From the NCBI RefSeq assembly GCF_003334385.1, contig NZ_QOWN01000033.1: a stretch of DNA of 48,307 nucleotides, one strand, 5' to 3'. Under the pieces are notes generated by a model. It did no database searches. It was not told where the DNA came from and saw only the letters and a list, made by a program, of their open reading frames with translations. The position numbers and the translations under genes were made by a program. This document shows, piece after piece, positions 1 to 48,307 of the stretch (position 1 is the first letter of the stretch; each line of letters opens with the position of its first letter). The stretch comes from Escherichia coli. GTDB lineage: Bacteria > Pseudomonadota > Gammaproteobacteria > Enterobacterales > Enterobacteriaceae.

Positions 1-12012: not shown

Positions 12013-14445
12013 ATGAGTGTGATTGCGCAGGCAGGGGCGAAAGGTCGTCAGCTGCATAAATTTGGTGGCAGTAGTCTGGCTGATGTGAAGTGTTATTTGC
12101 GTGTCGCGGGCATTATGGCGGAGTACTCTCAGCCTGACGATATGATGGTGGTTTCCGCCGCCGGTAGCACCACTAACCAGTTGATTAACTGGTTGAAACT
12201 AAGCCAGACCGATCGTCTCTCTGCGCATCAGGTTCAACAAACGCTGCGTCGCTATCAGTGCGATCTGATTAGCGGTCTGCTACCCGCTGAAGAAGCCGAT
12301 AGCCTCATTAGCGCTTTTGTCAGCGACCTTGAGCGCCTGGCGGCGCTGCTCGACAGCGGTATTAACGACGCAGTGTATGCGGAAGTGGTGGGCCACGGGG
12401 AAGTATGGTCGGCACGTCTGATGTCTGCGGTACTTAATCAACAAGGGCTGCCAGCGGCCTGGCTTGATGCCCGCGAGTTTTTACGCGCTGAACGCGCCGC
12501 ACAACCGCAGGTTGATGAAGGGCTTTCTTACCCGTTGCTGCAACAGCTGCTGGTGCAACATCCGGGCAAACGTCTGGTGGTGACCGGATTTATCAGCCGC
12601 AACAACGCCGGTGAAACGGTGCTGCTGGGGCGTAACGGTTCCGACTATTCCGCGACACAAATCGGTGCGCTGGCGGGTGTTTCTCGCGTAACCATCTGGA
12701 GCGACGTCGCCGGGGTATACAGTGCCGACCCGCGTAAAGTGAAAGATGCCTGCCTGCTGCCGTTGCTGCGTCTGGATGAGGCCAGCGAACTGGCGCGCCT
12801 GGCGGCTCCCGTTCTTCACGCCCGTACTTTACAGCCGGTTTCTGGCAGCGAAATCGACCTGCAACTGCGCTGTAGCTACACGCCGGATCAAGGTTCCACG
12901 CGCATTGAACGCGTGCTGGCCTCCGGTACTGGTGCGCGTATTGTCACCAGCCACGATGATGTCTGTTTGATTGAGTTTCAGGTGCCCGCCAGTCAGGATT
13001 TCAAACTGGCGCATAAAGAGATCGACCAAATCCTGAAACGCGCGCAGGTACGCCCGCTGGCGGTTGGCGTACATAACGATCGCCAGTTGCTGCAATTTTG
13101 CTACACCTCAGAAGTGGCCGACAGTGCGCTGAAAATCCTCGACGAAGCGGGATTACCTGGCGAACTGCGCCTGCGTCAGGGGCTGGCGCTGGTGGCGATG
13201 GTCGGTGCAGGCGTCACCCGTAACCCGCTGCATTGCCACCGCTTCTGGCAGCAACTGAAAGGCCAGCCGGTCGAATTTACCTGGCAGTCCGATGACGGCA
13301 TCAGCCTGGTGGCAGTACTGCGCACCGGCCCGACCGAAAGCCTGATTCAGGGGCTGCATCAGTCCGTCTTCCGCGCAGAAAAACGCATCGGCCTGGTATT
13401 GTTCGGTAAGGGCAATATCGGTTCCCGTTGGCTGGAACTGTTCGCCCGTGAGCAGAGCACGCTTTCGGCACGTACCGGCTTTGAGTTTGTGCTGGCAGGT
13501 GTGGTGGACAGCCGCCGCAGCCTGTTGAGCTATGACGGGCTGGACGCCAGCCGCGCGTTAGCCTTCTTCAACGATGAAGCGGTTGAGCAGGATGAAGAGT
13601 CGTTGTTCCTGTGGATGCGCGCCCATCCGTATGATGATTTAGTGGTGCTGGACGTTACCGCCAGCCAGCAGCTTGCTGATCAGTATCTTGATTTCGCCAG
13701 CCACGGTTTCCACGTTATCAGCGCCAACAAACTGGCGGGAGCCAGCGACAGCAATAAATATCGCCAGATCCACGACGCCTTCGAAAAAACCGGGCGTCAC
13801 TGGCTGTACAATGCCACCGTCGGTGCGGGCTTGCCGATCAACCACACCGTGCGCGATCTGATCGACAGCGGCGATACTATTTTGTCGATCAGCGGGATCT
13901 TCTCCGGCACGCTCTCCTGGCTGTTCCTGCAATTCGACGGTAGCGTGCCGTTTACCGAGCTGGTGGATCAGGCGTGGCAGCAGGGCTTAACCGAACCTGA
14001 CCCGCGTGACGATCTCTCTGGCAAAGACGTGATGCGCAAGCTGGTGATTCTGGCGCGTGAAGCAGGTTACAACATCGAACCGGATCAGGTACGTGTGGAA
14101 TCGCTGGTGCCTGCTCATTGCGAAGGCGGCAGCATCGACCATTTCTTTGAAAATGGCGATGAACTGAACGAGCAGATGGTGCAACGGCTGGAAGCGGCCC
14201 GCGAAATGGGGCTGGTGCTGCGCTACGTGGCGCGTTTCGATGCCAACGGTAAAGCGCGTGTAGGCGTGGAAGCGGTGCGTGAAGATCATCCGTTGGCATC
14301 ACTGCTGCCGTGCGATAACGTCTTTGCCATCGAAAGCCGCTGGTATCGCGATAACCCTCTGGTGATCCGCGGACCTGGCGCTGGGCGCGACGTCACCGCC
14401 GGGGCGATTCAGTCGGATATCAACCGGCTGGCACAGTTGTTGTAA
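12013..14445 (+). CDS. metL: Bifunctional aspartokinase II / homoserine dehydrogenase II MetL (810 aa)
   Basis: Full-length ORF MSVIAQAGAKGRQLHKFGGSSLADVKCYLRVAGIMAEY...; begins 2 bp after the metB stop. Confidence 0.96.
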   Translation: MSVIAQAGAKGRQLHKFGGSSLADVKCYLRVAGIMAEYSQPDDMMVVSAAGSTTNQLINWLKLSQTDRLSAHQVQQTLRRYQCDLISGLLPAEEADSLISAFVSDLERLAALLDSGINDAVYAEVVGHGEVWSARLMSAVLNQQGLPAAWLDAREFLRAERAAQPQVDEGLSYPLLQQLLVQHPGKRLVVTGFISRNNAGETVLLGRNGSDYSATQIGALAGVSRVTIWSDVAGVYSADPRKVKDACLLPLLRLDEASELARLAAPVLHARTLQPVSGSEIDLQLRCSYTPDQGSTRIERVLASGTGARIVTSHDDVCLIEFQVPASQDFKLAHKEIDQILKRAQVRPLAVGVHNDRQLLQFCYTSEVADSALKILDEAGLPGELRLRQGLALVAMVGAGVTRNPLHCHRFWQQLKGQPVEFTWQSDDGISLVAVLRTGPTESLIQGLHQSVFRAEKRIGLVLFGKGNIGSRWLELFAREQSTLSARTGFEFVLAGVVDSRRSLLSYDGLDASRALAFFNDEAVEQDEESLFLWMRAHPYDDLVVLDVTASQQLADQYLDFASHGFHVISANKLAGASDSNKYRQIHDAFEKTGRHWLYNATVGAGLPINHTVRDLIDSGDTILSISGIFSGTLSWLFLQFDGSVPFTELVDQAWQQGLTEPDPRDDLSGKDVMRKLVILAREAGYNIEPDQVRVESLVPAHCEGGSIDHFFENGDELNEQMVQRLEAAREMGLVLRYVARFDANGKARVGVEAVREDHPLASLLPCDNVFAIESRWYRDNPLVIRGPGAGRDVTAGAIQSDINRLAQLL

Positions 14446-14714
14446 TTTCAGAAATTTAATAATGCCCGGTACTCATGTTTTCGGGTTTATGGTTTCTAAT
14501 GAAATATATTGAATTATCATAGGATTAGGCCGGATTAAGCGTTTACGACGAATCCGGCAAGAAGCAATAAGTACATGGTTAGTTTATATTTGCAGTCCGG
14601 TTTGCTTTGCATACCGGATTTTCTTTTTCTTACCATCCTGAAGTTTTTTCATCTTCCCTGATTTTTCCTCACCATCATTGGTCATTTTTCGGTTGACGCC
14701 CTTCGGCTTTTCCT

Positions 14715-14755
14715 TCATCTTTACATCTGGACGTCTAAACGGATAGATGTGCACA
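14715..14755 (+). promoter_or_regulatory. MetJ operator (tandem met boxes) in the metF promoter
   Basis: ACATCTGG ACGTCTAA ACGGATAG ATGTGCAC tandem 8-mers about 40-80 bp upstream of the metF ATG. Confidence 0.6.
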
Positions 14756-14790
14756 ACACAACATATAACTACAAGCGATTGATGAGGTAA

Positions 14791-15684
<894 letters not shown>

Positions 15685-15899
15685 ATAGTGTGGCTTTTGT
15701 GAAAATCACACAGTGATCACAAATTTTAAACAGAGCACAAAATGCTGCCTCGAAATGAGGGCGGGAAAATAAGGTTATCAGCCTTGTTTTCTCCCTCATT
15801 ACTTGAAGGATATGAAGCTAAAACCCTTTTTTATAAAGCATTTGTCCGAATTCGGACATAATCAAAAAAGCTTAATTAAGATCAATTTGATCTACATCT

Positions 15900-18193
<2,294 letters not shown>

Positions 18194-18202
18194 TCTGACC
18201 CC

Positions 18203-18241
18203 GTTCAGCGGCTGCTTGCTGGCAGTCGCTGAACGTTCTTT
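18203..18241 (+). terminator. Intrinsic terminator after katG
   Basis: GTTCAGCGGCTGC-TTGCT-GGCAGTCGCTGAAC hairpin followed by GTTCTTT. Confidence 0.55.
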
Positions 18242-18285
18242 ACCAGCGTATAGTGGGCGAACGAAAACTACACACTGGATCTCTC

Positions 18286-19191
18286 ATGTCTGCCGCAGGA
18301 AAGAGCAACCCACTGGCAATCAGTGGCCTGGTTGTGCTCACACTTATCTGGAGTTATAGCTGGATTTTCATGAAGCAAGTCACCAGTTACATCGGTGCCT
18401 TCGACTTTACCGCCTTACGCTGCATTTTCGGCGCTCTCGTTTTATTCATCGTCCTTTTATTACGTGGTCGCGGAATGCGCCCGACACCGTTTAAATACAC
18501 CTTAGCCATTGCCCTGTTACAAACCTGCGGGATGGTTGGTCTGGCGCAGTGGGCGTTGGTCAGCGGAGGTGCGGGGAAGGTGGCGATCCTGAGCTATACC
18601 ATGCCGTTCTGGGTGGTGATTTTCGCCGCGTTGTTTCTCGGTGAACGCCTGCGACGTGGGCAATATTTCGCGATTCTGATTGCCGCTTTCGGCTTATTTT
18701 TGGTGTTGCAGCCGTGGCAACTCGATTTCTCTTCGATGAAAAGTGCCATGCTGGCAATCCTCTCCGGCGTCAGTTGGGGGGCGAGCGCGATTGTTGCTAA
18801 ACGTCTGTATGCCCGTCATCCGCGCGTGGATTTATTGTCGTTAACATCCTGGCAGATGCTGTATGCGGCGCTGGTGATGAGTGTGGTCGCTTTACTGGTG
18901 CCGCAACGTGAAATTGACTGGCAGCCCACCGTGTTCTGGGCGCTGGCCTACAGTGCGATTCTGGCGACGGCACTGGCGTGGAGCTTATGGTTGTTTGTAT
19001 TGAAAAACTTGCCTGCCAGTATTGCCAGCTTAAGCACACTGGCCGTTCCCGTTTGCGGCGTACTCTTTTCCTGGTGGCTGCTCGGCGAGAATCCGGGGGC
19101 CGTTGAAGGTAGCGGTATTGTGCTGATTGTGCTGGCACTGGCGCTGGTGAGCCGTAAGAAAAAAGAAGCCGTCAGTGTAAAAAGGATCTGA
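18286..19191 (+). CDS. yijE: EamA/DMT-family inner membrane transporter YijE (301 aa)
   Basis: ORF contains [30 protein letters not shown]...; multi-TM protein with two EamA-like halves. Confidence 0.9.
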
Positions 19192-19217
19192 ATTTTTTCT
19201 TCATGTGGGGCGATCTC

Positions 19218-19835
19218 TTATTTAACAAAATAACGATAATGCCCCACCATCCGCCAGTTAAACAGCACATCTTCTTCCTGCGCGCCTGCGCCAATGTTAT
19301 GTATCACCAGCGGCGTACCGTCGCGGGCGAAGCCATCTGAAACCACCCCAATATGTGCCAGCCCGTTATCCAGTCGCCAGGAGACAATATCGCCCGCTTG
19401 ATAGTCACTGGGGTTCTTGCTGGTGGGGCGTGTTTTATCATGGCGGCTAAACCAGGTTTCCAGATTAGGCACCCGACGGTGATCGATGTTGCTGTCCGGG
19501 CGCTTTAACTTCCATTTTTGCGGGTACTCAGCAAAATTCTTCGCCATATCTTCGTGAACCAGTTTCTGCAAATCGACCTTCTGGCTGCGCAATGCGCGGA
19601 TCACCACATCGGAACATACACCGCGTTCTTGCGGAACATCACCGCCAGGATAAGTAAGCTGCACATACGCCGGATCGTAAAATAGCGTGCTGCCAATTTG
19701 CTGTCTGGCACCGTCTGCGATGGCAAGGTTGGTATTGGCCTGGATTTGTACCACGGTTGGTGGAACGGCGGGAGATTTTAAGGAGTGGCTGGTAAATGCC
19801 GTTAGCAGGCTGAGCAGCGCCAGTGAAGCTTTCAT
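19218..19835 (-). CDS. yijF: YijF, exported protein of unknown function (205 aa)
   Basis: ORF MKASLALLSLLTAFTSHSLKSPAVPP... with signal peptide. Confidence 0.88.
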   Translation of the reverse strand: MKASLALLSLLTAFTSHSLKSPAVPPTVVQIQANTNLAIADGARQQIGSTLFYDPAYVQLTYPGGDVPQERGVCSDVVIRALRSQKVDLQKLVHEDMAKNFAEYPQKWKLKRPDSNIDHRRVPNLETWFSRHDKTRPTSKNPSDYQAGDIVSWRLDNGLAHIGVVSDGFARDGTPLVIHNIGAGAQEEDVLFNWRMVGHYRYFVK

Positions 19836-19965
19836 CTGGTTCGTCCGTGAAAATAAGAGTCACAGATTCGACCTTCCGGGCTAACGATTGTTCTGTAGAG
19901 AAAATGTCCAGAAGCGGATAAAAAATTCCTGAACAACGTGGGAGTTTCAGATTACTGGCACAGAG

Positions 19966-20064
19966 TGCCGGATGCGGAGTGAACGCCTTATCCGGCCTAC
20001 AAAAGCACGCAAATTCAATATATTGCAGAGATTGCGTAGGCCTGATAAGCGTAGCGCATCAGGC
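19966..20064. repeat. REP/BIME cluster of RIP type, near-identical in architecture to the one at 10128-10227
   Basis: TGCCGGATGCGGAGTGAACGCCTTATCCGGCCTAC ... CAAATTCAATATATTGCA ... GTAGGCCTGATAAGCGTAGCGCATCAGGC. Confidence 0.8.
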
Positions 20065-20077
20065 AATTTTGCGTTCA

Positions 20078-20102
20078 AACTCCCGGACAAGCCGGGAGTT
20101 TG
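20078..20102 (-). terminator. Possible stem-loop terminator just downstream of gldA
   Basis: CTCCCGGACAAGCCGGGAG hairpin 10 bp after the gldA stop; the U-tract is weak. Confidence 0.3.
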
Positions 20103-20109
20103 GAGTAGG

Positions 20110-21213
20110 TTATTCCCACTCTTGCAGGAAACGCTGACCGTACTGGTCGGCTACCAGCAGAGCGGCGTAAACCTGATCTGGCGTCGCGCCGCCAGGCATG
20201 TTGTGAATGGTTTCACCTTCTGCACATGCCGCTTCTGCCACAATTCGCATTTTCGCCGGGACATCTTCTTTAATATCCAGTTGAGCGAGAGTTATTGGCA
20301 AACCTACCGCATGGCTAAGGGCAGCTACGGTTTCGATTTCCTCCACCGGCGCATTTTCCAGAACCAGCTGCGTCAGCGTACCGAATGCCACTTTTTCACC
20401 GTGATAATAGTGATGCGCGTCCGGGATAGCGGTCAGGCCGTTATGCACTGCGTGCGCCGCAGCCAGACCACCACTTTCAAAACCAACACCGCTCAAATAG
20501 GTGTTCGCTTCAATCACGCGCTCCAGCGCCGGAGTCACTACATGCTGTTCGGCAGCAAGCATCGCTTTTTCGCCTTCTTCCAGCAGGGTGTTGTAGCACA
20601 GTTCAGCCAGTGCCAGCGCAGCCTGGGTGCACTTGCCGCCCGCCATGGTGGTCGCGCCGCTACGAGAGCAGGCACGCGCTTCAAACCAGGTTGCCAGCGC
20701 ATCGCCGATACCCGCCGCTAACAGACGTGCAGGTGCGCCAGCGACGATTTTGGTGTCGACAATGACCATATTCGGGTTATTTGGCAACAGCAGATAGCGG
20801 TCAAACTCACCCTCATCGGTGTAGATAACAGACAATGCGCTGCACGGTGCATCGGTAGAGGCGATAGTCGGTGCGATCGCTACCGGAACACCCATGAAAT
20901 GTGCCAGTGCTTTGGCAGTATCGAGGGTTTTTCCGCCACCGATACCGAGAATTGCGCCACACTGCGCAGTCTCCGCGATGCCACGCAGACGGTCGATCTC
21001 ATTTTGCGAACATTCACCGCCAAACGGCGCAATTTCTACTACCAGTCCAGCATCTTTAAAGCTTTTCTCGACAGTGGATTGAGCAAAACCTAAAACAAAT
21101 TTGTCACCCACCACTAACCAGCGTTCTGCCAGCGGCTTCAGGTATTCGCCCAGACGATTAATCACATCAGCGCCCTGGATGTATTTACCCGGTGATTGAA
21201 TAATGCGGTCCAT
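20110..21213 (-). CDS. gldA: Glycerol dehydrogenase GldA (367 aa)
   Basis: ORF contains [39 protein letters not shown]...; canonical start internal to the track ORF. Confidence 0.95.
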
Positions 21214-21223
21214 AATTGCTCCT

Positions 21224-21886
21224 TTAGAGATGAGTAGTGCCAAATGCGGCATTCCAGTCGTGTTCGAACTTCTCTATAGCTGACTCTACCGCAGGGGTGT
21301 TGAGCATTTGTTGCGCTACATCTAAGGGCAGGGTGATGGATTCACATCCTGCCAGTAAACAGTCCAGCGCCTGACGCGGCGTTTTAAAGCTGGCTGCCAG
21401 CACCATGCTTTCTGGCGCGTGCATTTCTAACAGCGTTTGCAGCTCCTGAACCGTACGAATGCCGTCTCCGCCCTGGGCATCTACGCGGTTAACATACGGA
21501 GCAACGTATTTTGCCCCTGCCAGTGCGGCTAATAACCCTTGTGCGGCGCTATATACAGCAGTGCCAAGTGTAGTAATACCCTCTTTTTTCAGTATTTTAA
21601 TTGCTGCCAGACCTTCGGAAGTCACCGGGATTTTCACCACAATACCCGGAATAGCGTCGCGCAGGCGCTTCGCTTCTTCCACCATCCCCTGCGCGTCGCG
21701 GCTCATGGTCTGAGCAAACAGAATGCCCTCATCACCAATCGCTTTTTGCAGACGCGGCAGCACTTCCCATATGGACTCCTTGCTGGCAGCGATAATGCTC
21801 GGGTTAGTTGTCACCCCGGCAATGGGGAATATGCGTGCCAGACGTTCGACTTCTGCGACGTTAGCGGTGTCCAGATACAGTTCCAT
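21224..21886 (-). CDS. fsaB: Fructose-6-phosphate aldolase 2 (220 aa)
   Basis: Full-length [40 protein letters not shown]..., transaldolase-like fold. Confidence 0.95.
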
Positions 21887-21897
21887 GATGTTTCCTT

Positions 21898-24399
21898 TTA
21901 CAGTTCCAGTTCATGTTGCAGCAGGCTGGCGATAGCGTCGGCAGAGGCGGCGTTAACCAGCGCGTTACGGAATTCTTCGTGCATGATGCGGCGAGCGAGG
22001 CGCGAGAAAATGCGCATATGCTGATCGCCCGCAGCGTGTTTGTTCAGGGTTAACATAATGATGAATTGCGCTTCATCATCGCCCCAGCGCACCGGCGCTT
22101 GCAGACGCGCCACGCTGATGGTGGATTGCTCAATGTGTTCTGATTTGCTGTGTGGAATGGCAAAACTAAAGCCCAGACCGGTAGAGAAAACGGCCTCGCG
22201 CGCCCACAAGTCGGCTTCCAGTTTACGCGGATAGCGGCAGCGGCCCGCCAGCAGCAGGTTATCGGTCATGCCTTTGAGCACTTCTTCTTTGCTGCGCCAG
22301 TCGCTTTCCAGTGTGATGCACTCGGCGGTGACCAGCGGTGCGTCTTGTTGGGTCATGCGGAATTGCGCCAGCAGGTGTTCCACTTCCAGCGAAGTACGGC
22401 AGGCCATTGCCTGGTTGAGCAACTTGCGGCACTCACGGCTATCAAGTTGCGCCATCCGAGCTTTCGCCGCCGGAATTGATGGTGCGCTCATGCTGAGTTC
22501 ATCCAGCCCTAAGCCGACCAGCAACGGCAGCACGGAACCTTTCGCTCCCAGCTCACCGCACAGACCAATCCATTTGCCCTGGCGATGCACCGCTTGCACG
22601 GCGTAATCGAGCGCCCGCAAGAATGCCGGATTCAGGCTGTTGTAGTGACGAGTAACCTTAGCGTTATCGCGATCCACTGCCAGCAGATATTGCGTCAGGT
22701 CATTACTACCAATACTAAAGAAATCAATCTCTTCGCAGCATTGATCGATGATGAACATCACCGACGGCACTTCCAGCATGATGCCGAGCTGGATTTTCTC
22801 ATCAAACGGAATGTGTTCGTTACGTAGTTGCTGTTTGGCTTCCGCCAGTTTTTCTTTCACCCATAAGATCTCTTCCATTGAGGAGATCATCGGGATCATG
22901 ATTTTCAGGCTGCCGTGAGCGGAGGCGCGGAGGATCGACCGTAGCTGCGTGGTAAACAACGACGCGTACTCTTCATAAATACGCACGGCGCGATAACCGA
23001 GGAACGGGTTTGCCTCTGCGGGAATGTTCAGATAATCAACGGGTTTGTCGCCGCCAATGTCCATAGTGCGCACAATAATGCTGCGTCCGTTGGCGGATTC
23101 CAGCGCCTGACAAAAAATGTTGTACAACTCGCTTTCGCCCGGTGCGCTGGTGCGATCCATATAGAGCATTTCAGTGCGGAACAAACCAACGCCTTCCGCA
23201 CCATTGCCGAATGCGGCCTGCGCTTCCACGGAGTGAGCGATGTTAGCGGCAATTTCAATGCGGATACCGTCAGCGGTACGGGCTTGTTGGGTCAGCCAGA
23301 CACGCTGTTGCTCACGCAGGGCGTCCTGTACGCGGGCTTCTTGCTGATAATAACGAGCTACGGCTTCCCCTGGCTCAACCACAATCGCCCCGGCGTTGCC
23401 GTCGATATAAATCGTTTGTTGCTGCCACGGAGTAAGGGCATCAATATCCACACCAACCAGCGTTGGAATGTTGAACGAACGGGCAAGGATCACCGTATGT
23501 GAGGTGGTGCCGCCGCTTTTGAGCAACAATCCTTTGAGGTGATTTTTATCCAGTTCGAGGAACTGGCTGGGGGTCAGTTCATCAGCCATACAAATGGCGG
23601 GCTGCGTCAGTTTTCCCGGTGCCGGGAAGCGTTGCTCACCGTAGATTTGCTGGAGTAACTGGAAGCAGACGTCGCGTACGTCCAGGGCACGTTCTTGCAG
23701 GTAGCTGCTGCTGGAACGGGAAAACTCTTCGCAAAAGTGATTCGCGCTGGCAACAATTGCTTCGGCGCAGCTTAATCCGGCGCTGACGCCTGCCAGTAAA
23801 TGTTCGCGCAGGGAAGTATCGCCAGCCAGGGATCGGTGAGCTTCCAGAATCGCGCTGGTAGCACCGTCGCTATCCAGCAGACGAAACTCAATGTTTTTCA
23901 GTACCAGCGTCAGGCCGTTTTCCAGTGCGGATTGCTCGGCGTCAACGCCTTTGGCTGCGGGAAGATTACCCAGCGCATTGAGATCTAAAGAAGAGATCGG
24001 CGTCAGAATGCCGCCTGCACTACCGCTGCACACGGTGCGGGCGCGGATAATTTGCGGATTCAGATTGGTCAGTGAAACCGGCAGTGGTTCCAGTTCGTCA
24101 GATTTAACTTCCGCCAGCGGCGCATCGCAGTGGGGGAATTCATCGCGCAGCCATTGGCTTAAACGCTGGTGCGCTTCCTGTTCGTCGGCCCCGGAAATCA
24201 GTAACTGGCAGTTATCGCCCGCCAGCGTATCGGTGCCAATCAGCGCAAGGGCGCTTTTGGCGTTGCCCTTGCGGTCAGTGCGCAGGTTATGCCACTCAAT
24301 TTGTGATGAAAAAGTATTACACAGCGTTTCAACGTGGCTTGCCGGACGCGCATGTACGCCGTTAGGTAGCTCACAAATAAATTCCACAATCAGGGCCAT
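21898..24399 (-). CDS. ptsA: Multiphosphoryl transfer PTS protein PtsA/FrwA (EI-HPr-EIIA-like fusion, 833 aa)
   Basis: Full-length [31 protein letters not shown]... (HPr-like His) with enzyme-I-like and EIIA-like domains. Confidence 0.95.
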
Positions 24400-24707
24400 T
24401 GCCTCTCTCCCGGTACGGTTTTCTGTTTACAGGATAAGAGCGCACGGCAACGGCCTGCCATGTGACAAATCTGCCAAAAGCTGGACAAATGTAATGTAAC
24501 CGTCAATTTGCGACGCGTCTCACAAGACGCTGTTTTGCGGCATGCTTCCGGTTTATCGCAAGTTATGAGGCGGATCGCATTTTTGTACTGATATTACAAA
24601 AGTCCAGTAAATGGCCTTTTTATCCACTGTTTGCTCCGCCTGCGATTGCCTATTGTTTCCTCCATCAAAAATATGGACATGGGCTTTCGCAAGCCCGGGA
24701 GCAGCTT

Positions 24708-25787
24708 ATGAATGAGTTGGTGCAGATCCTGAAAAATACCCGTCAGCATTTAATGACGGGCGTTTCACACATGATTCCCTTCGTGGTATCGGGCGGTATT
24801 TTGCTGGCGGTTTCCGTCATGTTGTATGGCAAAGGCGCAGTGCCGGATGCCGTAGCCGATCCAAATCTGAAAAAACTGTTTGATATCGGCGTTGCGGGCT
24901 TGACGCTGATGGTGCCTTTCCTCGCAGCGTACATCGGTTATTCCATTGCAGAGCGTTCTGCGCTGGCTCCGTGCGCTATCGGTGCCTGGGTTGGTAACAG
25001 CTTTGGTGCGGGCTTCTTTGGTGCACTGATCGCCGGGATTATCGGCGGCATCGTGGTGCATTACCTGAAGAAAATTCCGGTGCATAAAGTTCTGCGCTCG
25101 GTGATGCCTATCTTCATTATTCCTATCGTCGGCACACTGATTACCGCAGGCATCATGATGTGGGGCTTGGGCGAGCCTGTAGGGGCGTTGACCAACAGCC
25201 TGACTCAGTGGCTTCAGGGGATGCAGCAGGGCAGCATTGTTATGCTGGCGGTGATCATGGGTCTGATGCTGGCGTTCGATATGGGCGGTCCGGTTAACAA
25301 AGTGGCCTATGCCTTCATGCTGATTTGCGTTGCTCAGGGTGTTTATACCGTGGTGGCCATCGCTGCCGTGGGTATTTGTATCCCGCCGCTGGGGATGGGG
25401 CTGGCGACGCTGATTGGTCGTAAAAATTTCTCCGCAGAAGAGCGCGAAACCGGCAAAGCGGCACTGGTGATGGGCTGTGTTGGCGTTACTGAAGGGGCGA
25501 TTCCTTTCGCCGCTGCCGATCCGCTGCGTGTCATTCCTTCCATCATGGTCGGTTCAGTTTGTGGTGCAGTAACTGCGGCGCTGGTCGGTGCGCAGTGCTA
25601 TGCAGGCTGGGGTGGTCTGATTGTGCTGCCGGTGGTTGAAGGCAAGCTGGGTTATATCGCAGCAGTGGCTGTCGGAGCAGTGGTGACGGCTGTTTGTGTG
25701 AACGTGCTGAAAAGTCTGGCGCGTAAAAATGGGTCTTCGACTGATGAAAAAGAAGACGACCTGGATTTGGATTTTGAAATTAATTAA
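24708..25787 (+). CDS. frwC: Fructose-like PTS permease EIIC component FrwC (359 aa)
   Basis: Full-length multi-TM ORF MNELVQILKNTRQHLMTGVSHMIPFVVSGGILLAV.... Confidence 0.95.
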   Translation: MNELVQILKNTRQHLMTGVSHMIPFVVSGGILLAVSVMLYGKGAVPDAVADPNLKKLFDIGVAGLTLMVPFLAAYIGYSIAERSALAPCAIGAWVGNSFGAGFFGALIAGIIGGIVVHYLKKIPVHKVLRSVMPIFIIPIVGTLITAGIMMWGLGEPVGALTNSLTQWLQGMQQGSIVMLAVIMGLMLAFDMGGPVNKVAYAFMLICVAQGVYTVVAIAAVGICIPPLGMGLATLIGRKNFSAEERETGKAALVMGCVGVTEGAIPFAAADPLRVIPSIMVGSVCGAVTAALVGAQCYAGWGGLIVLPVVEGKLGYIAAVAVGAVVTAVCVNVLKSLARKNGSSTDEKEDDLDLDFEIN

Positions 25788-25801
25788 TTGAGGAACGAGC
25801 C

Positions 25802-26122
25802 ATGACGAAAATTATTGCAGTAACCGCATGTCCTTCAGGTGTTGCCCATACCTATATGGCAGCAGAGGCGCTGGAAAGTGCCGCGAAAGCGAAAGGCTGG
25901 GAAGTGAAAGTAGAAACCCAGGGGTCAATTGGTCTGGAAAATGAACTGACTGCGGAAGATGTGGCGAGCGCTGATATGGTGATTCTGACCAAAGATATCG
26001 GCATCAAGTTTGAAGAGCGTTTTGCTGGCAAGACCATCGTGCGCGTCAACATCAGCGATGCAGTAAAACGTGCTGACGCCATTATGAGCAAAATTGAAGC
26101 TCACCTGGCGCAAACCGCTTAA
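25802..26122 (+). CDS. frwB: Fructose-like PTS EIIB component FrwB (106 aa)
   Basis: ORF MTKIIAVTACPSGVAHTYMAAEALESAAKAKGWEV... with the CPSGVAHT phospho-cysteine motif. Confidence 0.95.
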   Translation: MTKIIAVTACPSGVAHTYMAAEALESAAKAKGWEVKVETQGSIGLENELTAEDVASADMVILTKDIGIKFEERFAGKTIVRVNISDAVKRADAIMSKIEAHLAQTA

Positions 26123-26172
26123 GTTCTTCTCCCGCTCGCAAGGGCGGGTTCGCTTTCCCACAGGAGTTCCTC

Positions 26173-36845: not shown

Positions 36846-36932
36846 ACGTTGAGCGTAATAAAACCCACCAGCCGTAAGGTGAATGTTTTACGTTTAACCT
36901 GGCAACCAGACATAAGAAGGTGAATAGCCCCG

Positions 36933-37937
36933 ATGTTGAATACGCTGATTGTGGGTGCCAGCGGCTACGCTGGCGCAGAGCTAGTGACCTATGTAAATCG
37001 CCATCCGCATATGAACATAACCGCTTTGACTGTTTCAGCGCAAAGCAATGATGCGGGAAAGTTAATCTCCGATTTGCATCCGCAGCTAAAAGGCATCGTT
37101 GATCTGCCGTTGCAGCCGATGTCGGATATCAGCGAGTTTAGCCCAGGGGTGGACGTAGTGTTTCTCGCCACCGCCCATGAAGTTAGCCACGATTTAGCGC
37201 CGCAGTTTCTTGAAGCGGGCTGCGTGGTGTTCGACCTTTCCGGCGCGTTTCGTGTTAACGACGCCACCTTCTATGAAAAATATTACGGCTTTACCCATCA
37301 ATACCCGGAACTGTTGGAACAGGCAGCCTACGGTCTGGCGGAGTGGTGCGGTAATAAATTAAAAGAAGCGAATTTGATTGCGGTGCCGGGCTGTTATCCG
37401 ACGGCGGCACAGCTGGCGCTGAAACCGTTGATTGATGCCGATCTTCTTGACCTCAATCAGTGGCCGGTGATCAACGCCACCAGCGGCGTGAGCGGTGCAG
37501 GGCGTAAAGCGGCCATTTCAAACAGCTTTTGTGAAGTTAGCCTGCAACCGTATGGCGTCTTTACTCATCGCCATCAACCAGAGATCGCCACACACCTCGG
37601 TGCTGACGTTATCTTCACCCCACATCTGGGCAATTTCCCGCGCGGCATTCTCGAAACCATTACCTGCCGCCTGAAATCGGGTGTGACCCAGGCGCAAGTC
37701 GCGCAAGTGTTACAGCAGGCGTATGCCCATAAACCGCTGGTGCGGCTGTATGACAAAGGCGTTCCGGCGCTGAAAAATGTCGTTGGGCTGCCATTTTGCG
37801 ATATCGGGTTTGCCGTTCAGGGCGAGCATCTGATTATTGTGGCGACCGAAGACAACTTACTGAAAGGCGCGGCGGCACAAGCGGTACAGTGCGCCAATAT
37901 TCGTTTCGGCTATGCGGAAACGCAGTCTCTTATTTAA
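36933..37937 (+). CDS. argC: N-acetyl-gamma-glutamyl-phosphate reductase ArgC (334 aa)
   Basis: Full-length [40 protein letters not shown].... Confidence 0.96.
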
Positions 37938-37944
37938 GGGTGCA

Positions 37945-38721
37945 ATGATGAATCCATTAATTATCAAACTGGGCGGCGTACTGCTTGATAGTGAAGAGGC
38001 GCTGGAACGTCTGTTTAGCGCACTGGTGAATTATCGTGAGTCACATCAGCGTCCGCTGGTGATTGTGCACGGCGGCGGTTGCGTGGTGGATGAGCTGATG
38101 AAAGGGCTGAATCTGCCGGTGAAAAAGAAAAACGGCCTGCGGGTGACGCCTGCTGATCAGATAGACATTATCACCGGAGCACTGGCGGGAACGGCAAATA
38201 AAACCCTGTTGGCATGGGCGAAGAAACATCAGATTGCGGCCGTAGGTTTGTTTCTCGGTGACGGCGACAGCGTCAAAGTGACCCAGCTTGATGAAGAGTT
38301 AGGTCATGTTGGACTGGCGCAGCCAGGTTCGCCTAAGCTTATCAACTCCTTGCTGGAGAACGGTTATCTGCCGGTGGTCAGCTCCATTGGCGTAACAGAC
38401 GAAGGGCAACTGATGAACGTCAATGCCGACCAGGCGGCAACGGCGCTGGCGGCAACGCTGGGCGCGGATCTGATTTTGCTCTCCGACGTCAGCGGCATTC
38501 TCGACGGCAAAGGGCAACGCATTGCCGAAATGACCGCCGCGAAAGCAGAACAACTGATTGAGCAGGGCATTATTACTGACGGCATGATAGTGAAAGTGAA
38601 CGCGGCGCTGGATGCGGCCCGCACGCTGGGCCGTCCGGTAGATATCGCCTCCTGGCGTCATGCGGAGCAGCTTCCGGCACTGTTTAACGGTATGCCGATG
38701 GGTACGCGGATTTTAGCTTAA
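37945..38721 (+). CDS. argB: Acetylglutamate kinase ArgB (258 aa)
   Basis: ORF contains [45 protein letters not shown]...; canonical start internal to the track ORF. Confidence 0.94.
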
Positions 38722-38781
38722 GTTTTGTTGGCCGGAGGCGCAGCTTTCCGGCATTGAATTTCAAAATAAGGAAACAGAGTT

Positions 38782-40155
38782 ATGGCACTTTGGGGCGGGC
38801 GTTTTACCCAGGCAGCAGATCAACGGTTCAAACAATTCAACGACTCACTGCGCTTTGATTACCGTCTGGCGGAGCAGGATATTGTTGGCTCTGTGGCCTG
38901 GTCCAAAGCCCTGGTCACGGTAGGCGTGTTAACCGCAGAAGAGCAGGCGCAACTGGAAGAGGCGCTGAACGTGTTGCTGGAAGATGTTCGCGCCAGGCCA
39001 CAACAAATCCTTGAAAGCGACGCCGAAGATATCCATAGCTGGGTGGAAGGCAAACTGATCGACAAAGTGGGCCAGTTAGGCAAAAAGCTGCATACCGGGC
39101 GTAGCCGTAATGATCAGGTAGCGACTGACCTGAAACTGTGGTGCAAAGATACCGTTAGCGAGTTACTGACGGCTAACCGGCAGCTGCAATCGGCGCTGGT
39201 GGAAACCGCACAAAACAATCAGGACGCGGTAATGCCTGGTTACACTCACCTGCAACGCGCCCAGCCGGTGACGTTCGCGCACTGGTGCCTGGCCTATGTT
39301 GAGATGCTGGCGCGTGATGAAAGCCGTTTGCAGGATGCGCTTAAGCGTCTGGATGTCAGCCCGCTAGGCTGTGGCGCGCTGGCGGGAACGGCCTATGAAA
39401 TCGACCGTGAACAGTTAGCAGGCTGGCTGGGCTTTGCTTCGGCGACCCGTAACAGTCTCGACAGCGTTTCTGACCGTGACCATGTGTTGGAACTGCTTTC
39501 TGCTGCCGCTATCGGCATGGTGCATCTGTCGCGTTTTGCTGAAGATCTGATTTTCTTTAACACCGGCGAAGCGGGGTTTGTGGAGCTTTCTGACCGCGTG
39601 ACTTCCGGTTCATCATTAATGCCGCAGAAGAAAAACCCGGATGCGCTGGAGCTGATTCGCGGTAAATGCGGCCGGGTGCAGGGGGCGTTAACCGGCATGA
39701 TGATGACGCTGAAAGGTTTGCCGCTGGCTTACAACAAAGATATGCAGGAAGACAAAGAAGGTCTGTTCGACGCGCTCGATACCTGGCTGGACAGCCTGCA
39801 TATGGCGGCGCTGGTGCTGGACGGCATTCAGGTGAAACGTCCACGTTGCCAGGAAGCGGCTCAGCAGGGTTACGCCAACGCCACCGAACTGGCGGATTAT
39901 CTGGTGGCGAAAGGCGTACCGTTCCGCGAGGCGCACCATATTGTTGGTGAAGCGGTGGTGGAAGCCATTCGTCAGGGCAAACCGCTGGAAGATCTGCCGC
40001 TCAGTGAGTTGCAGAAATTCAGTCAGGTGATTGACGAAGATGTCTATCCGATTCTGTCGCTGCAATCGTGCCTCGACAAGCGTGCGGCAAAAGGCGGCGT
40101 CTCACCGCAGCAGGTGGCGCAGGCGATTGCTTTTGCGCAGGCTCGGTTAGGGTAA
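38782..40155 (+). CDS. argH: Argininosuccinate lyase ArgH (457 aa)
   Basis: Full-length [36 protein letters not shown].... Confidence 0.96.
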
Positions 40156-40177
40156 GAACATTTATATGTATAAATTT

Positions 40178-40208
40178 GAGCCTGGCTTATCGCCGGGCTT
40201 TTTTATGG
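40178..40208 (+). terminator. Intrinsic terminator after argH
   Basis: GAGCCTGGC-TTATC-GCCGGGCTTTTTTAT. Confidence 0.6.
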
Positions 40209-40210
40209 CA

Positions 40211-40326
40211 AAAAAAAGCGGATCCTGGAGATCCGCAAAAGTTCACGTTGGCTTTAGTTATTCGAGTTGAGAAACTCTCGAAACGGGCAGTGACTTCAAG
40301 GGTTAAAAGAGGTGCCGCTCCGTTTC
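40211..40326 (-). ncRNA. oxyS: OxyS small regulatory RNA (about 109 nt) with its terminator
   Basis: Minus strand of 40218-40326 reads GAAACGGAGCGGCACCTCTTTTAACCCTTGAAGTCACTGCCCGTTTCGAGAGTTTCTCAACTCGAATAACTAAAGCCAACGTGAACTTTTGCGGATCTCCAGGATCCGC, matching my recollection of OxyS; the T-tract follows. Confidence 0.9.
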
Positions 40327-40354
40327 TGTGAGCAATTATCAGTCAGAATGCTTG

Positions 40355-40418
40355 ATAGGGATAATCGTTCATTGCTATTCTACCTATCGCCATGAACTAT
40401 CGTGGCGATGGAGGATGG
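40355..40418. promoter_or_regulatory. OxyR binding site / divergent oxyS-oxyR promoters
   Basis: GATAGGGATAATCGTTCATTGCTATTCTACCTATCGCCATGAACTATCGTGGCGATG with repeated ATAG/CTAT elements between the oxyS 5' end and the oxyR start. Confidence 0.6.
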
Positions 40419-40421
40419 ATA

Positions 40422-41339
40422 ATGAATATTCGTGATCTTGAGTACCTGGTGGCATTGGCTGAACACCGCCATTTTCGGCGTGCGGCAGATTCCTGCCACG
40501 TTAGCCAGCCGACGCTTAGCGGGCAAATTCGTAAGCTGGAAGATGAGCTGGGCGTGATGTTGCTGGAGCGGACCAGCCGTAAAGTGTTGTTCACCCAGGC
40601 GGGAATGCTGCTGGTGGATCAGGCGCGTACCGTGCTGCGTGAGGTGAAAGTCCTTAAAGAGATGGCAAGCCAGCAGGGCGAGACGATGTCCGGACCGCTG
40701 CACATTGGTTTGATTCCCACAGTTGGACCGTACCTGCTACCGCATATTATCCCTATGCTGCACCAGACCTTTCCAAAGCTGGAAATGTATCTGCATGAAG
40801 CACAGACCCACCAGTTACTGGCGCAACTGGACAGCGGCAAACTCGATTGCGTGATCCTCGCGCTGGTGAAAGAGAGCGAAGCATTCATTGAAGTGCCGTT
40901 GTTTGATGAGCCAATGTTGCTGGCTATCTATGAAGATCACCCGTGGGCGAACCGCGAATGCGTACCGATGGCCGATCTGGCAGGGGAAAAACTGCTGATG
41001 CTGGAAGATGGTCACTGTTTGCGCGATCAGGCAATGGGTTTCTGTTTTGAAGCCGGGGCGGATGAAGATACACACTTCCGCGCGACCAGCCTGGAAACTC
41101 TGCGCAACATGGTGGCGGCAGGTAGCGGGATCACTTTACTGCCAGCGCTGGCTGTGCCGCCGGAGCGCAAACGCGATGGGGTTGTTTATCTGCCGTGCAT
41201 TAAGCCGGAACCACGCCGCACTATTGGCCTGGTTTATCGTCCTGGCTCACCGCTGCGCAGCCGCTATGAGCAGCTGGCAGAGGCCATCCGCGCAAGAATG
41301 GATGGCCATTTCGATAAAGTTTTAAAACAGGCGGTTTAA
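40422..41339 (+). CDS. oxyR: LysR-family peroxide-sensing regulator OxyR (305 aa)
   Basis: ORF contains [44 protein letters not shown]... and the redox cysteines in HCLRD and GFCFEAG. Confidence 0.96.
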
Positions 41340-42722
41340 ACCGTTTAACGCAGCTACCCGATAGGCTTCCGCCATCGTCGGGTAGTTAAAGGTGGTGTTG
41401 ACGAAGTACTCAATAGTGTTGCCGCCACCTTTCTGTTCCATAATCGCCTGACCGATATGAATAATTTCGGCAGCGCGCTCGCCAAAGCAGTGAATACCCA
41501 GAATCTCTTTTGTTTCCCGATGGAACAAAATTTTCAGCGTGCCCACGTTCATGCCGACGATTTGTGCGCGTGCCAGATGTTTAAACTGGGCGCGGCCCAC
41601 TTCATATGGCACTTTCATTGCGGTCAGCTGCTGTTCGGTTTTGCCCACAGAGCTGATTTCCGGGATGGTGTAAATACCGGTAGGGATATCTTCAATCAGA
41701 TGTGCGGTGGCTTCGCCTTTTACCAGCGCCTGCGCGGCAATGCGCCCCTGGTCATAGGCCGCCGACGCCAGGCTCGGATAACCAATCACGTCGCCCACCG
41801 CGTAAACGTGTGGCTGTGCGGTCTGATACATGCTGTTGACCTTCAGCTGTCCGCGGCTGTCAGTTTCTAGCCCAATGTTCTGTAACGCCAGCGAATCGGT
41901 ATTACCGGTGCGACCGTTGGCATAGAGCAGGCAGTCAGCTTTCAGTTTTTTACCCGACTTCAGATGCATGATCACACCATCGTCACAGCCTTCGATCTTC
42001 TCGTACTCTTCGTTGTGACGAATCACTACGCCACTGTTCCAGAAGTGATAGGAGAGAGAATCTGACATCTCTTGATCGAGAAATGCCAGCAGGCGATCGC
42101 GGGTGTTGATCAGATCCACTTTTACATCCATACCGCGGAAGATCGACGCATATTCACAGCCGATCACTCCAGCACCATAGATAAGTACATGGCGCGGTTC
42201 GTGGTGCATGCTGAGAATTGAGTCGCTGTCGTAAATGCGTGGATGGGTGAAATCAACATCTGTTGGATGATATGGACGAGAGCCGCAGGCAATAACAAAT
42301 TTTTCAGCGGTTAGTGTTTCAACGCTGCCGTCCGGGCAATCCAGCGCCAACGTATGCTCGTCAACAAAGCGAGCGTTTCCCTGCAATATTTCACAGTGAT
42401 TACGTTCGTAAAATCCCTGACGCATGCGCGTTTGTTGATTAATCACGTTATCGGCATGGTTAAGGATATCGGCAAAAGAAGAGCGGAGCAGTCGGGAATG
42501 GTCGCTGTAAAGTGGGTTTTGATTGAATTCTATAATGCGGCTGACGGCGTGACGGAGAGCTTTCGACGGGATGGTGCCCCAGTGGGTGCAACCGCCGCCA
42601 ACATTTTGATAACGCTCGATAACTGCGACGCGCGCACCTTGCTTAACCAGGCCCATTGCAGCGCCTTCGCCGCCGGGGCCGGAACCTATTACTATGGCAT
42701 CGTAATCGTAGGAATGTGGCAT
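41322..42722 (-). CDS. sthA: Soluble pyridine nucleotide transhydrogenase SthA/UdhA (466 aa)
   Basis: Full-length [41 protein letters not shown]... with FAD and NAD Rossmann motifs. Confidence 0.96.
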
Positions 42723-43055
42723 GGTAGGGCTTACCTGTTCTTATACATAAAAGCAACAGAATGGTAACATTTTATCGCGGGTAAGCCAATTGATCCCCGT
42801 CATTTATCTGGCTATATCCTGAGCGGCCTTTGCTTTGTCTGTTTCTTACTTTTGCCCTGACGTTTTATTGGATTTTTATCGACGATACTCTCCGTTTAAG
42901 CGGCAGGTTTCCGCTGTACGTAAAAGAACCGGCCAAAGAATTGCAGTAAATATGTTTTATTGCGTTACCGTTCATTCACAATACTGGAGCAATCCAGTAT
43001 GTTCATTCTCTGGTATAGTGCCAGCAGTACTTTTGGCAAGGATTCAGACATCGTG

Positions 43056-43703
43056 ATGGGCGTAAGAGCGCAACAAAAAGAAAAAACCCGCCGTTCGCTG
43101 GTGGAAGCCGCATTTAGCCAATTAAGTGCTGAACGCAGCTTCGCCAGCCTGAGTTTGCGTGAAGTGGCGCGTGAAGCGGGCATTGCTCCCACCTCTTTTT
43201 ATCGGCATTTCCGCGACGTAGACGAACTGGGTCTGACCATGGTTGATGAGAGCGGTTTAATGCTACGCCAACTCATGCGCCAGGCGCGTCAGCGTATCGC
43301 CAAAGGCGGGAGTGTGATCCGCACCTCGGTCTCCACATTTATGGAGTTCATCGGTAATAATCCTAACGCCTTCCGGTTATTATTGCGGGAACGCTCCGGC
43401 ACCTCCGCTGCGTTTCGTGCCGCCGTTGCGCGTGAAATTCAGCACTTCATTGCGGAACTTGCGGACTATCTGGAACTCGAAAACCATATGCCGCGTGCGT
43501 TTACTGAAGCGCAAGCCGAAGCAATGGTGACAATTGTCTTCAGTGCGGGTGCCGAGGCGTTGGACGTCGGCGTCGAACAACGTCGGCAATTAGAAGAGCG
43601 ACTGGTACTGCAACTGCGAATGATTTCGAAAGGGGCTTATTACTGGTATCGCCGTGAACAAGAGAAAACCGCAATTATTCCGGGAAATGTGAAGGACGAG
43701 TAA
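43056..43703 (+). CDS. fabR: TetR-family fatty-acid biosynthesis repressor FabR (215 aa from this start; in-frame upstream ATGs at 42960 and 42999 are alternative starts)
   Basis: ORF contains [52 protein letters not shown]... with TetR HTH. Confidence 0.88.
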
Positions 43704-44062
43704 TGAAACAAGCAAATCAAGATAGAGGTACGCTGCTGCTGGCGTTAGTTGCTGGCTTATCGATTAATGGTACTTTCGCAGCGCTGTTTAGCTCCATTGT
43801 GCCATTTTCTGTATTCCCGATTATTTCCCTGGTGCTGACGGTTTACTGCCTGCATCAACGTTATCTTAATCGCACTATGCCGGTAGGCTTGCCGGGTCTG
43901 GCAGCTGCCTGTTTTATTCTCGGCGTACTGCTGTACAGCACGGTAGTTCGTGCGGAATATCCGGATATCGGCTCTAACTTCTTCCCGGCAGTACTCTCCG
44001 TCATTATGGTGTTCTGGATTGGCGCGAAGATGCGTAACCGTAAGCAGGAAGTTGCTGAGTAA
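43703..44062 (+). CDS. yijD: Small inner-membrane protein YijD (119 aa)
   Basis: [53 protein letters not shown]...; start overlaps the fabR stop (TAATG). Confidence 0.88.
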
Positions 44063-44070
44063 TCGGTATT

Positions 44071-44096
44071 ATGCCGGATGCTGACGCATCCGGCAT
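44071..44096. terminator. REP-like perfect palindrome between convergent yijD and trmA (likely bidirectional terminator)
   Basis: ATGCCGGATGC-TGAC-GCATCCGGCAT. Confidence 0.5.
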
Positions 44097-44101
44097 GGGT
44101 T

Positions 44102-45202
44102 TTACTTCGCGGTCAGTAATACGCCGCACTCCATATGGTGCGTGTAGGGGAACTGATCAAACAGAGCCAGACGTTCGACCTTGTGCGTCTGGCTTAATGT
44201 TTCCAGATTCTTGCATAACGTTTCCGGGTTACAGGAGATGTACAAAATACGCGGATACGCCTGCACCATTTTCTCGGTTTCACTGTCCAGACCGCTGCGC
44301 GGTGGGTCGACAAAAATGGTTTCGCACTGATAACTCTTTAAGTCGATCCCTTGCAGGCGGTTAAACTCGCGCACACCATTCATCGCCTGAGTAAATTCTT
44401 CTGCCGCCATACGAATAATTTGTACGTTATCAATATGGTTAGCTGCGATGTTGTATTGCGCAGCAGCAACCGACGGCTTAGCGATTTCGGTGGCTAATAC
44501 CCGATCAAAATTACGCGCCAGCGCTAATGAAAAGTTACCGTTGCCGCAGTACAGCTCCAGTAAATCGCCTTTTGAGCCTTTGGTTACGTCCAGCGCCCAT
44601 TCCAGCATCTGAATATTCATCGCCGCGTTCGGCTGGGTAAAGCTGTTTTCTACCTGACGGTAGATCATCTCTTTCCCTGCGACCGGCAGACGTTCATCGA
44701 TGTAATCCTGATCCAGCTCGATTTTGGTTTTCGTTGCCCGACCAATCAGATGCACATTCAGATTCTGCGCGCGCAGTGCATCGCGCAGGGCCTCCGCTTC
44801 CTGACGCCACTCATCATCCAGCTTCTTATGGTATAGCAGGGAAACCACCGCCTGATTACTCAGCGTAGTGAGGTAATCAATCTGGAACAACTTGTGGCGC
44901 AGAACGGGATTATTACGCACACCCGCAATCATCGCCGTCATCAACTGGTTGATAAGTTCACTGGCGGCGGGGAAGCTATCCACGCGGATGCGGCTTTTGG
45001 TTTGTTGATCGAAAATGATGTGATACAGGTCATCGCCATCGTGCCAGATGCGGAACTCCGCGCGCATCCGGTAATGACTGACCGGCGAGCGAAACACTTC
45101 CGGAACCAGGTCAGAAAACGGTGCCATCATACTTTGCAAACGTACCACTTTTTCGGCTAACTGCGCTTCATACTGTTCTGTTGGAAGGTGTTCGGGGGTC
45201 AT
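44102..45202 (-). CDS. trmA: tRNA/tmRNA (uracil-C5)-methyltransferase TrmA (366 aa)
   Basis: Full-length [43 protein letters not shown].... Confidence 0.96.
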
Positions 45203-45330
45203 GATGTATCCTGAAAAATTAAAGTACGCGGCGATTGTAGGGATTGCTCATCAGATGTCCAGATCTTGATGAATTCCTATTTGTGAGCTACGTCTGGACA
45301 GTAACTTGTTACAACCTGTAGCATCCACTT

Positions 45331-45570
45331 GCCGGTCCTGTGAGTTAATAGGGAATCCAGTGCGAATCTGGAGCTGACGCGCAGCGGTAAGGAAAGGTGC
45401 GATGATTGCGTTATGCGGACACTGCCATTCGGTGGGAAGTCATCATCTCTTAGTATCTTAGATACCCCTCCAAGCCCGAAGACCTGCCGGCCAACGTCGC
45501 ATCTGGTTCTCATCATCGCGTAATATTGATGAAACCTGCGGCATCCTTCTTCTATTGTGGATGCTTTACA
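45331..45570 (+). promoter_or_regulatory. btuB leader: adenosylcobalamin (B12) riboswitch
   Basis: Leader GCCGGTCCTGTGAGTTAATAGGGAATCCAGTGCGAATCTGGAGCTGACGCGCAGCGGTAAGGAAAGGTGCGATG... with B12-box-like AAGCCCGAAGACCTGCCGG (about 45473-45490) upstream of the btuB ATG. Confidence 0.85.
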
Positions 45571-47442
45571 ATGATTAAAAAAGCTTCGCTGCTGACGGCG
45601 TGTTCCGTCACGGCATTTTCCGCTTGGGCACAGGATACCAGCCCGGATACTCTCGTCGTTACTGCTAACCGTTTTGAACAGCCGCGCAGCACTGTGCTTG
45701 CACCAACCACCGTTGTGACCCGTCAGGATATCGACCGCTGGCAGTCGACCTCGGTCAATGATGTGCTGCGCCGTCTTCCGGGCGTCGATATCACCCAAAA
45801 CGGCGGTTCAGGTCAGCTCTCATCTATTTTTATTCGCGGTACAAATGCCAGTCATGTGTTGGTGTTAATTGATGGCGTACGCCTGAATCTGGCGGGGGTG
45901 AGTGGTTCTGCCGACCTTAGCCAGTTCCCTATTGCGCTTGTCCAGCGTGTTGAATATATCCGTGGGCCGCGCTCCGCTGTTTATGGTTCCGATGCAATAG
46001 GCGGGGTGGTGAATATCATCACGACGCGCGATGAACCCGGAACGGAAATTTCAGCAGGGTGGGGAAGCAATAGTTATCAGAACTATGATGTCTCTACGCA
46101 GCAACAACTGGGGGATAAGACACGGGTAACGCTGTTGGGCGATTATGCCCATACTCATGGTTATGATGTTGTTGCCTATGGTAATACCGGAACGCAAGCG
46201 CAGACAGATAACGATGGTTTTTTAAGTAAAACGCTTTATGGCGCGCTGGAGCATAACTTTACTGATGCCTGGAGCGGCTTTGTGCGCGGCTATGGCTATG
46301 ATAACCGTACCAATTATGACGCGTATTATTCTCCCGGTTCACCGTTGCTCGATACCCGTAAACTCTATAGCCAAAGTTGGGACGCCGGGCTGCGCTATAA
46401 CGGCGAACTGATTAAATCACAACTCATTACCAGCTATAGCCATAGCAAAGATTACAACTACGATCCCCATTATGGTCGTTATGATTCGTCGGCGACGCTC
46501 GATGAGATGAAGCAATACACCGTCCAGTGGGCAAACAATGTCATCGTTGGTCACGGTAGTATTGGTGCGGGTGTCGACTGGCAGAAACAGACTACGACGC
46601 CGGGTACAGGTTATGTTGAGGATGGATATGATCAACGTAATACCGGCATCTATCTGACCGGGCTGCAACAAGTCGGCGATTTTACCTTTGAAGGCGCAGC
46701 ACGCAGTGACGATAACTCACAGTTTGGTCGTCATGGAACCTGGCAAACCAGCGCCGGTTGGGAATTCATCGAAGGTTATCGCTTCATTGCTTCCTACGGG
46801 ACATCTTATAAGGCACCAAATCTGGGGCAACTGTATGGCTTCTACGGAAATCCGAATCTGGACCCGGAGAAAAGCAAACAGTGGGAAGGCGCGTTTGAAG
46901 GCTTAACCGCTGGGGTGAACTGGCGTATTTCCGGATATCGTAACGATGTCAGTGACTTGATCGATTATGATGATCACACCCTGAAATATTACAACGAAGG
47001 GAAAGCGCGGATTAAGGGCGTCGAGGCGACCGCCAATTTTGATACCGGACCACTGACGCATACTGTGAGTTATGATTATGTCGATGCGCGCAATGCGATT
47101 ACCGACACGCCGTTGTTACGCCGTGCTAAACAGCAGGTGAAATACCAGCTCGACTGGCAGTTGTATGACTTCGACTGGGGTATTACTTATCAGTATTTAG
47201 GCACTCGCTATGATAAGGATTACTCATCTTATCCTTATCAAACCGTTAAAATGGGCGGTGTGAGCTTGTGGGATCTTGCGGTTGCGTATCCGGTCACCTC
47301 TCACCTGACAGTTCGTGGTAAAATAGCCAACCTGTTCGACAAAGATTATGAGACAGTCTATGGCTACCAAACTGCAGGACGGGAATACACCTTGTCTGGC
47401 AGCTACACCTTCAGAACCACGTCCCACCGTGCTGGTGTTTGA
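45571..47442 (+). CDS. btuB: TonB-dependent vitamin B12 / colicin / phage BF23 outer-membrane receptor BtuB, here 623 codons: canonical 614 plus a 9-residue C-terminal extension (RTTSHRAGV) from a stop-loss
   Basis: ORF contains [35 protein letters not shown] (signal peptide and TonB box) through ...TLSGSYTF; the codon after the terminal Phe (47413-47415) is AGA, not a stop, and the next in-frame stop is TGA at 47440-47442. Confidence 0.9.
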
Positions 47443-48217
47443 CTCCGGCGTCGGTGGGTTGTCGGTCTATGACGAGATCCGGCATCTCTTACCGGATCTC
47501 CATTACATTTATGCTTTCGATAACGTCGCTTTCCCGTATGGCGAAAAAAGCGAAGCGTTTATTGTTGAGCGAGTGGTGGCAATTGTCACCGCGGTGCAAG
47601 AACGTTATCCCCTTGCGCTGGCTGTGGTCGCTTGCAACACTGCCAGTACCGTTTCACTTCCTGCATTACGCGAAAAGTTCGACTTCCCGGTTGTTGGTGT
47701 CGTGCCGGCGATTAAACCTGCTGCACGTCTGACGGCAAATGGCATTGTCGGATTACTGGCAACCCGCGGAACAGTTAAACGTTCTTATACTCATGAGCTG
47801 ATCGCGCGTTTCGCTAATGAATGCCAGATAGAAATGCTGGGCTCGGCAGAGATGGTTGAGTTGGCTGAAGCGAAGCTACATGGCGAAGATGTTTCTCTGG
47901 ATGCACTAAAACGTATCCTACGCCCGTGGTTAAGAATGAAAGAGCCGCCAGATACCGTTGTATTGGGTTGCACCCATTTCCCTCTACTACAAGAAGAACT
48001 GTTACAAGTGCTGCCAGAGGGAACCCGGCTGGTGGATTCTGGCGCAGCGATTGCTCGCCGAACGGCCTGGTTGTTAGAACATGAAGCCCCGGATGCAAAA
48101 TCTGCCGATGCGAATATTGCCTTTTGTATGGCAATGACGCCAGGAGCTGAACAATTATTGCCCGTTTTACAGCGTTACGGCTTCGAAACGCTCGAAAAAC
48201 TGGCAGTTTTAGGCTGA
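47360..48217 (+). CDS. murI: Glutamate racemase MurI (285 aa)
   Basis: ORF contains [40 protein letters not shown]...; start lies inside the btuB 3' end in a different frame. Confidence 0.94.
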
Positions 48218-48237
48218 TTTGGTTGAATGTTGCGCGG

Positions 48238-48300
48238 TCAGAAAATTATTTTAAATTTCCTCTTGTCAGGCCGGAATAACTCCCTATAATGCGCCACCAC
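48238..48300 (+). promoter_or_regulatory. rrnB P1 ribosomal RNA promoter (UP element, -35 TTGTCA at 48263-48268, -10 TATAAT at 48285-48290); the rRNA operon itself lies beyond the window
   Basis: TCAGAAAATTATTTTAAATTTCCTCTTGTCAGGCCGGAATAACTCCCTATAATGCGCCACCACTGACACG, which I recognise as the rrnB P1 core with its A/T-rich UP element. Confidence 0.85.

Positions 48301-48307: not shown

Follow-up and report, generated by a model that had tools for sequence, protein, structure and literature searches.

Two terminators placed tail to tail, one mapped and one predicted, between argH and the small RNA gene oxyS of Escherichia coli

Introduction

The genes argH, the last gene of argCBH, and oxyS, which encodes a small RNA, are transcribed towards each other in Escherichia coli, and both transcription units would come to an end within the same short intergenic stretch. 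This raises the question of whether the two transcripts stop at one common element, at two elements working as a coupled device, or at two independent terminators lying close together. OxyS, like its terminator, belongs to textbook knowledge, and terminators arranged tail to tail between convergent units are commonplace; in Hfq-dependent small RNAs such as OxyS, the terminator hairpin and the long U-tail also serve as the Hfq-binding 3' module. The induction of OxyS by OxyR under peroxide and its Hfq-dependent regulation of targets are established for the MG1655 oxyS (cited in PMC7815308 and PMC8825220), which is identical to the gene studied here, and oxyS is found in the gap between oxyR and argH throughout the Enterobacteriaceae (Jose et al. 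2022, PMC8825220).

Here, we analyse this site in an E. coli contig (NZ_QOWN01000033.1). The window, to which all positions refer unless stated otherwise, is the whole stretch of 48,307 nucleotides that was analysed. A previous sequence-only reading of it had described argH and OxyS as convergent units with back-to-back terminators that share a single A/T tract.

Materials and Methods

MG1655 coordinates were converted to window positions with an offset of +4,118,068. This offset is valid only from position 35524 onward, where the window and MG1655 become collinear, because the ppc-argE repeat region (window 35400–35627) is shorter in the window. In this region, the window lacks ~245 bp and carries one ~122-bp unit instead of the three of MG1655; a tandem-repeat search over positions 35000–36000 found no array in the window, and the difference in length corresponds to fewer copies there.

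Candidate terminators were located with a consensus terminator scan and folded, and the tail of each hairpin was scored on each strand with a T-weight of the d'Aubenton-Carafa type (T-score). As the loose consensus scan was unspecific, a stricter one was run over the whole 48-kb window on both strands, in which a hairpin of −9 kcal/mol or lower had to be followed immediately by at least six T. Mapped 3' ends were taken from the curated Term-seq lists for three conditions of Adams et al. 2021 (eLife; PMC7815308, supplementary file 1).

For the comparison among species, an exact-match scan with a 20-mer from the OxyS linker, using one genome per species, provided 43 enterobacterial loci. At each of them, the argH stop codon was located, the gap between argH and OxyS was extracted and the terminators were folded. 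Column-wise covariation on a MAFFT alignment was dropped because differences in loop length shift the 5' half of the stem by one column in Klebsiella and Raoultella; it was replaced by folding per species and a table of base pairs, whose OxyS part is blurred by an extra T-A pair present in some species and was used only qualitatively.

Results

Identity of the two convergent genes

The genes at both sides of the junction were confirmed as argH and oxyS by Rfam and by the RefSeq annotation, with the features listed in Table 1. The argH product is identical to that of MG1655 b3960 at 456 of 457 positions. OxyS matches Rfam family RF00035 over model positions 1–110 of 110, with 139.5 bits (gathering score 75) and E = 3.5e-29; transcription starts at 40326, the Rfam model extends from 40326 to 40217 and the U-tail reaches 40210, in agreement with the RefSeq oxyS feature of MG1655 (4158278–4158394). 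With this full-length match and zero base differences from MG1655 between positions 40156 and 40440, the likeness to the canonical small RNA that had previously been noted proved right. The oxyS gene sits in the gap between argH and oxyR (4156850–4158223 and 4158490–4159407 in the MG1655 RefSeq record), divergent from the latter. An 87-aa ORF on the plus strand (40068–40331) was rejected as spurious; it runs in another frame over the 3' end of argH and antisense through both terminators and OxyS.

Table 1. Features around the argH–oxyS junction, in window positions
Feature	Position	Strand	Evidence
argH CDS (argininosuccinate lyase), last gene of argCBH	38782–40155	+	457-aa ORF, collinear with MG1655 b3960
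Predicted argH-side terminator hairpin	40178–40200	+	Terminator scan, fold, homologous hairpins
T6 run, U-tract of the predicted argH terminator	40199–40204	+	Sequence; T-score 4.00
5-bp spacer ATGGC	40205–40209		Sequence; right edge (40209/40210) is a recurrent insertion junction
A8 on the plus strand, U8 tract of the OxyS terminator	40210–40217	−	Sequence, Term-seq 3' ends
OxyS terminator hairpin (third stem-loop)	40218–40236	−	Rfam structure line, terminator scan, fold
OxyS small RNA	40210–40326	−	Rfam RF00035; RefSeq ncRNA oxyS b4458
oxyR CDS	40422–41339	+	RefSeq; divergent from oxyS, co-directional with argH

Outside the junction, the window is K-12-like yet distinct from MG1655, with 16 substitutions. 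Two of them are located within argH, a T for A at 39237 and an A for T at 39793 that changes Cys338 to Ser. Over positions 39200–39830, two mismatches remained even in the top match from a set of 5,426 complete E. coli genomes, so that no genome carried both substitutions. Private mutation, sequencing error or an introduced change could explain them.

Separate hairpins and U-tracts for the two strands

The argH stop codon (TAA, 40153–40155) is followed by 22 nt of AT-rich 3' untranslated sequence, so that the first hairpin, GAGCCTGGC-TTATC-GCCGGGCTT, starts 23 nt past the stop. Its arms (40178–40186 and 40192–40200) enclose the loop TTATC (40187–40191) and, in the consensus scan of the plus strand, form a stem of nine pairs, six of them GC and the outermost a G-T pair. 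The hairpin folds with −16.0 kcal/mol (z = −4.9; none of 200 shuffles was as good), and the first two T of the T6 run overlap its stem. This element thus combines the sequence features of an intrinsic terminator, with a GC-rich hairpin and a U6 directly after it, located 3' of the stop codon. The hairpin previously placed at 40178–40198 is indeed there, with its 3' side having been drawn 1–2 nt too short. On the other strand, the consensus scan detected a hairpin running from 40236 to 40218 followed by T8, whose sequence (GCGGATC-CTGGA-GATCCGC on the plus strand) forms a stem of 7–8 pairs before the U8 and folds with −12.4 kcal/mol (z = −3.8; 1 of 200 shuffles was as good). Scan, fold and the Rfam structure line agree with the previous assignment of this hairpin to OxyS, with the A-run as its minus-strand U-tract.

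The order along the plus strand is argH-side hairpin, T6, ATGGC, A8, OxyS hairpin. The idea that both terminators share one A/T tract does not survive this order, as T6 and A8 are separate runs with ATGGC between them and a U-tract accompanies each hairpin on just one of the strands. The argH hairpin scored 4.00 on the plus strand (argH sense) and 0.38 on the minus strand, the one met by OxyS read-through, and the OxyS hairpin scored 5.18 on the minus strand (OxyS sense) and 0.15 on the plus strand, the one met by argH read-through. A different situation is found elsewhere in the window between rpmE (plus strand) and yiiX (minus strand), where a single hairpin (9423–9436, within 9417–9443) lies between A6 and T7 and constitutes a bidirectional terminator, with T-scores of 5.00 on the plus and 4.24 on the minus strand. 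In addition, the argH hairpin is weaker on the minus strand (−11.1 vs −14.2 kcal/mol on the plus strand in the strand comparison), because the G-U pair 40183/40195 becomes an A-C mismatch. Since the T-scores are high on one strand only for each hairpin, the argH/OxyS site is made up of one unidirectional terminator per strand, the pair lying tail to tail with 5 bp between their tracts. Scan, folds and T-scores thus agree that each gene has an intrinsic-terminator hairpin and U-tract on its own strand, and coordinates and strands bear out the description of convergent units with terminators back to back.

The possibility that each hairpin acts as a second stop for read-through from the opposite side was also considered and rejected, for the OxyS hairpin facing argH transcription as for the argH hairpin facing OxyS transcription, on account of the two low T-scores together with flanks that are not conserved.

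Sites expected by chance

The loose consensus scan found 5 terminator-like sites in 3.5 kb, where 3.8 were expected from shuffles. The strict scan detected 6 sites in the window, two of them the argH and OxyS terminators, and each of 30 dinucleotide shuffles contained 2.8 ± 1.7 strict sites, without any convergent pair within 30 nt. A functionless, chance juxtaposition of hairpin and T-run motifs, to which the count of the loose scan might be attributed, has practically no probability against the strict scan, the fold z-scores of −4.9 and −3.8, the conservation of the module across genera with compensatory changes, and the mapped 3' end of OxyS, which already refutes it for that side.

Mapped 3' ends

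In the Term-seq lists, the primary OxyS 3' end lies on the minus strand at MG1655 position 4158279 in LB at OD 0.4 (~63,500 reads on average) and at position 4158280 for cells in M63 at OD 0.4 (~47,200 reads on average; PMC7815308). Both ends fall within the U8 tract, at its 7th (window 40211) and 6th (40212) U, respectively; hence, in two growth conditions, OxyS ends where the sequence-only reading had placed its U-tract. The length of OxyS measured from the mapped end is 115–116 nt, compared with 110 nt for the Rfam model and 117 nt for the RefSeq feature.

For argH, no plus-strand 3' end falls within the interval 4157900–4158499 in any of the three Term-seq lists, which are curated and hold the stronger ends only, nor does a listed Rho-termination region lie there, near argH (PMC7815308). 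The argH end is also absent from the lists in arginine-free M63, where the arg genes should be derepressed, and a literature search on an argCBH terminator returned no relevant report. With no argH 3' end in these lists, the argH terminator stays a prediction from sequence, with the transcript expected to end at ~40203–40206. Taken together with the OxyS end at 40211/40212, this would leave a gap of only a few base pairs, so the two transcripts should not overlap. The predicted and mapped ends lie ~6–9 bp from each other rather than the ~60 bp estimated previously, a distance that corresponds to the whole two-hairpin module (59 bp). From the geometry of the site, argH read-through would produce RNA antisense to OxyS and running in the same direction as oxyR, and oxyS read-through would be antisense to the 3' end of argH.

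The absence of a listed argH end also bears on whether the argH-side hairpin is a terminator at all, or instead a 3' stabilising stem-loop, a processing stop or a backup for OxyS read-through. A fold of −11.1 kcal/mol is retained on the minus strand, and the element is missing in Trabulsiella, in Pseudocitrobacter and in the long allele of E. coli described below. Nevertheless, in almost every genus the hairpin is followed by T6–T8 on the strand of argH, and no Rho-termination region is listed near argH. A role as backup for OxyS is opposed by the U-poor minus-strand tail (T-score 0.38), the lack of conservation of its flank and the A-C mismatch that replaces the G-U pair on that strand. We consider this set of readings very unlikely.

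Other features of the window

Two further convergent genes, oxyR and sthA, have coding sequences that overlap by 18 bp at their 3' ends (41322–41339). The primary 3' end of sthA in the Term-seq lists, MG1655 4159345 on the minus strand (PMC7815308), corresponds to window position 41277, inside the oxyR coding sequence, and follows a hairpin without a U-tract. The Rfam search also detected, above gathering scores, a cobalamin riboswitch upstream of btuB (45316–45505), the ClpQY (hslVU) promoter element (4463–4520) and an L31 ribosomal-protein leader upstream of rpmE (9132–9184), as well as a marginal match to ES036 at 10164–10205 (39.6 bits vs a gathering score of 37.6).

Conservation in the Enterobacteriaceae

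The two-terminator block, of ~59 bp, was present in the majority of the 26 loci at which only a short gap separates argH from OxyS, in at least seven enterobacterial genera: Escherichia, Citrobacter, Salmonella (arizonae and diarizonae), Klebsiella, Raoultella, Siccibacter and Franconibacter, in addition to two further Enterobacteriaceae. Across these loci, the argH-side hairpins fold with −10 to −18.5 kcal/mol and are followed by T6–8, and the OxyS hairpins fold with −10 to −14.8 kcal/mol; the A-tract of the block is A8–10, and it ranges from A7 to A10 in 35 tabulated loci. The spacer is ATGGC in E. coli, ATGC or ACGC in most other genera and GC in one Siccibacter; most block loci have 2–5 nt between the tracts, with a longer spacer of 15–18 nt in Franconibacter.

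Within the argH-side hairpin, the 3' half with its T-run (CCGGGC-T6) is nearly invariant, and the 5' half and the loop are variable. In the pair table, anchored at the T-run, several stem positions show alternative standard pairs that preserve the structure; for example, the fifth pair appears as T-G, C-G, G-C or T-A among species and the seventh as G-C, C-G or A-T. For the OxyS hairpin, a U-A pair of E. coli is replaced by C-G in other genera, a compensatory change. Among E. coli strains, S22EC has a G-U in place of a G-C pair in the argH-side stem (40184/40194), and one other strain presents A7 in place of A8.

Several lineages depart from this pattern. At the three Trabulsiella loci, the argH stop codon is located 8–9 nt from the OxyS A-tract and 39–40 nt from the linker 20-mer; no argH-side hairpin was found there, leaving argH with no recognisable terminator of its own. 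Pseudocitrobacter has no argH-side terminator either and carries other palindromic repeats in the gap. In E. albertii, the argH-side hairpin is degenerate (−1.3 kcal/mol), and in C. koseri the T-run is interrupted. Overall, the pattern fits two individually selected terminators that were inherited together, and the sequence comparison indicates that their close packing is the ancestral state in the Enterobacteriaceae.

Insertions between the two terminators

Of the 5,426 complete E. coli genomes, 3,554 gave a contiguous match to a 341-nt query covering the region. In the others, the match begins at 40210 or at 40217, inside the A8 tract. A 3.1-kb insert encoding a D-mannonate dehydratase (ManD) and a galactonate-type MFS transporter lies between argH and oxyS in 1,861 of the 5,426 genomes (~34%, at a coverage of at least 80%), and also in E. 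whittamii and two further Escherichia species; among the compared loci, it was found in two of E. coli and three of other Escherichia. In this allele, the A8 tract and the OxyS hairpin are intact and the K-12-type argH hairpin is absent; after argH come, instead, another hairpin (GCTCCCC...GGGGAGC) and also a palindromic repeat of REP-like type. Because the K-12-type hairpin is homologous to that of Citrobacter and Salmonella, the short allele is the ancestral one and the cassette an insertion-replacement. The MFS gene of the cassette runs into the OxyS terminator from behind: its stop codon is 39 nt from the A8/OxyS hairpin, and no intrinsic terminator is visible between them.

Other elements occupy the same gap at six Citrobacter loci. 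C. braakii and one C. amalonaticus carry a minus-strand gene for a secreted protein of 727–815 aa that has a lectin-like domain, and other Citrobacter carry an operon for a sugar ABC transporter, an L-ribulose-5-phosphate 3-epimerase and an FGGY kinase. Finally, E. coli M21170 has an ISApl1 copy exactly at 40209/40210, the same junction at which a kan cassette was placed experimentally, with OxyS still being detected (Adams et al., PMC7815308). These insertions, with the OxyS terminator intact, argue for independent terminators. The bases between the terminators are a natural "safe harbour" in which different sugar-utilisation cassettes and an IS element have been accepted with OxyS undisturbed, and this is useful for strain typing and for the choice of neutral insertion sites.

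Discussion

These observations are best accounted for by a pair of independent Rho-independent terminators, each of them unidirectional, that lie tail to tail, and we assign this reading a probability of about 0.88. According to it, the polymerase leaving argH on the plus strand would make the hairpin at 40178–40200 followed by U6, with release predicted at ~40203–40206, and the polymerase starting on the minus strand at the OxyR-activated oxyS promoter (40326) would make the hairpin at 40236–40218 followed by U8, with OxyS being released at 40212/40211. Neither hairpin is predicted to terminate transcription coming from the opposite direction. The OxyS-side terminator is established by its sequence, the family match, its conservation and the mapped 3' end, and the argH-side terminator, inferred from sequence and conservation, is the most plausible interpretation of the element found there. 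Their close packing is most likely the outcome of separate selection on each terminator, with hardly any DNA between the two that could be spared, and not a coupled device.

The main alternative is that both elements form a coupled unit, either because polymerases arriving from both sides run into or occlude one another, with argCBH transcription thereby modulating the formation of the OxyS 3' end or the reverse, or because the efficiency of each terminator depends on the A/T tract of the other one as downstream DNA. RNA polymerase has a footprint of ~35 bp, so that polymerases paused at both U-tracts would overlap sterically, and interference is possible when both units are induced. The spacing of 2–5 nt kept in most genera with the module points in the same direction, as do ends that lie ~6–9 bp apart, well within that footprint, and the collision-assisted termination that has been proposed for convergent genes of E. 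coli (Wang et al., bioRxiv 10.1101/2022.10.23.513370). However, ~34% of the E. coli genomes put 3.1 kb between the two elements and Citrobacter lineages separate them by 2.5 to more than 8 kb, in both cases with the OxyS terminator intact; the spacer grows to 15–18 nt in Franconibacter, Trabulsiella and Pseudocitrobacter dispense with the argH-side terminator, and OxyS was still obtained with a kan cassette at the junction (PMC7815308). Moreover, both elements are canonical intrinsic terminators, and sites of the collision class are described as unlike these. In our opinion, these data make coupling, in either form, improbable.

The retention in several genera of 4–5 nt of spacing with an AYGC spacer could reflect a constraint on the junction itself. 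A stronger version of this idea, that the ~45-bp block comprising the 3' half of the argH hairpin, T6, AYGC, A8 and the OxyS hairpin is kept because the terminators act as one unit, is one that we find hard to credit. If it were true, argCBH transcription under arginine starvation would tune the amount of OxyS or the length of its U-tail, and hence Hfq binding, during oxidative stress, and this cross-talk between argCBH and OxyS would no longer exist in lineages whose junction has received an insertion.

Returning to the two independent terminators, each can be compared with known systems. The small RNA is the canonical OxyS (RF00035; b4458), with the same sequence as in MG1655, an orientation divergent from oxyR and three stem-loops, the third of which forms the terminator together with the U8; we found no difference from it. 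Both elements resemble intrinsic terminators in general, with GC-rich stems of 7–9 pairs, loops of 3–5 nt and 6–8 U directly 3', just past a gene; the OxyS side shows no departure from this class, and the argH element belongs to it as a predicted, not a mapped, member. Bidirectional terminators made of one hairpin, such as that of rpmE/yiiX, are likewise located between convergent units and have an A-run and a T-run close together. They are defined by a single hairpin flanked by an A-tract and a T-tract, whereas the argH/OxyS site has two hairpins, with T-scores on the opposite strands of 0.38 and 0.15. The collision-type bidirectional regions detected by SEnd-seq also involve convergent pairs with very close ends; in a preprint's summary of Ju et al. 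2019 (bioRxiv 10.1101/2022.10.23.513370), they are described as unlike intrinsic terminators, in which they differ from the present site.

With respect to its origin, OxyS has been proposed to be what is left of an ancestral peroxidase gene, namely its 3' end and terminator, the OxyS terminator being derived from the intrinsic terminator of that gene and a region toward argH that varies between families (Jose et al. 2022, PMC8825220). An ancestral two-terminator block fits this published proposal, in which the terminator of OxyS was retained from an older gene (PMC8825220). That account does not include the conserved block of argH-side hairpin, spacer and A-tract, nor the insertion polymorphism found here, and both are minor additions to the known picture. 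In conclusion, the tail-to-tail arrangement of argH and OxyS is real and conserved, and also already known and ordinary; the labels "shared tract" and "bidirectional" do not apply to it, and the rpmE/yiiX hairpin of the same window provides the true case for comparison.

Follow-up and report, generated by a model that had tools for sequence, protein, structure and literature searches.

Layout of the oxyR–sthA junction

The window analysed here is a 48,307-nt stretch of E. coli DNA, of which ~38.7–43.7 kb carries the argH / oxyS / oxyR / sthA / fabR surroundings known from E. coli. oxyR occupies 40422–41339 on the + strand (305 aa, TAA at 41337–41339), and sthA lies on the − strand at 41322–42722 (466 aa), its TAA being read from 41324 to 41322 and appearing as TTA on the + strand. 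Both assignments follow from the list of open reading frames, from the RefSeq annotation of an identical locus and from protein family profiles. OxyR matches the NCBIfam equivalog NF008361 with 632.9 bits (cut-off 329) over residues 1–305 of 305; SthA, the Si-specific NAD(P)+ transhydrogenase, matches the equivalog NF003585 with 805.7 bits (cut-off 465) over its full length. The longest oxyR open reading frame begins at an ATG 10 codons upstream (40392–40421, +; 315 rather than 305 aa), but the profile and RefSeq favour the start at 40422. Divergent from oxyR is the OxyS sRNA at 40217–40326 (−; Rfam RF00035, 139.5 bits), with a terminator hairpin at 40236–40218 and a published 3′ end that maps to 40211.

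The two coding regions meet tail to tail and share 18 nt (41322–41339, both strands; TTAAAACAGGCGGTTTAA), which fall within the segment 41320–41339 of the window, ttttaaaacaggcggtttaa. On the + strand the shared segment reads TTA AAA CAG GCG GTT TAA, encoding OxyR L301, K, Q, A, V and stop; on the − strand it reads TTA AAC CGC CTG TTT TAA, encoding SthA L462, N, R, L, F and stop. The two frames are in codon register, with the TAA of either gene serving as a TTA leucine codon in the partner, and the last five codons and stop of oxyR are the reverse complement of those of sthA, codon for codon. The same overlap is annotated by RefSeq in the identical E. coli locus (L001; oxyR 1623–2540, sthA 2523–3923), and the most divergent E. 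coli match found (L090) also has an overlap of 18 nt in RefSeq. The 18-bp tail-to-tail overlap claimed in the preliminary description, with stops at 41337–41339 (+) and 41322–41324 (−), is therefore confirmed by the sequence, the reading frames and RefSeq. Both partners are real genes, each has its stop inside the opposite-strand reading frame of the other, and the arrangement is conserved in orthologues, as expected for a convergent pair of overlapping coding sequences.

The poor conservation of the OxyR residues directly before the overlap is the one feature found that would favour an annotation artefact, in which one of the two proteins is actually shorter. However, stops, unlike starts, are unambiguous, so that there is no annotation ambiguity at these gene ends; both stops are read directly off the sequence. 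The OxyR and SthA family profiles align up to the final residues, and the stops are conserved, being retained as rare TTA/CTA codons of the partner in 96–100% of species. The artefact was rejected on these grounds, and its probability is negligible.

Conservation and coding constraint

Every one of 5426 complete E. coli genomes carries the oxyR–sthA locus. The wider comparison covers Enterobacterales, with Vibrio, Pseudomonas and Pasteurellaceae lying outside the set; the genome-collection scan contributed Enterobacteriaceae matches only, and the protein search listing comprises matches with an identity of at least 82%. Orthologues of oxyR and sthA are 91–100% identical in 80 species. The genes are adjacent and tail to tail in 88/88 loci from five Enterobacterales families; they overlap in 87 of the 88 species loci, by exactly 18 nt in 82. 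Among the Enterobacteriaceae that have both genes, the overlap measures 18 nt in 77 of 79 species and 27 nt in 2 of 79, Enterobacter soli and Pluralibacter gergoviae (L012, L077), where the oxyR TAA is replaced by CAG and a backup stop is used. The 18-nt overlap is found outside this family as well, in Erwinia, Hafnia, Serratia, Edwardsiella and Chimaeribacter. The overlap measures 9 nt in Musicola and in a Tatumella-like MAG; Pectobacterium, whose OxyR has 314 aa, shows a 43-nt overlap in another frame. Dickeya alone is without overlap, having a 116-nt spacer between sthA and oxyR. The overlap is ancient, and neither a chance arrangement nor a strain-specific one.

Within E. coli, two of the 5427 places matched by the 40300–42800 search of complete assemblies are in records labelled plasmid. 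Across 41262–41399 the species falls into two identity classes of similar size (≥99% identity in 2540 genomes, 95–99% in 2886), which differ at synonymous sthA sites beside the overlap.

The 18-mer is almost invariant across 80 Enterobacteriaceae loci, and OxyR residues 299–300 and 291–292 are hypervariable. The SthA C-terminus is identical in all compared loci, both in Enterobacteriaceae and in the other families. The best explanation for the conservation of the OxyR tail LKQAV is this invariant C-terminus, encoded on the opposite strand. Codon usage points to selection on both stops themselves: TTA or CTA encodes sthA Leu462 in 78 of 81 loci, whereas these codons have a median frequency of 2.5% over 31 other conserved leucine columns; oxyR Leu301 has one of the two in 80/80 loci, compared with a median of 3.75% at other conserved leucine columns. 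As far as can be judged from these comparisons of sequence, the arrangement appears to be maintained by ordinary dual-coding constraints.

A second in-frame oxyR TAA lies at 41346–41348 (+), three codons past the stop, and is the TTA of SthA Leu459. In 56% of 81 loci the codon for this leucine is TTA or CTA (median for other conserved leucines, 2.5%), and the backup stop may also be favoured. From a reading of the frames, loss of the oxyR stop would add 3 residues to OxyR where Leu459 is TTA/CTA and far more elsewhere, and SthA without its stop would run on for ~25 residues, to oxyR Ser276 (TCA).

In its geometry the junction is of the same kind as the prokaryotic convergent overlaps in the in-register antisense phase, in which TAA, TAG or TGA pairs with TTA, CTA or TCA. 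It shares with such overlaps an overlap of a few codons at the 3′ ends, stops that fall within leucine codons of the partner, and terminators inside coding sequence (PMC2174442). Its 18 nt exceed the mode of 4 nt among convergent overlaps, and its stability across five Enterobacterales families is unusual, although neither point amounts to an essential difference.

The exception, Dickeya, suggests how such an overlap can be resolved. Its sthA gene ends in TTAAACCGGTTATTTTGA, and the end of its oxyR gene, as reverse complement, is TTAAGCCGACTGTTTCGA, giving an OxyR tail ..LSKQSA; the two gene ends have the appearance of a duplicated ancestral 18-mer whose copies have since diverged. The Dickeya sthA stop is followed by AAACCGGT-N10-ACCGGTTT and six T, a predicted element with the shape of an intrinsic terminator. 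The overlap has apparently been resolved in Dickeya by duplicating the shared segment, and the non-overlapping arrangement would therefore be the derived state. The spacer itself (L083, ~3925–4005) is AT-rich and holds several tandem copies of a AAATCAATYGTTTT-like unit, as well as an extra degenerate copy of the TTAAGCCGAC element beside the oxyR stop.

On the other side of oxyR, seven of the loci (L082–L086, L088, L089) have a divergent gene at ~4940–5700 for a peroxiredoxin-glutaredoxin fusion (AhpC-TSA and Glutaredoxin domains, 243–244 aa), where E. coli has oxyS and argH. The genera concerned are Erwinia, Dickeya, Hafnia, Serratia, Edwardsiella and Chimaeribacter, together with the Tatumella-like MAG.

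Transcript ends inside the partner gene

Published 3′ ends were placed on the window with the relation U00096.3 = window + 4118068, which was checked on the oxyS terminator end (4158279), corresponding to the seventh T after the stem at 40218. A consensus terminator scan gave no canonical intrinsic terminator within 120 nt of the overlap, and an Rfam scan of 38000–45000 returned OxyS only, with no known RNA element at the junction. According to the preliminary description, the genes leave no room between them for a terminator. This is literally so, as the empty terminator scan illustrates, but elements that form 3′ ends do exist, embedded in the coding sequence of the partner; because there is no DNA between oxyR and sthA, the 3′-end signals lie inside the partner genes.

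The dominant Term-seq 3′ end of sthA is at 41277 (−; U00096.3 4159345; Adams et al. 2021, PMC7815308 Supplementary file 1), within oxyR and 45 nt past the sthA stop. It is classed there as ‘primary sthA, antisense oxyR’ and appears in 2 of 3 condition lists. It lies 5 nt past a hairpin of the sthA 3′ UTR at 41282–41307 (−), an inverted repeat with arms GGCCAUCC and GGAUGGCC and a 10-nt loop, antisense to oxyR codons 287–296. The 8-bp stem is GC-rich (6 G-C pairs), with a minimum free energy of −15.1 kcal/mol, which is not unusual for the base composition (z = −0.97). The hairpin was considered as an intrinsic terminator and rejected, since the stem is followed by UCUGCCAGCUG (UCUGCC), with no U-tract, and the consensus scan does not report it.

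Comparison of orthologues suggests that the hairpin has been kept as RNA. Across 80 distinct sequences 94% of the cells of the stem alignment are paired, and three pairs are changed on both sides. In nine sequences, from Kluyvera, Intestinirhabdus, Cedecea colo and Dryocola, an A-U pair is replaced by G-C with no half-changed intermediates, through Ile289Val in OxyR and a synonymous GAT-to-GAC change at Asp294. RNAalifold missed the hairpin when applied to the sthA 3′ region, where five distant sequences align poorly; covariation was then scored explicitly, pair by pair against shuffles. There are 11 double-changed cells compared with 1.4 in the shuffles, and none of 500 shuffles reaches the observed value. 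These counts provide real, if modest, evidence that the oxyR reading frame maintains an RNA element on behalf of sthA.

Both strands also show read-through that depends on bicyclomycin (BCM), the inhibitor of Rho. Rho termination regions, defined by read-through on inhibition of Rho with BCM, are listed at 41441 on the + strand (U00096.3 4159509; Rho score 5.10, p = 3e-16; antisense to sthA) and at 40947 on the − strand (U00096.3 4159015; Rho score 5.81, p = 6e-31; antisense to oxyR) (PMC7815308 Supplementary file 2). In the published data read-through is thus increased by bicyclomycin on both strands, ~100 nt into sthA and ~375 nt into oxyR. On the − strand the read-through end zone of sthA comprises 40947–41071, from the terminator of the Conway map at ~41070, through a C-rich, G-poor stretch (40996–41071), to the Rho peak at 40947; the RNA from 41071 to 40996, directly before the Rho region, has a C/G ratio of ~2, while that of the + strand RNA at 41340–41465 is 0.7–1.6.

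For oxyR, PMC7815308 lists no dominant Term-seq 3′ end, and the position of its 3′ end is for this reason taken from the BCM data and the Conway operon map. The oxyR 3′ UTR is accordingly placed at 41340–41449 (+), antisense to the last ~36 sthA codons; it includes the Rho peak at 41441 and extends to the end of the Conway overlap at ~41449. It also includes two predicted stem-loops, at 41352–41387 and 41388–41432. The + strand at 41325–41450 folds very stably (−48.2 kcal/mol, z = −5.0), and this fold was considered as a selected structure of the oxyR 3′ UTR. It was rejected: covariation is not beyond that of shuffles, and the conservation is explained by sthA coding. In the helix 41388–41403 / 41417–41432, the variation at six pairs consists entirely of purine changes opposite U, changes that keep the pairing on the + strand and would break it on the sthA mRNA.

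In the mechanism proposed from these data, oxyR mRNA would be terminated by Rho ~100 nt after ribosome release at 41339 (at ~41441). Transcription of sthA would pass the hairpin, be terminated by Rho 250–375 nt downstream (~41070–40947), and the RNA would be trimmed back to the hairpin. The end at 41277 would then be the hairpin-protected, exonuclease-trimmed end of Rho-terminated transcripts, which matches a pattern described for Rho-terminated RNAs (PMC7815308). The junction resembles the cases of Rho termination with 3′-to-5′ trimming to a stem-loop (Dar and Sorek 2018, in the account given by PMC7815308) in its sharp Term-seq end past a GC-rich hairpin with no U-tract. It also shares with them a BCM-sensitive downstream read-through and, on the − strand, a C-rich, G-poor stretch before the Rho region; it differs in that the trimming step is inferred at oxyR–sthA.

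Alternatively, the ends could arise mainly where RNA polymerases moving towards each other collide at a stem-loop, that is, at a ‘bidirectional terminator’ of the SEnd-seq type. Such terminators (Ju et al. 2019) are described as lying between convergent E. coli pairs, as requiring a stem-loop and as having no U-tract; the sthA end at 41277 does follow a stem-loop that lacks a U-tract, and stem-loops are also present past the oxyR stop. However, bidirectional terminators are described as Rho-independent, whereas BCM-dependent read-through is significant on both strands here (5.1 and 5.8), which argues against pure membership of this class. In addition, the mapped ends of the two strands are 165 nt apart and do not share one element. 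Collision as the main determinant of the ends is for these reasons quite unlikely, and termination by Rho with trimming to the hairpin is the reading adopted below.

The view of the preliminary description that each transcript must extend into the other gene is borne out by the Term-seq end at 41277, the Rho regions at 41441 and 40947, and an overlap of 379 nt in the Conway map. The 3′-end mapping which it had proposed as a check is already available in published form, and places the sthA end in oxyR.

Double-stranded RNA and the question of coupling

Through their embedded 3′ ends, the oxyR and sthA mRNAs share 165 to ~380 nt of complementary 3′ sequence, giving double-stranded RNA (dsRNA) that is cut by RNase III. 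Such RNA has been captured with p19: the RNase III-cleaved cluster ‘oxyR sthA, 3′, Convergent’ maps to 41043–41387 on both strands (U00096.2 4157134–4157478; Huang et al. 2020, PMC7373196 Table S1d/e), and it is seen in exponential and stationary samples alike. The Conway operon map used in the same study has a − strand unit from a promoter at 4159080 to a terminator at 4157161, and the overlap length given is 379 nt. The pair is also among 165 convergent excludons found in at least half of 58 MG1655 transcriptomes (ExcludonFinder; PMC12288877, 2025). The published data thus provide both the overlapping transcripts and the RNase III-processed dsRNA that characterise an excludon, and the ‘scope for antisense’ between the two genes raised in the preliminary description has a physical basis in the dsRNA cluster and the excludome listing.

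None of this is new to the locus. The overlap is a textbook-annotated feature of E. coli whose transcript consequences are present in public datasets, to which nothing new is added here; the layout, the transcript overlap, the dsRNA and the excludon status were all published beforehand and are already known. As a class, convergent overlaps are common: E. coli has 58 convergent overlaps of coding sequences, and for 20% of the genes in such pairs an intrinsic terminator is predicted within the partner (PMC2174442). The oxyR–sthA case is an ordinary one.

The excludon concept goes back to Sesto et al. 2013. The outcome that defines an excludon is mutually exclusive expression, which for oxyR–sthA would be putative; the status of the pair comes from transcript overlap and dsRNA. 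The junction resembles the convergent excludons of E. coli (PMC12288877) in its opposed neighbours with overlapping 3′ transcription, its p19-captured dsRNA and its listing in Table 1 of that study, and differs from excludons generally in that the coding sequences overlap besides the UTRs. A closer relative is the mscL–arfA pair (PMC10070815), likewise a gammaproteobacterial convergent pair with overlap of 3′ UTR and 3′ coding sequence, a connection to stress pathways and the involvement of RNase III. For mscL–arfA, antisense control of mRNA stability and a phenotype were demonstrated by dedicated experiments (PMC10070815), whereas any such control at oxyR–sthA is hypothetical.

Two views of the dsRNA were compared. 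The one we regard as probable is that of a genuine, ancient overlap in which the stops are constrained by coding, the 3′ ends are embedded in the partner, and the dsRNA is mostly a tolerated by-product; its effect on OxyR and SthA levels would be weak at most. The proteome of an RNase III (rnc) mutant is consistent with this (PMC7373196). The final-column values of the table are 1.37 and 1.17 for SthA and 1.26 and 0.67 for OxyR, taken here as fold changes since each is the base-10 antilog of the log value beside it; the changes are small (0.67–1.37-fold) and give no sign of strong coupling. A search of the literature, including udhA and oxyR antisense, found no paper on either gene affecting the other. 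The adjacency of the genes in all 88 loci and the selected hairpin in oxyR are less readily placed under the by-product reading, as they could also reflect selection for coupling.

The opposing view is that of a selected convergent excludon, in which each gene would repress the other as RNA polymerases collide and RNase III cuts the 3′ duplex. It draws on the excludome listing (PMC12288877), the dsRNA cluster of both growth phases (PMC7373196), the tail-to-tail adjacency kept across five Enterobacterales families, the sthA 3′ hairpin embedded in oxyR with its compensatory changes, and the proven precedent of mscL–arfA (PMC10070815). Against it stand the narrow 0.67–1.37-fold range of the rnc-mutant proteomics and a literature in which no experiment on the oxyR–sthA pair was found. 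The comparative data also weigh against it: the length of the overlap drifts (9/18/27/43 nt), the Dickeya genes are separated by a spacer and a putative sthA terminator, and the invariant SthA C-terminus together with the retention of two stops fully accounts for the conservation of the 18-mer. In addition, negative autoregulation of oxyR would dampen small effects. A selected excludon is thus unlikely, and a regulatory coupling of OxyR and SthA is best kept as a possible candidate of low probability. More specifically, a working excludon in which oxyR and sthA lower each other by way of the embedded hairpin and the obligatory 3′ duplex is improbable.

It is through such coupling, if it were true, that the overlap would matter. 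An excludon would tie OxyR dosage to the demand for NADPH/NADH interconversion. In a working form, oxyR mRNA would fall, by way of collision and RNase III cleavage, when sthA is strongly transcribed, for example under NADPH excess, and oxyR transcription would act likewise on sthA; the set-point of the peroxide response would be tied to the pyridine-nucleotide balance across Enterobacterales, with Dickeya as a natural uncoupled variant. The pair would also become, after mscL–arfA, the second worked example of 3′-3′ antisense between stress genes, here involving a master redox regulator. The comparative points, namely the stops kept as rare TTA codons, the embedded hairpin and the Dickeya arrangement, illustrate in an unsurprising way how convergent overlaps are kept up and resolved.

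The 3′ duplex is not the only one recorded at sthA. A second p19 dsRNA cluster covers the 5′ end of the gene at 42532–42735 (U00096.2 4158623–4158826; PMC7373196), and the same study reports an antisense start site at 4158793 (+), which corresponds to 42702 in the window and lies within the first sthA codons.

Follow-up and report, generated by a model that had tools for sequence, protein, structure and literature searches.

Where does translation of fabR begin in Escherichia coli? FabR (YijC, b3963) is a repressor of fabA and fabB, and its operator binding responds to the acyl-ACP or acyl-CoA pool. The window analyzed here, a stretch of 48,307 nt from an E. coli genome (contig NZ_QOWN01000033.1), contains the genes oxyR-sthA-fabR-yijD-trmA. 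Around the fabR start, 988 nt are 100% identical to K-12-type chromosomes, a window position being the MG1655 (NC_000913.3) coordinate minus 4,118,068, and each of the 5,426 complete genomes of E. coli has a match to the fabR-region query. The encoded protein scores 413.6 bits (E = 1.5e-124) against the FabR equivalog model NF008402 of NCBIfam, above the cut-off of 151, with model positions 1-206 corresponding to residues 32-237 of the 247-aa form. For the 234-aa E. coli form, as for its homologues, the precomputed Pfam domains are PF00440 and PF21943. An N-terminal TetR_N helix-turn-helix followed by a helical ligand-binding domain, together with matches to DesT and other TetR-family structures, identifies the protein as a member of the TetR/AcrR family. 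The gene order sthA-fabR-yijD-trmA, with sthA upstream and yijD overlapping downstream, is the conserved FabR neighborhood. E. coli K-12 FabR in Swiss-Prot is the product of the same gene with no sequence difference; it is the annotated start alone that varies between records.

That variation is considerable, since four forms of the protein coexist in public databases (Table 1). The MG1655 gene model has itself changed over time, from 234 aa in 2006 to 215 aa in 2014 and again to 234 aa in the 2026 RefSeq copy; a reason for the return of NC_000913.3 to 234 aa was looked for and not found. In the protein collection, the 90% cluster with the E. coli FabR forms comprises 1,849 members and has a 234-aa representative.

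The fabR frame is open between the upstream in-frame TAA and the stop TAA at 43701-43703, and it contains four in-frame starts, TTG 42960, ATG 42999, GTG 43053, and ATG 43056, from which products of 247, 234, 216, and 215 aa would be made. An earlier sequence-only reading had listed three in-frame ATGs. Those at 42999 and 43056 are indeed ATG codons, but the codon at 42960 is TTG, and the fourth candidate, GTG 43053, had been missed. The lengths of 247, 234, and 215 aa given in that reading are borne out by the open frame, as is its N-terminal extension peptide by translation of the frame. Upstream of 43056, three NTG codons are seen versus about 2.2 expected (45 open codons × 3/61), so the pattern of candidate starts is no more than chance gives. 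The energy of the anti-SD duplex is −5.6 kcal/mol for ATG 42999 (GGAG, 9-nt spacer) and −5.2 kcal/mol for the pair 43053/43056, which shares the SD core AAGGA at 43038-43042, with spacers of 10 nt to the GTG and 13 nt to the ATG. TTG 42960, with +0.4 kcal/mol, has no SD. The use of SD strength as a discriminator was rejected, since −5.6 and −5.2 kcal/mol do not separate the candidates; −5 kcal/mol is reached by 17% of all plus-strand NTG codons in the window. Taken alone, the sequence leaves the fabR start truly ambiguous.

Table 1. Features of the fabR start region and of the adjoining genes, in window coordinates, with the public records that use each start.
Feature	Position	Strand	Remarks
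In-frame TAA, upstream bound of the fabR frame	42921..42923	+	At −135 from ATG 43056
TTG, nominal 247-aa start	42960..42962	+	Without SD; edge of Escherichia-specific DNA; used in a few GenBank entries
Box ATCATTCACAA with TTCACA	42971-42981	+	Conserved in most Enterobacteriaceae, flanks diverged
Candidate sigma-70 promoter TTCACA-17-TATGTT	42975..43003	+	−10 hexamer includes ATG 42999
Perfect 8-bp inverted repeat ATACTGGA-gcaa-TCCAGTAT	42981..43000	+	Escherichia-specific
ATG, 234-aa start	42999..43001	+	Judged not to be the real start; current NC_000913.3 4161067-4161771 (NP_418398.3); Swiss-Prot FABR_ECOLI
Conserved extended −10 element TGGTATAGT	43011..43019	+	Within block TCTGGTATAGTGCC
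Ribosome-binding block GCAAGGATTCA	43036..43046	+	Consensus GGAAGGATTCA
Tandem GTG-ATG	43053..43058	+	GTG 43053, 216 aa: PGAP, in each PGAP-annotated E. coli genome opened (WP_001309117.1; WP_122083113.1 in one); ATG 43056, 215 aa: U00096.3 of 2014, 4161124-4161771, primary profiling site
fabR CDS (TetR-family repressor)	43053..43703	+	
yijD	43703..44062	+	Next gene in the fabR operon

The start region was also compared with that of relatives. For this purpose, 80 Enterobacterales loci were fetched, so that counts are over 81 sequences. None of these lacks an equivalent of ATG 43056 (81/81), and ATG 42999 is confined to Escherichia. In most non-Escherichia genera, an in-frame stop is located 30-54 nt upstream of the conserved ATG; such stops were found in Salmonella, Kluyvera, Raoultella, and Shimwellia and in most Citrobacter, Yersinia, and Serratia. 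Within Escherichia itself, a 1-nt insertion after 43008 puts the E. albertii copy of ATG 42999 out of frame, and in one E. coli genome the frame is closed at −66 by a stop downstream of TTG 42960. In 55 Enterobacteriaceae loci, three-base wobble periodicity is seen from the GTG-ATG pair onward, with the AAGGA SD at a fixed distance.

The protein alignments give the same answer. Conservation starts exactly at MGVRAQQKE, which bears out the earlier claim that no form but the shortest starts at the core. In 99 of 101 full-length members chosen to represent the wider FabR/DesT family, homology begins at residue 28 or later of the 247-aa form, and the N-terminus of the homologue maps to residue 33 (the Met of ATG 43056) in 30 of the 101 and to residues 28-36 in 61. 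The nearest solved structure is that of DesT from P. aeruginosa (PDB 3lsj/3lsp/3lsr, E = 8e-30), an acyl-CoA-sensing TetR-family repressor that is either a paralogue or an orthologue from another order. Its homology spans residues 35-230 of the 247-aa FabR form and runs from DesT residue 4. The DesT N-terminus thus lies three residues ahead of the position aligned with V35, which fits the short FabR form, and DesT has no counterpart of the Escherichia extension.

Start sites can also be mapped experimentally; Ribo-RET (Meydan 2019) reportedly corrects them by initiation-inhibitor ribosome profiling. The main texts of the Salmonella riboproteogenomics paper and of the eLife 2020 paper are silent on fabR. 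Profiling of this kind, which had been proposed as a check on the ambiguous start, has already been published for E. coli. It gave no signal for the long 234-aa start and pointed to 43056/43053 instead (PMC4909307). Nakahigashi et al. (2016) employed tetracycline-inhibited ribosome profiling (TetRP) in three samples of K-12 under the growth conditions of that paper. In their Table S2 (row 58), fabR is assigned a new initiation site at +57 nt from the 2006 start, that is, ATG 43056, which is ranked first, with +54, that is, GTG 43053, as the second candidate (PMC4909307). The read depth is 47.9/32.7/43.2 at 43056 vs. 0/0/0 at the 2006 start, ATG 42999 (PMC4909307); with 0/0/0 against 33-48, the two codons do not behave as two functional starts. 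Table S3 lists fabR, with a shift of +57 nt, among the 63 genes whose re-annotation from 2006 to 2014 matches TetRP (PMC4909307). The fabR row was left without manual inspection and is marked "6. nt" (not tested), and the method is, according to its authors, blind to one-codon differences (PMC4909307).

The comparative data and the published initiation-inhibitor profiling together reject the long forms. The ambiguity noted in the sequence-only reading is real as an annotation problem, given the four forms in public databases, but it does not stand as a biological choice between 247, 234, and 215 residues. As annotation ambiguities go it is an ordinary one, already dealt with, and it implies no new biology. 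We estimate a probability of about 90% that the long forms are artefacts and that FabR starts at 43053/43056. In such a case FabR would have 215 or 216 residues, with initiation at the tandem GTG-ATG ahead of MGVRAQQKE, and the 57-96 nt of open frame upstream would be non-coding DNA that serves as the fabR promoter and 5′ leader. Transcription would begin downstream of ATG 42999, from TGGTATAGT and possibly from a second promoter with the hexamer TATGTT that contains ATG 42999, to yield a leader of about 27-45 nt with the conserved SD GGAAGGA. The two long models, of 234 and 247 aa, would then stem from a frame that is open by chance in Escherichia and from a GGAG that happens to precede ATG 42999.

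The upstream DNA alignment reveals three conserved islands amid diverged sequence, ATCATTCACAA, TCTGGTATAGTGCC, and GGAAGGATTCA. Inside the second of them, TGGTATAGT agrees with TGnTATAAT at 8 of 9 positions, the TGn standing directly before a TATAAT-like hexamer. It shares both the TGn and the −10 layout with extended −10 sigma-70 promoters, and promoter activity here is predicted from sequence; no recognizable −35 is present at 16-18 nt from the element. In 79 of the 81 sequences, which come from three Enterobacterales families, the motif TGnTATAnT precedes the conserved ATG by 30-53 nt. Its distance to the ATG, taken modulo 3, falls into all three classes (36/23/20), and hence the DNA between them is non-coding. 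The element is located downstream of ATG 42999, and transcription from it would be expected to start near 43026 (MG1655 ~4161094). Some 30 nt ahead of the extended −10, the ATCATTCACAA box may be the −35 of the second candidate promoter or the binding site of a regulator. With either promoter, the transcript would probably start downstream of ATG 42999, at ~43010 or ~43026. No fabR entry or coordinate was found in the searchable supplements on transcription start sites of Cappable-seq (PMC4782308), Kim 2012 (PMC3415461), SMRT-Cappable-seq (PMC6131387), and ROSE (PMC10301672).

The block TCTGGTATAGTGCC (43009-43024) is longer than a −10 needs, and it includes a dyad CTGG-N7-CCAG, a possible candidate operator overlapping the promoter. 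A FadR-like site at this dyad over the −10 was considered and rejected: the half-sites of a FadR site are spaced by N5, those of the dyad by N7. No fabB-type FabR operator was found within three mismatches anywhere in the window, which is a weak test of autoregulation. Likewise, 42500-44300 yields no Rfam match at E ≤ 1, i.e., no RNA element in the fabR leader.

The region is also well conserved within the genus. Positions 42985-43070 (86 nt) are identical in 5,044 of 5,425 E. coli genomes, and the remainder (~7%) differ by about one base. All three variant genomes that were opened carry C43030T, within the predicted 5′ leader. Relative to E. albertii, there are one substitution and one indel in 62 nt here and 38 differences in the ~660 nt of the fabR CDS, and the upstream stretch is conserved above the synonymous sites of the CDS. 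Such conservation fits regulatory constraint; by itself, it would be compatible with either a coding or a regulatory function. In the long form, C43030T, the single common polymorphism of the extension, would be the non-synonymous change T11I, and A43026G of E. albertii would likewise be non-synonymous.

Several other readings of the locus should be considered. The possibility that FabR is really made mainly as the 234-aa protein from ATG 42999 has several points in its favor, namely an ATG codon, an open frame, a GGAG SD as good as that of the short starts, a near-invariant sequence within E. coli, and the use of ATG 42999 in both the curated MG1655 RefSeq (NC_000913.3) and Swiss-Prot. It appears very unlikely, however, given the absence of initiating-ribosome reads at 42999 in all three samples, a codon that is missing outside Escherichia, where most genera have in-frame stops, and a frame that is lost in E. 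albertii. In addition, ATG 42999 lies upstream of or inside conserved promoter elements, and the extension is found in no homologue, being a 19-residue hydrophobic tail without a counterpart in the DesT structure. All these arguments apply equally to the 247-aa form. A few database entries do start at TTG 42960 and the frame is open, but TTG is a weak start, has no SD, and sits at the boundary of Escherichia-specific DNA, with the in-frame stop of one E. coli genome downstream of it. That this form is made is scarcely conceivable.

A subtler alternative is dual initiation, with the short form as the main product and an Escherichia-specific 234-aa proteoform made from longer transcripts in some conditions. 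In O157-type strains such transcripts could arise by read-through from the citrate-proton symporter gene directly upstream, whose end at 42949 is separated from fabR by no more than a weak hairpin; moreover, the SD at ATG 42999 is usable, and many genes have two start sites in the TetRP paper (PMC4909307). Against this, K-12 profiling shows no signal at 42999, and the inverted repeat at 42981-43000 would occlude both SD and ATG. On a long mRNA, the 8-bp hairpin would pair the GGAG SD with the A of ATG 42999, and the mean probability of being unpaired is 0.30 for SD plus ATG. C43030T (T11I) and A43026G, both non-synonymous, give no sign of protein-level constraint, albeit in tiny numbers. Dual initiation therefore seems quite unlikely. 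Its evolutionary version, in which Escherichia recently gained a conditional 234-aa FabR proteoform made from read-through or upstream transcripts only, e.g., those of the O157-type citrate-symporter island, has a slim chance at best. If it were true, the hydrophobic, aromatic tail would give this repressor, itself a sensor of lipid composition, a different solubility or membrane association.

With initiation placed at the tandem codons, the real start is GTG 43053, ATG 43056, or both, and the remaining choice is one of a single codon. This choice stays because TetRP cannot separate codons one triplet apart. Fifty-five Enterobacteriaceae loci have the AAGGA SD in common; in their 53 unique sequences, the ATG directly follows a GTG (46) or another ATG (7), and the spacer positions −9 to −7, −5, and −4 vary around the kept −3 codon. 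This suggests that the −3 codon may itself be maintained as a start codon. An SD spacing of 10 nt, as for GTG 43053, is also more typical than the 13 nt of ATG 43056. ATG 43056, for its part, occurs in every sequence and was the first-ranked TetRP site, and at −3 Yersinia (ATT), Serratia (CAA/CAT), Erwinia (AAC), and Tatumella morbirosei (ACG) have triplets that are not start codons. The two options differ in the mature N-terminus, which would be GVRAQQ... after Met removal in the case of the ATG and MMGVRAQQ... in the case of the GTG.

The main value of these results is in annotation hygiene, as gene predictions in the protein collection often share the long form. The 234-aa models of NC_000913.3 and Swiss-Prot are probably wrong, being 19 residues too long, and the first 19 residues of the reference 234-aa FabR very probably correspond to promoter and leader DNA. 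An expression construct based on the long model would give a DNA-binding protein a hydrophobic tail that is not native to it. Deletions planned on that model to begin just past ATG 42999 would remove the native fabR-yijD promoter and the SD, and as a result yijD phenotypes may be confounded.

The surroundings of the gene offer some further observations. In TAATG (43701-43705), the stop codon of fabR overlaps the start of yijD, which suggests translational coupling of the two genes within the operon. A GC-rich hairpin (ATGCCGGATGC...GCATCCGGCAT) at 44070-44096, between the convergent yijD and trmA, is probably a bidirectional terminator. In strain RM13322 (locus L003, NZ_CP050498.1, 2802-3609), ~800 nt stand in place of fabR and the 5′ part of yijD. 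The idea of a natural fabR-less E. coli was rejected in this case, since the 808-nt replacement is G-free and of low complexity with long C runs and is almost certainly an assembly artefact.

About one in four of the complete E. coli genomes sampled, those of O157 type, have genes for an M20 aminoacylase and a citrate-proton symporter between sthA and fabR, an example of this two-gene island being 10-2535 of locus L002 (NZ_CP038494.1). All that the K-12-type window retains of the symporter ORF is its final 35 nt at 42915-42949, ending with 42947-42949, a remnant that looks like a deletion scar. The ATACTGGA/TCCAGTAT repeat and the T-rich stretch after it were flagged as terminator-like, and the hairpin could be a weak terminator of the symporter gene in island-bearing strains. 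Most other members of the 90% identity cluster with the 247-aa FabR form are 438-aa citrate-proton symporters, apparently a quirk of clustering that calls for caution with cluster names. Elsewhere in the window, Rfam matches at the gathering score are the ClpQY promoter element at 4463-4520(-), the L31 ribosomal-protein leader at 9132-9184(+), the ES036 sRNA at 10164-10205(+), the OxyS sRNA at 40217-40326(-), and the cobalamin riboswitch of the btuB leader at 45316-45505(+).

Follow-up and report, generated by a model that had tools for sequence, protein, structure and literature searches.

A stop-loss allele of btuB in a minor Escherichia coli lineage extends the vitamin B12 transporter by nine residues and is silent in the overlapping murI gene

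BtuB is the TonB-dependent cobalamin transporter of E. coli and the receptor for phage BF23 and the E colicins. In the stretch of DNA analysed here, a piece of 48,307 nucleotides from an E. coli contig (NZ_QOWN01000033.1, assembly GCF_003334385.1; hereafter the window), the btuB reading frame does not end at its usual position but continues into murI, the essential glutamate racemase gene that overlaps it. The locus therefore raises the question of what becomes of an outer membrane receptor when nine residues are appended to its last barrel strand: whether its assembly or function suffers, whether such a loss has served the strains that carry it, or whether the tail is simply tolerated.

The codon of the phenylalanine with which BtuB normally ends, F614 (TTC at 47410-47412), is followed in the window by AGA ACC ACG TCC CAC CGT GCT GGT GTT TGA. 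Translation from the ATG at 45571, which is the annotated and HMM-supported start, gives a product of 623 amino acids with the C-terminal tail RTTSHRAGV. The list of open reading frames begins btuB 45 nt further upstream, at TTG 45526 (638 aa), which is merely the first possible start. An earlier note made from the sequence had described a BtuB that runs past F614 through AGA to the TGA at 47440-47442, and its frames, coordinates and tail are all correct. The murI gene starts at ATG 47360 in a different frame, such that base 47413 is the third position of its codon 18 (47411-47413). The change converts this codon from TCT to TCA, both of which encode Ser18, and the next codon is GAA; any of the four bases at 47413 would give serine in murI. 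The same MurI accession, WP_000201820.1, is found in the carrier strain SCU-104 and in non-carrier genomes, and the earlier description of the change as silent in murI thus holds. The overlap between the two genes grows from 56 nt to 83 nt in the stop-loss allele.

Comparison with two non-carrier genomes, CFSAN061761 and ML35, isolated the change to a single base. Across positions 45201-48307, a 3.1-kb segment that spans the riboswitch, btuB and murI, the T-to-A substitution at 47413 is the sole difference between these genomes and the window. In both of them btuB is annotated as a gene of 1,845 nt (614 aa) that ends in TTC TGA, and residues 1-614 of the stop-loss protein are identical to those of the common BtuB, WP_000591359.1. 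The substitution abolishes the btuB stop, adds nine residues and leaves MurI intact. Coordinates of the features are collected in Table 1; the riboswitch was located from its annotation in SCU-104 (25317-25506 of the retrieved locus), with window coordinates equal to locus coordinates plus 19999.

Table 1. Positions of the btuB and murI features in the window.
Feature	Positions	Strand	Remarks
btuB coding sequence, stop-loss allele	45571-47442	+	623 codons plus stop; annotated by PGAP as btuB, WP_016232390.1, 1,872 nt
Ancestral btuB coding sequence	45571-47415	+	614 codons
Last barrel strand, residues 605-614, bearing the Y-x-F end of the beta-signal	47383-47412	+	DSSP on the AlphaFold2 model
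Old stop TGA, here AGA (Arg615); T-to-A at 47413	47413-47415	+	Allele counts, reference annotation
Nine-codon extension RTTSHRAGV, out of frame from the murI coding region	47413-47439	+	Translation
New btuB stop TGA	47440-47442	+	Sequence
murI (glutamate racemase) coding sequence, MurI protein unaltered, 285 aa	47360-48217	+	WP_000201820.1
Cobalamin riboswitch in the btuB leader, unaltered	45316-45505	+	Annotated in SCU-104; window identical to SCU-104 over 45201-48307

The ancestral state of the site was read from 5,426 complete RefSeq E. coli genomes, in which alleles were counted with 55-mers centred on 47413 under megablast seeding that requires the central base to match. T was present in 5,425 genomes and A in one, SCU-104. 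These two bases account for the whole set, with C or G at this position (the CGA and GGA forms of stop loss) in none of the 5,426 genomes. The counts agree with the earlier inference that the ancestral stop was TGA and that T is the expected base at 47413. Metagenome contigs yielded no match to a stop-loss pattern that allowed A, C or G at this base, against 68 to the wild-type pattern. The same genomes revealed considerable variation elsewhere in the gene: 375 of the 5,426 contain a btuB that is 80-90% identical to the stop-loss allele and a further 91 one that is only 60-80% identical. These divergent alleles (approximately 466 of 5,426 genomes) still have T, and hence the stop, at 47413, and their number suggests that the btuB locus is plausibly under diversifying pressure.

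The extended product is recognisable as BtuB. Both BtuB equivalog models cover residues 1-614 from end to end, NF007926 with a score of 1112 bits (cut-off 836) and TIGR01779 with 903 bits (cut-off 599.7). PF07715 and PF00593 also match the 623-residue product, and the TonB box DTLVVTA occupies residues 26-32. Residues 21-614 are identical to the mature BtuB crystal chain 1NQE_A. The gene lies in the trmA-btuB-murI context behind a cobalamin riboswitch, as annotated in SCU-104, with which the window is identical over 45201-48307. What departs from the norm is the end of the protein. A BtuB is expected to finish with the phenylalanine that closes its last strand (SGSYTF-COOH), and here nine residues follow F614. 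The HMMs for BtuB and for heme and siderophore receptors all stop at residue 614, which places the tail outside every family model, and all BtuB chains in the PDB end at F614. The gene also lacks the marks of a pseudogene, namely truncation, frameshift or insertion: its reading frame is intact, and indeed longer, and PGAP annotates it as a normal coding sequence.

We modelled the 623-residue protein with AlphaFold2 on the basis of 131 homologues. The model (mean pLDDT 92.6) comprises a plug and a barrel in which residues 605-614 form the last strand, followed by coil at residues 615-623 where pLDDT falls to approximately 49. The predicted fold thus appears compatible with the extension, which would hang as a tail from the periplasmic rim. 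Compared with canonical E. coli BtuB (WP_000591359.1; 1NQE), the allele retains 100% identity over residues 1-614, the same riboswitch, the same trmA-btuB-murI-rrn context and an overlap with murI; it differs in the lost stop, the nine added residues, the displacement of Y-x-F from the free C-terminus and the longer overlap (83 rather than 56 nt). Signal peptide, TonB box, plug, 22-strand barrel, riboswitch and MurI are all untouched.

Two sets of homologues show how strictly the end position of BtuB is kept. The close set consisted of the best 120 representatives of clusters at 90% identity (74-100% identity to BtuB), drawn from Escherichia, Salmonella, Citrobacter, Enterobacter, Cronobacter, Scandinavium and Klebsiella. 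Every one of these best 120 ends at the F614 column, 119 in phenylalanine and 116 in SGSYTF. In the distant set, which comprised 131 full-length representatives at 50% clustering (27-67% identity), 83 sequences end at the F614 column itself, whereas 24 extend one residue past it, 12 two, eight three, two four and one six; one sequence ends a residue short. Tails of 1-6 residues are therefore found in 47 of these 131 homologues (e.g., LRYAP, LRYVPAAK) and tails of at least seven residues in none. A tail of nine residues is longer than any of these natural ones, and the distribution argues for selection against long extensions. The residue in the F614 column itself is less constrained in the distant set, being aromatic in 63 sequences and non-aromatic in 68 (proline in 27). 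The Y612 column, two residues upstream, is better conserved, with an aromatic residue in 108 of 131. Given that the terminal column is often non-aromatic and that short tails are common, a strictly terminal aromatic is not required in BtuB-type barrels generally; from these sequences, the rule appears strict in the BtuB of Enterobacteriaceae and not family-wide.

These comparisons divide the premise on which the earlier note had rested its expectation of reduced BtuB, namely that the C-terminal aromatic residue of an outer membrane barrel belongs to the signal for its assembly. The conservation of the end position stands (120 of the best 120 close clusters, none of 131 distant homologues with seven or more extra residues, and family HMMs that end at 614), whereas the universality of the aromatic does not (63 of 131). 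The finding that the end is invariant in Enterobacteriaceae, while short tails and a terminal-column proline are common in distant homologues, can be reused beyond this allele. It is also limited in what it conveys, since conservation of the end position shows that there is selection and not how strong it is; a very small fitness cost would suffice. A side observation from the clustering concerns gene calling: the 90%-identity cluster that holds E. coli BtuB (12,499 members) also includes MurI glutamate racemases of 283-285 aa, presumably an artefact of overlapping or fused btuB-murI gene calls.

The relevance of the end position lies in the beta-signal, which is situated in the final barrel strand and pairs with, or is templated on, strand beta1 of BamA (PMC7383365). 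Its consensus motif ends in [aromatic/hydrophobic]-x-[aromatic/hydrophobic], and recognition by BAM is also helped by internal signals (PMC10945584). In the stop-loss protein Y612-T-F614 is intact and now ends nine residues short of the C-terminus, behind which the added residues are for the most part polar or basic. A known parallel is the porin PhoE, for which Struyve et al. in 1991 and de Cock et al. in 1997 reportedly found that deletion or substitution of the terminal phenylalanine impairs assembly, less so at low expression. The BtuB allele resembles these mutants in that it affects the C-terminal element by which BAM recognises a substrate, and the phenotype expected by analogy would be slower or less efficient assembly, milder at low expression; it differs from them in that all motif residues are kept and are instead masked by the extension. 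The cell needs only few copies of BtuB. In unassembled porins, the free YxF C-terminus is also reported (Walsh, 2003) to activate DegS.

Precedents for tolerance come from elsewhere. OmpA and the usher proteins carry periplasmic domains after their barrels. Together with LptD bearing a C-terminal His10 tag, they likewise have periplasmic residues behind the last strand and are nonetheless assembled and functional, although all of them are barrels of other families and LptD relies on assembly factors of its own. The tagged LptD is known to be functional in E. coli (PMC8423444). A tailed example among TonB-dependent transporters was not found, and none of the best 120 BtuB clusters at the level of Enterobacteriaceae is tailed.

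Taken with the structural model, the conservation data lead us to favour, with a probability of roughly 0.5, the reading that the allele is a hypomorph, mildly deleterious and short of a null, in a receptor that the cell can do without. The barrel would still fold, with the tail projecting into the periplasm. As Y-x-F no longer lies at a free C-terminus, its recognition and handling by BAM would probably be somewhat less efficient, and the YxF end that DegS normally senses would be masked by the tail. E. coli would tolerate the allele since it can dispense with BtuB and requires it only in low copy number. We consider a measurable drop in outer membrane BtuB, or in its function, slightly the better bet. 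That the allele protects usefully against BF23-like phages or E colicins, on the other hand, seems unlikely to us; phage or colicin resistance from the stop loss is possible but unsupported. The consequences that the earlier note had proposed, i.e., reduced outer membrane BtuB, resistance to BF23 and E colicins, and reduced B12 uptake, are accordingly best regarded as conjectural. The case for a drastic effect is weakened by the intact barrel in the AlphaFold2 model, the functional LptD-His10, the internal BAM signals, the low copy number in which BtuB is needed, the terminal aromatic that is not universal in the family, and the persistence of the allele in nature. Carrier strains may take up B12 differently and may differ in their sensitivity to BF23/T5-like phages and E colicins. 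Should the tail impair assembly, the allele would provide a natural reagent for studying how strictly BAM needs the beta-signal at a free C-terminus in a 22-strand transporter.

The main rival to a mild hypomorph is full neutrality, under which the tail hangs loose in the periplasm without harm to the assembly or function of BtuB, and the allele spread in one clone by drift or hitch-hiking. We regard this as a serious contender, if one on which we would stop short of even odds. Several of the observations that speak against a drastic effect fit neutrality equally well, including the short tails of other family members, LptD-His10 (PMC8423444), the internal signals, the persistence of the allele and the absence of a pseudogene flag from PGAP. 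In its favour, AlphaFold2 predicts an undamaged barrel that ends in a disordered tail, 47 of the 131 family members have 1-6 residues beyond the terminal column, in which proline is frequent, and the allele is present on 60 contigs with several flanking haplotypes. Carriers also display no secondary decay of btuB. This last point carries no weight at a divergence of approximately 1.8e-4 per site, at which carriers would be expected to have gained less than one additional change per gene. Against neutrality, the position of the stop is invariant in 120 of the best 120 close clusters and in 5,425 of 5,426 genomes, even though murI leaves the site free to vary, and no natural tail of seven or more residues occurs in the 131 homologues.

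Adaptive loss of the receptor is a minority possibility. According to this reading, the extension masks the beta-signal and blocks BAM-dependent assembly, BtuB is depleted from the outer membrane, and a commensal lineage has been selected for resistance to BF23/T5-like phages or E/A colicins through the one position of the stop codon at which a change leaves the essential murI unaltered. We think this rather improbable. Phages and colicins are known to use BtuB as a receptor, and deletion of btuB abolishes killing by E colicins (PMC10924462). The approximately 466 genomes with highly divergent btuB fit selection at the locus, natural disruption of btuB by an insertion sequence exists, as in strain RM10410, and the end position of BtuB is strongly constrained. 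However, the allele appears to have a single origin, with no recurrence in the 5,426 genomes or the scanned metagenome contigs; its frequency is very low; resistance is reached far more easily through simple null alleles, by IS insertion or nonsense mutation; and the fold prediction is unaffected. Nothing that we found supports adaptive resistance specifically. The records for SCU-104 contain a 1.5-kb cryptic plasmid and no further plasmid, and thus no colicin plasmid. If receptor depletion were true, the allele would constitute a natural in vivo test of the need of a TonB-dependent transporter for its C-terminal aromatic.

Natural btuB nulls, which arise by IS insertion, nonsense mutation or deletion, affect the same locus as the stop loss and possibly act in the same direction, toward less receptor. 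In contrast to them, the stop-loss allele keeps the full protein and is an intact gene to PGAP, and any loss would be partial and post-translational. In RM10410 (NZ_CP042350.1, 4638161-4647804), an IS2 element lies in btuB, which is annotated there only as a TonB-dependent receptor domain-containing protein. Strains IAL7255 and IAL7254 (NZ_CM130730.1 and NZ_CM130001.1) have an IS481-family transposase in the same 8.3-kb region.

It is very improbable that the substitution acts through expression of murI, by mRNA structure or translational coupling, and not through BtuB. The SNP does lie 54 nt into murI, and ribosomes translating btuB would terminate 27 nt further into that gene. Yet both alleles are predicted to give the same mRNA fold and to leave the murI start region equally accessible, the murI start precedes either btuB stop, old or new, such that the geometry of coupling is essentially unchanged, and the MurI protein is unaltered. 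An effect through murI mRNA structure was rejected on these grounds. Lastly, an error of sequencing or assembly at 47413, the sort of explanation that a base found in just one of 5,426 complete genomes invites, has a negligible probability, since the same base recurs in independent assemblies of differing projects and years (SCU-104, GCA_900449955, GCA_037022815, GCA_030007155 and KTE14), 60 contigs carry the allele, and the window differs from SCU-104 elsewhere.

The distribution of the allele also establishes its descent. The exact 623-residue protein is the RefSeq entry WP_016232390.1, named vitamin B12 transporter BtuB [Escherichia coli KTE14], and an exact-sequence look-up found it in NCBI, ENA, JGI, Logan and UniRef, on 60 contigs in total. 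The four separate NCBI assemblies retrieved all have AGA at the codon, the allele is present in SCU-104 and in at least three other NCBI assemblies, and the 623-residue sequence is exact in all carriers. The earlier note had named related strains with AGA and a 623-residue product as the observation that would count against its reading. Such strains exist, and what they rule out is a private mutation or a sequencing error, not the stop loss; a private mutation was rejected because the same allele recurs in independent assemblies and on 60 contigs. Nor does AGA in these relatives make it the normal state of the codon, with T at 47413 in 5,425 of 5,426 genomes.

Carriers are closely related to each other without being identical. 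The window and SCU-104 differ by 8 SNPs over 44.5 kb (approximately 1.8e-4 per site), and an ISVsa5 element (IS4-like) located between hslV and hslU in SCU-104 (locus 16175-17470) is absent from the corresponding site of the window (about 3852-3860); together, these differences indicate that the window comes from a different strain than SCU-104. Carriers have at least four flanking haplotypes within 5.7 kb, and this variety indicates that the allele is shared by descent in a diversified lineage. SCU-104 belongs to phylogroup A and ST8125 and was isolated from a healthy student (PMC11251922). The stop-loss allele is thus a genuine point mutation that has been passed on vertically within a minor E. 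coli lineage of phylogroup A. By a very rough estimate from the 1.8e-4 differences per site, the age of this lineage may be decades to centuries. The variant WP_016232390.1 can be used as a genuine lineage marker and not dismissed as an error, though its practical value is modest; in other respects it is an unremarkable, rare polymorphism of a thoroughly studied gene.

Neither the gene nor its overlap with murI is new, and the protein variant already has a RefSeq entry; in this sense the allele is catalogued. Within the library searched, no paper connected BtuB with a C-terminal phenylalanine or dealt with a btuB stop loss, and on beta-signals followed by a C-terminal extension or tag there were only general reviews and the LptD-His10 case. 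One candidate precedent for a tail on BtuB was discarded, as the C-terminal extension described in PMC10404256 belongs to BtuG.

Comparison of the carriers yielded several minor observations. SNP sites between the window and SCU-104 include 37986, 39237 and 39793 (argB-argH), 11865 (metB), 4659 (ftsN), and 42777 and 42779 (the sthA-fabR spacer). At the protein level, the window has S338 in ArgH, S339 in MetB and V287 in FtsN, where SCU-104 has C, T and I, respectively. In comparison with SCU-104, CFSAN061761 and ML35, the three argB-argH SNPs occur in the window alone, and this cluster may mark a small recombination tract. In the carrier GCA_037022815.1 (JBAMFE010000601.1, positions 1-477), the 5' end of fabR contains a duplication of approximately 61 bp and approximately 12 extra bases relative to window positions 43047-43107, which may be an assembly artefact.

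Follow-up and report, generated by a model that had tools for sequence, protein, structure and literature searches.

The question raised by this locus is how far coding, overlapping-frame and regulatory constraints are layered where btuB, murI and the rrnB P1 promoter meet, and whether they dictated the btuB stop-loss found here. The stacking of these elements, including Fis sites in the end of murI, is textbook E. coli. An earlier note on the window (the whole stretch of E. coli DNA that was analysed, 48,307 nucleotides) held that such constraints are layered over about 1 kb and that the btuB stop-loss therefore "has to be" one specific T-to-A change. Comparative analysis demonstrated that the stacking is real, family-wide and measurable, but not that it spans about 1 kb, as synonymous variation across the middle ~200 codons of murI is that of ordinary coding sequence. 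Synonymous variation collapses at three places, namely the dual-coding 56 nt, the sequence just 5' of the embedded murI start and one coding-embedded Fis site.

Organization of the btuB-murI-rrnB junction

Between positions 45200 and 48307 the window carries a single mismatch to MG1655, at 47413 (A here, T there). The identical btuB allele is annotated by PGAP in SCU-104 (WP_016232390.1), and the window is a carrier distinct from that strain, with 8 mismatches and without the IS insertion of SCU-104. PGAP features in the matching MG1655 and SCU-104 sequence are btuB, murI, a riboswitch and the 16S rRNA. A search of 45200-48307 against Rfam 15 (E <= 1) returned only Cobalamin (45316-45505) and a partial Ysr197 match (48216-48307), and a scan of 47000-48307 detected no terminator-like sites. 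The genes, their overlap, the variant, the promoter elements, the Fis sites and the RNA features described below all lie on the plus strand.

By the open reading frame list and PGAP, the btuB stop-loss allele runs from the ATG at 45571 to 47442 and encodes 623 aa, whereas the wild type ends at 47415 and encodes 614 aa. The product, the TonB-dependent vitamin B12 receptor BtuB, scores 1112.2 bits against NCBIfam NF007926 (cut-off 836), with the match stopping at residue 614, and 903.1 bits against TIGR01779 (cut-off 599.7). The glutamate racemase gene murI extends from 47360 to 48217 (ATG 47360, TGA 48215-48217; 285 aa; PGAP WP_000201820.1), and its product scores 512.7 bits against NCBIfam NF002034 (cut-off 408; residues 24-283 matched) and 323.9 bits against TIGR00067 (cut-off 146.65). 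The two genes overlap out of frame at 47360-47442, with murI in the +1 frame of btuB. The earlier note had this overlap as normally 56 bp and as 83 bp here owing to the BtuB extension; the coordinates (47360-47415 in the wild type) agree, as does an overlap of exactly 56 nt in 79 of the 80 Enterobacteriaceae species compared. Start and stop positions and the frame relation match those of E. coli K-12 btuB-murI, one base apart; the two differ in overlap (83 versus 56 nt) and in BtuB length (623 versus 614 aa) through the TGA>AGA change at 47413.

We conclude that the region is almost certainly the canonical enterobacterial btuB-murI-rrnB junction of an E. coli resembling K-12, with a natural but rare stop-loss allele of btuB. 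The organization itself is already known for E. coli. The btuB-murI overlap has been described in the literature and accounts for the lack of a btuB knockout in the Keio collection, and the two genes have been treated as one operon. As such, the junction restates known genome organization and matters little; its value is that of a clean worked example of overlapping constraints visible in comparative data.

The rrnB P1 promoter and its Fis sites

The rrnB P1 core occupies 48263-48299 and consists of a -35 hexamer TTGTCA (48263-48268), a 16-nt spacer, a -10 hexamer TATAAT (48285-48290) and the GC-rich discriminator GCGCCACC. The transcription start, which we take to be the A at 48299, 9 nt past the -10 hexamer, was cross-checked by the Fis register, which supports it indirectly. 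The hexamers, with 11 of 12 consensus positions, form the best site of the promoter scan, and the -35, spacer, -10, discriminator and UP sequence are all identical to those of E. coli rrnB P1. The window stops at +9 of P1, with P2 and the rRNA genes outside it; in SCU-104 and MG1655, the identical sequence is followed by annotated 16S rRNA, tRNA-Glu and 23S genes. A UP element (AGAAAATTATTTTAAATTTC) can be read from the sequence at 48239-48259, about -60 to -40, in a region that is AT-rich and conserved in 72 sequences; its published placement is -65 to -41 (bioRxiv 10.1101/2020.02.17.953182). Measured from the murI stop, the UP element starts after 17-22 nt and the -35 hexamer after 46 nt, consistent with the prior estimate that P1 begins about 20 bp past murI. 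The same P1 hexamers were found 21-51 nt past murI in all 70 loci with sufficient downstream sequence, which, together with the hexamer match, upholds this position of rrnB P1 against a placement elsewhere.

Fis sites of rrnB P1 have been published as centred at -71, -102 and -143 (PMC2885671). When the interval from -170 to -60 was scanned for GnnnRnnWnnYnnnC, only three matches were obtained, and they fall exactly at the published centres when 48299 is taken as the start; the density of this consensus in the window is 0.009 per position. The predicted core of site I (GGTTGAATGTTGCGC, 48221-48235, centre -71) is intergenic, 4-18 nt past the murI stop, while the predicted cores of site II (GCTCGAAAAACTGGC, 48190-48204, centre -102) and site III (GAACAATTATTGCCC, 48149-48163, centre -143) lie within murI codons 277-282 and 264-268, respectively. 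The expectation that the Fis-binding region falls inside the 3' end of murI thus holds for sites II and III and fails for site I. With no terminator behind murI, the last ~70 nt of the gene would carry sites II and III of the P1 upstream activating region, and site I and the UP element would occupy the 45-nt gap up to the -35 hexamer.

Conservation differs among the three sites. In site I, 71 of 72 sequences have the G at -78, the same number have the C at -64, and the centre is A-rich. Site II retains its motif, at -102 or -101, in 68 of 72 sequences, and its codons are frozen (ACG 59/59, GAA 81/81, AAA 73/79). Site III does so, at -144 to -142, in 59 of 72. Conservation of motifs II and III could be a mere by-product of MurI protein conservation, without selection for Fis binding. 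Most of the critical motif positions coincide with the first or second base of a codon for a conserved residue, and since the conserved MurI residues E279, K280, L281 and A282 determine four of the five critical positions in site II, part of the motif retention at this site is indeed a protein by-product. Site III likewise shows synonymous variation near background, with only weak constraint (rank 32 of 254). The synonymous positions of site II, however, are frozen in a manner that preserves the -7 G and the A-tract, and its window ranks 8 of 254 in synonymous constraint, the most constrained in murI outside codons 1-47. We consider it rather unlikely that protein conservation is the whole explanation. 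The comparison of murI 3' codons with Fis site positions, which the earlier note suggested as a check, shows extra constraint at site II and little at site III.

The stop-loss allele at position 47413

At 47413, the T>A variant turns the btuB stop from TGA into an Arg codon, AGA, so that the normal stop position, 47413-47415, is read through to the next in-frame stop, TGA at 47440-47442; the 83-nt overlap results from this change. In murI the same substitution converts codon 18 from TCT to TCA, both Ser, and is silent, as had been claimed. An exact 61-mer carrying the variant is present in one of 5,426 complete E. coli genomes. Such rarity in complete genomes might be taken for a sequencing or assembly error, but this is extremely improbable, as records of the exact 623-aa protein cover 60 contigs and, among the matches listed, at least four distinct, independent assemblies from different projects (168 index blocks list the protein). 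Its RefSeq accession, WP_016232390.1, dates from the 2013 era, and the window is a further carrier besides SCU-104. The allele is rare but real. Flanks of the carrier assemblies among the matches listed are identical or nearly so, and the allele probably survives as a polymorphism private to a single lineage.

The further claim, that coding constraint from murI forces the stop-loss to be exactly T-to-A, did not survive enumeration of the codon effects in both genes for all single-base changes of the btuB stop. The observed change is silent in murI, and none of the 80 other species departs from T at 47413, as such a constraint might lead one to expect. Position 47413, however, is the third base of the four-fold degenerate murI codon Ser18 (TCN), and T>A, T>C (CGA) and T>G (GGA) each abolish the btuB stop and leave the MurI sequence unchanged. 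The stop can also be lost through G>C, A>C, A>G or A>T, which produce MurI E19Q, E19A, E19G and E19V, respectively; these four changes alter only a residue that varies among species (D, E, K and others; entropy 1.36 bits). G>T is the sole single-base btuB stop-loss that gives a nonsense codon in murI. The codon table thus already refutes a forced T-to-A change, which we regard as highly improbable, and the invariance reflects the need for a btuB stop. Since the position is four-fold degenerate in murI, its T is, as judged from the two reading frames, held by BtuB termination alone and not by murI.

Consequences for the BtuB C-terminus

The stop-loss adds nine residues, RTTSHRAGV, after F614. 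Wild-type BtuB ends in ...SGSYTF in the species with a 56-nt overlap (79 of 80), and all TonB-receptor profiles and all PDB BtuB chains stop at residue 614. A BtuB is otherwise expected to finish on the aromatic residue that closes its last beta-strand (...YTF), but here F614 is internal. By its sequence the 623-aa protein is still BtuB, with an atypical C-terminus. A Phe or Tyr at the C-terminus serves as a recognition feature for the Bam machinery (PMC3706956), and the wild-type ...YTF end in 79 of 80 species resembles the C-terminal beta-signal of outer-membrane barrels; unlike the usual signal, the Phe in the window is internal and followed by RTTSHRAGV. The tail would therefore bury the Phe that is recognised by the Bam machinery, and we infer that the effect of the allele on BtuB assembly most likely ranges from none to mild impairment.

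A stronger interpretation is that the stop-loss is adaptive, in that it would disable the C-terminal assembly signal, impair BtuB and permit escape from BtuB-dependent phages and E colicins while the essential overlapping murI remains untouched. As a receptor for phages and colicins, BtuB experiences strong selection; its terminal Phe is both the family-wide protein end and part of the Bam signal, and murI hampers outright btuB deletion according to the literature. Insertions in the 3' end of btuB have been reported to confer phage resistance, and natural btuB disruptions are known, such as the IS2 in strain RM10410. However, the nearly identical flanks give the appearance of a single lineage rather than of recurrent events, a frameshift or IS anywhere upstream of the overlap would be a simpler route to BtuB inactivation, and short C-terminal tails are perhaps tolerated by some barrel proteins. 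Judged from sequence comparison, an adaptive origin appears unlikely, and a neutral to mildly impairing allele is the reading that we prefer. A clean btuB deletion is precluded by murI, which leaves C-terminal changes such as this one as one of the few options for modifying the BtuB end with MurI untouched.

Constraint around the murI start

The ATG at 47360 is invariant (81 of 81 sequences), so the claim that murI starts within btuB stands, and a different start, named beforehand as a possible refutation, was not found. The upstream in-frame ATG at 47348 was ruled out as a start, being present in 2 of 80 species, as was the GTG at murI codon 24, which is not conserved (60 of 81). As a separate observation, some gene callers shorten murI to 262 aa on the stop-loss allele, an artefact of annotation.

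In its +1 frame, the final 56 nt of wild-type btuB also encode murI codons 1-19. Synonymous entropy in the overlap is near zero in both reading frames; murI codons 1-19 average about 0.15 bits, compared to a gene mean of 1.16. Because the family models begin at residue 24, the first MurI residues form an N-terminal tail outside the racemase fold. With the tail outside the fold, the last beta-strand of BtuB dictates the sequence of the overlap and the MurI tail takes up the changes. The btuB/murI overlap also tolerates transposon insertions (bioRxiv 10.1101/2025.12.01.691526), and the combination of tolerated insertions with family models starting at residue 24 indicates that the MurI N-terminus is dispensable. 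From the distribution of synonymous variation, extra constraint appears confined to the two ends of murI.

Two layers at this end were absent from the earlier note, namely a pair of hairpins within murI codons 22-47 and, immediately 5' of the ATG, a frozen block. This block, defined by synonymous-site conservation, comprises btuB codons 581-596 (47311-47359). Its synonymous deficit of -0.90 bits lies below that of all 499 equal-size windows across btuB codons 25-570, the minimum of which is -0.27. Within it, TGNTAAAAT is kept in 80 of 81 sequences, TGgTAAAAT (47316-47324) resembles an extended -10 element and GAG (47350-47352) resembles a Shine-Dalgarno sequence. These candidate signals suggest that the block may hold a murI promoter and ribosome-binding site. 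The promoter scan also gave a consensus-like site at 47187-47214, which we discount as a murI promoter because its synonymous sites vary freely (+0.14). A literature search for a published murI promoter returned nothing relevant.

Conserved RNA hairpins in the 5' coding region of murI

RNAalifold predicted two hairpins, H1 with 13 pairs in murI codons 22-33 (47424-47457) and H2 (GAGAUCC...GGAUCUC) with 7 pairs in codons 39-47 (47475-47499). The fold of 47405-47500 has an energy of -45.4 kcal/mol (z = -4.77). H1 begins 8 nt past the wild-type btuB stop, and the new stop at 47440-47442 falls in its apical part; by the sequence, ribosomes in the btuB frame on the stop-loss allele would travel 27 nt further, into H1. 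Across Enterobacteriaceae, covariation was observed in H1 at alignment columns 32-50 (GC 56, CG 9, AU 7) and in H2 at columns 78-98 (AU 71, GC 6) and 80-96 (CG 46, UG 25, UA 10), where the changes include amino-acid changes and the pair is kept. A homologous-protein search aimed at more distant Enterobacterales returned only relatives with >= 85% identity. H1 is specific to the plus strand and has two invariant U-G pairs, and the rare codons GGG and CGG are conserved at it.

Several known classes of element were compared with these structures. Neither hairpin has the GC-rich stem followed by a U-tract of an intrinsic terminator, CAUUACAUUUAUGC being the sequence that follows H2. The Term-seq supplement lists, in its text, no murI 3' end and, in the passage covered, none between the btuB start and rrsB, and a literature search for a hairpin or terminator after btuB returned nothing relevant. 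No Rfam 15 covariance model matched H1 or H2 (E <= 1). A SECIS or other recoding function of H1 was rejected. Selenocysteine insertion is excluded because 11 species have a TAA stop and not TGA; in addition, there is no slippery site and BtuB is exported. H2 was likewise rejected as a DNA-level palindrome or Dam/SeqA site, since about 35 of 81 sequences have lost GATC and the U-G wobbles needed for pairing are A-C mismatches on the opposite strand. H1 is similar to the stem-loops found just 3' of stop codons, which serve as intercistronic mRNA stabilisers or as SECIS or read-through stimulators, in that it is stable, conserved and 8 nt downstream of a stop. Unlike them, it sits within the coding sequence of another gene and has no U-tract, slippery sequence or Rfam match.

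As a tentative possibility, which we consider doubtful at present, H1 and H2, together with the structured and frozen sequence at 47311-47402, may form an undescribed cis-acting mRNA element that acts in murI expression or at the 3' boundary of btuB. Such an element could block exonucleases, reduce read-through towards rrnB P1 or favour the return of ribosomes to the murI AUG after they complete btuB. This conserved RNA structure in the murI 5' coding region is the only item at the locus that could lead to new biology. If the element exists, the stop-loss allele would be a natural perturbation of it, with termination in the btuB frame taking place inside H1 and not 8 nt before it.

Organization of the btuB-murI-rrnB P1 junction

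Features in the final 3 kb of the window are minus-strand trmA, a cobalamin riboswitch (45316-45505; Rfam RF00174, 87 bits), btuB (ATG at 45571, stop here TGA 47440-47442), murI (ATG 47360 to TGA 48215-48217) and, 3' of murI, the rrnB P1 promoter, which extends to the window end. A megablast search matched this 3.1-kb stretch in all 5,426 complete E. coli genomes, and in the matching genomes PGAP calls btuB, murI and the riboswitch, with 16S rRNA, tRNA-Glu and 23S rRNA further downstream. Across 45200-48307 a single base (47413, A versus T) separates the window from the K-12 reference MG1655, and the entire 48 kb is K-12-like, with 16 mismatches and one intergenic indel. The closest relative is SCU-104 (8 mismatches), whose hslU carries the IS4-family element ISVsa5 (44470-45678, corresponding to window position ~3850). 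The window does not have that insertion and therefore derives from a separate, though related, carrier of the btuB stop-loss allele. Relative to MG1655, the argE-ppc intergenic region (window ~35380-35630) is missing ~246 nt adjoining a ~100-nt repeated stretch; this short form is common to the window and SCU-104, and a repeat element that varies in copy number probably accounts for the length difference. As written, everything that the earlier note describes at the junction is already known, either as E. coli biology or as an allele on record.

The wild-type btuB/murI overlap is conserved in length across the family

The wild-type btuB stop (TGA, 47413-47415) reads AGA in the window, and translation continues to the next in-frame stop at 47440-47442, adding the tail RTTSHRAGV for a BtuB of 623 residues. 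The coordinates bear out the overlaps previously given: 56 nt for the wild-type gene and 83 nt for the allele in the window. In a comparative set of 80 Enterobacteriaceae loci, with one genome scanned per species, the overlap was exactly 56 nt and BtuB ended in SGSYTF in 79, the exception being a frameshifted assembly. Within the overlap, third codon positions of btuB are second positions of murI, while third positions of murI are first positions of btuB. BtuB residues 597-614 are nearly invariant in the 81 sequences (80 loci plus the window), and MurI residues 4, 8, 11, 19 and 20 are variable. Racemase family models begin at MurI residue 24, and TraDIS data indicate that transposon insertions are tolerated in the overlap (bioRxiv 10.1101/2025.12.01.691526); together these results argue that a dispensable MurI N-terminal tail lies over the last beta-strand of BtuB.

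A different validated murI start had been named as a finding that would overturn this arrangement, and the start at 47360 withstood the comparison, with ATG kept in 81 of 81 sequences. The upstream in-frame ATG at 47348 was rejected because it requires a TAT codon for BtuB Tyr593, which just 2 of the 80 species have; the others use TAC. The btuB of Intestinirhabdus alba looks disrupted upstream (only 666 nt open before a stop) and that of Citrobacter amalonaticus is frameshifted upstream; in both, the 3' part overlapping murI is intact. The 90%-identity protein cluster of BtuB includes glutamate racemases of 283-285 residues as members, which looks like a clustering artefact, perhaps from fused or overlapping gene calls.

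The stop-loss is not confined to T-to-A

Position 47413 is the third, four-fold degenerate base of murI codon 18 (TCT, Ser). All nine single-base changes of the btuB stop codon were enumerated for their effect in both frames. Any substitution of the T (to A, C or G) removes the btuB stop and is silent in murI; the stop is also lost by G>C, A>C, A>G and A>T, which give MurI E19Q, E19A, E19G and E19V, respectively. G>T creates a nonsense codon in murI, and G>A yields TAA, a retained stop used by eleven species with Lys at MurI residue 19. That residue is among the most variable in the protein (1.36 bits). The proposal that the stop-loss has to be the T-to-A change is thus unsupported, as the three T substitutions are equally silent and residue 19 is so variable. 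The T at 47413 is kept only by the need of btuB for a stop, and any substitution there is invisible to MurI.

The exact 61-mer around 47413 occurred in one of the 5,426 complete genomes, SCU-104, where btuB is annotated as 623 residues (WP_016232390.1). The exact 623-residue protein is recorded on 60 contigs, and at least four distinct assemblies carrying it are among the matches listed (168 index blocks list the protein); in the assemblies listed, the flanking sequence matches the window exactly or almost exactly. These occurrences mark the allele as a genuine polymorphism, probably of single origin. In some stop-loss assemblies (two loci, murI called at 3359-4147) murI is shortened to 262 residues, starting at window position 47429, likely because the 83-nt overlap exceeds that permitted by the gene caller; the short call is an annotation artefact produced by the allele.

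Residue 614 is the end of all TonB-receptor profiles and of all solved BtuB chains, and a C-terminal Phe or Tyr is recognised by the Bam machinery (PMC3706956). The nine-residue tail would most likely be neutral to mildly harmful for BtuB assembly; adaptive escape from phage or colicin through the allele is possible.

rrnB P1 and its Fis sites

The best promoter-like site of our scan (11 of 12 hexamer positions) was rrnB P1, with a -35 hexamer TTGTCA (48263-48268) beginning 46 nt past the murI stop, a 16-nt spacer and a -10 hexamer TATAAT (48285-48290). The -10 is followed by the discriminator GCGCCACC and an A at 48299, which we take to be the transcription start and relative to which the murI stop ends at -82. 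The UP element has been placed at -65 to -41 (bioRxiv 10.1101/2020.02.17.953182). Since this element (~-60 to -40) begins 17-22 nt past the stop, the earlier placement of P1 about 20 bp after murI is sound. The window scan found no terminator-like site between murI and P1.

Published work places the centres of the three rrnB P1 Fis sites at -71, -102 and -143 and gives the Fis consensus as GnnnRnnWnnYnnnC (PMC2885671). A consensus scan of -170 to -60 returned exactly three matches, at those three centres, against a background density of 0.009 per position in the window, and this agreement supports the start at 48299 independently, though indirectly. The predicted core of site III (48149-48163) covers murI codons 264-268 and that of site II (48190-48204) codons 277-282, while the predicted core of site I (48221-48235) falls in the gap after the murI stop. 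The Fis region had been expected inside the 3' end of murI, which holds for sites II and III, whereas site I is intergenic.

Every one of the 70 loci that extend 85 nt or more downstream has TTGTCA-16-TATAAT 21-51 nt past the murI stop. The DNA spacing between murI and P1 is constant in most species, and only the stop codon shifts, with its last base at -88 (43 species), -82 (12) and -58 (4). In genera with a 293-residue MurI (Silvania, Entomohabitans, Leclercia, Cedecea and others) the frame continues through Fis site I and enters the UP element, ending just 21-22 nt short of the -35 hexamer. Several more 293-residue glutamate racemases were among the protein search matches. A partial match to Rfam RF02849 (Ysr197, a Yersinia sRNA; model positions 1-92 of 254) at 48216-48307 on the plus strand scored 39 bits, below the gathering score; it begins right after the murI stop and covers P1 along with the beginning of the rrn leader.

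Synonymous constraint over the junction

Synonymous constraint was evaluated in codon alignments of the 81 sequences as the per-codon entropy among sequences sharing the majority amino acid, compared with the mid-gene mean of the same amino acid. Mean codon entropy in murI was 1.16 bits, against ~0.15 bits in overlap codons 1-19. The conservation analysis of murI 3' codons that had been proposed revealed extra constraint at Fis site II, whose window is eighth of 254 and has the lowest value outside murI codons 1-47. Its frozen codon choices (ACG 59/59, GAA 81/81, AAA 73/79) preserve the -7 G and the A-tract of the site. Conserved MurI residues explain part of this retention, since they fix four of the five critical positions through first or second codon bases. 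Site III, at rank 32 of 254, hardly stands out from background. Of 72 sequences, 68 keep the Fis consensus at -102 or -101 and 59 keep it at -144 to -142; at site I, the G (-78) and the C (-64) are each present in 71. The stacking is thus real and conserved, but its extent of about 1 kb was overstated.

Two layers absent from the earlier note are a frozen block ahead of murI and a pair of hairpins within it. The block comprises btuB codons 581-596 (47311-47358), a 48-nt stretch ahead of the murI ATG that lies outside the overlap, where the synonymous deficit of -0.90 bits is below all 499 equal-size windows in btuB codons 25-570 (minimum -0.27). It includes TGgTAAAAT (47316-47324), shared by 80 of 81 sequences, and, 8 nt ahead of the ATG, an invariant GAG; the simplest reading would be that btuB harbours a promoter and ribosome-binding site for murI. 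Synonymous variation is also strongly lowered in btuB codons 1-20 (45571-45630; -1.12 and -0.73 bits), which would fit a riboswitch expression platform extending into the coding sequence.

Predicted RNA hairpins in the murI 5' coding region

Codons 20-47 of murI are also depleted of synonymous change, with the rare codons GGG and CGG conserved. The fold of 47405-47500 has an energy of -45.4 kcal/mol (z = -4.77 versus shuffles), and RNAalifold on the 81 sequences predicts two plus-strand hairpins, H1 (47424-47457) and H2 (47475-47499), which span murI codons 22-47. Sliding RNAalifold gave -16 to -28 kcal/mol over 47300-47520 versus -1 to -3.5 in the remainder of murI. Four pairs display compensatory changes (GC 56/CG 9/AU 7; GC 34/GU 26/AU 10; AU 71/GC 6; CG 46/UG 25/UA 10), some of which entail amino-acid changes. 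Paired cells amounted to 98.4% versus 96.0% in shuffles, and cells changed on both sides numbered 41 versus 9.7 +/- 4.0, neither value being reached by any of 500 shuffles; slid controls were 31-57% paired. Two phylogeny-robust covariation measures were not significant, with 111 and 23 of 500 shuffles reaching the observed values. Two invariant U-G pairs indicate that the structure is specific to the plus-strand RNA.

An Rfam search matched no family to H1 or H2, a scan at the hairpins found no U-tract, and the text of a Term-seq supplement (PMC7815308) lists no murI 3' end and, in the part covered, none from the btuB start to rrsB. The hairpins are a modest lead, separable from the junction itself. 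A further plus-strand stem-loop is predicted at 47372-47402 (CUGCAGGACGGG...CCUUGUCUGGCAG), 12 nt past the murI AUG in the dual-coding overlap, in sequence too conserved to show covariation. The stop-loss shifts btuB termination from 8 nt before H1 to the apical part of H1.
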